The notes beneath the pieces were generated by a model. It was not told the DNA's origin. It saw nothing but the letters and a program-made list of their open reading frames with translations, and ran no database searches. This document shows positions 1 to 64,000 of a stretch of 64,000 nt of DNA, piece by piece. Position 1 is the first letter of the stretch; each line of letters begins with the position of its first letter. Position numbers and translations under genes: made by a program. Source of the DNA: Negaprion brevirostris (Eukaryota); assembly GCA_030324005.1 (NCBI GenBank), contig JARDVH010000099.1, forward strand, positions 42,209,788 to 42,273,787, in the 5' to 3' direction.

Positions 1-79
1 TTCCCTCATTGAAAAAATGTGCGAAATTCTCTCCTGTTTTCAAGCTTGTTTGGCACTTCGTTTTTTTGGTAAGATTGCC

Positions 80-2165
80 ACCGTTGTGTCTATCATGGAT
101 GTACTTGAAGTATCCTTGAGTAATTATCTGATCAGAAACTAGTCAATGACTGGGAAATAGTCATTACCATGGATAGTGAGTAAATCCGTTGTGATTTCAG
201 CTCAAGGCCAAAGATATGTGGGTTAGGTTGATTGGCCATGCTGAATTGCCCCTTAGTGTCAGGGGGAATTTGCAGGGTAAATACATGGGGTTACGGGGAG
301 AGGGCACTGCAGGGATTCCATGATTCTAAGGGCATAATGGAATTTTATTGGACTGTAAATGTTCTTTGGGTTGATGTGGCTGGTGTCTCTGGCATGCTTT
401 GCACATTCTCACTGACTTCTTGATATCATTGTTGATCCCTGGCCAATATACAGCATATCTAAAGGCAAATTGCTGCAGAGACTGAAATCTGAAACTAAAA
501 CAGAAAACACTGGAAAATCTCAGCAAAGTGGGGCAGCATGGTGGCAGAGTGATTAACACAGTGCCAGGGACCCAGGTTCAATTCCAGTTCGAGTCACTGT
601 CTGTGTGGAGTTTGCAAAGTGTCCCTGTGCCTGCATGGATTTTCTCCAGGTTTCTTCCCACAGTCCAAAGACGTATGGGTTAGGTTGATTGGTGGCTAAG
701 TTCTCCCTTAGTGCCAGAGGGATTATAAGGTTACATATGTGGGGTTATGGGGGTAGGGCCTGGGTGGGATTGTTGTTGTTGCAGGCTTGATGGGCCAAAC
801 GGCCTTCTTCTGCTCTGTAGGGGACTCTATGATCCTCAAGCTAAGTCTGACAGCATCTATGGAGCCAGAATAGAGCCAACGTTTTGAGTCTTGACGAACC
901 TTTACTGGAGCTCAGTATACAGTATACAATATACCTAGCCAGGTACCTTGTTTCCTCTATGTCTATATGCCCTTGTTAACTGGTTGTCCTGGCAAAGAGT
1001 TTTGGGTACAAGCACTTACTTTTCCTTCAAAAATTACATCTCTTGAAATACCCAGTTCATCTCTATACAGCCAAAACCATCTGAGGGTTTTGGGCATTTC
1101 TTGTATCAAGCCAACATTCTGCAATGATTTTCCATGATGCCTTCAGTCATGAATCATTTGCTGTTCCCTCCTGAAGTTAGTTGCAGTGTGTTAACCAAAA
1201 GTCATCAGCTTGACTTTGAGTATGTCTCCTGTGCCATGTCTGCACCACTTAGAGACATGTGCAATTATTTTCAGATTGGGTAACCTGCTCAGTGTGTCTA
1301 AAGTAACCACCACGTTTATAATGGATTTCAAAGTTATAGCTGTGTATTTGGATCAGATGTTGTTGTAGTCTGGATGGTGCTCTTATCAGTGGCCAAATCA
1401 ATTCCAATGATTTGTGGTCAGTTTCCACAATGAATCATTTACTAAATAGAAATATGTGGAACATTGTGATACCAAATATCATAGTGAGTGTCTCATACTT
1501 CATGTTTGAATAATTGGATTGCACTTTTGATAGGCATTTGGAATCAACTGCAATTGTTTTGCCATCTTGCATAATATACACTCCTAATCCTTTTTTTAGA
1601 TGTGTCGACTTCTAAAATCGTCTCCTTTCTTCGGTTGTAGTATTGTAAATAATGCATCTCTCTTGACAATGCCTATTTAAATGACTCAGACATGACTTGA
1701 TGGTCCTTCTGCCATTCACATGGAATATACTTCCTCAACAGCTTTTTAAGTGATAATTACTCTATCGGCAAAGTAGGGTGCATGGTGCTAAGAAATTGAA
1801 AAATCTGAGGCATCTCTGCAAGTCGTCTTTGTCTGGGGAAGTTAGCACGGGTTGTACATCTTTGCCTGGGTCAAGATGAATCCTGGAGCTTGAGTATATA
1901 GAACAAAAAAAGTTAATCTGACCCTCAATCACCTGGCATTTCTTGCTGTTCGAAACAAGTCCTTCATGATGAGCTGTTGCCATCAGTGAGTGCAAATTAT
2001 GGTCATACTCATCTTTGGTTTTGCTCATCACCACAATATCATCAATGAAGCATACTCATGTGGGATACTTTCTGTAATTTTGCCCATTTGCTGCTGGAAC
2101 AGATGCTGATTGATGAATAAACCAAAGGATAATCTCTGGAAGGAAGCAGTGTCTTCAGAATGGTG
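80..2165 (-). mobile_element. Degenerate Ty3/Gypsy LTR-retrotransposon pol (RT, RNase H, integrase zinc finger), interrupted by SINEs and a fold-back element
   Basis: LPFGL..IDDIVVMSKTKDEYDHNL..NSKKC (RT); ETDHK (RNase H); VYWPGINNDIKKSVRMCKACQ (integrase H2C2); many stops and frameshifts. Confidence 0.85.
531..832 (+). mobile_element. HE1/V-SINE-type tRNA-derived SINE with CR1-type tail (3' fragment also at 208-326)
   Basis: tRNA head ggtggcagagtg...ggttcaattcc, V-domain gtctgtgtggagtttgca...cccacagtccaaaga, tail gggccaaacggcc...ctgtaggga..ctatga. Confidence 0.85.
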
Positions 2166-3224
2166 ACCACTATGGGACATGAGGCTATTAAACGTCTATT
2201 ATAAAAGAGAGAACTTTCTTCAAAGTTCCTGCAAGTAAAAATGTAAGTTGACTTTGCCAGTCACTATAAACTATATCATTCACTATTTTATTTGTACTTC
2301 TCATCCATGCTGTAGTAGCAAGTTTTTGTTTCCAGTGCATGCATTTTGTAAAATAATGTAAAATATTAACTTCTGTTTAAAATATTATTACAAAAATAGG
2401 CACAAATAATAAAGTACATTTTGGAGGTGTTAAATGGAAATAGAGACTAGGTCTGATTACTCACTACATCTACTTAATAAAATTTATGCAGTGTTAAAAT
2501 GTTTGAACTTGCCATGGTATGGATGTCATTTATCCACTTTTGCCATCTAGTATAATTGTACAACAGCTCTAGCAGTTACCAAGAGATTCTAAGTGAATCT
2601 CCCATGTAAGAATATCGCCATAAAAATCATAATTGGAAAAAGTGTCACTAATTCTCATCAGTTTAACACAACAACAATTTCAAAAGGAAAGCTCTCTATT
2701 TGACTGAGCTGCTCAACGTTCACAATACAGACAACACAAGAGCCCAAGTTCTTGTTACTATGGTAATGACTGAGATTATAGATTTTAATGCAATCTTATG
2801 TAGTGCTGCTTTATTGTATTCCAAAAAATATGAATTGCATCATTAAGAATTACATGGAATGATAGAGCTGTACTTCATGTTTTAAATGATTATGGAATTA
2901 ATTTATTTTCTGACAGATCCAACTTAAAGTGGAAAAACATCCTGAGCACCAATAAGCTATGATGCCTTGTGCACATTTTATAGAGATTCAAACCATGATT
3001 CTCCAACCTTGCACATGGCTGGGATAATCTGGTCCTGCCGCTGCGAACGGAGATTTGGCCAAGCATCAAATTCTCCATTCTCACTTGCAGCGGTAGCAGG
3101 GTGAGCGAGACTGGAGAATTACAANNNNNNNNNNNNNNNNNNNNNNNNNNNNNNNNNNNNNNNNNNNNNNNNNNNNNNNNNNNNNNNNNNNNNNNNNNNN
3201 NNNNNNNNNNNNNNNNNNNNNNNN

Positions 3225-3580
3225 ATCCCTCCTACCCTTTTTAAACAACGGTACCATGTTAGCTATCCTCCAGTCCTCTGGGACCTCACCTGTGTCCAAA
3301 GGAGAGACAAAGATTCGCGTCAGAGTCCCAGCAATCTCATCCCTCGCCTCTCTAAGCAGCCTAGGATAAATGCAATCAGGCTCTGGAGATTTATTGGTCT
3401 TAATGCCCTCTAAAAGCCCTAACACTTCTTCCCTCATAATCAATAGATGTTTCAATCAGTCTACCGCTCCCTCAATGACTGTACTAGACATCAAGCCCCT
3501 CTCCTTCATGAAGACCGACGCAAAGTATTCATTCAGGATCTCCCCCATTCCCTCTGCCTCTAAGCACAATTCCCCACGTC
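3225..3580 (-). mobile_element. CR1 LINE ORF2 fragment
   Basis: KTNKSPEPDCIYPRLLREARDEIAG...VPEDWRIANMVPLFKKG. Confidence 0.92.
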
Positions 3581-6452
3581 TGTCCATTCCAGCCATATTC
3601 TTTTTTCATCTTTTGGAGTACGAACCACGAGTTACCTGGCCTTTGCCTGGCCCAGATTTTGACTACCTAAGGCCATTGCAATCCTTACAGAATGAACATT
3701 GATTAGCCATAACATTTAGTCACTTTTGAGTTGGTCGATTGTCAGTTTTGAGTGACTGAGCATCCCATCTCCTGACAGATCGCTGACGTTTAAGAAAAGA
3801 GGGAAATAATCTATTTAAAACAAATATGAAATAAAATTAGATTAGGTTGGTAGTTAAGAAAAGTTGTAAAGCTAAAATAATCAAAATGAAAGAGTTATAT
3901 GAAGAAGAGGAAAGTGGAAATAAGATGGCAAGTAAAATTTAAAAGCATATTTTGGTAAAGTTTGTAGTCAGAGCATCACTTCTCAGCTGAATTGTAACAG
4001 ATATTAGGGTGGAATTTTCCTGTCCTGCCAAAATTGAAACCAGGCCCCAGGTGCTGTGAGGCAGCAATGCTAAACACTGTGGCAGCGTGTTGCCCATTGT
4101 TGTCACTTTTGGAGTTTCTTATTTATTAATTAAATTTTTCCCCTTAATTTGTTTATTTCCCTCACACTTCAAACAACAATTAGAATGTTCTAAATACCAT
4201 TTATACATTTATTTAATACAAATGTAATACAGCATTATATGGCATTGTGTGGTGGGTAGGCTGTAAATTCACAACGTAACCATAATTTGTATGACATCTT
4301 CTGGCAGAAGGGGAAACAATCCAGTTCTTGAGTTATGGCCATACTGAATTTTTGTACCATGGATCATTCTTCTCTGAAACATTCCGATCAGCAATTCAAT
4401 CTACATATTTTTCTGACTTGCCGGTAGATGTCTGGTTGATAAATCCTGGGGATAGCATCACTAACACAAAAGGGGCAGATGCAATTTATGGTATATTTTG
4501 AGTTGGTGCCAGAGAAGTCAGAGTGGTAAGGTTGTATTAACTACAGAGTAGCTACAAATGTTTTGTAAAGGTAGTGGTTCCTTAATAGCCATTTTCCTAA
4601 CATCAGTTAATTGCAGTGTGATTAATTATTCTCAGAGAATCAGCATCAGGACATTAATTTCACCATTGCTACATCGCTCTGCCTACCACATGCAGATGTA
4701 ATGAAAGAATGGCAAAACCTATATTTAGACATCACCTTTCATGATTTAGTGTTTTTGAGTTGTTTTTGTGACATAATGGAGGAAATGTTATACGGCAGTA
4801 CAGGCTTCAGGGGCTGAAATGCTTACTCCTGTTCCTAATATGTAGGATGGATGGATTAGAGAGGTTGAGCTAGATGGCCTTTATCATCTATAATTATCTT
4901 ATGAATGGAGGCTGCAGCCATGGTTGGTGTCCTGTTTATTTTGTTACGGAGGTTTATTCTGAGCAGATTTTACAGGGTCAGATTTCCAGGAATGGACTGC
5001 CCGATGGGCTGATGGTGAATCAGTAACCGTTTTTACACTGCACATGATTATCAAGAGTTTTTTCTATTGAATTCATTCTTGTCCTTTTGCCTATTCACCT
5101 ATTATCCCACTCTACCATATGAGTTGTTGAGGTATTGAAATATCATAATGAAGTTGTATTGCACAGTGTTCATTGAATATACATTATAGTGAGAAGTAGA
5201 GTCTTCAGACCTGCTTATCAAAAGAACACAAGTACACTTCTGAACCATTCAGTCTTTGTCCTGTGGCCTCTTCAAAGTCATCACACAGGGACACCTGAAG
5301 GACCCAATGCTTCTCACTGACACAGAAAACAGAAGTTGTTTAATTATTCCACTTTGTTGCTCAAGAGTCAGTTTCTCTTTCTTTGTTGTGAGATAATAAG
5401 ATAATTACACCCTTGTCCGAAATAATTATATTGAATAATATAATGCATCCAGGCAGGAGAAAGTCTTCTATTTCTCCTACAGAGTGAAAAAGATCTTGTG
5501 CAGTATTGAATATTCTTCCCAAAAATGAATTTTCTGTCACCTTATCCATATGGTGCAATGTACAGAACATGTTAATGAGGGCTAAGGCAGTCACCAAAAT
5601 TAGTGTTACTGCCTGCACAGTGTTATAAATAACTAATGGAATATTAATAATTTTGCCCAATGGTGTTAAGTTAACATTTGTACTCTCTGGTTTGTTTAAT
5701 CGTCATGGTGGAATCACCTCTGGTGTGTAAACAAACCAACATTTGCATTATATCAGTACTGCTCTTAATATCAATGCCTTTTACTGCATGTATAACCATA
5801 TGCAAACAGCATGTACTATCATTTTACTAGGACCTTTCTGTAATTGTTTGGTTTAATGATTGGTGAATTTTGAAAGGGTTAAATATATCCATGCACAATT
5901 AAGGGGGAGGGTTGAGGGTGGGGTGGGAATAATGAACCCAGAAACAAGAGAACTTATGATTTCTCCCCTTGGCCCTGTTGCGAAAAATAGGAAATAGCCA
6001 GAAAAAGAAAGTGTGCTTTGAAGAAATCACTGACAGCAGTCCTAGGAACAATAACACATTTTGCATTCTGTGTTTTTTAAGATAGCCCCGTGAGCATAAT
6101 TGTTCTCCCTATGTCTCCCTGCAAATGTTTCTTCCCTTTAATAATGTATCTGGCACTTCAATAAGCACAACTCTCCAACGTAATCCTTTGGTGCAGGCCC
6201 ATGCACAGAGATGATCCTTTGGATTTCCTGCTGTCTAAAATAATGAGCTGCTCATTAGCATCCAGAATGTGCTGTCAAAATAGTTTGAAGCGCTCACTGG
6301 TGGTTATTAGACAATGCAATTACTCTAATGTAAACACTGGGTGAAGATTCATCTCGTCATTTCATACATTTATTCCCAGCAATCCTGAGCTATCCTCCCT
6401 GTATCTTTTTAGTTTCCTTTTGTCATAACATTTATATTTCTTTGCATCTGCA

Positions 6453-7190
6453 TTTTATGAAACCCAAGCTTGTTGGACGCAGAGATTGGGAATTCCAAGT
6501 CCCTGACAAACCTCTGACTTCCCACCCACATGCAGACCTGGAGTGGGCTGTATGTACTCAATTCAGCGGGTCTGGGTCTTTAAGTACTTTAGACCCAGGA
6601 TAAATCCGGTGTGCCTGTGCATAAAGAGAGAGAAATGGGAAATGGTGCCAAAACCTGGATGTGGTGACTGGCAGCAGAAATTCCATAAAGACTATTGTTC
6701 CAAGCAGGGGACAGGGAGAGGGTGCAGGGTGAGATTCCAAAAAGAGGAGAGCAGACTGAGAGATATCTCGAAAGGAAGTCTCAAATCGGGGATAGAATCA
6801 GGTCATAGTTAAGGTAATAGAAAGGAGCAGAGAAACAGGCTCCAATGGGAAAAGGATGCGGAGAAAAAGTGGTGACAAGATTGCGACACTGTGAGATGGG
6901 CTGTCCCTGATAATCGGAAAAAGCTCAAGGGAAGCCATGAAAATCTAAGGAACAGCTGAAGGTTGGTAACTCCATGCTGTGGGTTATTGCAGCAAAGGTA
7001 CCCCTTTGGAACAGCAGTGTTCTGCTCAACATGGCTGAAGATCTGAAATTGTATCTGTGATTTGGTGCTTAAGTGCACACTAGGGACTCCAGGAAAACAG
7101 AATCTTGGGAGGCAAGATAAAAATGCTACAAGGTGAGCCGCCATTGAATCTATGCAGGTTGGAGTGACTAGAGAGAATTCCAAGGCGAGA
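6453..7190. mobile_element. LTR-like repeat, inverted relative of 32267-33525
   Basis: The start ttttatgaaacccaa resembles the reverse complement of the 33525 end. 6990-7075 is similar to the reverse complement of 32980-33075. Right end uncertain. Confidence 0.55.
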
Positions 7191-7769
7191 TACAAGAATA
7201 AAGAACTGTATATCACAGGAACAGGCCCTTCAGCCCTCCAAGCCTGCACTGATCACGTTTACCTATCCAGACCAACTGCTTATATGCCTCCATTGCCTAT
7301 TTGTTCATATAACTTCAAAGTTAAAGATTGGAATCCTTTGTGAGAGAAAAAGTTTCAGTGAGATTGATTGACTCGATATGAGTAATGTCTGAGTGGGCTG
7401 TGGTGCAATCCGTGGACTCTATCTTGGTTCCAACTGCTATTTATTGTGATGCTGAATTCAGACAGAGCTCATTTTTGCTGCAGCAAGGGCCTTATCACGC
7501 AATTGGGAGCCACACGTTTATGGAGATGTAACTGCTCATAAAGGGTGGATAAGGTGTGTAGAATGGATAAGCTGTCAAGTTGTTTAAAGCTCCAATCCTC
7601 TAAAGATTATAAAAATCCACCTGCCTGTGTCAGGGTTGAAAACTTATGTTCCAACAGTTGCAATGGCTGTTTGTTGACCTGATTCCAAGGGTTATCGTCA
7701 TATCATTATTAATTGTTGGCTGTTTTCCACAACCTTTTTCCAGAAAAAGGATTAAAATGGAGGGAAAAA

Positions 7770-9465
7770 ATAGAGGATGAGAAAAAGGTAGCCAAAAATA
7801 TACAACCAGAAAGTAAGTCTGGAGAATTGATAATGGAAAACAAAGAAATGAATTGAATAGGTATTTTACATCAATCTTCACTATAGAGGATATAAGTAAT
7901 ACTGCTGAAGCAGCTATAAACCAGGAAATGGAAGGGAGGGAGGAACTCAGGAAAATTACAATCACCGGAGAAATGGTTGGAGCTGCGGACTGACAAGTGC
8001 CTGAGACTTGGGTCCTCATGGACTTCATCCTAGGGTTTTAAAAGAAGCAGCTAGTGAGATAGTTGATGCATTGGTTTTAATTTTCCGAGATTCCCTAGAT
8101 TCGGGGAAAGTCCCATTAGACTGGGAGACAGCAAATGTAACTCCATTATTCAAAAAGGGAAGGAAGACAGAGACTGGGGAACTACTGTATTAAGTCAGCT
8201 TAATATCTGTCACTGAGAAAATGTTAGAAGCTATTATTGAAGAAGTTAGAGCAGGACACTTGGATAAGTTCAAAGTAATCAGACAGAGTCAACATGATTT
8301 TGTGAAAAGAAAATCATGTTTAATCCATTTATTAGAGTTCTTTGAGGAAGTAACATGTGCTGTGGATAAAGGGAACCAGTAGATGTACTCTAATTAAATT
8401 TCCAGAAGGCATTTGATAAAGTGTCATGTCAAAAATTATTGTAGAAAATTAAAGCTCATGGTGTTGGGGGATGGGGAGGGAAGGGTGGGGCGGGATGGGG
8501 CAGGTAACATATTGGCATGGATAAAAACTTGGTTGACTAACAGGAAACAGAGAGTAGGCGTAAATGGTTCTTTTTCCAGTTGGCAAGATGTAAGAATGGT
8601 GTACCACAGAGAATCAGTGCTGGGACCTCAACTGTTTACAGTTTATATAAATGACTTGGATAAAGGGATGGATGAGATGGTTGCCAAATTTGCTGATGAT
8701 ACAAAGGTAGGTAGGAATGTAAGTTGTGAAGTGAACGTAAGAGGACATAAAAAGATATAGGTAGGTTGAGTGAGTGAGCAAATATCTGGCAAATGGAGTA
8801 TCATGTGGGAAAATGTGAAATTGTCCATTCTGGCAGAAAGAATAAAAATGCTTATTATCTAAATAGTGAGAGGTTGTGGAGCTCTGAGATGCACAGGGAT
8901 CTGGGGTGTCTTAGTTCATGGATCACAAAAGGCTCGTGTGAAGGTCCAACAAGTAAATAGAAGAGTTAATAGAATGTTACCATCTATTGCGAGGGGATTG
9001 GCTATAAAAGTAGGGAGGTTATTCTTCAGTTGTACAGAGCATTGGTGAGACCACATCTGAAGGTTGGACAGGCTCGGCTTGTATCTTCTGGAGTTTGGAA
9101 GAGTAAGAGGTGACATGATTGAAACATGTAAGATTCTGAGGGGATTTGACAGGATGGATGAGAAGAGGATGTTTCCACTTGTGGGAAAATCTAGAACTAG
9201 GGGTTATTGTTTAAAAATAAATGGTTACCCATTTAAAACAGAGATGAGATTAAATCTTTTGTCTGCGAGGGTCATGAATCTTTGGAACTCTCTTCCTCAA
9301 AAGGTGGTGGAAGCAGGGTCTATGGATATTTTTAAGGCTGAGGTGGGTAGATTCTTGGTAAGCAAAAGGATGATAGGTTACCAGGGATAGGTGGGATGCA
9401 GATTGGAGGGTGCTATCAGATCAGCCAAATGATGGGGCAATGGTCCACTCCTACTTCTTGTTTCT
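7770..9465 (+). mobile_element. CR1 LINE 3' portion (RT to 3' tail), degenerate, with an internal deletion near 9060
   Basis: GLHPRVLKE..VPLDWETANVTPLFKKG; SVLGPQLFTVYINDLD..KFADDTK; LEFGRVRGDMIETCKIL..VMNLWNSLP. Confidence 0.93.
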
Positions 9466-10171
9466 AAAGCAGGGAAATAAATAGTGAGGGAGATATCTCA
9501 TGTAGTAGAAGGACAGCAAGTGTTTAAAATAGGATAGGAAAAGGTTAAGGGCTTACTTGAAGTATAGTTGGCTGAAATCTTATTTCCAATATTAAATAAG
9601 GACAATGTGAGTCCACAAAAGCAGATGAACAGAAAGGGAGTGTGATGCCTCTCCAGTCAATAAGTCACAAGGAAGTGTAGCTGGAATTGCATGACCACAT
9701 AAGGAAAGAAGTGTTCCAGGAATCATGGAACAAGTTAGGAGAGCTCCCCTCCAAAGTCAAAGACTCGAACTAGGACATCATTGATTGGCCTGACCAGTAG
9801 CTTTATGGCAAACTTAAATGTAGACCAGAAAAGTTCCCAAATTGACCCAGAAAGAGCGAGGGTGAGGCCTCACTTAGTTGAAGGCCACCAGGAGATACAG
9901 CAAGAGCCAGAAGGGAGTAGTATCTCAAAAGACATGAGATCTATCCCCCAAATGACCAGCAGAGGGGCCGCAGCCAGATTGGACCCCATGTTTGCCCCTT
10001 TTTTTTTGCAGAATGACAAGGTGACTGGACAGGGTTAATCTTGTACTTAAAATGATCGAATGACAACCCATCAAGCTACTACCCTGTCGGTCTACCCAGT
10101 ATGGATGAGAGAGAACTCTCCCAAAAGGCCATATTTCCATCATCCAGAACCAGGAGGTTTAAAGTTTTAAA

Positions 10172-10447
10172 GATAAAGTTTATTTATTAGTCACAAGTAA
10201 GGCTTACATTAATACTGCATTTAAGTTACCGTGAAATTCCCTTAGTCATCACACTCCGGCACCTGTTCAGGCCAATGTACTTAACCATGTCTTTCAGACT
10301 GTGGGAGAAAAACAGAGAACCTGGAGGAAACCCACACAGACACCCAGAGAATGTGCAAACTCCACAGAATAACCCAAGCTGGGAATCGAACCCAGGCCCC
10401 TGGTGCTGTGAAGCAGCAGTGCTAACCATTGTATCACCATGCCACCC
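10172..10447 (-). mobile_element. V-SINE with alternative (non-CR1) tail; second copy at 48989-49232
   Basis: Same tRNA head and V-domain as HE1, but the tail reads gggaatttcacggtaact..gcagtattaatgtaagcc..cttgtgactaataaataaac. Confidence 0.8.
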
Positions 10448-11544
10448 AGATTCAGAGTCAACTGCCTGCCTGTTGCCGCACCACCCAAAGCACATTGTAA
10501 CAGAAACTGGAACTCTTCAGTTGTATTCGCGCCTAAGCTGATCCCTGAACCAGAACCCCTAAAGAGGCCAAAGTCAGATTAAAACACCCCAATCTCCTGA
10601 CAATCAGCCTATTCACTATCCTTGGGTCTGATCAGCTGAACCCACAGGCTACCAAGGTGCACAGAGAAAGACTATACTGGACAAGAGCACTTCAGTGGTC
10701 ACAAAGTGAAATGCTCAGTAGCTTTCTGCTGATATAGCTTAACCATCACTTGCCCCTGAGTGCTAACCACTCTGGAAACCCCTTTAGTGGACATTTAGTC
10801 AGGAATTGGGCAGACAGAGTTCTGAAGCCAATGGCTTCGCTTAGGCCTGATCCCCGATAGAGAAAATTCAGAACTCGAGCCCTGTGTAAACTTTGCCATA
10901 CAGATGAATTTTGAATTCTCCTAAGTCACTGAAATCTTCCAAATCCTGGGACCAGACAATAAGCTTACTGATGCACTGTCCTGGATTTAATCCTTGAAAA
11001 CACAGAAGGGAATTGGCATTGTCCTTGCTATCTGTGTGCCCAACATGCCAGTGTCAGTGAGAGAAATTTATGTACACTTCCTCACTTCCTTCTTCAGATC
11101 ACGTTAAAAAAATGAAATAGAATTGTTTTTCTCTGGGGCAGTGAGGTATTTTGGGGGCTAAGATATAACTCCATATTTTTCTAGTATATATATATGTATA
11201 TAATTGGAGTTAACTTAGAAAATCTTAAAAATTGGAGAAAGGCCTTTCAATGATTGAAACCAAGACTGACTATGATTCAAACAAAAGAAAATTTCTGGCT
11301 TTTGGAGCTGAGACCTCGTTATCTCAGAAGGTTAGAGAAGAGATAGCAAAGGCACAATTACATATGTATAAAAAATCATTGTAGAAAGGAACACAGACAG
11401 TTTATGTTTCACGTCTGTATAGAAGGTAATAACCTTTTATGCAGATATTGGTGATGAATTAAAACACTGCCTTTGAGGGTTGTGGAAGAAGAGATGATAA
11501 ATAATTTCAAAAGGGAATTGGATAGGCATTTGAGGGAAATTGTT

Positions 11545-11885
11545 GGAAATACACAGCAGGTCTGGCAGCATCAGTGGAAAGAGAAAGTGAGTTAATCGCC
11601 GAAATCTTACCAGCTTGCCAGCCATGAGAATCAGAGTGGGCGAGGAGTGGAACATGGGAAGATCCGCTGACCTCAGGCAGGATTTTACGGTTTCAGGGTG
11701 AGCAAGGCTGTAAAGTCCCATCCAAATTTCAGGTTGATCACTTTTTGTCTGGAGGAATTCTGACGAGTTCTAACCAAATTTCATCAACCTGAAATTTCAA
11801 CTCTATTTTGTCTCTCTCCACAGATGCTGCCAGACCTGCTGAGTATGTCCAGCATTTTTGATTTTATTTCAGATTTACAACTTGC
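11545..11885. mobile_element. Fold-back (inverted pLTR) Penelope-derived element with hammerhead remnant
   Basis: Inverted arms cagcaggtctggcagcatc / gatgctgccagacctgctgag; CTGACGA 11760-11766, GAAA 11791-11794; unrelated insert at about 11600-11725. Confidence 0.65.
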
Positions 11886-11929
11886 ACCTTCTTAGAACAA
11901 AAAGCAGAGAGTAAGGATTAAATGCAGTT

Positions 11930-13820
11930 ACTCAGTATGATATATGGTGAAAACTGGTGTCCCACCCGGATCGGTAGTGGGACCATAGTTCTCAATTTAT
12001 ATCAAATAATTTGCACTCAAATCTGTTTTGCAATTTTGAAATTACTCCAAATTGGGGCAATGATGTTGTTAATACAGAGGAAATCTGATGAAATACAGGA
12101 TGACAGTAATAANNNNNNNNNNCACAGTTGTGTCGGGGAAAACACTTCAATAGGAAGAATAAGATCACATACTTCTTTAAAAATAAATTTCTAAATGAGA
12201 TGGAGGAGCAGAGAGACCCATAAAACATACAAGATCATTGACAGAATGGATGCTGAAAGGATGTTTCCCTGTGTGTGAGATTAGAACTGGATAAAAATGA
12301 GTCACCATTTAATATTTTCTCTCAGAAGTTCATGAGTCTGCGCAACTTGATTCTCCAGATAGTAGCAGGGCTACTCGAGTATTTTTAGAGGTTGTGGGTG
12401 TTGATAGCAGGAAAGTGGCATTGGGACCACAATCAGATCAGCCATGATCTAGTTGAATCATAATGCATGCTTGAGGGGCCAAATGGACTCTTGTTTCTAA
12501 TTTGTATGTTCATATGTAGGGCATATCACTAAAGGTGGTAATATCCATTGATAAGGGCACCCAAAAAGAAAAGCGCTTGGATGCAATCATAGAATAGAAT
12601 TGAAAAGCAGAAACCTTATGTTAAACTTGTGTAAGGCTTTGGTTAGGCCACACAGTACAAGAAATTCTCAGTAAATTGCCTCATTCCATGTCATTCTGCT
12701 TTACAATCAGTCAATTTATAGGGCCTGTATTTATGTTTTACACTGGGAGTTTTGTTTTAAGTTATTTCAAGCTGGGGCTGACATAGGATCACACGAAACA
12801 ATCTGCACCATTTTGAAGCAGCCTCGTCTAATCTGTACCAACTTTCCCTCTCACTGACCCACTCAATCCCTGTGGACCTTCCCTCTCACTGACTCTCCTG
12901 AAGCAATCAGCATTAACAGGACATTTAAGTTGGCTGAGTGTTGAATTAGTGCTGAGGCCTCAGCTTTTTACAATCTATATTGAGGACTTAGATGAAGAGA
13001 CAAAGGCAGTGGAAATGTGAGCAATGAGGAGGACACAGAAACTGCAGAGATAGAGACAGGTTAAGGGAGTGGGCAACAAAATGGCAAAAGGATTACAATA
13101 CAGATAAATGTGAAGAGTTTTACTTCAGTGGTAGGAATTGCAATGTGGAATATTTTTCAAAAGGTGTGAATCTTCAGAGTTGATCCCAGAAAGTTAGTAT
13201 GCAGGTACAGCAAACAGGCTAATGCTATTTTGGCCTTTGTTCAAGAGGATTGGAATACAAAAATAAATTATTTTTGCTACAATTGTGCAGAGTTTTGGTG
13301 AGAGCACATCTGGAATACTGTGCAGTTTTCCATATTTAGGGAAGGATTTACTTACATTTGGAGGTGGTACAGTGAAGCTTCATTAGATTAGTTCTAGGGA
13401 TCAAAGTGTTCTCCTCTGATGAGGGAGGCACTGAGTAAATGAGGGCTAGATTGTCTGGAGTTTGAAAGAATGAAGTAAGTCATGGAAACAGGCTCGAAAG
13501 GATGGATGCTGGGGTTGTTTTCACTGGTCAAGGAGTCTAAAATACAGTGGCACAATCTCAGGATACTGGCTGATCATTTAATCTCAAGATGATGAGAAAT
13601 TACTTCAAAGGATTGTGGATATTTGGAATTTTCTATCCGAGGGTAAGAATACTCCATTGTTCTAATATATTTAAGGGTGGGATGGACAGAAATGATGTCA
13701 CTCAGGGCATCAAGTGACGTGGCAGCTGGTGGGAAAGGTGCACCGAAGCCCAAAATTAAAATAGTAGAGCAGGTGCAACAGGCCATGTGGTCTACCCCAA
13801 TTCCTAATTCTTGTATAGGG
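11930..13820 (+). mobile_element. Cluster of old CR1 LINE 3' fragments
   Basis: Degenerate RT C-terminal and tail motifs (cacatctggaatactgtgcagttt, tggaattttctat, gatcagccatgatct). Confidence 0.75.
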
Positions 13821-15236
13821 CAAGATGACAGATTTCTGTGCAGTTTTCACAGAGAAAAAAAACTGTCAGCTTTCAGAGTGGAGGAAGAGGATAAAATTAC
13901 TCAGTTATTTCCTTAATTTCATTTACAATATTACCCATATTCTTTTTAGCACCCATGTTGCCCTCAATTTTGTTTTTTTTTTTGCAGGTTTTGCTACCTT
14001 TTTTGTCTAGGTTTGCTATTCTTTATATTTCTCCCAGACCCCTGGCTTTCTTTGCACTTCTATACTGTATTTTAATGTTCTCACTCATCCTTTTCGTTTA
14101 ATCTTTCATTGGATTTGGGCATCACTACCAAGGCTGTCAATCCTTAATTGCCCTTTAGGTGTACCACCTTCACAAACCACTCCAGTCTATGTGGTATACA
14201 TACGCATACAGGGCTGTTAGTTCCAAGACTTTGATACATTGACCGCAAAGAACAATGATATAGTTCCAACTCAGGATGGCGTGAGGTTTGGAAGGAACTT
14301 GCAGGTAGTGTGCTCTTTCAAATATTTGGTGCAAGACACCATGAGCTGAATGGCTTCCTTCTACACTTGGGATTCTGTGGACTCAAAGAAACTATATGCA
14401 TTTATACAATTCTAGTATTAACAGATTGCTTTATTCGATTTCGTCACAACTTTTGCTTATTCCGATTAGGTAGAAAGAACATTTGAGATATGTGGAATCA
14501 GAGGGCATAATACTTTTAAAAATGTTATAAAAATCCAATGGAAAATTTAAAAAATCTAAGAAACACACTGCGATGTCCATGGAAATAGATCCAGGAGTTC
14601 CAATGGTTGAAGTGCAGTAAATAAACATTCTTTGATAGTTTATGAGAAATTAGTTGGAATTTAACAAAAAGGTGACTCTTGCAATAAAGATCTGGAAAAA
14701 AGTTTAAATTTAAAATTTACATCTTGTAAAATTACACTTAGCACATCAGATGTACAAGTTTCAAGTATCATTNNNNNNNNNNNNNNNNNNNNNNNNNNNN
14801 NNNNNNNNNNNNNNNNNNNNNNNNNNNNNNNNNNNNNNNNNNNNNNNNNNNNNNNNNNNNNNNNNNNNNNNNCTCAGATTGTTGTGGGGTTCAAAAGTTC
14901 AATCTACAAATATAATACTTAGTGAGAAATCACATTGATTTGAACCTTTTGGAGCCATGTTTGTTAAGAGTGTCTGTGACAGAAATTTCACAATTTTTAA
15001 GCTAAAAAGAGTGACTCACAGCTGAAGTTTGGCAGATCTGTATTTTCATCCCGTTGTGCTTTGCTGTCTCCTCTCTGGGCTGCTCTCCACAGTCAGTCTT
15101 TACCTGTAGATAAGCTGTTAAAATTTCAACAACTGCAGTTTCTGCTGCCTTGCCTTTCTTTGCCCTGACAATATGCCTTTGCATTTTGCAGATTTGCGAT
15201 ATGTGATTTAATCCATTTTGTTATGGTATCTTCTGA

Positions 15237-15344
<108 letters not shown>

Positions 15345-15794
15345 TAAATTAAAAAATTTAAATGCTTTCTGTAAGTTTTTCTTCAAAGAAAGTATATTTG
15401 TAAATAGAGGTCTGCAGAGGGGACTGCATTAAACAGCAAAAGCAATGTTAAAATTATGTTTCCAGAAATGTCTTTGGAGCTAAGATATATTATTTTTTAG
15501 CTGAGGTACAAAGGAATGGCAAGATTATGTTCTATCACCCAATCTTGAAAATTGCAGTACCCACAATTGAAAGTTAAACATTGTAATATTGTAATTAAAC
15601 TTTTGAAGCACTTTGAAAAGTTTAAATTTAAAATTTACATCTTGTAAAATTACACTTAGCACATCAGATGTATAAGTTTCAAGTATCATTTCAAACATTA
15701 TACAAGTTCAAAGGTATCCCAATGCAGTCTACTTTTTTTATACAGTGTATTTACAAGCACTCATCACAGTGGATGACTTACTCCACTGTTTCCA

Positions 15795-15800
15795 TTTATT
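15795..15800 (-). terminator. Candidate ERLEC1 proximal poly(A) signal AATAAA (others at 15902-15907 and 14430-14435)
   Basis: tttatt on the + strand, 170 nt downstream of the stop codon; usage unknown. Confidence 0.4.
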
Positions 15801-15969
15801 CAACACAGATGTCCATCAAATACTTATTTTCAGGTGTCCATTTTTAAAGAAACAGATATGTGATAAATGCTGATAATGGAATATCAGGCTACATCTGTGC
15901 ATTTATTCTCAAATATTTAGCACAGTATATTTTGTTCCACTGACAAATCTGCTTTGTGCTGTCTGTCAT

Positions 15970-16041
15970 TTAGCTGGGCACTGAAAGTAGTCCATTTTCA
16001 TCAGCCGTATCCAGAATTTTACAAATTACTGGTGATTCCAC
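15970..16041 (-). CDS. ERLEC1: ERLEC1 exon 14 (terminal coding part)
   Basis: ttttctcag/[23 protein letters not shown] (TAA) matches the ERLEC1 C-terminus. Confidence 0.97.
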
Positions 16042-16719
16042 CTGAGAAAAACAAAGACAACAAGTTGAGACTTGACAGCTGGGACAGCAAAAAGATTCAA
16101 TTTTCCCACATCAACACCCCAGATACAATCAACTAGTTCAATATGAATCAGACTGAGAACCTGCACGATCCAGTTGACTGTATAAGCTCAGCTAGATAAT
16201 TGAGGAAGTTGCAAGCCTATAACATTAAATATCAGACACCCTTCTAATTGCAGTATTATTGCCCTATTAAACGATGTAAGGAAGCAGGTATGCTCTGCAA
16301 GAGCCTACGCTATGACAATCACTTTTTGGTGCCCACGACTTGTCCACTTCCAATATGGTTACTTTTTGGGACTATTTAAAGAGTTTTTAAACTACTGAAA
16401 TTATTATTTATATTGGCAACAGAGGGAGTCACCAGGTTTTTTCCAACTTTATTTGGAAGTCAGATGTGCTAATGTACATTATTTTCCCATCGCTTCCTAC
16501 AGTATTTAACTAAGTGCAATACCGTAAACTACATAGAATTTGTAACCACAAGAAATTGTCAAGGTAAACAGCTGAGATGCTTACAAAAGCAATCTAGATG
16601 ACCGTCTGAGAGAAAAGAATGGGAAAGGATAGGGGAAGGCTGAGGTAAGATAGGTTTACCATTGATGAGAAACTAACTGCACCAGCCCAGTTAATGCTGA
16701 AGCTATGTGGGCCGGTTAG

Positions 16720-17085
16720 TGGCTGGAAATTCTGTCTCTCCAAAGCATTTCCACCATCTATAAAGCACAAGTTAGGAATGGTGTGGAATACATTCCATCA
16801 TCTGGATGAGTGCAATTCAAACAAAGTCAAGAAGCTACATACCATCCAAGATAAAGCAACTCACTTGATCAGCACCGCTACATGCAAGTTCCCCTCCAAA
16901 TTCCACACCTCCTGACTTGTATCATTGTTGTCAGAATTCCAGTCCTAACAACACTGAGTGTACTTACACCACATGGATTGCAGAGCTTTGAGTTGGTGGT
17001 TCACCGTCACCTTCGAGGACAATTAAGATGGGCAGTAAATTTTGGCCTAGCCATTAATGCCCAAACCCCAAGAATGAGAAAATAA
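16720..17085 (+). mobile_element. Old L2/CR1-group LINE 3' fragment (same family as 62670-63270)
   Basis: Shared motifs atctataaagcacaag, tggatgagtgca, caagataaagca and a similar 3' tail. Confidence 0.6.
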
Positions 17086-17168
17086 AGAAACTAAAAGGGA
17101 TGAATGGAAAAAATACATACAGAAAATGTTAACTCTGCAAGATATTACAAAAGGTACACTTTACTCAC

Positions 17169-17244
17169 CCCCAGAATGTACTGGCAGGTTTGTGGCTCAA
17201 GCATGTAGATAGTAACTGCATGAGGAGACTCTGATTCCTTACAC
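17169..17244 (-). CDS. ERLEC1: ERLEC1 exon 13
   Basis: ttacag/[25 protein letters not shown]/gtgagt; 76 nt. Confidence 0.97.
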
Positions 17245-17818
17245 CTGTAATAGAGTATACATCTATTTAAATGCACAAAGTACAAAGAAAATATAAGTGT
17301 GACTGAATTTACAAAATACTTCAAGTTGACACTGTCCAAAAAAAAATCAAACCAGCTGCACATAACTTGTAATTGCATAGTGTTTTCATGTCATATGTCA
17401 CAGGAACATAAAATACAATTTGATCCAAGGTACAAAAGGAGATATTAGGACAAATGGCCAACCTTGGGTCAAACAAGTTTTGAGGTGCATTTTAAAGGAG
17501 GAAAAAGAGATGGGAAGGTAGATATTTGCGGAAGCAATAGTTCAGAGCCCAGGTGACTGAAGGCATGACCACCGATGGTGCAGTGCTTCAAATTGGGGAT
17601 GCTCAAGATGCCAGAATTAGAACTGTGTAAACATCTCCAATCGTTCAGGGGCTGGAGGAACTTACATTTAGGGAGTAGTAAAGCCAGAAAGGGATTTGAA
17701 AACAAAGGTGAGAATTTTAAACAAAAGTGTATCGATTTGGAGATTAAAAAGATGAGTTAAATGTGTAACACTGGAAAAAGACAGGTCTTGTAGTGTGGCA
17801 GCAAGAAACTAAACTTAC

Positions 17819-17896
17819 TTCAATTTTACCACTACTTGTCGTGGTTTTCCTGTCAAATCACAAAGGTCACCATTTCCATAAAAATGTGAAACAACC
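17819..17896 (-). CDS. ERLEC1: ERLEC1 exon 12
   Basis: ttttaag/[25 protein letters not shown](K)/gtaagt; 78 nt. Confidence 0.97.
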
Positions 17897-18324
17897 CTTA
17901 AAAAAATGAAATTAAATGTGATTAAAACAGCATTTATAACATTCTCAGTGAATATTAAAAATGTGCTGAACGTGCAATTCATTACTCGGCTACTTTGCTA
18001 ATGTTTCATGGAAATTCAAATTAGAAGCTTCATTATCCCCAAGAAAGCACTAAAGTTGGAATCAATCAAAAATACTTCAGAACTTTTGCCAAGCAAAGTT
18101 TAATCCTAGGGTTACAGCTGCAGTTTTCATCTGCAACTGAATCATGACAAAAAAAATTGCATTGCTCAACACGATAGGTTCAGAGAAAGGTTGCTTGTAC
18201 AGAAGTGACCAAAATATTGATAATTTCCTTAATGACTGGTCTACAATCTCTCGCAACAATTAAAACAAATTTCTACTACAATTTAAAGCATAATTTCTCC
18301 AAAATCAAAACTTTGAACGTTTAA

Positions 18325-18897
18325 AGCTTGCATGGGTTTCCTCCGGGTGCTCCGGTTTTCAAATTCTGCTTTGGAGAGGGTGCAGAAAGATGTTGCCTGG
18401 TATGGAGGGCATTAACTATGAGGAGAGGTTGGAGAAACTTGGTTTGTTCTCATGGAACGAGAGAGGTTGACGAGACACCTGATAGAAGTCTACAAGAGTA
18501 TGACAGGCACGAACAGAATGGATAGTCAGAAGCTTTTTCCCAAGATGGAAGAGTCAATTACTAGGAGGCATTGGTTTAAAGTGCGAGGGGCAAGGTTTAA
18601 AGGAGATTTACGAAGCAAGTTTTTTTTTTTTTACACACGGTAGTGGGTGCCTGGAAAACATTGCCGGGGGAGGTAGTGGAAGCCGATACAGTAGTGACTT
18701 TTAAGGGGCATCTTGATAAATATGTGAATAGGATGGGAATAGAGGGATATGGATCCCCAGAAGGATGAGGTTTTAGTTCAGTTGGGCAGAATGGTCAGTG
18801 CAGGCTTGGAGGGCCGAAGGGCCTGTTACTGAGCTGTAATTTTCTTTGTTCTTTCCTCCCACAATCCAAACATTGTGGATTAGGTCGATTGGCATGC
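18325..18897 (+). mobile_element. CR1 3' end inserted within a V-SINE fragment
   Basis: ERERLTRHLIEVYK..RGARFKGDLR; tail gggccgaagggcctg; V-domain pieces on both sides. Confidence 0.8.
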
Positions 18898-19677
18898 NNN
18901 NNNNNNNNNNNNNNNNNNNNNNNNNNNNNNNNNNNNNNNNNNNNNNNNNNNNNNNNNNNNNNNNNNNNNNNNNNNNNNNNNNNNNNNNNNNNNNNNNNNN
19001 NNNNNNNNNNNNNNNNNNNNNNNNNNNNNNNNNNNNNNNNNNNNNNNNNNNNNNNNNNNNNNNNNNNNNNNNNNNNNNNNNNNNNNNNNNNNNNNNNNNN
19101 NNNNNNNNNNNNNNNNNNNNNNNNNNNNNNNNNNNNNNNNNNNNNNNNNNNNNNNNNNNNNNNNNNNNNNNNNNNNNNNNNNNNNNNNNNNNNNNNNNNN
19201 NNNNNNNNNNNNNNNNNNNNNNNNNNNNNNNNCAAATAAATTCAAACCAGAAGTTTTCTCAAACTCCAAGCTCTATGACCACATAGCCTACTGATGTCTA
19301 TCCTCAAATGGGGTTCCAAGTCAACTTTCCCTAGTTAAGCAAGCCCACTGCTGCTTATGGTTCAATTTCTTCTATTTTGACTCTATTAAACAAACATTTG
19401 TAACCTCCTGAACTGCTAATTCCTTTTAGGTGTTCTGGCAACCTCTAAAGCTCACTATTTTAGTTCTTACCTTCACAACAACAATCTCCTCAGCTCTAAG
19501 CATTACCTCTAGAATATCAACATGAACCTTGACCTAGGTATTGCAGATATTCATCACAACCATCTCTACTTTGCAAAGCTTTCACATCTTTTCTCCTGAA
19601 GCGTGGTGCCCAAAATTGTCCATGTGTTCCAGCTGAAGCCTACCTTTGCGTTCTGTATTACAATCTTACACATTTAC

Positions 19678-19802
19678 CTCACTTTCTGCGTCCCATCTTC
19701 TTGCCATTGGTAAGCCCTTGCTGAACTTTTCGCAGCCCACGTGACATGCTCTTCTTTATTCCAGGTGCCAACCACTATGATGCTTTTCCCAGCTCCTTTA
19801 TC
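19678..19802 (-). CDS. ERLEC1: ERLEC1 exon 11
   Basis: ccttgaag/[41 protein letters not shown](R)/gtaaat; 125 nt. Confidence 0.96.
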
Positions 19803-22000
19803 CTTCAAGGTAATACAGAAAGTACCAGTAATTATTGTGTGGCATTCTCATTGCTCCAGCTTAAAATAAAAGAGATAGAGTGTTCATCAGGATGGAGGTA
19901 ACCATTATTAGAAAACTATTTTCCGGGGAAAACTGGCAGGTTGGGATAGTACTAGCCCTTCATCCTTGGTCCTGGATTTGAATTCAACTCCATCCAATAT
20001 AATAACATTTCCTTCTGTCACCTTGCTGTAAGAACCCTAGGCAAGTATGTCTTAACCTAAGTCCCACACCAGCCCCCAATTTGGCAGTAAATTGCAATCT
20101 CCCTGAGATATAGTTAGGAAAAGCAAAATAATGCAGCATGGACAATTAAGGCAAAAATATGATGGGAAAGAGTAAAGCGAGCTTTAGTTTGTACCTAATG
20201 AAACTTTATTGGACTGTTAGTGCTATCAATATCCTAATTATAAAAAATACACTTTCTTCCATTTTCTTTGCATCCAGTACCAGCACTTGGCACTTCAAGA
20301 CTTTCAAGCATAGCATTGATATATGCCTGGTAAAGACAGTTTGTCATCCTCTTACAATTTTCCATCAACACAATTTTAGACAAGCACCAATGCTTAATGC
20401 CATCAATCATTATTCTCTTCCTTATTAAAACTTAAATTAGCTTGCAACAAATTACTGTTAACATTGTGATCTGTACCCACTGAGGACTGCATGCACACAG
20501 ATGTGAGTGAATGAATAAGCAAATATGCTGTTTCTTTGCGAATGCTCTCCTCTTCCTTCAAAGAGTTGAGCATCCCTGTTGAGCTTGATCATGATATTGG
20601 CCACATACAAATATTTCCAGGAGGGTGCACTGGACAGTGATCAGGGGCAAGAAGTCTGGGTGATTTATTCTCCAAAGCTTCTTCCTCTCTCCCATCACCA
20701 AAGTAGCAACCCTAGGATCACCTGATCTGAGATTAGTTAATTCAACAGAAACCGATCTTACAATCTTCCCGGTTCAGCTGTTCATTCTCAACCAGATGAG
20801 CCATGGAAAAATATCATTGGAGGCATCAACTCTTAGTTTGAGTATTCAAAGCTAGCTACCAGAATTAAAGTTAAAGTTTACAGAGGTACCTAGTTTCCCC
20901 AATTCTGATTTCAGGGATATTCTTTACACACAAAGATGAAATAGTTAAAATGCTTACATAGCTACATTTATAAGGATTTATATTAATGCTTATTTTCTTC
21001 ATGTAATGTCTTTCAGGTAAGGACCACTGTGAACTTCTTGCACCCCATATTATAGACAATTTGCAAATGCATAGGGAGTAATGCTAAGTCATCTTTACTT
21101 TTTAGAAGGTAACTCGTAACAGGTTAGCAGATTTCACTGAAGTGTAATCTTATATCATAATGATCAATAACGAGAACAGGAATATGAAATGAGAATCATA
21201 ATTACCCACTGCTGTTTAACATTATGGGGAATATAGATTTTGTATCCTATGCACCGTTTCCCATGTTTGCTTGGGTTTAAAGGCCCTTCATTTAAATTCT
21301 AGCCCCACCATTTGAAGTGGAGTTCGTATGTGAAATTCGCTGAGCAGGCACAGCACATTAGTGGGGTGGAGAAAATTTATATCCTAAATAAAAAGCATCC
21401 CTCCCAGAGTAAACTGTCATAAATGAAGAACTAGTTCTGGCATGGGTGATGAGCTGTTTCCTTTGGTGCGGCAATTTCTATGATTCAAAGCTGTGCGTTG
21501 TGACCACTCTGGCAGATAATTGGGAAGGAGATGAAAGCCCCATCTCATGCTCCAATAATACATCTGGAAAGAGATGTAGAAAGCTTTTAGTAGAAAGGTC
21601 TCTGGCTGACCAAGTTATGCTTCATGGATTGATAGAGATTGATAAGTCACAAGGTAGCAAAATTGAAAGTGTGGTTTTGGCCACTACAGGAAAGAAAAAG
21701 AGAAAAGGTTTGTTTGTATTTCCTAATCTGAAAATATCTGAAGTTAAGGTGTTGTTTGGGGCTACAACAAGTTCTCCAGAGAGATGTGCTGATACTACTG
21801 AATCATGTGGATGCAAATTTAAAAACTTCAACATTTTGCAGCATTATATCAGATCATTTTCATTTATTATGCCTTGAGTGCTCGGATTAATCATGTGGAT
21901 CTACATTCTTAATCAGCAAATAACATTCCTCCAATATAAATTACCGTGTAAGTTTTAAGTGAGGGGCAATGCAGTTACTGGCATTCTTCTCTTTAATTTT

Positions 22001-22228
22001 GGGGTTAGTTTAGCTCAGCTGGCTGGACAACTGGTTAGTGATGCAGATCAATGACAACAATGTGGATTCAATTTCTGCAACAGCTGAGGTTATTCATGAA
22101 GGTCTGCCTTTTCAATCTTGTCCCCTTGCCCGAGGTGTGGTGATCCTCAGGTTAAAATTACCACCAGTCAGCTCTCCCTAAGGGGAAAGCACCTTACGGT
22201 CACCTGCATCTATGGCAACTTTACTTTT
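22001..22228 (+). mobile_element. tRNA-derived SINE, second family; inverted copy at 37400-37620
   Basis: A-box tagctcagctgg, B-box-like ggattcaattt, body ctgaggttattcatgaagg...ccccttgcccgaggtgtggtgatcctcaggttaaa. Confidence 0.8.
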
Positions 22229-22244
22229 ATAATCCTCTGACGTA

Positions 22245-22445
22245 AACAAAAACACTGCAAATACTCAGCAAATCAAACACCATCTGTGGAGAGAAGCAGA
22301 GTTAATGTTTCATCAGCTCTGATGAAAGATCATCTCAACATGAAATGTTAACGGTTCCTCTCTACAGATGCTGCCTGACCAGCTTGATATTTCCAGCAGT
22401 TTGTTTTTATTTCAGATCTCCAGCATCTGCAGTAGTTTTACTTTT
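22245..22445. mobile_element. Fold-back Penelope-derived element with central hammerhead remnant
   Basis: Inverted arms catctgtggagaga..gttaatgtttca / tgaaatgttaac..ctctctacagatg; CTGATGA 22319-22325, GAAA 22342-22345. Confidence 0.7.
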
Positions 22446-22615
22446 GTACTCAGTGCTCTGGTTTCGTACAGGTTCATGCAATNNNNNNNNNNNNNNNNNN
22501 NNNNNNNNNNNNNNNNNNNNNNNNNNNNNNNNNNNNNNNNNNNNNNNNNNNNNNNNNNNNNTTTAAAAATGCAGTCTTATTGAAAGTGAAATACCACTTT
22601 TCCAAATACACATAC

Positions 22616-22675
22616 CTCATGATACTGCTGCACATGCTTACCATAGCAGAATTCGTACTTCCACCATCCTACGCC
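22616..22675 (-). CDS. ERLEC1: ERLEC1 exon 10 (MRH domain 2)
   Basis: taacag/[20 protein letters not shown]/gtatgt; 60 nt. Confidence 0.97.
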
Positions 22676-24689
22676 CTGTTAACACAAAGTTGAAAAGCCA
22701 TGAAACAGAAATAATGCACAAAAAGACATTTCAGAAATGTACAGGTAAACTACAGAAATTGCAAACACCAGAAACTTCTGAGGATGCTTCACTCGATCAT
22801 TCCTAAACTAAACTCCCTTACGCTACCATTAAACTAAACATATCAAAGGATAGACGGAAAATTGAACTCCTGCAAAGGAACAAAGCAATTCTAAAACATT
22901 TTATAGTTGCATTATTTGTCTTTGAGGGCCTAATACACTTTAGGGTATGTTTGATATTTCCAACAGTGGTCTTCCTATACTATAGGCAGACCATAATGAG
23001 CATTCACATACCCAACAAAAACATTGCAGCTGTTCTGAAAATACGTGGTGGAAAATGCAAAGAACAAACTTGGAGGATGGGGAAGTTTGAATTGGAAACT
23101 ACCTTCAGTCTTTTCTCTGTCTTTTAAGTTATTTAAAAATAAATTAGTTTGTAATTGTGGATACAATTCAATTTCAGATTTTCTCTTTGATTTGTTGGCT
23201 TAGGGATATTCACTTTTAGAACTAGGGATCTAGAACTAATGAATAAATCTGTGGCATGGTTTTGTAGAAACACAAAGCCTGATGCACAATAGGTTCAATG
23301 ATTCTTGCACAAAAATGGCATATAGACAAAGGTGACATGACATTCACTCAAAATTCAAGACGTCCACAGACAACAAAAAGAGACTTACCCATACACAAAA
23401 TAATCAAGACAGAACATGCAGCATAGAAACTGGCCGTTTAGTCCAACTATTATATTTTGGTGCTTATACTCCACTGAGTTTCCTTATCTGTCTTTCAGAA
23501 TATTTTTTTTTTCTTTTCTCTCTGTAGTTTTCCAGTTTCCTTTTGAAAATATCTAAGCTACATATCTTAGCACCTCTTTTGGTAATGAGTTCCATCTTCT
23601 AGCCACAGAGTAAATTCCTCATTACTCTGGCAACTATCTTGTATTCATGGCCCATAACTTTTGGATCCTCCCACAGATAGAAGCACGCTCTGCATATCTA
23701 TCCTGTCCATCCCTTTCATAATTTTAAAGATTTTTTACCTTTATGCCTTCTCTATTTTAAGGAAAAACGCCCAATCTGTTTAAACTTCCCTAATAGTTGT
23801 AATCCCTCGGTCTGGCACCATATTTGTAAATGAGAAGGCACACAGGGACATGCCTTGATCCTACAGATAAGTTTGCCTGACATGTATTTTGCTTTCCCTC
23901 TTTATTCTCCCACACAAAATACAGTAAAGTGGTTTGACCACAAACTATAACCAGTGGTTAGTAAACAAATTAAATCTGTCATGTATTTCTATTACCAGCT
24001 CACAGCACAGAAAGCAACGTCTCTCATGCTTAGGGCAACAGATCCCATAGCTCCCGTATCTCCTTGACCTTCAGACATAATGGTATTTGCTCCGATATTC
24101 TGAGCTGTTCCATGCTCCAACAATTCTTTGTGCACTTTTTCCTCCAATTACTCTCCTCATTGTCACTGCGATCATTTCAAACTTGATTCTTATCCACTGA
24201 CTCTCCAACCAACTGAGAGCCTTTCTCCTTATTCTGCTTCAATCTCCCTCCTCATCTTCCACAAAATTTTCTATATTCATGATTCAGTAATGTTAGAGAG
24301 GTGGCACAGGACAAAATCACAGCTAGGTTTCTTTATTTTTCACTAGAGCCCAGCCCTTTATCTTAAAGAAATTTATTTGGCCATTTACCCAGGCCACATT
24401 TGAACAATTCCCACTGCTGATCGGTTATTCCAACTATCAACTTCATTTCCTGATTATTTGGAGCTAGATTACTGCCTTTCTCACGGGACACTGACTTCTT
24501 TCTTTAACTCTTATCATTTTATAATTTCACACTGAACTTAGTAAAATTGACATCAACTTTGAGCTTTATTTCTCAAAGGTATAAAGTTTCACCCAAGTGA
24601 CAATTTTATATTTAATGCAATGATCTCCAACATAATCAGCATTTTTATGATTATCCTTCAATAATATCAAGGAAAAGCTGGACTCTTAC

Positions 24690-24851
24690 CCCATGGAAAC
24701 AATAGGAGCCACTTAGGAATTCCTGGATGAGCTGTTCATCAGTCAGTTTGGAGATGTGAGTAGTTCCCACAGCCACTGGTTGCTGTCCTCCAACACTGAT
24801 TGATTTGTGAGATAAAAACTGCTCATCACGTGTAGACTTTGTGTCCAGTTC
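24690..24851 (-). CDS. ERLEC1: ERLEC1 exon 9
   Basis: aatag/[54 protein letters not shown]/gtaaga; 162 nt. Confidence 0.95.
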
Positions 24852-25483
24852 CTATTATAATCCAATATGAAAGCCATTTTCAATGTCATTAATTCAAATG
24901 CATGTGGACTATAGAAATAGCTGGTTTGTTTATCTCCCAAGTACAGTGTAGAAATTAAAAGAATGCCTGCTGCTTATTTGGAAGTTACAAAGAACAGACA
25001 CATTTGGAAATTACTCTAAAAAAAATAAATTCCAAGCAGCAAATGTGCTGACCAAAATAATATTTTAATCAGCACTTTAATAACTTGAAATCGATTTTTA
25101 AAAATAGGATTCAGTTATTACAACTCAATTGTGCTGATCAAACAGAAATTGTTAATGCTTAAACCAGTAACTAACAACATAGAATCTGAAGATGCAATTA
25201 CATCAGTAGTTGCAATTGGTATTTACAGATTTTAATGAAAGATGTCAGTCTTAAGGAACTTTAGCTATCAACTCATTTAAAACAAATACATACGGATAGG
25301 TAAAAGTAAATGCCAAAATAAATGTCCTCAAATTTCATTAAATTGTTTTTAAAACAGGTACTAAAATACAAAGTTTGTATTTCCCAAACAAAAATGGAAC
25401 TAAATTATGTGGCAAAAGGCCAGCAACAGGTTTCCTGAGCTAGTCGTGAAATTATTTTAAAATTCTGTTGGTAAAACAGTTAC

Positions 25484-25622
25484 CTCTTGAGCTCTCTGGG
25501 TAGTGAAAGGTGGTTTCATCATATCCTCCTGCTGTTTTTCTAACTGTTCGAGACTTTGAGGTTTTAATGGAGAGCCGTGTACTGATTGGCAAAATATGTC
25601 ATTAACAGGGGAGGATTTAAAT
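25484..25622 (-). CDS. ERLEC1: ERLEC1 exon 8
   Basis: gcatag/FKSSPVNDIFCQSVHGSPLKPQSLEQLEKQQEDMMKPPFTTQRAQE/gtaact; 139 nt. Confidence 0.95.
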
Positions 25623-25781
25623 CTATGCAAAATAAAAACAAGGTTAATACTCATAAATGGCATCAAATTCAGAGTTACTGCCAAAACGTGGTTAAAACAG
25701 ATTACGTTTAAGCTACTGAGGTTATCATGCAAAGTTTGTGTATCTATTTTAGAGACTACACAGTACATTTGGCTATTTTAC

Positions 25782-26005
25782 CTGTATTTAGGATGGCTGC
25801 ACAACAGTGGTGTCAAGATTACTAGCTCATATTCACAGGTGGTGACTTCAGCAACTGAGAGGATCTCATGTTTGGCTTCAGGGTGGCAGACATACATCAC
25901 AGTGGTAACTCTTGGGTTGTTCTGTTTTAGGCTGCAAGGTGTACCATTTCCCATTACCACTGGGTAATAAGGAGTGATCTGTCCTTCTATGTTTTTGGTG
26001 TGAAC
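25782..26005 (-). CDS. ERLEC1: ERLEC1 exon 7
   Basis: ttttaag/[32 protein letters not shown]...[13 protein letters not shown](R)/gtaaaa; 224 nt. Confidence 0.97.
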
Positions 26006-26771
26006 CTTAAAATAAAAGAGTCACTTTAGCACATTTATCTTTCAACAAAATTGAGCTTTGGTAATTAATGACAAGGGGAAGCATTCACCACACACATAAT
26101 AGCAGATATTCCAGTAACAAAAATATTAAAGGGCTGTCTTTTCTATAAAGACAGCCAGTTTTCATCCTTTACACAGTACTTTTGCAAAAGATGTAAAAGA
26201 AAGTTGACATTGTAAAAAATAAAGCCTCTTGTTCGAAATCTTGCACAAGTTCAAATTCAGAAAAAATTAAAAAATTAGATCTAGCCCATAAAAGGACTAT
26301 ATCAGAAATTAAACCTCCACAGTTAAGAAGAGAAAGCACAAGTTTTTTATTCATATATTATTTTCCATTTGATTCAGTTAAATAACTTAGATTATCTAAA
26401 CGTTAATTTATGTACTTCACATTTTGTAACACTATTTGTATTAATTCTATTCTTTAGTGCATGAAATGATTAAATTATCCAGTAATTTGAATTGAACAAA
26501 CGTAAGGTGGGAATTTAGATGAATTATGACGTGAAATTATAATACAAAGATAAATCAACTGAAGCAACTTCAGTTTAAGAGGAGCAACAACCCAGAATGA
26601 CAATCTACAGCTACAATGATACCACTGAAAAGTCCATTGTTTTTGGCAGCGAAAGATATGCAAAAACCAGGTTGAAGATTTAGTCCAGCTCATTTTAAGG
26701 GTGCCAACCAGTGATTGAATTTTACAACAGTGAGTGATTTGGTTGTTGGTAATGATACCTTACTCAACATT

Positions 26772-27056
26772 GGGACAGTAAGGTAGCACAGTGGTTACCC
26801 CTGCTGCCTCACAGCACCAGACAGTTGGCTTCAATTCTGGCCTGTGTGGAATTTGCATGTTTTCTCCGTCTCTGCATGGGTTTCCCATACCGAGTGCTCC
26901 GGTTTCCTCCCAAAATCCAAAGGATTAGCTATGGTTAATGCGTGGGGTTACGGAGATAGGGCAGAGGAGATAGTGGGATGCTCTTTTGGAGAGTAACTGC
27001 AGACTTGACTTGATGGACTGAATTACCTCTTTCTGCACTGTAGGGGTTCCACGATT
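26772..27056 (+). mobile_element. HE1/V-SINE
   Basis: ggtagcacagtggtt..ctgctgcctcacagcaccag..gtgtggaatttgca..gtgctccggtttcctccc..ctgcactgtagggg. Confidence 0.85.
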
Positions 27057-28711
27057 GCTAATTAAGAGTTTCAAACAGGTTTGTTTTAGGGACGATCAAG
27101 ATACATCATCTTGGTCATTCAGTTCTTGCAAAATTACTCACAAGAAATTAGAGATTTTTCAAGTTCTTCCTCAATCCATTTCTTAGACTGAACAGACTGA
27201 CCTCTGTATAGTATGCAAAATATTTAGGAATAGCAAGAAATTTCCATTAGTATCAATTAATTTGGGGGTATTTTGAAAATGTTGCATTCATAGAATAATC
27301 TAGTATCCAGTCACTTTTCTCCCATTGAAAGTGAGATGAATTCACTCAGTTATCACCCAACAAAAACCATTCATGAGAACCTGTCCGTCAGGGTGGTTTA
27401 TCAGCATCTTGGGTGAGCACATTTTCAGAAACTAACTTTGTTTTGTGTTAAAAAAAAGGTTTAAAATATTACTTCTGATTTGATAACAGACTTGTAGAAC
27501 TAGAATTGCTGCTAAACCACAAAATGCAGGCCAAATGATTAAGTACTGCAGTACTGCTTCGATTCCCAAATCCTGATTAATAATATCACCTGGTGGTGGG
27601 GTTTCAGACAGTACAAAACTATCGCACCACTGCTGGAAAAAGCAGCCAAGGATCTACTTTTGGGCACAGCACTTATGAACAAATTAACAGTGGAGTTATA
27701 GTGGGTGATAAGATGGCATTTAGGATGCAATTCGTTCAAAGTGTTAATAATGTACAAGATTTAAATCCTATGATCTTATGAACCTATTCCCATTACCTAA
27801 TTTCAGGATTACAGAACAAGTTCCTGTTAAATAGGAACCAGCTATTATTAAAAATGATTATTTGGTCATAAAGTGCTTGGTGGCACACTGAAACCAAGAA
27901 AGTTGCTATGTACGTAAATGTAAGTGCTTTGTTAACCTGTCAGAATTTTGTACAGAATGTTCTCACTTAAACTTGTCGCTGTGCTCTCAAGGTTGTAACT
28001 TTTGGTGAATTATAGGTTCCTACAGCAAATCAATGTCAAAGCCAGAGTTAGGTTTCTTCAGACATTCCTGCCCACAAAATTAACAATATATAATTTGAAG
28101 TATTGTACCTTGCATGCACAGCGCTGTACTTCCCCTTGCTGAAATAACTTGCAAAACAAAATACATCTCTAAATGTATAAGAAATAACATATACACTATT
28201 TCTTGAAAATTATGCTCACTGGCAGTATTTTATTCACCAGGCCCCATCTAGTGGCAGACGTTGGTTGACACAGGTAGCAACTGAAGTCCCAGAACTACCT
28301 GGACCAACCAATTTCTACCATTAGATGAAGCTCAACTGAGTTCAGAACAGGAGCCAGAAGCACAGCCATCGAAGGACAAACCCCAGAGACTAAGGTAAGG
28401 CAGGAGCCAAAGCTTGGAGGTGGAGGACGCATGGCTGCAGCAGCAGAGGGAATGAGGGCAGCAGAGGAAGCGCTGAGGGAAAGGATACGTTAGCAAGCAG
28501 GCCCCAGAAGAGGAGGTCAGCAACAAACAACATTGAAGTGAAACTGGTGATGTTAAATGGATGTACTGACACTTCTTTATTAACATTAAAGTAAAATGTT
28601 AAGTGAGTCAATTTTAAGCAAAAATCTACTGTAATTGGAAACTAACAGATCTGAATCATCCTACAAAAGCATGAGTTGGAAGCAATTACAATAAGGCTGC
28701 ATTCTACTTAC

Positions 28712-28758
28712 TTTCAATTTCTCCGTTTCAGATTCTTCTGGCTGTTCTGTGGTGGAAT
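28712..28758 (-). CDS. ERLEC1: ERLEC1 exon 6 (acidic linker)
   Basis: ctttgtctag/(D)STTEQPEESETEKLK/gtaagt; 47 nt, restores the phase between exons 5 and 7. Confidence 0.85.
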
Positions 28759-29936
28759 CTAGACAAAGAGAAATCTAAACTGTATGAAATACAACTGAAT
28801 GTTCACCAATTGTTCATACATAATTTTACTCCGTTTACAAGACGTACTCTTCTGGTGCTGTTAGAAACCTAAGTTCACAGAAGTCAATTATAATGGGCAG
28901 CAATTTCCATATTATCACTATTCCTATCAGGACACAATATTAATTCTTAGAACCCCACTCCATTCTTTCCCCCACCTGTCTTTCTGTCTTGGAATTGATG
29001 TTTCGAGTGTTGGTTTGTTTTGCTACTCAAATTAGTCTCAGAGAAATACAACATTGGTGAAGGGTAACTGCATGAATTTTACTTCAGTGTACCACAGCTT
29101 TTAAACCTATTTTCAAAGAGTTTCCATGATGATCTAGAAAGGGACTATGATTCATTTTATTTCCAGCATTGTCTATTTCGCATTCCACATTCTCAACTAT
29201 AACTTGATTCCTTGGAGCAAGTTGAGAAAATGTGCACAAACTGATAATAAAAGAAAGTGCGTAAAAAAAATGTATTGAATTTAAAATGTTTCCATTGTAC
29301 AGCGTTCGAACGAAGTTTCAGCCTGTGGAACCGGTGACAGAAATTAAACACAGATTCCTTTTTGTCCCTAAACCAGGAGCATGAGACTATTTCTTAGTTT
29401 GCAATCAGCTCGTCTCTCTAACCTTGTCCAAGCTTTCATGAATTCTATGTTGCTCGAACTCCAGTCTTGTGCATTCCTCCACTCCCTGCACCCTTGTGTT
29501 AGCGGCTGTGCCTTCAGCAACCTAAGCTAAGAGATTTTTTTCTTTTGTTGGTCACCAGTTCTAACATCTTCTTTCGCTTATGTCAATTCTTGTCTCATTA
29601 TGCTCTTGTAAAGCACCTCACATTGTTTTGTATTACGTAAAAAGAGCGATATAAATACAAGTTGTGGATTTCTGAAGTCACAGTGCAAACTGACATTATA
29701 GTAAGTGGCAAAACACAAGTGAACAATCCATATCTTACTTCTAGCTGCAAACAGCATCTAAAATAATCACGTCTAAAAGGATTCTTTTAAATTGTTGCTC
29801 CATGAATGTAAACAGTCTTTCATCTCAATGATCATCATGTAAACCATTTCTTGATAGGTTTGCAAATAGCATGCTCCAAGAAGATAGTGCTGCATAAATG
29901 AAAATTCAGTGCTTTCTGAATGACATTGCTACTTAC

Positions 29937-30000
29937 CTTTGGTCTCAGAATCCAGTGGCGTGCTCATGGTACCAAGGTAATATTCCTGAATATTAACTTT
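29937..30000 (-). CDS. ERLEC1: ERLEC1 exon 5
   Basis: tagcag/KVNIQEYYLGTMSTPLDSETK+1 nt/gtaagt; 64 nt. Confidence 0.95.
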
Positions 30001-30086
30001 CTGCTAAATTGAAGATATATAAAACTTAGCAGTGCAATCATTTAGAAGTTGGTAAGACGATAGGCTGGTAAAGTGAGGCACAGTAC

Positions 30087-30164
30087 CTGGCCAGTTTCTT
30101 TTTCTTCATGGTATTGGCGAATGTGTTTTCCATGACATACTTCATACGTCCAGTAAGATTCAAT
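30087..30164 (-). CDS. ERLEC1: ERLEC1 exon 4 (MRH domain 1)
   Basis: ccgcag/[26 protein letters not shown]/gtactg; 78 nt. Confidence 0.97.
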
Positions 30165-30331
30165 CTGCGGTGTATAAAGAACTTGATTAGAACTATTCAG
30201 TGAGTAGTATTTGCACACAAATGAAAGATCATAAAAAAACAAGTCAAATAATTATTGTACAAATCATAAAATCATGGAATTAAAAAAAGTGTTACCATTT
30301 TAAGAGTGTGGCACAGACTTCTATAACAGAG

Positions 30332-30545
30332 TTAAAAACAGAAAATGCTGGATAAACTCAGCAGCTTTGGCAGTTTCTGTGGAGAGAGAAACATGTTTTG
30401 AGTCCATATGATCCTTCTACTGAAATTTTTGCAGAAGGGTCACATAGGCTCATTAACTCCACAGATGTGGCTAGACCTGCTGAGTTTATCCAATTTTTCC
30501 TGTTTTTATTTCAGATTTTCAACATTCACAGTACTTTGCTTCTAT
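30332..30545. mobile_element. Fold-back Penelope-derived element
   Basis: Inverted arms aaacagaaaatgctggataaactcagcag / ctgctgagtttatccaatttttcctgttttt; central gatccttc..gaagggtca. Confidence 0.7.
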
Positions 30546-31356
30546 AACAGAGTACAATGTTGTAGGTCTTCAAACAGTAAAGGTTACCAGTCTATCCAGA
30601 GAATGAATGGAAATCCCTTGTTTGTGCATTTTGTCTTTCTGGTTATGATACTTGCCCTCACTATGATGATACTTGGGTTTGGAAGGCAGTACATTAATCA
30701 CTTTATCTGATGTAGTTTTGGTTATGAAATGTCAAATTTCTTAAACAGTAAATGGATAATTGATCAGCAGTGATAACAGACTGGATTTTACAGTAGTTAC
30801 AAGCTGAAGCTCTGACTGGACGTAAGAGATTTAAATTCCACATATTTTATAGAAGAAAAACGATGTCACGGTACACGAGTGAAAAATGATTAACCTGTCA
30901 GCCATCCTTGGACATATCACTAACAACATTGAGAAACAAGTCTACAATTTGGAAGTAAAATGGAATCTAATAAATTAGTAGCCAACAGATGAGTAGTTTA
31001 CACTGACACTTGTTTAATATGCAGTGTTACAGGAGAAGACTTAACCTATTATTTGCACTTTTCTGAATGGTTAAAAAACAAAGTTGAAATGCAAAGTAAC
31101 AATGGGTTACTACCCCCCTATCAGTAGGAAAAAAAAACTAGACTGTTCTTAATAGGATGTGATATACTTTCCCGCATTAACACAATACCATGTGGCAGTG
31201 CCTTGGTATCCAGTAAAAAGAACAATAGCCCATCCCAAATTTAATCAGAAAATTGTGTGAAAGTATGATCTAAAGACTACATTGTTCAGCCCAGGAAAGT
31301 GATTTACCATGGCTTCAAACAGTTTCGGTTAATTAATTAATCGGAAACAACTTTAC

Positions 31357-31437
31357 CCTGTAAGAACAACTGCTCTGTTTGAAGAGTGGTTCCAATAGCT
31401 CACCAGGCCCATGGCCTTTGTAATCATGTTCTTCATC
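31357..31437 (-). CDS. ERLEC1: ERLEC1 exon 3
   Basis: tttag/[27 protein letters not shown]/gtaaag; 81 nt. Confidence 0.96.
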
Positions 31438-32266
31438 CTAAATGTATAAAAGAAAAAATTAACTGCACAGGAAAGTATTCATTTCAGTCAGATTAGGAAC
31501 TCGCCCTACTGTGGACAGTTACCATTCAAGAAAAGGTAATGAAAACAGACCTCTCATTGTGTCACAGGTCAGTGATTAGTGGATTTGATAATATTGCAGC
31601 TTTAAAATGAATTAAATGTTTCGCATCTGCTGTAAACACAACTATACCAGGTTCAAGACTTGTTTCCCCAAAGTAAAATTGGTTCCATGTTATTTTATAT
31701 TCAACCTTCACAGAAATCTTAGAAAATCTTCTGCTGCATTAAGAGTATTTCTATGGAGTTAAGTGATTGAAATAGGCTGCTGGACTGAAGTACATGCAAT
31801 GCTATGTACAACATTCACTGAAACATATTTTCTGTTAGAGGCTTGATAGCACAGAACTTGAATTTTGCTCAAAAGAGATATGATGTTAAGGCTTTTCATC
31901 TTGCATCATCAGGATGGATGCAAAGTTGCCAAATTTCAGCAGCATCTCTCTTTATTTAGCAATATTTTCTGTGGTGAAGTGAAACCATTCAGCCTTGCGT
32001 AATAAGAACAATTGACAATGCCACAGGAAGCATAATTATAATTCAGTATATGATTTACTTCAAAAATTTTTCACAAAAAATAGTAACAAAATGCTATCAA
32101 ATGTCTTCAGATTCGACATAATTATCTTTTCGTTTCTACCCTCGTCACACTTATTTTACCACGGTTAGTCTATAGCAGTAACAAGTTAAGGCATACATTT
32201 AGACTATATGAAAAACACAGCTGTCATTAAGACAACACAGTAACTGATTTGGAGGGCTCTGAAGAC

Positions 32267-33525
32267 TGTTACGAACCTTGGACACACTCCCAAGTTGTTG
32301 GCAAAATCCAATTAGGGTTCAATAATGCTTTAAGGTAGACAAATTGAGATTCATATCATTTGCTCAATGAACAAAGCCATAAGATTCCACAGGTTTTGAA
32401 CAAACAACTGTCTTTAGAAGGATAAAATACTTCTCAATATTTATCCTGTATTCTAACATTCAGGGCTATAATGAGATGCATATGAATTAACACACAAACT
32501 ACAGTCAAATATACCACAGTGCGTAATAAATGCAATCAAAACGAATTCCATGGATTCTCAATAATCTACCTAGATGTCCATAACGTTGAGTCAACCAATC
32601 TCACTGAAACTTTGTCTTTCTCCCAGGAGTTCTAACCTTCATCAACGAAGATCTTAACTTGGACCTCCTTCCAAAAGATGCTGCAACTTGGGTAGCTTCA
32701 ATAATGGCCCACTTCACAGGGTTTCAATCTGGCCTTCCTTCCTCCTGGATTCCCAACTATGTTCAAACATTAACTCTCAAGCACAAGCAGAATACTTCTG
32801 CTCCAAAAGGAGTGCATTTGTCCCAGTGGCTTGCAGCACAGTCACCAATCTTTGGCTACCTTCTTGGATCTTCAGCACTTCATCTGAGCTCTCTTCAATT
32901 AGCAAACATGGATAATGCCACAATAACACTCTACCTTGGGATTTCAATCTCACTTTGAGATTCCATTCCCCTGGGTTGCTGAGAACATACCCAAGCAACA
33001 AACTGCACACACAAATTAAGATCTTTGGCTGTGCTGTGGAGAACACTACTGCTCCAAAAGGATACCTTTGTCCCAACTGCCCACTTCAATTACCAAGGCT
33101 TCCCCTGAGCCCTATTTATTTAAAGTCTGTTTCCCTGCAGCCCGTTCTCTAATTGGAGCTGGCTTCTTTGCTCTGTTCCTTAACATAATCGGACCTATCT
33201 TTGCTCCCTGTATTTTTCCCTTTCTTGGGACTCTTTTTGGGATATCTGTCTTCTTTTCCCTTGCCCACTATCAGGTACACTTATTGGGATCTTTCTTTGT
33301 TCCCTGTCTGGGACATCTCCTGTTATGGAGCTCAGCTCCCAGACACCTGGCCGAGATTTTGTGCTGTTTTTCTAGGCACAAATGAATTGGGCTCCAAAAA
33401 GCACAGAAATGCTGATCGGCACATGTGCAGCATGGTCTCAGACTGTGTGGGAGCTCCAAGGTTTCTTCGGACTTGCACTTCCCAATCTTTGCACTCAAAG
33501 TTAAAGCAAATTGGGTGTCATAACA
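32267..33525. mobile_element. Probable solo LTR (about 1.26 kb) in ERLEC1 intron 2
   Basis: Termini TGTTACGA...TCATAACA: TG...CA ends and an 8-bp inverted terminal repeat with one CpG transition. No TSD recognised. Confidence 0.6.
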
Positions 33526-34260
33526 TGAAGAAGAAACAAAACTCATCAGCTTTCATGGAACTTTTACAATATAACGTACTCATGGAGTGTTCTCAGGGCT
33601 GGGGGCATCACAGAAGTGGGAATGCAAAGATGTGCACTGTAATGTCCATTTTGAGGCACTGGTGGACCAAGAGCTAACAGCAAGGACAGGAGAGATGGGT
33701 AAGTGGTACCTAATGGGTCACAGGATAAAGGCTACAGAGTTTAAGTTTATGGAGGGTAGGTAATGCAAGGTCAACTAAGACAGCATTGGAAATAATGAGC
33801 GTAAAGGTAACAAACACAAATAAGAGCTTCAGCATCAAATAAGAGGAAGAAACAGCCAGCTTTATAGACTTGGAGCTAAATGATCTGTTGAACAGTGCTG
33901 GAAGTTCAACTTCAGATCAAACAGGCCACCGAAGCAGTGAACAGTTACTCAATTTGAAAATGTACTGCAGAAAGAAAGGAAATTGGTGGCAAGGAAAAAC
34001 CAAACTTGGAAGGAACCAAAGTTGATAGTTTCATTTATTTGATTATTAACTGGAGGAAATTGCAGCTCAACCCACGACTGGATGTTGAACACGCAGATCA
34101 ACTGTACTGAGGCAATAAAGAAGTTGAATGAGGTGGTGGAGAGGTAGGGTTGGGTGTGATTAGCATATATCACAGAATAGTTACAGCACAGGAGGAGATC
34201 ATTCAACCTGTTGTATCTGTGCTATGTATGTGGAAACTGACACTGTGCAGCCTAGACAGG

Positions 34261-34341
34261 CACCATGTCGATGAAGAAAAGCTGGGGCACCATGTTGATG
34301 AGAGAAAGGTGGGACACCATGTTGCTGAGGAAAAGCTGGGG
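34261..34341 (+). repeat. 3 x 27-nt minisatellite
   Basis: caccatgtcgatgaagaaaagctgggg / caccatgttgatgagagaaaggtggga / caccatgttgctgaggaaaagctgggg. Confidence 0.9.
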
Positions 34342-35154
34342 GCCAAGGACAGATCCTTGAAGTACCCCTCAATTGAGGAAGTGCGGTTTGAAAGAAGCCA
34401 TTTCTGGAGATGCTTTGGCTAAATTCTGATANNNNNNNNNNNNNNNNNNNNNNNNNNNNNNNNNNNNNNNNNNNNNNNNNNNNNNNNNNNNNNNNNNNNN
34501 NNNNNNNNNNNNNNNNNNNNNNNNNNNNNNNAAGCATCTCCAGAGATACCAAAATCAGCTGGCTTAGCACAGGCTAGTTATCTAACCCATAATTTAACTG
34601 ATACGCATGACTCAGTTACTCAGTGTATGAACCACATGAGACACTGCAGGAACTGAGGCTGGAGTAAATGTTGTGCCACAAAACTTGAGTAACTCTTTCA
34701 TGTTGACATTATTTGGGGCAAATGCTTTTAATGCCTATTACTTTATCTCTCATGCTAGTGAAACCACAGAAGGGTATGAACAAACGGATTTGAGGTGGTC
34801 AGAATTGCAGCTGTAAAGTGTCACTATTAAGAATGGCTAAAATATAAATAGTACTTTAAATTACCAAGAAGAAATTTAAGTTTCTGTTTGTGGTCTACCT
34901 CCACCTTGTACAAATTGAGCTAAAGAGCATTACAAAGCATTTTAAAAAGGTTCTTCACTGCGCAAAAGTGATATTTTTTAAACCAAAGACATTCATACAA
35001 AAAGTCAGATTTAAATCCATTTGGGAGTCACTGCTTGTAGTTTGATATTAATGTTAAATAAATACATTCATACAATGTTAGGTAATACATAATCATCATA
35101 TTATAAAGCTATCAAAGATCATTTGTAACAAGACTACATAAATCCTAGGCTTAC

Positions 35155-35259
35155 CTGGTCTCCATTTCCAATTGATGGCAACATACATTTATATCTTTCA
35201 TTATGCACTGTAGTAACAATTATATAGTCATCAGGTCTATACAGGCCCCCTGTGGTTGG
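35155..35259 (-). CDS. ERLEC1: ERLEC1 exon 2
   Basis: ttttcag/PTTGGLYRPDDYIIVTTVHNERYKCMLPSIGNGDQ/gtaagc; 105 nt, phase 0-0. Confidence 0.95.
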
Positions 35260-36379
35260 CTGAAAACAAAATAATTAATCACAATTATGCATCATGACTA
35301 TCCACTCTTACAAGCAGAATATTGTACTGAACAGCAGTGTACAACTTAACTTTTCATTCCTACATGCTAACACCTGCAAGCAAAACATCAACTTTACAAC
35401 ACATAGAACAGAGTTACAATATACTTGGGAAAATCTCCATCATATTAACCTGAACTGCACCCAATTAAGATAATTAATCTTCAGGTATTTATTGTTATGT
35501 TCATGAAATATTGGCCCTTTGGCTAGGATCAAGCCCAAAATCAGGTGCAATGCCTTTTCTTGTCAGCTTGGGTCTTGTATGTCTCTCTTGTGGGGACTAT
35601 GAATTGGATTCAGTTTGAATTTGAAATAGTTTTTGGAACAAGGAAATGGATTCAGGGTTTGCCCCATCCACTCTGCACACTGGCTTTGTAATTTTAAGAA
35701 TGGGATAAAATTAAAAAAATAAACTGCATTATCCTGGAATATTAATTTCATAGCAAATGGCCACAATATCATCAGAAAAGAGCAGAAATAATATTAGAAT
35801 GAACACAGACTCTTCAGCAGAATGTCTAACAATAAACATTTTCTTTTGAAATGCAGTTTACCTAAATATTAGAAATTATAAGTGACATACACAATGTGAT
35901 AGAAAAATAAAAGGCTCAGTCCTATTGACTCATTTTTGTACTAAAAATATTGAATTAACCATAATTTGGACTCAAGTGTTAACAGAACAGCAAGCTGTGG
36001 AAATTCAGCAATAAAAAATAGTTGGATAATTTGAATTAAGCAATTTTGAGTAAAAAGAGGGCTGTAAACTATCTTTGTAAAGCACTTTTGAGCTGTTTTA
36101 CTACCCCAAAGGCACTTTATGAATGCATGTTGCTTTTTTCTGTTTCAAACAGTAACGTGAATTATTAAAAGCCAAACTCTAAAGGATGATTTTATCATGA
36201 TTTTTATGCTAAATATTAGAGATAGTGCACCAATAACTGAAACAACAAAGCTCTTAAAATAAATAATTTATAGAAATAAGTATTTAATTATCAAAAACTG
36301 TCTCGAGGGTTTTTTGTTTGTAAATATTTTATTTCTATAAACATTGGTAAATTTGGGGAGCAGAAATAAAAAACTTTCC

Positions 36380-37400
36380 TGACAACTTCAGATAGCCGAC
36401 TCTTTCTCGCAGGTTTCAGCCCAAGCCAGATTTCTTTTTCTCTTATCTACCCTTCAAGCAATCTTTCTTTCATAACACCATGCTGACGCTAATAAATCCT
36501 ACGATTTCTAAATGCTGTTACCACTTCCTTAAAATGGATTTCAGCATTTTTCCATAATATCAAGTTAACCAGTCTGTAGCTCCATTTTCTCAAATAGGAT
36601 TTGCAACATTTTAACCCTCTGGGACCATTCCAGAATTCAGAGAATTTTGGAAGATCACAGCACATATATCCATCATCTCCATAGCTATTTATTTCCAAAC
36701 CTAGGATGTAGACCATCAGGTCCAGGGTACATGTTAGCTTTGAGTCCCATTAATTTATTCAGCACTTTTTCCTTAGTAATATTAATTGCTTTAAGTTCCT
36801 CACTCTTGGTAGATACTTGCNNNNNNNNNNATTTGTATAATGTCTTCCATTTCATTATTGACTTTATAGTATTCCTGTCTCAGCCACTGGGACCTATTGT
36901 TATTTTCACCATTTTCTTCCTTTTTTTTACTTAACTCATAGGAGCTCTTACATTGTGTTTTTATCACTCTTACTCCTTTACTCTCATATTCTGCTTTGTC
37001 CCTCTATGAATCTTCTGGTCTAAAATGTTCCCAATCCTCAGAGTTCTTCATCTTGGTAACGTCATCAGCCTTTGTAAATCTAATTATATTCTTAACCTCT
37101 TCAGTTAGGCATAGACGGATCATTTTTCTTGTTTTTAATCCCTCATTTTAATGTATATTTGTTGAAAGTTAAAGTTTTAAAGAAAATTTGTCATTGTTTT
37201 TCTACTTTCATACCTTTTAATCTGCTTTGCCAAACTACCTTTGTCAACTTACCACTCATATCTTTGGAATTGGCTTTAATTAAATTTAAGCTAGTTCTAG
37301 ACGCAAGTGTGCCACTCTCAAAGTCAATGTGAAATTCTATCATATTATGGTCATTCATCCCCAGAGGNNNNNNTCTCTTTAGAAAAGGTAACATTGCCAT
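36380..37400 (-). mobile_element. Old CR1 ORF2 fragment (endonuclease to RT linker)
   Basis: PLGMNDHNMIEFHI..LNLIKAN..LTKVVW; PGPDGLHPRF-like segment. Confidence 0.75.
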
Positions 37401-37620
37401 AGTTACAGATGATCATAGGCTGTCTCCTTTGAGGGGGAAGAGTTTACTGTTGCTGATTTTAACCTGAGGATCACCACATCTCAGGCAAGGGGCAAGGTTT
37501 GAGAAGGCATACATGCCTTCATGAATAACCTCAACCAGTATGGGAACTGAATCCATATTGCTGGTGTTACTCTGCATCCTGAACCAGCTGTCCAGCCAAC
37601 TGAGCTAACCACTCAGCCCC
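37400..37620 (-). mobile_element. tRNA-derived SINE (same family as 22001-22228)
   Basis: Reverse complement of tagctcagttggctggacagctgg..ctgaggttattcatgaagg..ccccttgcctgagatgtggtgatcctcaggttaaa. Confidence 0.8.
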
Positions 37621-38323
37621 AAAACAGTCCTAATTATTCAACTTGCTGGTGATTCCAGTGCTCCATGAATCAAAATCGTCTTCTGTTCCATACTTTGAAG
37701 AACGTATTCAACTATCTGATCTGTTTGATTCCACGTCAATTTGTAACTAGCTCAGTTAGGAATCCAAGGATTTATTACCTTTGAGGCAAACTCCCTCAGC
37801 AGAACTCATTCTACATGTCATTGATTCCTATTTGGATTCTGCTCCTCATTCTCAATGTGCATTTTTTTTTTTAGCTGCAAGGAGATATCTTTAACCCTGA
37901 CACTGAGCAGCCAAGTCAGGCTTTGGATTCCTGACTGTGGCTACAGAGAACAGTATACATCCACCTGACTATACTGTCATCTATCACACCATCTTACTTC
38001 CTCCATTTACATGGTTTCCCAGACCACACAGTTCCTGCAATCTTTCTTCATTACCAAACAGATAAAAAGTACTTCATACCTGTTGAATAAAGCCAAAGAT
38101 TGAGATTCCTCCATCTCTGTATCTTAGGTCTTCATTTCAGCCTACTTCTCAGTTACATTCTTTTGTACTTAATCAAAACTACCTAAACCCAAGTGGCCTG
38201 ATTGTTCTTCAATGTCTGCAACTCGTAGTCATAGACCCTCAATCTCTAACTAGTCTCCATTAAGTTTCATATTGCTCTGGTTCAACACATGACCTGCCCT
38301 ACCATCCCAATCTAACTTGGTGC

Positions 38324-38987
38324 TATATTTAATTAGGGATTTTATTCAATTGTTACTTTTGGTTATTAACAAACTAATTTATATAATTTATTTTGTCAAA
38401 TTTCCCAGTTCTTATCTGGAACATAAAAATAAATGTAGATATTATATTATGTATAGTTGCAATAAACAATACCTTTTATAAACCAGTCTCCTTCATTTGA
38501 ATGCTTTTATTGCCAATATATTTGTGACACCTGAGGTGGTAACCAAATTGACTGCATCTTTAGTTGCTATAAAAACTTAAAAGATAATTGCAGACTCAAG
38601 TTTAAGATAATAGAGAAAATTATGTGTTTTCATCCGAGGTCATGATTATTTCTTTCACAAGTCTTTCTGCAGCAATAACTCAAGGTCTTTAAAGCTGCTG
38701 TTACACAACCACTTTTAGATGATATATTCAGATAGTAGATGATAGATGCAGTCAATTTGGTTACCACCTCAGATGTAACAAATATAGTTGCAACAAAAGC
38801 ATACAAATGAAGGAGACTTGTTTATAAAAAGTATTGTTTATTGCAATGATACAGATATAATATCTGGAACATATAAAAATAAATGTAGATAAAAATTGAG
38901 AAATTTGACTAAATAATAACTTAAATTATATAAATTAGTTTGTTAATAACCAGATTTACAATTGAATAAAATCCCTAATTAAATATA
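38324..38987. repeat. Long inverted repeat: arms 38324-38559 and 38744-38987, spacer about 185 nt
   Basis: tatatttaattagggattttattcaattg...ggtaaccaaattgactgcatct is mirrored by agatgcagtcaatttggttacc...caattgaataaaatccctaattaaatata. Confidence 0.92.
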
Positions 38988-39719
38988 ACATATAATATAT
39001 TCAAGATTACAGAGCACAACATCTGGAAGTGCAAGATCCCAATTCCAGCCAGTTCGAATTTGCACATTATCAACTAACAGCCTGGTGGAAAACTGAAACC
39101 ACCTCAAGATGCAATAAACATTATGCGGATTACAGAATAAATTATTCCCTAGTGTTTCACAAGGAGCACTGGTTAGGTCGCTAGAGAAGCCATAGTTGAA
39201 AACTGGAAAAATGTAAACATTTAATGAATGTAATAATCCAATGGTATAACTACAGGTTGGCAAATCACACAAGTTTTTTGTTTCCTTTACACTGACCACA
39301 AAACAAGTTTCCTAAGGCCTGCTAGCTGCACATTTTTGCTAGTCTGTCAAATCAATGATTAGCAAATTTCTGATGATGATGGCCAAGAAAACACAAGACA
39401 GCATTATTTCCAGTAGTGCATTATAAATTGCTGAAAACATCCATTAACTATAATATTTCAATTATGTTGTTTTGCACATACACAGTGTACCCATGTTACA
39501 AGTTAGCTCCAAACTCCAGTGCCTTCAACAAGCTGCCCACTACTCAAGCTGAGGTGCAACATCAAGCTGTATTAAAGTTATCAAATCCAGTTGGACATTC
39601 TGCAAAAAGTTCCAGTACATAAACTCTCAAATCCAACTATGCCATTATTGGTCAGCTGGCATAGCCATCCTTTCCACACCCTGTTTTCCCCCACCAATTG
39701 AGAATAAATAGATACCTGA

Positions 39720-40510
39720 TCACAAAATCCCAGAATTCTTACAGTTCAGGAGGCAGCCATTTTTCCAATCATGTCTGCACTAGCTCTACTAAGAAACAAG
39801 TCACCTACCGCATTCTCCTTGTAACTCTGCATGTTCCTCTTTTCATGTAATGGTCCAATTTTCTTTTGAATGTCTTGGTTGAACCTATGTCCACCAAACT
39901 CTCAAGCAGTGCATTCCACCCTAACCAATGTGTGAAAACATTCCACCCATCCCCTCGCATTGGCAAAATAAGCAAAAGCAATCATCTTAATCTGTGCTGT
40001 GCCTTCCTGTTCTTGATCCTCAAAACAGTTTTTCCCAATCAAATCTATCCAAACCCCTCAGGATTTTTAACATCTCTTATCCAAGTTTTCTCCAAGTACC
40101 AAATCATCTAAACTTGGTATCTGAAAGTTCCTATTCTCTGCAACCATTCTTGCGAAACCTTTCTGCACTCTCTCATGTTTATCTTTTTTAAAAAAAGTGC
40201 AGTACTCAGATCTGGACAAAATTCTCCAGCTGAGGCCAGACTAAAGTCTTATTCTAATTCCACCAGCTTGCCTACGTCCTTTGAAATTTCTACACTATCC
40301 CCTTTTAGAATTCACAATGCTTCCAAGTTTTCTATCACTTTGGGAGTGCGCCTGTACACCGAGGTCGAGATCATTAACATACATCAGGAAATGCAAAGGG
40401 TCCCAAAACTGATTCCTGGGGAGCTTCCCTACAGAATAACCACTTCCCTCCATGAACCACTCCTTTCCAATTGGATGATTCTTGACTACCAGAAGTGGCA
40501 TTTTTCCTTC
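39720..40510 (-). mobile_element. Old CR1 3' fragment
   Basis: FLMYVNDLDLGV; tctggcctcagctggagaatttt; ggtggaatgcactgc; CR1-type tail. Confidence 0.75.
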
Positions 40511-40689
40511 GTGTGTAATAATTGTTATAACTGTTACAAAAGTGTTCTATCATTTGTTTTAATGCCCTGAAACTTTTCCCCAGGATTGTGGTAGTGGGGG
40601 TTCTGGAGATTAGTCTCGGACTCCCAGAGGCTCCAGTGTGGTTCTGGAGGATTGATATTTTCCTCCAGTTGTATGCCGGATGTACTGAC

Positions 40690-40815
40690 CAGTGAGAATT
40701 CGGCCCCGGGCCATGTTATCCTGAAAGGGACGTCGTCGCTTAACACAGGGGCTGTCCTGCTCCAGCTCNNNNNNNNNNGCAGGGCAGGCACGGCCGGCAA
40801 CCCTTTACACAGCAT
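40690..40815 (-). CDS. ERLEC1: ERLEC1 exon 1 (coding part, signal peptide)
   Basis: MLCKGLPAVPAL[10 N]SWSRTAPVLSDDVPFRITWPGAEFSL resembles the ERLEC1 N-terminus (LSDDIPFRVNWPGTEFSL). Donor GTCAGT at 40689. ATG at 40815 has A at -3. Start and frame across the 10-N gap are inferred. Confidence 0.85.
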
Positions 40816-41100
40816 CCTGACAAACAACAGCAACCGGCGCACTCCCTGCCGCTTTCAGGCGCTGACAGCTGCAGAGACCAGGGGGCCAGTGGCCCGGAGC
40901 CGGTCGCGGTCAGCCAGCTTCATCATCCTTGGCAGCCGCTCCATCTGCCACGTCTACTTCCGGTAGGTTGCAGCAGTACAACTTCCGGGGTCAGGCATAT
41001 CCTGGACCAATGGCAGTGCGAGGCTCTGTGCCGCTCCGGACCAATGGCAACGCGGGGCTGTGTGCCGCGGACCAATGGTAGTGCAGGTAGAGCTGGGGGT
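40690..41100. promoter_or_regulatory. CpG-rich ERLEC1 promoter/first exon, probably bidirectional with ASB3
   Basis: The only strongly CpG-dense segment in the window. ETS/GABP ACTTCCGG at 40956-40963 and 40981-40988. CCAAT at 41007, 41041 and 41072. GCCACGTC at 40947-40954. Head-to-head ASB3/ERLEC1 is known from mammalian synteny. Confidence 0.75.
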
Positions 41101-41636
41101 GGGTGCTGATATCTTTTTGTATCACTCACAGATTCTGCAGCCCAGAAAGAAAGACTCAACTCAGGAAGTCAATGCTAGCATTTATTTTCCACTAGACCCT
41201 CCCCCCCATCTAACCCCATCAGTACAGCCATCTATCTATTCCTTNNNNNNNNNNNNNNNNNNNNNNNNNNNNNNNNNNNNNNNNNNNNNNNNNNNNNNNN
41301 NNNNNNNNNNNNNNNNNNNNNNNNNNNNNNNNNNNNNNNNNNNNNNNNNNNNNNNNNNNNNNNNNNNNNNNNNNNNNNNNNNNNNNNNNNNNNNNNNNNN
41401 NNNNNNNNNNNNNNNNNNNNNNNNNNNNNNNNNNNNNNNNNNNNNNNNNNNNNNNNNNNNNNNNNNNNNNNNNNNNNNNNNNNNNNNNNNNNNNNNNNNA
41501 CTTAACGAGTTTTCGCTTTAATCCATAAATGCTGTTGCTTACAGAACATGTCTGTTAAGGAAATCTTTGGATTTTTCTGCATGTCAATGACAAGTCTTTA
41601 TTAATCACTTGTAACTGTAATGGAAGAAGGCAATGT

Positions 41637-42734
41637 ATCATAGAATCCCTACAGTGCAGGTGGAGGCATTTGGCCCATTGAGTGCACCAATTCTTTGACA
41701 GAGTATGTTACTCAGGCCCTCTCCCTCACCCTGTCCCCTTAATCCCACACATTTACCCTGCTAATCTACACAAACTAAGGGACAAATTAGCATGGCCAAT
41801 CCACCTAATCTGCACATCTTTGGACTGCTGGCAACAATGCATCCCTCACCGATGAGCTCAATGCATTCTATGCCCGTTTTGAGCAAGAGGTCAGCGAGAG
41901 CATGCCTTCCACCTCGGAAGCTTCAGCCTTCTCGAAAGTCAGTCCACGGAAAGTAACTTACTCGGATGGGGTACCTGGATGAGCATTCAGACCCTTCATG
42001 GAGCAGCTGGTGGGAGTATTTTCAGACATCTTTAACCTCTCTTTGCACCAATCTGAGGTCCCTATCTGCTTCAAGAAGACCACCGTCATCCCTGTACCAA
42101 AGAAAAGCCAGGCAGCATACCTTAATGGCTATCACCTAGTGGTTCTGCCATCCATCATTATGAAGTGCTTCGAAAGGTTGGTCATGGCATAAATCAATTT
42201 TGGCCTCCCAGATTGCTTGGATTCACTACAGTCCACTTTTGCCACAACAGGTCCACAGCAGATNNNNNNNNNNNNNNNNNNNNNNNNNNNNNNNNNNNNN
42301 NNNNNNNNNNNNNNNNNNNNNNNNNNNNNNNNNNNNNNNNNNNNNNNNNNNNNNNNNNNNNNNTGAGGTCACGTACCAACCGACTCAAGAACAGCTTCTT
42401 CCCTGCTGCCATCAGACTTTTGAATGGACCTACTTCATATTAAGTTGATCTTTCTCTACACCCTAACTATGAATGTAACACGACATTCAGCACCTTCCCC
42501 TTTTCTTCTCTATGTACGGTGCGCTTTGTTTGTACAGCATGCAAGAAACAATACTTTTCACTGTGGACTAATACACGTGACAATAATAAATCAAATCAGT
42601 GGGAGAAAACTGGAGCACGTGGAAGAAACCCTTGCAGACACAGGGAGAACATCAAATTCCACAGGCCAGAATTGAACCCGGGTCCCTAGAGCTGTGAGGC
42701 AGCAGTGCTAACCACTCTGCCACTGTGCCACCCT
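41637..42734 (-). mobile_element. HE1/V-SINE split by a Rex1/Babar insertion
   Basis: SINE 3' half at 41637-41829 ends ...tttggactg; 5' half at 42598-42734 resumes gtgggagaaaac... Confidence 0.8.
41830..42598 (+). mobile_element. Rex1/Babar non-LTR retrotransposon 3' part (RT), partly in a gap
   Basis: DELNAFYARFE; EQLVGVFSDIFNLSL..VPICFKKTTVIPVPKK..IIMKCFERLV; RTNRLKNSFFPAAIRLLN; tail gtgacaataataaatcaaatca. Confidence 0.88.
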
Positions 42735-43149
42735 CAAGATGGCACTTGATCTACGACCTTCCCATCTTCAGTGATCACTCAAATCATCAAGGTGGCCCTT
42801 CCCAGTGCCAAACAGTGTCTCAGGTTAGCCTTGGAACATGAATCCTACAATTTAACATCAAAAGGACTGTCCCAGGCAAAATGCAAATATCTCTAAGATC
42901 ATCCTGAAAGAGCAGAAGACTGATGCCCTTGCACCATAAGGAACCCATGTCTCCAACAAGCAATGGGCCAACTGCTATCATATCCATGGATACAACCTCA
43001 CGATTAGTCACTATCACCCAAGATATGGCTTGACAATGGAACTAAAACACCATTACAGAGCTCACATTCTCCTTTCAACTGGAGAAGAAACCACAGCTAC
43101 CAGGATAAGGAGGCTGCAGATCACTAATATAGATAAAATCCCTAACTCA

Positions 43150-43350
43150 AAATGACTGAACCTGCACTCCCAAGTGCATCAATCCCAGCTACTGGTGATT
43201 TTAATAGTCACTACACTGTGTGGGGTTATGAGACAAATAGCAAAGCGCTCACACACTGGATGTCTGTGGAAAACCTACAACTGGATTTCAATCCTGAAAA
43301 ATTGGCAACTTTCCACTCTGCCCATTGGCTGGGAGGCTACAACCTGGACT
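43150..43350 (+). mobile_element. Jockey/I-clade LINE AP-endonuclease remnant
   Basis: GDFNSHYTVWGY..LTHW..NLQL..TFHSAHW..YNLD. Confidence 0.7.
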
Positions 43351-44802
43351 ACCCCCCATGTCCTACTCTCTACCTGATGTTCAACTACCGTCCAATTTAC
43401 CCCCCCATGTCTGACTGCCCTCCCATATCTGATTTCTCCTCCCAAGTCTGTCTCCCCTCCTCCTGATGTGCGACTCCACTCCTCAGTGTGTGACACCAAC
43501 CTCTCCAATGTCTGACCCTCATCCCGCCCCATGTCTGACTTTCCCACCCCCACTTCCCATTCACTCACCTTCTCCCTGGTCTGTTATTTTCACTGTGACT
43601 TTTCAAATCACCTGCTTTACAGCAGCAAGTTGTTAAAAAAAAGGGNNNNNNNNNNNNNNNNNNNNNNNNNNNNNNNNNNNNNNNNNNNNNNNNNNNNNNN
43701 NNNNNNNNNNNNNNNNNNNNNNNNNNNNNNNNNNNNNNNNNNNNNAAAAAAGGGTTGTGTGTCCTCCTTCGCTCTGATCTTTTTCCACTTCGCCTATGGA
43801 ATCAGGGACGTGCTTCGCTGCTTGAGTCTCACCGGCCTGAGTCAGGAAGGTCAGGCAAGATAGGCAGTTCAGCATTTTATCACAGCCAAGTCTGTATGGA
43901 GGGGCAATCTGCCATTGATTGCCATCTGGGAAGTTCCAGCCCAAGATGCTGGCCTGACCATTTTGTTGTAAAATTATAGTAATTCCTCTATATAGCCATA
44001 CAGTAAGGGGTGCGGGCAGGGAGCTAGCTCCATGTCTAAGTCTTAATATGACTGCTCAACCCAATACTCAACCGACCTCTGCGTCATACTCTGTTCCACA
44101 TTAACTCTGTAAATACCAGACCCTTACACCACATCTCCCCAAAGTATTTACCCCATGAATACAGAGTCACATTTGTTTACTTCGAGGCTTACATTGTTTT
44201 AAGACTCATTAATTTCTTGTTACAAACTCAATGTTATTCCAACACTATTTCTGTATTAGTTTTAACATTCTCACTACCTGTTGGGTCCATTCATTCCTTT
44301 GAATAGACGAGGGGACAGCACTGATGTGAGTTTTCTTTTATTGGATGGAACTTTAAAGGATTATTACCATGACAGAAGTGAAAAGAGAAAGAAAAGTCAA
44401 CTTGGAGACTGGCTTTTACTGCTGAACGAATCTTGAAAACAAAACTGAAAAAAAAACACACTAAGATCCAAACTATATTTCAATCATTATCTCGAAATTG
44501 AAAATGTTTTTTGCAAGCTGCTGCCGACTTAGCTGCTGTTATACTGTTGTTTATCTGTATTGTGTAACCTTCAGGAATGCCGTCAATTTTTAGCTAATCT
44601 TCAGACTTCTGATTCTACGTGTAGTTAAGTTANNNNNNNNNNNNNNNNNNNNNNNNNNNNNNNNNNNNNNNNNNNNNNNNNNNNNNNNNNNNNNNNNNNN
44701 NNNNNNNNNNNNNNNNNNNNNNNNNNNNNNNNAGTTAAGTTAGCAGGGTTAGTTGCATAGGCAGAAATATTTAAAAATGAAGTCTTTGCATAGACTGAAG
44801 TA

Positions 44803-45292
44803 CAGATCAGAGTGCTGAAAAACACTTCAGCGGTCATGGGCATTCGGACTCTGATCTTCAGGTAAGCATTCTGCAAGGTGGCCTTCATGACACACAACAA
44901 TGCAGAGTCCTGAGCAGAGACTGATAGCCAAGTTCTGCACACATGACAACGGCCTCATCCGGGATCTTGGGTTCATGTCACACTATCTGTAACCCCCATG
45001 ACTTGCCTGGACTTGCAAAATCTCACTAACTGACCTGTCTGGAGACAATACACATCTCTTTAACCTGTGCTTAATGCTCTCTCCACTCACATCGTCTGTA
45101 CTTTAAGACTTGATTACCTGTAAAGACCTGCATTCCAATCATTATGTTGTAAATTGAGTTTGTGTATTTATGTGCACTGTTTGTGAACAGAGCTCTCACT
45201 TACCTGATGAAGGAGCAGCGCTCCGAAAGCTAGTCGCTTTTGCTACCAAATAAACCTGTTGGACTTTAACCTGGTGTTGTGAGATTTCTTAT
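44803..45292 (+). mobile_element. 5'-truncated Penelope-like element (GIY-YIG C-terminus plus pLTR) with 12-bp TSD
   Basis: Homologous to 55237-55720 (minus). TAGACTGAAGTA is duplicated at 44791-44802 and 45293-45304. Confidence 0.85.
45197..45236 (+). ncRNA. Minimal type I hammerhead ribozyme motif in a Penelope pLTR
   Basis: ac-CTGATGA-a-GGAGC agc GCTCC-GAA-AGCT-A-gt. Intact core, 5-bp stem II, palindromic AGCT stem III, weakened stem I. Confidence 0.75.
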
Positions 45293-47954
45293 TAGACTGA
45301 AGTAAACAGGGCTAAGCATACATAGGATCTCTCACTACGCCACCCCCTACGCAAAGAGAGAAGAGGGAACGAAGGTAAGCTCCAACTCTAAGTACAGTTT
45401 AGCATTTGCGAGCTCAAGACCGTGTTGGTTTGGCTGAGTAATTAGTGATGGTGGTAGTCTTGACATCCTCCGCCATCTGGAGGAACTCTGGGGGATAGAG
45501 GCATCCCTGCCCAGTAGACAGAAAGGCTGGTCATGGACAATGTACATCAGTTCAAAGATCTGTTTGCTACCATTTATTGTATCTGCAGTTTTTCCATTTT
45601 TCCTTGGCAGTGTGTAATTCCTGTGTGTTATCTTTCATGCTCATGCGTTTCTAACAATTGTTTGTGAAAGACGTCACACTCTTTAGTGAGAACTCCCAGC
45701 TTCATTTGTTATTCTGTGTTCTTATGTTTTTTTCAAGGTTCCTTCCAAATGTGCAACTTTTTTCTTCAGAACTGAGCCTCATTCTTGCATCTCTTCCTCC
45801 TGGAATAGTGAACACTCCCGAGTCCTCTCTGAAAACTGGTAAATTTGTTTTGTCTCACTTCATAATGTTCTTGAGGAACAAACTGAGACCTGAGGGATCC
45901 TTGTAGCCTGTGAAGGTCCATCAGCACATTTTCCTTTACATTGCAAAGCTCAAGTCCTTCACCTTGAGTTTTCTTGTATTTTAGCAGAGTCTCATTGCGT
46001 CTGTTCTGCCGCTTTGCTGTTCATGGTATTNNNNNNNNNNATGGTATTCTTTTTTTCAGCCTTGTTGCATCTGATCCTGAAGGCCAATTAGCTGTTCCTT
46101 CAACTGTTTATTTTCTTGTTGAGCTGTTTTTTTCTCACTCTACACAGCTAACACAGCTCTTTCTGAAGCAGCAGTGTTATCTGTAATTGCATGTGTTTTT
46201 CCAGGGGCATGCATTGGTTTGTCAAAGAACTGGCAATGAGGTCTGTTGGTGTCTTCCTTGCCTTCTGTTGTGCCTGGCTGTATTTCAGGTTGAGTTCTTC
46301 CAACAGATGTTCTCTGATTGCACTTCTGCTTTCTCTTGATCCGCCTGTCCCAGATCTTGTTCCTTGTTACCATCAGCTTCCGGTAGAGTTCTGGAAACGT
46401 GTCCGCAACTTTAAAAAGGAAATCATTTGGGGCACCTGCCTTGGGCTTCCCAGGAGTTTCTGGAGACTTTGTGCTTCTTGTGTGGTTTGTTTGGATGCTG
46501 TCTTTTGTCTTTTTCATCATGTTACTGAGGGCTTTCTATGGCTCTTTTTAAGCTCCCTGTGCTCCTCCACTTGAAGATTGTGGATTCATCAATGCACTGC
46601 ATCATGATTATGTTGTCAGCAAGTTCACCAAATGAAGATGAATAGGTATTTATCTGGATGACTTCTGATTTCTTACTGAGACCTGATATTCTCCAGTTGT
46701 TAAAAGTTCCACGCTCCAGGACACACAATTTTTCATGAGATTTGGCCAAGGGCTGAATCCAAATTTATCTGATATGTTGCATTTATGATCTATGGTCATT
46801 TCTTTTCTTCTGCAATCACAGCTGTTAAGAATGTTTGTGCAGGAACTGTTTCTTCTCTCTTAAAAATGGCATGCTGCCACTGTGTTTTATCCTCTGGTCT
46901 TCCGGTACTTTTTGTTGGGTTCTGTGGGCTCCCGCTGCAATTGTGGGATGTTTCTTTTTAAACTAATCAGCTCTTTAACTCTGCAAAAAAATAAATTTTA
47001 AACTAATGTTTGCCAGCAATTTGCTTCTCTGAGCTTTGGAGATTGATAGCAAGGTGATGTTTGCTCTGTCTTCTGTCTGTTTTTTCAAGCTTTTTTTCCA
47101 ATGGAGCTCCCCAGACTTCAAGATAATGTTGCTGGACTCTTCAGAGACAAAGGGGAATTTCTATGCTTCCTGGTTTTGGTAGCTGAATACTATTTTAACA
47201 ATGGCTGTGTGAATCCATCAACTTCTTTCGTTCAGTGGTTTACTATCGTTAGTGAAGCATTCAAAGTCAACGCAGACTTGATGTTCCTTACAGGCTGAGT
47301 AATTTAATTATTCATTTTTATTTCTGAGCTCAGGAATCATGATTAGCAATGGGTTTCATTCAGAAAAAATGCACGATGGAATTAGATTTCTCAATATAAT
47401 CACTTCCGAGCCCTCGGCCTGGTCATCACAATGGGTTTCTGTTTTTGGGAAACCAGTAGAGACTCCCACCATCTTGAAGAGGTGGATATGTTTTTAATTA
47501 GTAATGGGATGAAGGGTTATGGGGAGCAGGCAGGCAGGAAGGTGGAGATAAGATCAGCCGTGATCATAATGATTGGCAGAACAGGCTGGAGGGGCTGAAT
47601 TGCCTTATCCTGCTCTTAATTCTTATGTTCTCGCTTACACCCATCACTCCCCTGCTTGACTCGCATTTAACAGTGTCTCAATTTTGAAATCCTCATCCTT
47701 GCTTTTGAATTCCACTATGGCCTGGCTCCTCCCTAGAATCTCCTCCAGCTCTCCTACCTTCAAGATATCTCTGCTCCTCTAATTCCAGCCTCTTGTGCAT
47801 TCCTGATTTTATTTTGCAGCACTATTGGCTGTATCTTCAGCTGTCTCAGCCCTAACCTCTGAAATTCCCTCCACAAATGTGTCTTTCTTTCCTCCTGTTA
47901 GGTATTTCTTAAAACTTACCTATAAGCCTTTAATCACCTGCCCCAATATCTTAT

Positions 47955-48381
47955 TCTTTCTTTTAAAAACTAACTTTGTTTTTAGTGGGGTTTTTTTTTG
48001 ATTGCTTTAAGTTTTAACCTGGAAGTAGTTGCGAGGGCACTAGGGTCAAGTTTTTTTTTCACCTTTAAAAGTTTACTCACCTCGGGGATCCGGCCTCATT
48101 GTTCCGTGGGAGCAGTGGAGAGAGGCTGCGATTTGCGAGTGGAGAGCTTGTGGGTGAGTAAAAGCGACTTTTTCTTTCTTTTAAAAACTAACTTTGTTTT
48201 ANNNNNNNNNNNNNNNNNNNNNNNNNNNNNNNNNNNNNNNNNNNNNNNNNNNNNNNNNNNNNNNNNNNNNNNNNNNNNNNNNNNNNNNNNNNNNNNNNNN
48301 NTAGATTGGTAGGTGTTGATGTGATCGGCGCAACTCGTGGGCCGAAGGGCCTGTTTGTGCTGTAGTGTTCTATGTTCTTAT
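47955..48381 (+). mobile_element. Probably near full-length young CR1 collapsed into a 100-N gap, inserted in an older L2-like repeat
   Basis: GC-rich 5'UTR-like segment before the gap; CR1 tail gggccgaagggcctg..ttctatgttct after it; tcttat at 47949-47954 and 48376-48381 as a possible TSD. Confidence 0.55.
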
Positions 48382-49608
48382 GGGTCTTGATGTCATGTTT
48401 TCATTTGCAATACCTCAGAAGTGCCTTGGAGAATTGTATTACATTCAAGGCACTGTATAAGCATAGACTGTTGAATTGAACCTGAGCAGATAATCAGTTG
48501 CGAATTGACTGTCACAGATTACCAATTTTTTCCTTTATTCATGTTAAGGTCTGAGATTTAAGCTTTGGAAAGGACAAGTAGTCCTAAAAAGTATTTTTAA
48601 TGTGAGCAATGAAACTAATTGGCTCCTTCTTACTTACTTTTGCTGGGCCATTGGAAAAACCAAAGGATGATATGAATCCTGAAGTAGTGAAGTGTGTGGT
48701 CTGGGTATAGAGTATCCACAAAGCAGAGCATAGGACAATAATATTCTTAAAATGTAGAAGTATCCCTGTAGCTTCCCCACTTGGGATAGTTCATTTTTTC
48801 CTTTGTGTGGGAGAACATAAAATTAGTACTTTCAAAACCCAAATTTATCCTTCATGGGGGCAAATCTTTTGAGATCTTCAAGGGCTTACAAGATGTAAAA
48901 TATAAAATGTGACAAAATCCATTAGGAACACTTAGAGAAGGAGCAATTGATGTTTGTGAGGCGACTTCTCTTCTCAGTAACTATTTTGTAAAGTTTATGT
49001 GTTAGTGTCACAAGTAGGCTTGCATTAACACTGCTGTGAAGTTACTGTGAAAATCCCCTACTCACCACACTCCAGTGCCTGTTCGGGTACACTGAGGGAG
49101 AATTTAGCGTGGCCAATGCACCTAACCAGCACGTCTTTCAGACAGAGAGGAAACCCACACAAATCCAGGGAGAATGTATAGACTCCACACGGACAGTACC
49201 AAGTCAGGAATTGAACTCTGGTCCATAGCATTNNNNNNNNNNNNNNNNNNNNNNNNNNNNNNNNNNNNNNNNNNNNNNNNNNNNNNNNNNNNNNNNNNNN
49301 NNNNNNNNNNNNNNNNNNNNNNNNNNNNNNNNNNNNNNNNNNNNNNNNNNNNNNNNNNNTCAAATCCACCTGATGTGAATGGGAATGGAAAATCCAGGCC
49401 TATTTTAGTTTCTCTGCCATTTTCTTTTTCTAAATTCTCCCTGGCTTGTAATGGTCACACATGGGTAGGTATATAGTATAAAGAACCAAAATCTGTTGGC
49501 ATCATAGAAGTTCAGATGGAGTGAATGCCAGGCTGCTGAGGAAAGCTAGAATGGAGACAGCAGGAGCTCTGACCAGAATCTTTCAATCTTGTTGGACATG
49601 GGAATAAT

Positions 49609-49897
49609 ATTCATAGAAATCCTACAGTAGAGAAAGAGGCCACTTGGCCTATTGTGTCCGCAATGACCACAATCCCACCCAGGCCCTACCCACACATCCC
49701 TACATATCCCTAATCCCTCTTACCTATGCATCCCAGGACACTAAGGGACTATTTTAGCATGGCCAATCAACCTAATCTGAATATCTTTGGACTGTGGCAG
49801 GAAACTGATCACCAGAGGAACTCCACACAGACATGCGCAAACTCCACACAGTAACTTGAGCCAGGAATCGAAACCAGGTTCCTGGAGCTGTGAAGCG
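49609..49897 (-). mobile_element. HE1/V-SINE
   Basis: Reverse complement of the head, V-domain and CR1 tail; inserted into CR1 fragments. Confidence 0.85.
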
Positions 49898-50039
49898 ATT
49901 ATTCTTTCAATAATGTTAAAAAAAATGGGGAATTTCAAACGTTACTGCACTTTTTATAAAGAGATATAGCTTGGAATCAATGCTATATCAGTGTTGGTAG
50001 AACTACAATAAACCACAGTTAAGAACAAAATTATTTGGA

Positions 50040-51320
50040 GAAGGACAGAGTAAGAGTGAGCTAGCATGGATCTGTTAAAGGCAAATCATGTCCAATCTAC
50101 CTGATTGATGAAATAACAGAGGGTTGATCAAGGTGAGCAGAGGGGCCTGAAGGTGTATAGGTGCTTTGTCACAAATCCTTGAAGGTGGCAGGGTAAATTG
50201 ATAAAGCAGTTAAGAAACCTTATGGGCCCTTTAGCTTGTTAAATAGGCTGTGGGGGATGAAAACAAGAGAGTGACACAAAACCTTCACACATCAGTGGTC
50301 TGTCCTCAGCTGGAGTGCTGGGTAGAATTCTGGCCATCACGCTTTTGGAATGATGTGAAGGCCTTGAAGACAGTACAGAGAATGTTTAATAGGTTGATTC
50401 CAGGAATCAGGATGGTAGTTGTATGCAGATTGGAGAAACTGGGATTGATAAAGTTAAGCAGAACTCCAGTAGAAGCTTCACAATTGTGAATTATAGTGGT
50501 GCCTTAGAGCAATCCAGATTTTTAAAGTAATTTTCGGTGTAGGTCAGAAGTCTTGACTAGCTTCTATTATAGCCTAAAACTAACAAAGTTATGAAGAATT
50601 TTGAGAGATGTAATAGGGAGAAGGGGTTGCTTTGGTTGGCAACCCCAGGTCATAGATTTAAAATAATTGGCAAAAAACTGGATGAGAAATTGTTTCACAT
50701 AAGAGGATTATCATGAATAGTTTTCCAGATATTAAAGATAGAAGGATGGTAGGAGTTGAGGGCCTGAATGCGATTACTGTCACTAGAGAGGTAGTGCTTG
50801 ANNNNNNNNNNNNNNNNNNNNNNNNNNNNNNNNNNNNNNNNNNNNNNNNNNNNNNNNNNNNNNNNNNNNNNNNNNNNNNNNNNNNNNNNNNNNNNNNNNN
50901 NTGTACTCGGAGTTTAGAAGGATGAGGGGGGATCTTATAGAGATGTATAAGATGACAAAAGGGACAGATAGTGTAGAGGTAGAGAGATCCTTCCTGCTCA
51001 GAAAGGATAGCAGGACTAGAGGGCACAGCCTCAAGGTAAGGAAGGGGGGGGGGGGCAGTTTAGAACAGAGTTGAGGAGGAACTTCTTCAAAGGGTGGTGA
51101 ATCTCCGGAATTCTCTGCCTGTTGAAGTGGTGGAGGCTACTTCGCTAAATATATTTAAGACACGGGTAGATAGGTTTTTGGCAGGCAAGGGAATTAAGAG
51201 TTATGGGGAGAAAGCAGGAAAGTGGAACTGAGCCACTTCAGATCAGCCACGCTCTTATTGAATGGCAGGGCAGGCTTGAAGGGCTAGATGGCCTACTCCT
51301 GCTCCTACTTATGTTCTTAT
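50040..51320 (+). mobile_element. CR1 LINE fragments, including a younger 3' end at 50720-51320
   Basis: PQLECWVEFWPS; SEFRRMRGDLIEMYK; tail gatcagccacgctcttattgaatggc..ggcctactcctgctcct. Confidence 0.8.
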
Positions 51321-51746
51321 TCACACTATCTAAAAGCTTGGGGATTCAAATTCCATAGGAACTTTTAAAAGTCAATTGGACATGCATTTGAAGAGAACTA
51401 ATTTTCAGGGTTACCGGGCTAAATTTGACAGTTTTTTTTAAAGAACTATCACAGAGCATGACAGATCAAATGATTTTCCTGTAAAATTCTTGTTTCCCAA
51501 ATAGAAAGGGATGGAATCTGGAAATTAATTCAACTTGGAATTATAAAAATAGCTGTGTGTTAAACAAGTTAGCATGGAATACAAAATGAAATTAGGCTTG
51601 TTAGCTGCAGACTTTAAGAGCTGTCAGTACCACATAAAACATGATTCCCACTCAAATTAGAATGAGTTTTTGAATTTGTCAGTATTAGCAAACACCAATG
51701 AAGGAATTCATTTTAAATAATCGACAGTCTCATTAATGGTATTACA

Positions 51747-51758
51747 TTTATTTTTATT
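51747..51758 (-). terminator. Candidate CHAC2 poly(A) signals (tandem AATAAA)
   Basis: tttatt twice on the + strand; the first canonical AATAAA I can find downstream of the CHAC2 stop (about 1.8 kb UTR). Confidence 0.4.
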
Positions 51759-52264
51759 TTTAAAAAAAAATGGCTGTTTCTTTGAGGTTCATTTAAAACT
51801 GGTAAATAAAGTTCAATAATGACATTACTTTACATTCATGAAAGACAGAATCACACTTGCTAAACAACAGCAGCTTGACAAATGTGAGTCACAATGGTGC
51901 TTTACAGCAATCTCGATTTAAATGTAGTTTCCAGTGCAAGTCAAAACACATTAGCTTCTATTATAATTTAAAACTAACTGAAAATGATATTTGTTTCTAT
52001 TGATAGTTTTACAGTCTGAAAATAATTATAGCTCATTGTATTGTAGTTTGCAACCTCACCTTTTCCAAATATTTGGCAAAAATCTGCACATATCGATTTA
52101 GTGTTTAAACCCCAAGGGGTAGAGAGGCAGATATTATTCAGAAACCATGTACACAAATTTAGTGCAATTCAGACATTTGCGACTTTGACTTATTCTAATC
52201 ACCTAGAACATGCAATGCAAGTGGCCTAATGTACAAAATGAATACATTTGTTTTAGATTTCCAG

Positions 52265-53022
52265 CATGAGTAAAAGTAGAAAATGCTGGAAATACTCAGC
52301 GGGTCAGGCAGTATTGAAGAGAAAGAAAGAGTTAATGTTTCAGATCAATAACCATAAGTCAGAACTAGAAAAAAGTTAGGGATTTTGTCTAGATGGAGAA
52401 GGGGTGGGACAGGGAAGGAATGATCTTTTATGGGGTGGAAAGCAGAGTGATTAAATAATAAAAAAGACGGTGCAAAGCAAAAAGGGGCTGGTAATGATGC
52501 ATGAAAAAGGGGAGTTGTAAAGGAGCTGTAAATATTAACAGTAGAATGATTACCAGTACTGGCTCTTTGCAACAAATATAGAAGCAGTGGTTATGAAGAT
52601 AACTTACCAAACTCACCGAGTTCAACAATTTCAGATATTAACATCACTTCCACATTTTCCAGACAGCTGTTGTTATTTAAAGCCTTTGGGACTATTTGAT
52701 TCTTTAAATAAAAACTTGCACTTACACAGCACCTTTCACAACTTCAGTATGGAGGAAGCACTTAAAAAAATACATTATTACTGTTATAATGGTCACTGTT
52801 GTAATGTGCTTGTCCCATTACCACTCCTTTTGCCTGGCTCCATCATCCCTTTGTCATTTAAAATCACTCTTGCCTACCAATGTATTACATCCCTTTCCTG
52901 TTGTTCTTTCCTTTCCTTGTTTAAAAGGCTGTTAAAATCTAACCGTATCAAATTAAACCTTAGATCTGTTTCTCTTTCCAAAGATGCTGCTAAATATTTC
53001 CCACATTTTCTGTTTTTAATTT
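52265..53022. mobile_element. Inverted pair of Penelope-type pLTR arms (52265-52530 and 52805-53022)
   Basis: gaaaatgctggaaatactcagc..gttaatgtttcag arm and reverse arm ..ctgtttctctttccaaagatgctgc..cattttctgttttta; hammerhead remnant at 52330-52366 (minus). Confidence 0.65.
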
Positions 53023-53548
53023 TGTGTTCTTCAGGTTCTGTTGGGACGTGCTACAACTTCTGGGATGAATTCTGCAATCCAACATTCATCTATGGTACAT
53101 GTAATACACTGATTTTAACACTGGATGTCTGCTGTTTCCAGCAACAAGACAGGTAGGCAACATCCAAATGAATAATACTTTACTGGCTAATATTATCCTG
53201 CCAAGTTGAAATTTGATTTCACTTGAATTTATGACAATACTAAAAATATTACCACTAATAACCAAATATTCAGGGTATTCAGCATAAACTAGGCTTGTTG
53301 GCAAGTACACCTCCAGTGAAAGCATGACTTTACTAAGTACTGTGGCTGAATAATGAGAACACATTTTGATACATGGAGTACATAGTTACTTTTTAAATAT
53401 TACATTGTCATCAGCATTGCATTCAGTACCTTCTACTCTTATTTTGGTGGACATTGTCAGGAATAATGATACAGCAAGAATAAATTAAAAGTAAAAAGAG
53501 GTCAAGAAGAAAGTCTCCAATCCAGTCCTGTTGTATTGCAACAATCCT

Positions 53549-53932
53549 TTATATATAGTTACTTTTTCCATTTCTTTCTAAAAGCTCCTTGACCATTTTC
53601 TCCAATGAAAAGAGGTGTTCATCTGTATCTTCTGGAACAAGCTTTCGTAAGGAGTTGGCAAGTTCAAACAAGTACTCTGTGTTCCTTCCACTTTGCCCAA
53701 CAGCATTTAAAATCTGCAGAGCCATGTCTTCCAAGGGTGCTGGGCCCAAATAATTGGGATTATCACATGTTCCTATATATTGTATCACAGGGAAAGGATC
53801 TATTGAAGTATCCTTAGGATAAAATGTGACAGTAATGGTCCTGTAACCATCTTTTTCACGAAAGTCAAGATATTCCTTCACCTCGTCTTCCTTTCCATCT
53901 GGAAGCTTATACACCACACCCCACACAAGGCC
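53549..53932 (-). CDS. CHAC2: CHAC2 exon 3 (glutathione-specific gamma-glutamylcyclotransferase 2, terminal coding exon)
   Basis: attcag/[30 protein letters not shown]...[17 protein letters not shown]...[16 protein letters not shown]...DEHLFSLEK...* ; 384 nt. Confidence 0.97.
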
Positions 53933-54869
53933 CTGAATGTAAACATACAATATGGTAATACATTTGTCCAAAAGAAGAATACATCTTATCCGATAAAGAA
54001 TTCCACTGGTTTACTGCAGATAGCAAGTTTAACCAGATATACAAACTTCACAAACATGGAATGGGCTACTTGAACCAAAGATATTTGTGGTTGCATTATG
54101 GACAGGTGAGCAATTATGTTTACCATTGTAAATGTTCATGTTTTGAATTGAGGAAATTTGCACCCTTTCGTCCTCAATTAACATGGCAGATTCTAACCCA
54201 GCTCAAACTGCTCCATACAAGTGACTATATTGCCACACCCAATGTACAAAAGATTAATATTCATGAAACTTCAGTTTACCAGTCCACCTCCATTCTTACC
54301 TGAATCAATTCTCCTTCAGACAGACAGAATTGCTTAGCATTCCCTCTGGGGGAAGTCTTTGTATGTAATATGCATCACTCTCAATCTCTTGACTGAGATC
54401 GGAAACTCAACAAGGAACAAAATGCTTCAGAATTCTTAAAATCTACAGAATTTACACGGATCTAACAAATTGTTTTGTGAAAGCTCTCACCAAAATAATC
54501 AAACTCGACTGAAAGCTTATCTTTATTCCCACATGATGCAATCAGGGGTGGATGGGGGGAGGGAAATCAAGCTTTTGTAGCACCTCTTTCAAAAGAAAAC
54601 TTAAGATCTCAATAAACACACTTATGAAACTACTATTGATAACCATCACATTCAAAGAGGGAATAATTCTGACACATTAAATCAAAATGGTGTTTAGCTT
54701 TACACAATCAAAGGTGGCAGAGAATAGAAAGCCTCTGGCCTATCATTGAATAGGTTCTGTTACTGTTTAGAGAATAACTATTTGATGTGCTGTGGTTCAT
54801 CTGCAGGAGATCAGCATTCTACAATTATTTACATTTTCTGCCAATTTAATGTGTTTGGAGCAGAAAACA

Positions 54870-55235
54870 CACAACCATCCAGAAATGATGGCAGTGTTTA
54901 TATTACTGAACCATGATTCAAATCCCACCACAGCAGCTGGGGACTTGAACTTCAGTCAATTAAATAGAAAGACAGTATCAGTAATAGTGACCATGAAACC
55001 AATAGGTGGTCAAAAAGGCCCATCAGATTTTCTAATGGCTTAAGGGGGGAGAAATCTGCTGCCTTGTCTGTTCTGGTATGATTCTAAGTCAACAGCAACG
55101 TGATTGATTCTGAAATGGCCTAGCAAGTCTCTCAGTTTTATTAAACTGCTGGAAATTTATCTGTGGCAGTTCTCAAAGACACCTGATTAGCACCTTCAAG
55201 AGCAATTAGGAACGGGCTGTAAATGTTAGCCTTGA
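54870..55235 (+). mobile_element. Old SINE with L2/CR1-group tail
   Basis: B-box-like gattcaaatccc; tail caccttcaagagcaattagg..aaatgttagcc similar to the LINE end at 63220-63270. Confidence 0.55.
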
Positions 55236-55236
55236 T

Positions 55237-56060
55237 GTGGAGATGCTGGTGTCGGACTGGGGTAAGCACAGTAAGTAGTCTCAACACCAGGTTAAAGTCG
55301 AGTAGGTTTATTTAGTAGCACAAGCCACAAGCTTTTGGAGCGCTGCCCCTTCGTCAGGTGAGTGGGAGTTGTGTTCACAAACAGGGCGTATATAGTCACA
55401 AACTCAATTTACAAGATAATCATTGGAATGCGAGTCTCGACAGGTACAGATAATGTGAATGGAGAGAGGGTTTAAGAGATGTGTGTTGTCTCCAGGCAGG
55501 ACAGTTAGTGAGATTTTTGCAAACCCAGCCAGTATGGTGGGGGGTTACAGATAGTGTGACATGAATCCAAGATCCTGGTTGAGACTGTCCTCGTGTGCAG
55601 AACTTGGCTATCAGTCTCTGCTCAGCAACTTTGTGCTGTTGTGCGTCGTGAAGGCCGTCTTGGAGAACGCTTACCCGAAGGTCAGAGGCTGAATGCCCGT
55701 GACCGCTGAAGTGTTTGCCAACTGGAAGAGAACACTCTTGCCTGGTGATTGTTGAGAGATGTCCATTCATCCATTGTCATAGCGTCTGCACGGTCTCTCC
55801 AGTGTACCAAGCTTCAGGACATCCTTTCCTGTAGTGTATCAGGTAAACAACGTTGGCCGAGTTGCAAGAGTATGTACCGTGTACCTGGTGGGTGGTGTTC
55901 TCACGTGAGATGATGGCAACTGTGTTGATGATCCAGCATGTCTTGCAGAGGTTGCTGTAGCAGGGTTGTGTGGTGTTGTGGTCGCTGTTCTCCAGAAGAC
56001 TGGGTAGTTTGCTGCAGGCAATGGTCTGTTTTGAGGTTGTGCGATTGTTGTTATTATGAA
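55237..56060 (-). mobile_element. Penelope-like retroelement 3' part: GIY-YIG endonuclease plus pLTR
   Basis: PCYSNLCKTC..YSCNSANVVYLI..CPEAWYTGET..MNGH..LPVGKHF..HSASDLRVSVL..AEQRLIAKF. Confidence 0.9.
55325..55363 (-). ncRNA. Minimal hammerhead ribozyme motif (G12-to-A decayed) in a Penelope pLTR
   Basis: cac-CTGACGA-a-GGGGC agc GCTCC-AAA-AGCT-T-gtg; stem I cac/gtg intact. Confidence 0.7.
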
Positions 56061-57259
56061 TTGCTGCACCCTTTTCTGCCACAGAATCATTGAATCCCTA
56101 CGATGCAGAAAGAGGGAAATTTCAGCCCATCGAATCTGCACTGACTGTCCGAGAGAGCATCCCACTCGAGCACCTCCCCATCGCTCTATCCCCATAACCC
56201 CTCACGTTTATCACGACTAATCCAACTAANNNNNNNNNNNNNNNNNNNNNNNNNNNNNNNNNNNNNNNNNNNNNNNNNNNNNNNNNNNNNNNNNNNNNNN
56301 NNNNNNNNNNNNNNNNNNNNNNNNNNNNNNNNNNNNNNNNNNNNNNNNNNNNNNNNNNNNNNNNNNNNNNNNNNNNNNNNNNNNNNNNNNNNNNNNNNNN
56401 NNNNNNNNNNNNNNNNNNNNNNNNNNNNNNNNNNNNNNNNNNNNNNNNNNNNNNNNNNNNNNNNNNNNNNNNNNNNNNNNNNNNNNNNNNNNNNNNNNNN
56501 NNNNNNNNNNNNNNNNNNNNNNNNNNNNNNNNNNNNNNNNNNNNNNNNNNNNNNNNNNNNNNNNNNNNNNNNNNNGTCTCTTAGAGACCATGCCCATTTT
56601 ACTTCAAACTGCATTTTTGAACTATAGGTTTCGAGCCCTGTCGAGTACTAGAACAGTTCTAATCAGTTGCAAATTACACATTCTAACTGGGATCATGGTG
56701 CACTATCCTTTCTCTTCCTGTCTGCACCCATGCCATCCTGTTCCAATGCCTCTTCTCATTATCCAGCTTAGTGAGACTTCTTTTAGTTGCACTTTTACTT
56801 ATCATGAAGACATGGATATCCACNNNNNNNNNNNNNNNNNNNNNNNNNNNNNNNNNGGTAACCATCTCAGCTCCTCCGGTTGAACTGGTTTCATGAACAC
56901 AAAGGCAAGATTGAAGTTCTGGCCATCCTGATGAGCAGCATTTGATCATGCTATCCAATATTTGCCAGAGAATCTCTTACTTCTGTTTGTAGCCCTGCAT
57001 GCCAGTCTAGAGCTCCCACAGATCTATCCTTGGCACTCTTCTATACCACATCTACATGCGAGAATTCAGGTTTTATATAATGTAAATAACATCTAGCAGT
57101 ATTGCACCACCACCACTACATGCTGTCAATTCATTTATCAAACTGTCAGGACTGGATGTGACAATGTCAGCCAAATAAACATTGCAAGACCATAACCCTT
57201 TTTTGGTCTCCACCACAAACAATGTTGCCCAACCCATTTTAAAGTCCTCCATGGCCAGC

Positions 57260-57900
57260 GAGGTTGAAAAATGGCAAACTTAAGAAAGCTGAGATAAAGT
57301 GAGAAATTATAGCCTTGTTAGTCTAACATCTTGGGTGATTCTGGAATCAATAATTAAGGTCAGAGTGACTGAGCACTTGGAAAAAACCTGATTAAACAGC
57401 TAAAATGGATTTGTAAAAGGGTAGATCATGTCTAACAAACTTAATTGAATTGTTAGCAAAAGGAACTAAAATACTAGACAATGGAATATTTCTTGATGTA
57501 GTTAATGTAGAATTTTAGCGGGGTGGGGGGAGCATTTGTTAAGGTCCAAATTGAGACTGTTACTTAAATTTCAAGCTTGTGGAATTGAAGGCTAATTGAG
57601 ATTATTTAAGTGATAGAGAATGGAGTGCTGTAATGAAGGATATACACTCAAGAGGGAAGGAAGTTTCACAATGATCTGGCTGGAATCTCAACTAATATAT
57701 TCAAGCATGTTGATGTCAAAAGATTGGCAAATATACTATGTAGATTGCAGCATAAAAAATTACGAGGAGATATTGATGGATTAAGTAAACAGACAAAAAT
57801 GTGACAGGTGAATTTTAATGCAGACTAGAGATAATCCAATTTAGACTAAAAAAGCATTATTTAAATGATGAACAACAGTGGATGTCCAAAGAGATTTCAA
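57260..57900 (+). mobile_element. Old CR1 RT fragment
   Basis: aattatagccttgttagtctaacatc (NYRPVSLTS-like); ggatttgtaaaagggtagatcatgtctaacaaacttaattgaatt (GF.KG.SCLTNLIEF). Confidence 0.75.
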
Positions 57901-58601
57901 ACTTTCTTGTATTCAAATCACTCCATAACTTTGCTCCTGTAACTTTCCCCAGCCTTGCAAATCTGTATACTCATCTTGCCTTTTACATAGTACAAACTTC
58001 AAAATTGCCAAACCACGAATGGCTATATCTTCAGTTTCCTGGGCCCTAATTTTAGCACTTCCTCCCTCAGCCTCTGTCTTAAGATGTGCCCTAAAATATA
58101 TCCGTTTGATCAAGCTTTTGGTCACATTGGCTCTCCAATTTTGCTTGATAATGTTCCATTTAATAGCCTTGGGATGATTTACTATATTATGGTGCTACAT
58201 AAATATCAGCTGTTGCTGAACAATAGTATGTTATAGATGTAACTTGGTGCATTGTTCAGATCATATTGAGCAAAGCAATGCTCTCACGTGATACTTTTTG
58301 GGGATCTATTTTTTTTAAAAAAAGGCCTTCAAATGGCAAATGCAGAGTGAGCATTACAAAAGAATAGTCACACAATTTGAAACCAATCTGCCTTGCAGGA
58401 TCTATAGTTGCCATTTATCACCACTACATTCCTACTGAGAAAGACAGAATCAAAGCAAAACTGATGACTGGGGTGAAATGAAAGGATAGACTGTCAAGAC
58501 CGACATTAAACACCCCGTGGGCAGAAAATACAGTTAAACAGCAAATTTTGCAAAATCGTTCAATGATTTACAATTATAAAGCATTTTAACAGAGAAAGAG
58601 A

Positions 58602-58940
58602 GTGGCACGGTAACACACTGATTAGCACTGCTGCTTCACAGCTCCAGGGACCTGGGTTCAATTCCCGACTTGGGTCACTGTCAGTGTGGAGTTTGCACAT
58701 TCTTCTCATGTCTGCGTGGGTTTCCTCCGGGTGCTCCAGTTTCCTCCCACAGTCCAAAGATGTGCATGTTAGGTTGATTGGCCATGCTAAAAATTGCCCC
58801 TAGTGTCCTGAGATGCATAGGTTAGAGAGATTAGTTGGTAAATATGTAAGGTTATGGGGGTAGGGCCTGGGTGAGATTGTGGTCAAAGCAGACTCAAATG
58901 GGCCAAATGGCCTCTTTCTGTACTGTAGGGTTTCTATAAC
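58602..58940 (+). mobile_element. Near-complete HE1/V-SINE
   Basis: ttagcactgctgcttcacagctccagggacctgggttcaattccc..gtgtggagtttgcacattc..gggccaaatggcctc..ctgtaggg. Confidence 0.9.
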
Positions 58941-59694
58941 ATAAGGATCTTCACAGAGGTGACAGCTAAAGAGGAGAGAGAGAGTGAGACAGACAGGTTG
59001 GGTAGGCATAGGTTTACTTAAAGTGGTGACTTTTTAGGAGGGCTATAGAGAAAGAAGGGAAATAGAAAGACAATGAACTGAATGGAGAGAATTTCATGGG
59101 AGAACAGGCAACTAATATGGTAAGTTGCATCGAGAGCTAACTGGAACACGGTAGAAAAAGTGGATTTGGATTTGTTTGGAGGTTGGTTACCAGTGATGTC
59201 CTGCAAAGCTTGATGTCGGAAACTTTGCTCTTTAGTATTTTTGTTAACTTCAGATGTCATAACATACAAGGCTATGGGCCAAGTGTGGAAAGTGGGGTTA
59301 ATGTAGATTTAGTGTTGTTTTTATTGGTGCAGACTCGATGGGCTAAAGGGTCTGATCTAGACTGGGGTAGGATCCGCTAGATATGAAAAGCTGTGTAAAT
59401 GGCATGATTGTAGATCGCACTTAATTGCTTCAGGTCAATCCTGATTTGATTGGCAAGTGATGTTTAACTGGGAAAAGTGCAGTGTTATGCATGTGAGTAG
59501 GATAAATAATAAAAAAAGTGCTCACTTTAGAGAAGAGCATTAAATTGGGCAGAGAAAGAGATCTGGATATTCCAGTGCATAGATCTGTAAAGACTCATGT
59601 ACAAGCCATCCAGTGATAGCCAGAGTGAGGTGCATTTATGATGATGGGAACATTTAATCATTAATACCCAACATAAGGACATCAAGCAGTTAAT

Positions 59695-60015
59695 AAAGAA
59701 CAAAGAACAACACAGCACGGGAAACAGGCCCTTCGGCCCAAGGAGCCCGCGCCACCATTTTAACATTGAGTGCCCTCCTCTATCCATGACCTTTGTCTAC
59801 ACGTACTGGGGAAGATTGAGGGAAGACTAATTTAGGGACAATTTGTTACACCAATCAGCCTAAGAGCATGTTTTTTGGGATGTGGGAGGAAACCAGAGCA
59901 CCCGGAGAAAACCCACGCAATCACAGAGAGAATGTGCAAACTCCCGCAGACACTGGCCCAAATCCATGTATCTACACAGCAAACAGTGTTAGTCACTGAG
60001 CTGTCATGTTGCCCG
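59695..60015 (-). mobile_element. V-SINE (inverted relative to 58602-58940)
   Basis: tgtgggaggaaaccagagcacccggagaaaacccacgca..gagaatgtgcaaactcc; CR1-type tail. Confidence 0.8.
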
Positions 60016-61655
60016 TCAGATGGTCCAGTTTAACCGTACACAAATGACGTGAAGCACTCGGCAACTCTTGAAGCAACATCCAAGAGCAGCCATCGCACGA
60101 CCCACCGCATGTATGCCCCTTGTTGGTCAACAAGGCGGACCGAATATTTTAACACAAGGTTTTAGAAAAAAATTAAGCATTTAAACCATAACTGTAAAGC
60201 TAATAAGCTTGCCAGTATTCAATTGTAAAACTCAAGGATTAATTGTGTCAGTGAATTAACTAAAATGTGAAAACTTGACTACAATATAAATTTATCATGG
60301 TAGTTATGAAATCATACATTGTTTAGAAGAACAAATTATATAATATTGTATTCTAGAACAGGGAGTTCATCCTGGGAATTCTACCAGATGACTGGGCCCT
60401 CCTTCAGTAGAAAAAAAAGTTTTGACTACCCCACAAAATGCTGAATAAGTTAAAATTATAGTTTTGTATTACTAAGCAACCAGGAAGTCATTGATCAAGT
60501 AGTATGCTNNNNNNNNNNNNNNNNNNNNNNNNNNNNNNNNNNNNNNNNNNNNNNNNNNNNNNNNNNNNNNNNNNNNNNNNNNNNNNNNNNNNNNNNNNNN
60601 NNNNNNNNAAGCAACCAGGAAGTCATTTTGATCAAGTAGTATGCTTTCAAGAGTTGAATGAATGAATGGCAAACTATTATTTTAAGCTGTCAGATTATAA
60701 TTCGATTTAAGAATGCCACGAATAGATTAACAAGTTGAATATTAAATGACATCATGTTAATTGCTGGGTTTAAGATAACTGAATTGTATAATCGCTCAAG
60801 TTTTTGGCACAAAAGTGGATGTCTGCGGAGAAAGCTCAGAAGAGTAGTGTGTCATTGAGCCTACCTTGCATCCTCCCGTCAGCCAAAGTTTTTGTTTATC
60901 TGTATATTGTATGTTTTTGTTTTGTATTTTCTATGTTTTAATAAAACTAGTTTTAAATAGCAAATGTCATTATGCTTTAAAGACTGAGTTTCGTTTACCT
61001 TCACAAGAGTTTATTTAAAGTTGCTTTTTAGAACTTTCTAAAATAATCTGGCCACCAAAACAAAACTCCCCCACTACAATTTATAATACAATTAAAAAAC
61101 AAAGTATACTATTTTATCCTTGTACATTATTCTAACGGTGGCCAAACCATAAATGTCTCCATTTTTGATCTACTCACATATCATGTGGTAGAGACTTTGG
61201 GAAGAGAGCATCACTTAATGCCCAGCTTGAAGCATCTTAGTGTGGGACAGGGTGGGCACTGCTGTAGTAGCTGAATGAGCTGCAAGGACATGGATCAAAT
61301 TAAAGACGTTTTCATGAGACTTTCTGCTAAATCAACCAGCATTAGATTTAAACCCTATGCAATTAACAAGCATACTGAAGTTTGATGTAGTTTCCTCTGC
61401 CTTCCAAGTCTGGATGCTGACAAATGCAGGTACTGTATTTTGCTGCAAAGTTTGTTATTTGAGAGTTTAGATTTGACCAATATGCAATTCTATAAATTTA
61501 AAAGAATTCTGCTATTTTGCACATTTAATCAGCTAATAAATATACAATGGCTTGTTGTCCCGATGCAGAGGCTTAAGTATTTCAGATACTTTTAATGAAC
61601 GCACAAAAAATCTTAAACTGAAGAACTGATTTACAATTATACATTATTCTTTTAC

Positions 61656-61691
61656 CTCGGGGTCTTCAACAAGTGTGACAACTCTTCCAGG
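61656..61691 (-). CDS. CHAC2: CHAC2 exon 2
   Basis: ccctgtag/PGRVVTLVEDPE/gtaaaa; 36 nt, phase 0-0, ChaC PGRVVTL motif. Exon 1 was not found in the window. Confidence 0.95.
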
Positions 61692-62669
61692 CTACAGGGA
61701 TGGAATAGAAATACATAAGGTCTTAAGAAGTGTATAATCACACAATTTAATTATGATCTGATTAAGGACAAGCTAACATTGGTCTAATTTTAAAAGACAT
61801 CAAAACAAAAAAAAAACCTTGCATTTCAACGAAACTGACATATTTGGGCTCCAAATACTATGGTTCCAGTAACAAATGCATGACTTAAACACAAATTTTA
61901 TTAATTACAGAATACATTGTAACTTGTCCTTTCAGAAACCATTCTGCAGATTGCTTATTTGTCCATTCTCAGACAACAATAGTAATAAGATTATCTCACT
62001 ATTCACAGGTAAAGTCAGTCACTACATTCTATATTTTAAATTATACTTGGTACATTCAAATGTGCAATGCTAAATCTTAACCCATGTGCTATTATGAACA
62101 TCTAATTAGATGTATTCTAACATGTTCTCTAAGTTTATTCTATCTGTACAATAATTTTAGCATTTTACTTCAATGGAAATAAATCTGGGGTGGGGTGCTA
62201 ACACAAATTTTAATTTAATTAACACATTGATTATAAAGCAAAATAATATATTGTCCAAGGTCTGGGACTAGCAAATCATAGGTGGCAAATTCGAATTTCA
62301 CCATGACAGATTATGAAACTGAATTCATGTAATTCTGGTAATTTATAGACTAATGAACTTTTGTAAGCAAAAACCCAATTGGTTCACTCAATTTATTACT
62401 CCCATCTGATTCAGCCCAAACGGGAATCCAGTTCCACACTCCCACAGGCAACTAGAGACGAGCATAAGTACTCCTGTGCCAGTGTCAATCACATTCCAAG
62501 ACCCGCAAATATTTGATTGCCTTAATCTGATATTTCTGGATTATAAATGGTAGATATATTCACAATACAATACCTGTGATAAACATGCTGCTTTCAATAA
62601 TCAATAAACACCAAGTTGTATATGTCACATACAGAAAATGTTTCTTAGTTTATTACATCTTTGAACCAC

Positions 62670-63270
62670 TCCTATCAACATCCTGGGGTTAACACTGAGC
62701 AGAAATTGGGCCATCCATAAAAACAGTGTGGCAACAGAGCAGGTCAAAGATAGGGAATTCTGCAACAGGTAAATTCACCTTCTGTCTCCACAAAAGTCTG
62801 CCCATCACCTACAAGGCACAAGCCAGAGTGTGATAAAATAATCGCCACATGCCTGGATGAGAGCAGCTCCCACAATGCCCAAGCTCAATATAGGTCAGGA
62901 CAAAGCAGGCCACTTGACAAGCTTAAACATTCACTCCCTCCACCGCCAATACAGTGGTAGCAGTGTGTACCATCCACAGGATGCACTGCAGGGACTGACC
63001 AAGCCTCATTTGACAGCACCATCCAAATCCACAATCTCTACCACCTAGAATTATAAGTGCAAGACACATGGGAAGACCACCACCTGCAAGATCCCTTCCA
63101 AACCACACATCATCCTATCTTGGAACTGTACCACTGTTCTTTCACTCTTGCTGGATCAAAATCACTTCCTCATAGCACATGGGTACGCCTGCACCAGATG
63201 GACTGCAGCAGTTCAAGCTCACCATCACCTTCAAGGATAACAAATGTCAGCTTTGGCAGCAATGCCCACA
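62670..63270 (+). mobile_element. L2/CR1-group LINE 3' fragment
   Basis: ctacaaggcacaagc..gcctggatgagagcagctcc..caggacaaagcag..cactccctccaccgcc..ggactgcagcagttcaag. Confidence 0.7.
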
Positions 63271-64000
63271 TTGGGGATTTTTTTGGTATTCTTTCACAGA
63301 GAAAATGTACAACAAAAGGTCTGTCTTTGCACTAGAAAAAGAACTGAAAAACCAAGTACAATTCTCATTTTGAGTGAAGAATTACAAAACAAGCAGTAAT
63401 TCTCCACTCAGGAATTCAAGTCATGTCAGAGTTTGAATCAAGACTGAACTGTGGTATGGAGCAGTCCTTTTGGTACAACCAAAACCGCATCAGCAAGCAA
63501 GTTATTGGTGTGTGGTCTTTGCAGAACTGATGATGATTGGAAATTGGCTATTGAACAGTATTTGACCTGCTTTGTTGCAGTACAAGTCTGAACCAGTATA
63601 TCTGATACAGAACAAATAATTAAAACTAAAAGCTTTAATTTTGTATATGTCTATACAAAGACATATTGTATGTCTTTAATAAAGATGCATGATTGTTAAA
63701 CATAGAGTTATTTGAAAATGTCAAAGAAAATGATAGTGCACTTCCATAATGTGTTCTCTCCTCAAACATTCCTAATTGAGATAAAAACCTGAATAAAAAA
63801 GCCCAAGGTATAACATTGAGCTTCAATAAACAATTCCAAGTTGGGAAGTTTTGAAAGGCTTCATGCAGGGTTCAATGCTTGGGATATATACTTTTCTCAT
63901 CTTCATTCCTGTCCTGAATATTGAAGTGAAATACAAGCTGCTCAAACTTAACAGCACTAACATAGGGAATGATAGAAGAGGTAAAAGCCATTCAACCCCT

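Follow-up and report, generated by a model that had tools for sequence, protein, structure and literature searches.

Inverted insertions of Penelope-like elements (PLEs) are known, and the accessible parts of two papers (PMC8557442, PMC3846280) describe inverted 5'-truncated pLTRs with a one-sided tail, TSDs of 8-10 bp and palindromes at the junctions. A putative TATA and Inr were also placed in a rotifer pLTR in the available text of the latter (PMC3846280). Minimal hammerheads were present in all the PLE pLTRs examined by Cervera and de la Pena (2014), and the part of that paper available to us (PMC4209133) further reports pairs of motifs that lie 100-700 bp from each other on opposite strands and ties dispersed motifs to truncated PLEs. 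Animal retrozymes, as described in the accessible portion of a preprint (bioRxiv 10.64898/2026.07.22.740005), are tandem units with intact ribozymes. With an anole PLE in vitro, both strands were cut and extended, and the RT started at two internal sites bounding the tail on an uncleaved RNA template (PMC11167929). Here we analysed a family of fold-back repeats in a window of DNA from Negaprion brevirostris (the window being the whole stretch of 64,000 nucleotides), for which an earlier note had proposed a retrozyme-like derivative of Penelope.

A search profile made from 27 copies of the arm was applied to the window and to the sampled genome. In the window it returned 10 arms, all at the five places named earlier, and the head-to-head geometry of the four inverted pairs was confirmed; these pairs are real but not symmetric, as one arm carries an extra tail of 30-40 nt. 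The left arm of the copy at 22245 (22243..22318, minus strand; profile match 22241-22333) is an inverted tail-less pLTR end that reaches about +3 and lacks ~16 nt where stem II would lie, a deletion bounded by TTTCA microhomologies near 22311. Its right arm (22315..22439, plus strand; 116 bits, model positions 2-130) starts at the inferred +1 base (A22315), takes in the hammerhead relic and stops where the PLE tail ends; the profile placed the tail at 22410..22439 (+, ~30 nt), on this arm only. No TSD was visible in the flanks of this copy. The other three pairs are given without strand. The fold-back insertion at 11539..11881 (profile matches 11539-11595 and 11766-11881) has a left arm composed of 11539-11595 and about 11727-11754, and a right arm (11766-11881) with a partial tail. 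An unrelated dispersed repeat of 130 nt (11597-11725), which had 12 other matches in the fetched loci, interrupts the left arm. The CTGACGA reported at 11760 does occur, but in a short duplicate of the arm tip at the junction, and the in-register core at 11770-11776 is decayed. Short direct duplicates of the first ~10 nt of the arm were often seen at junctions (11757-11766; loci L267, L271, L276 and L277), as if the RT had re-copied the RNA tip.

The third fold-back insertion at 30333..30541 (profile matches 30329-30424 and 30428-30541) has a tail-less left arm and a tailed right arm, both beginning near +3 to +4, and is flanked by a TSD of 15 bp (left copy 30318..30332, plus strand; right copy 30539-30553; 15/15 identical). 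The fourth and longer pair at 52270..53022 (profile matches 52270-52366 and 52955-53022) carries ~250 nt of the 3' UTR of the parent on each arm, both arms being without tail, and its right arm starts within the final 10 codons of the GIY-YIG ORF (52609-52641). The family had been described as having no ORF, which is true of the 22245 copy but not of this one. A tail-like fragment in direct orientation at 52248-52268, just outside its left arm, possibly reflects insertion into the tail of an older copy. The single arm said to be split by a SINE was found as a solo tailed arm of a sister subfamily at 463..912 (minus strand; profile matches 463-552 and 845-911), which starts at +1 (~912) and is interrupted by a SINE-like insert at about 528-835. 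Elsewhere in the window, an AT-rich inverted repeat was noticed at 38321-38990, its ~250-nt arms showing 83-100% complementarity block by block; it had no other copy in the loci fetched. A weak U2 snRNA-like match at 35503-35713 (Rfam, 24.8 bits, below the gathering score) is possibly a pseudogene or chance.

The abundance of the family was estimated from a random sample of 140 arbitrary 10-kb stretches (1.20 Mb without N). The profile search found 108 arms in this sample and 0 in the reversed control, which bears out the claim of a high copy number. The density of ~72 insertions/Mb (about 70) in a genome of 2.69 Gb gives, by extrapolation, a genome-wide count on the order of 1.7 x 10^5 insertions (roughly 10^5). 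Solo arms made up 66 of the 108, most insertions measured only 100-270 nt, and several subfamilies were present. The divergence of the arms from the majority sequence at non-CpG positions had a median of 15% and a minimum of 5% (n=100), and a search with an exact pattern representing the window's subfamily before decay gave 0 genome matches. The 22245 insertion was found at the same site in contigs from three organisms, as was the 30332 insertion, one organism being common to both sets. A search for an empty site of the 30332 insertion returned none, all three related DNA sets examined carrying the insertion. The divergent holders differed by 1-3% in element and flanks alike and one holder was identical, the counts being few. 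No holder was recorded as RNA, and the contigs examined cover element and flank in one piece. The copies at 22245 and 30332 are old and fixed.

When the longer copy at 52600-53030 was used for searching and the matches were read upstream, a pyrimidine-rich UTR of ~250 nt came first and then the terminal part of an ORF, in which a CxxC linker and a GIY-YIG signature were seen. PF01541 gave 62 matches in the genome, with E values of 6e-5 to 1e-3 on single loci. The arm lay ~250-800 nt downstream of GIY-YIG matches on the same strand in three of 20 loci (L065, L074 and L080), and likewise downstream on the same strand in three of six stretches (L083, L084 and L086), so that the GIY-YIG Penelope partner sharing the arm, which the earlier note had proposed to look for, was found. 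Locus L083 holds a degraded RT and EN, then the UTR and then the arm; its alignment to an intact 767-aa PLE ORF of another family (Pfam RVT_1 and GIY-YIG) gave E values of 9e-15 for the RT and 2e-29 for the EN. With the EN fragment as query, a sequence search of the PDB gave 0 matches. Because the arm is contiguous upstream with the UTR and with an ORF for the RT, CxxC linker and GIY-YIG domain, its sequence context identifies it as the pLTR end (3' end) of an EN+ PLE, in agreement with the Penelope origin suggested earlier. A C-x4-C-x2-C linker was read in the translations of L083, L084 and L076. A CX2-5CxxC linker between RT and EN belongs to the Neptune clade in the available text of PMC8557442, and by the linker motif alone the parent is likely of Neptune type. 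Only broken copies of this arm family were seen and no intact parent was found in the genome; the long copies are interrupted by assembly gaps and L083 starts at an N run, which bears on any reading of a pLTR-ORF-pLTR layout.

Other PLE families were also noticed. The minus strand of the window at 55270-55990 holds a remnant of a second, different family with a GIY-YIG fragment (tblastn E 2e-8), a 3' UTR and, near 55360-55320, a hammerhead-like motif of its own. The intact 767-aa RT and GIY-YIG ORF with a hammerhead downstream was present at L082 (G000:C4716) and also at L066 and L078. The contig of L082 is unplaced, 2.8 kb long and of 52% GC vs 39% in the window, and this other PLE family is either young or from a contaminant.

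A relic of a minimal type I hammerhead was located at 22315..22353 (+) from the sequence, its folding and the published minimal-hammerhead consensus (in the available part of PMC4209133). The 5' strand of stem I is at 22315-22318 and the predicted cut falls after 22349; the hammerhead-like motif claimed for this copy was seen as CTGATGA at 22319-22325 and GAAA at 22342-22345. The right arm has a broken stem II and the left arm has lost it by deletion, and the hammerhead as written is predicted to be non-functional. The majority sequence of the family has both core boxes, stems I and II and the palindromic helix III of a minimal type I hammerhead. An Rfam scan gave no hammerhead match in the window or in four loci with well-kept copies, where it returned generic hairpin matches only, all below gathering scores. 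As Rfam is silent, the grounds for calling a hammerhead are the motif, the stems and the published minimal consensus, and these support a minimal type I hammerhead ancestry. At pair 2 of stem I, C-G alternates with T-A (p=0.0013), and at pair 1 of stem II, G-C alternates with A-T (p=0.02); this covariation amounts to one or two events between subfamilies, consistent with selection in the parent elements. Covariation of U3-A8 in the core of the random sample gave counts of 5 vs 4, 13 and 26 (p=0.27). A U3-A8 core variant is reportedly known from Schistosoma PLEs. In one subfamily TTGACAA apparently replaces CTGANGA (L097, L152:8791, L174, L204, L065, L074 and L080).

The core was intact in six of 52 hammerheads, and the core together with the stems in one. 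At non-CpG positions the conservation of the core was 0.88 vs 0.84 at downstream positions (p=0.52). A core no better conserved than its flanks had been named beforehand as speaking against a maintained ribozyme, and this part of the earlier proposal did not survive. The predicted folding energy of 22236-22450 is -63.5 kcal/mol (z -5.3), which none of 200 shuffles equalled, and in the predicted fold-back the antisense arm pairs with the hammerhead core. Forcing the hammerhead shape would cost 22 kcal/mol at 22245 and 26-29 kcal/mol in two well-kept pairs, vs only 0-2 kcal/mol in single arms of the same two pairs; three of the five pairs tried were without GAAA and were left unscored.

The arrangement of the arms was analysed in the random sample. 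Neighbours within 1.5 kb among the 108 arms were head-to-head in 21 cases, tail-to-tail in three and on the same strand in nine, and the 3' ends fell into two groups at model positions ~90-108 and 126-134. Exactly one arm was tailed in 20 of 21 random-sample pairs (p=1e-5) and in 31 of 38 pattern-selected pairs, the seven rule-breakers comprising four pairs with no tail and three with both arms tailed. The excess of head-to-head neighbours and the one-sided tail uphold the suggested resemblance to inverted-pLTR Penelope insertions. Direct repeats of at least 10 nt, with one mismatch allowed, flanked 17 of 52 insertions with defined ends vs 1-2% of swapped-flank controls, and the TSD lengths were variable (9-16 bp). 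Junctions and arm lengths differed between loci, and the junctions of the 38 pairs varied widely. Tailed and tail-less arms (29 pairs) had one consensus except at two CpG-type sites. Because the junctions vary and both kinds of arm share a consensus, each hairpin was likely formed at insertion and not mobilised as a unit.

The 5' ends of the arms were distributed unevenly. Arms were lost at 0.7-2% per base along the length; over the predicted cleavage site they stopped at 0.007/nt vs 0.0075-0.011 in adjoining bins, with no pile-up there. Among the 53 arms that reach +1 to +5, 17 clearly continue upstream into the UTR, a few are borderline and most others stop, so that about two thirds of the arms reaching the first base of the hammerhead end at it. 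A separate set comprised the first 30 of 1432 exact matches; of these, +1 was the end point for 21 and nine continued, four partial-UTR copies having been reassigned by eye from the script's result of 25 and five. The best TATA-like word was at -30/-31 in 11 of the 17 upstream-extended arms of the random sample, and a TATA word stood at this position in 83 of the 100 genome matches listed first out of 213 (hand count), a spacing that is partly inherited within a few subfamilies. The +1 base is the A of a YYAG initiator-like motif. G at -1, as a cap might leave it, was enriched genome-wide (146 vs 70), but a 1-nt fold-back would give the same letter; it was present in only 2 of 16 script-classed flank solos. 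Because the promoter of D. virilis Penelope is internal and TATA-less, according to the available part of PMC2377424, an arrangement with TATA before the start is not universal among PLEs. In the literature searched, which comprised openly accessible main texts, no paper was found on a 5' pile-up or on twin priming for PLEs.

These repeats are quite probably dead 5'-truncated insertions of an EN+ (likely Neptune-type) PLE, with each fold-back likely assembled on site from two separately primed cDNAs. The GIY-YIG domain would make a staggered cut at the target, and the RT would prime on both target strands at two internal start sites of the RNA, one giving a tailed and the other a tail-less cDNA. 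Copying would pass through the uncleaved hammerhead and often run off the 5' end of the transcript, which may be the first base of stem I. The 3' ends of the two cDNAs would be joined by microhomology, often at an AGCT palindrome, and the copies would afterwards decay neutrally. We lean slightly towards the wider view that the stubs may form an in vivo fossil record, in which one RNP primes both strands coordinately, copies the uncleaved hammerhead and runs off a TATA-defined start at the first base of the ribozyme. If this is true, the long-puzzling inverted pLTR with its one-sided tail would be explained, and ribozyme cleavage would not define the template. The end statistics lead to the exact predictions that transcription begins at the A of stem I and that each product has one tailed and one tail-less arm.

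The main competitor keeps the same PLE origin and makes the inverted arm by self-priming (snap-back), for instance on an antisense template. It is published for rotifer Penelope elements (in the accessible text of PMC3846280) and would account for the perfect palindromic junctions in 69 of 1432 exact 20-mer matches and for the few folded-back bases on some solos (L307, L322 and L324). Lopsided pairs, however, mostly had the tail on the truncated arm and none on the arm that reaches +1 (13/19 and 6/6 cases, 19/25 in all); the exceptions among the 19 had the tail on the +1 arm only (three), on both (two) or on neither (one). Since a snap-back copy cannot hold sequence absent from its template, two separately primed cDNAs fit better than self-priming, in keeping with the behaviour of the anole PLE in vitro (PMC11167929). 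Tail-less pairs were also rare (1/21 and 4/38) though 26 of 47 boundary solos were without tail, and we regard snap-back as unlikely. The same PLE origin could also be combined with a 5' pile-up at a 3' splice site, through a spliced template or host-exon splicing, in place of a transcription start. Pyrimidines predominate in the 20 nt ahead of +1, the last three of which read YAG, as at a 3' splice site, and the D. virilis Penelope intron ends at helix I (in the part of PMC4209133 available). Against this, the boundary copies keep the AG, the TATA word lies at the canonical -30/-31 distance and the 47 boundary solos share neither an upstream sequence nor an upstream exon, which argues against a spliced leader. 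A splice-site origin of the boundary thus appears distinctly unlikely.

The earlier proposal of a non-autonomous, retrozyme-like fold-back unit, mobilised whole with a maintained ribozyme and a hairpin or circular RNA, draws on the high copy number, the strong hairpin and the covariation of the stems from one subfamily to another (p=0.0013 and 0.02). Behind that covariation stand one or two events in parent lineages, and the junctions are heterogeneous without arm-specific mutations. The core and stems are intact in 1/52 hammerheads, the core is conserved no more than its flanks, and it is buried in a hairpin that disfavours the hammerhead fold by 22-29 kcal/mol. Tandem units were not seen either: none of the eight same-strand neighbour pairs within 500 bp that were inspected was a tandem array of a shared unit, and the window has no head-to-tail array of the element. 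We consider this reading very improbable, and the idea of an under-described RNA system gives way to old, decayed remnants of a retrotransposon type that is already known. A DNA-transposon MITE, the arms being its terminal inverted repeats, would have short inverted arms and mostly copies without ORF, as seen here; the earlier note had listed this outcome as contrary to its own reading. It was ruled out, with a residual probability that is practically negligible, by the asymmetric arms (66/108 solo), by TSDs that vary from 9 to 16 bp with no fixed length and by the contiguity of the arm with a PLE ORF for RT and GIY-YIG.

Two separately primed cDNAs are the preferred reading, and the end statistics speak for twin priming, with two start sites and an uncleaved RNA template. 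Their value lies in evidence on two open PLE questions, the formation of inverted pLTRs and the role of the hammerhead. The element itself is ordinary, a set of decayed PLE insertions in a published layout, and merits a repeat-library entry. Among the closest known systems, Pen2/Pen2a of Adineta vaga (available parts of PMC3846280, with the scheme in PMC8557442) shares the head-to-head inverted 5'-truncated pLTR, a tail of 30-40 bp at one end, TSDs of 8-16 bp, junction palindromes and a putative TATA and Inr in the pLTR. The family described here differs from it in that insertions are mostly 100-270 nt, number ~10^5 and have 5' ends piled at one base; the pile-up and the bias of the tail to the short arm are not reported for Pen2/Pen2a in those parts. 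The minimal hammerheads of metazoan PLEs (PMC4209133, in its accessible text) have, as here, a type I core, a palindromic ACGT helix III, an extra A before stem II and mostly solo motifs, whereas two motifs often abut directly in our family, and cartilaginous fish are absent from that text. PAc (Poseidon of Anolis carolinensis, PMC11167929) has two 3'-end sites 30-40 nt apart and 3' ends ~100-135 nt past the hammerhead, as found here; it belongs to another clade, and that work neither explains inverted insertions nor maps the 5' run-off. Non-LTR retrozymes, as far as the available part of the preprint describes them, are likewise derived from PLE pLTRs, non-coding and provided with a type I hammerhead, but they are head-to-tail tandems with intact ribozymes in consecutive units, whereas the copies here are head-to-head or solo and their ribozymes are dead. 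The inverted-pLTR layout with minimal hammerheads is already known, and the end statistics are the informative part of this family.
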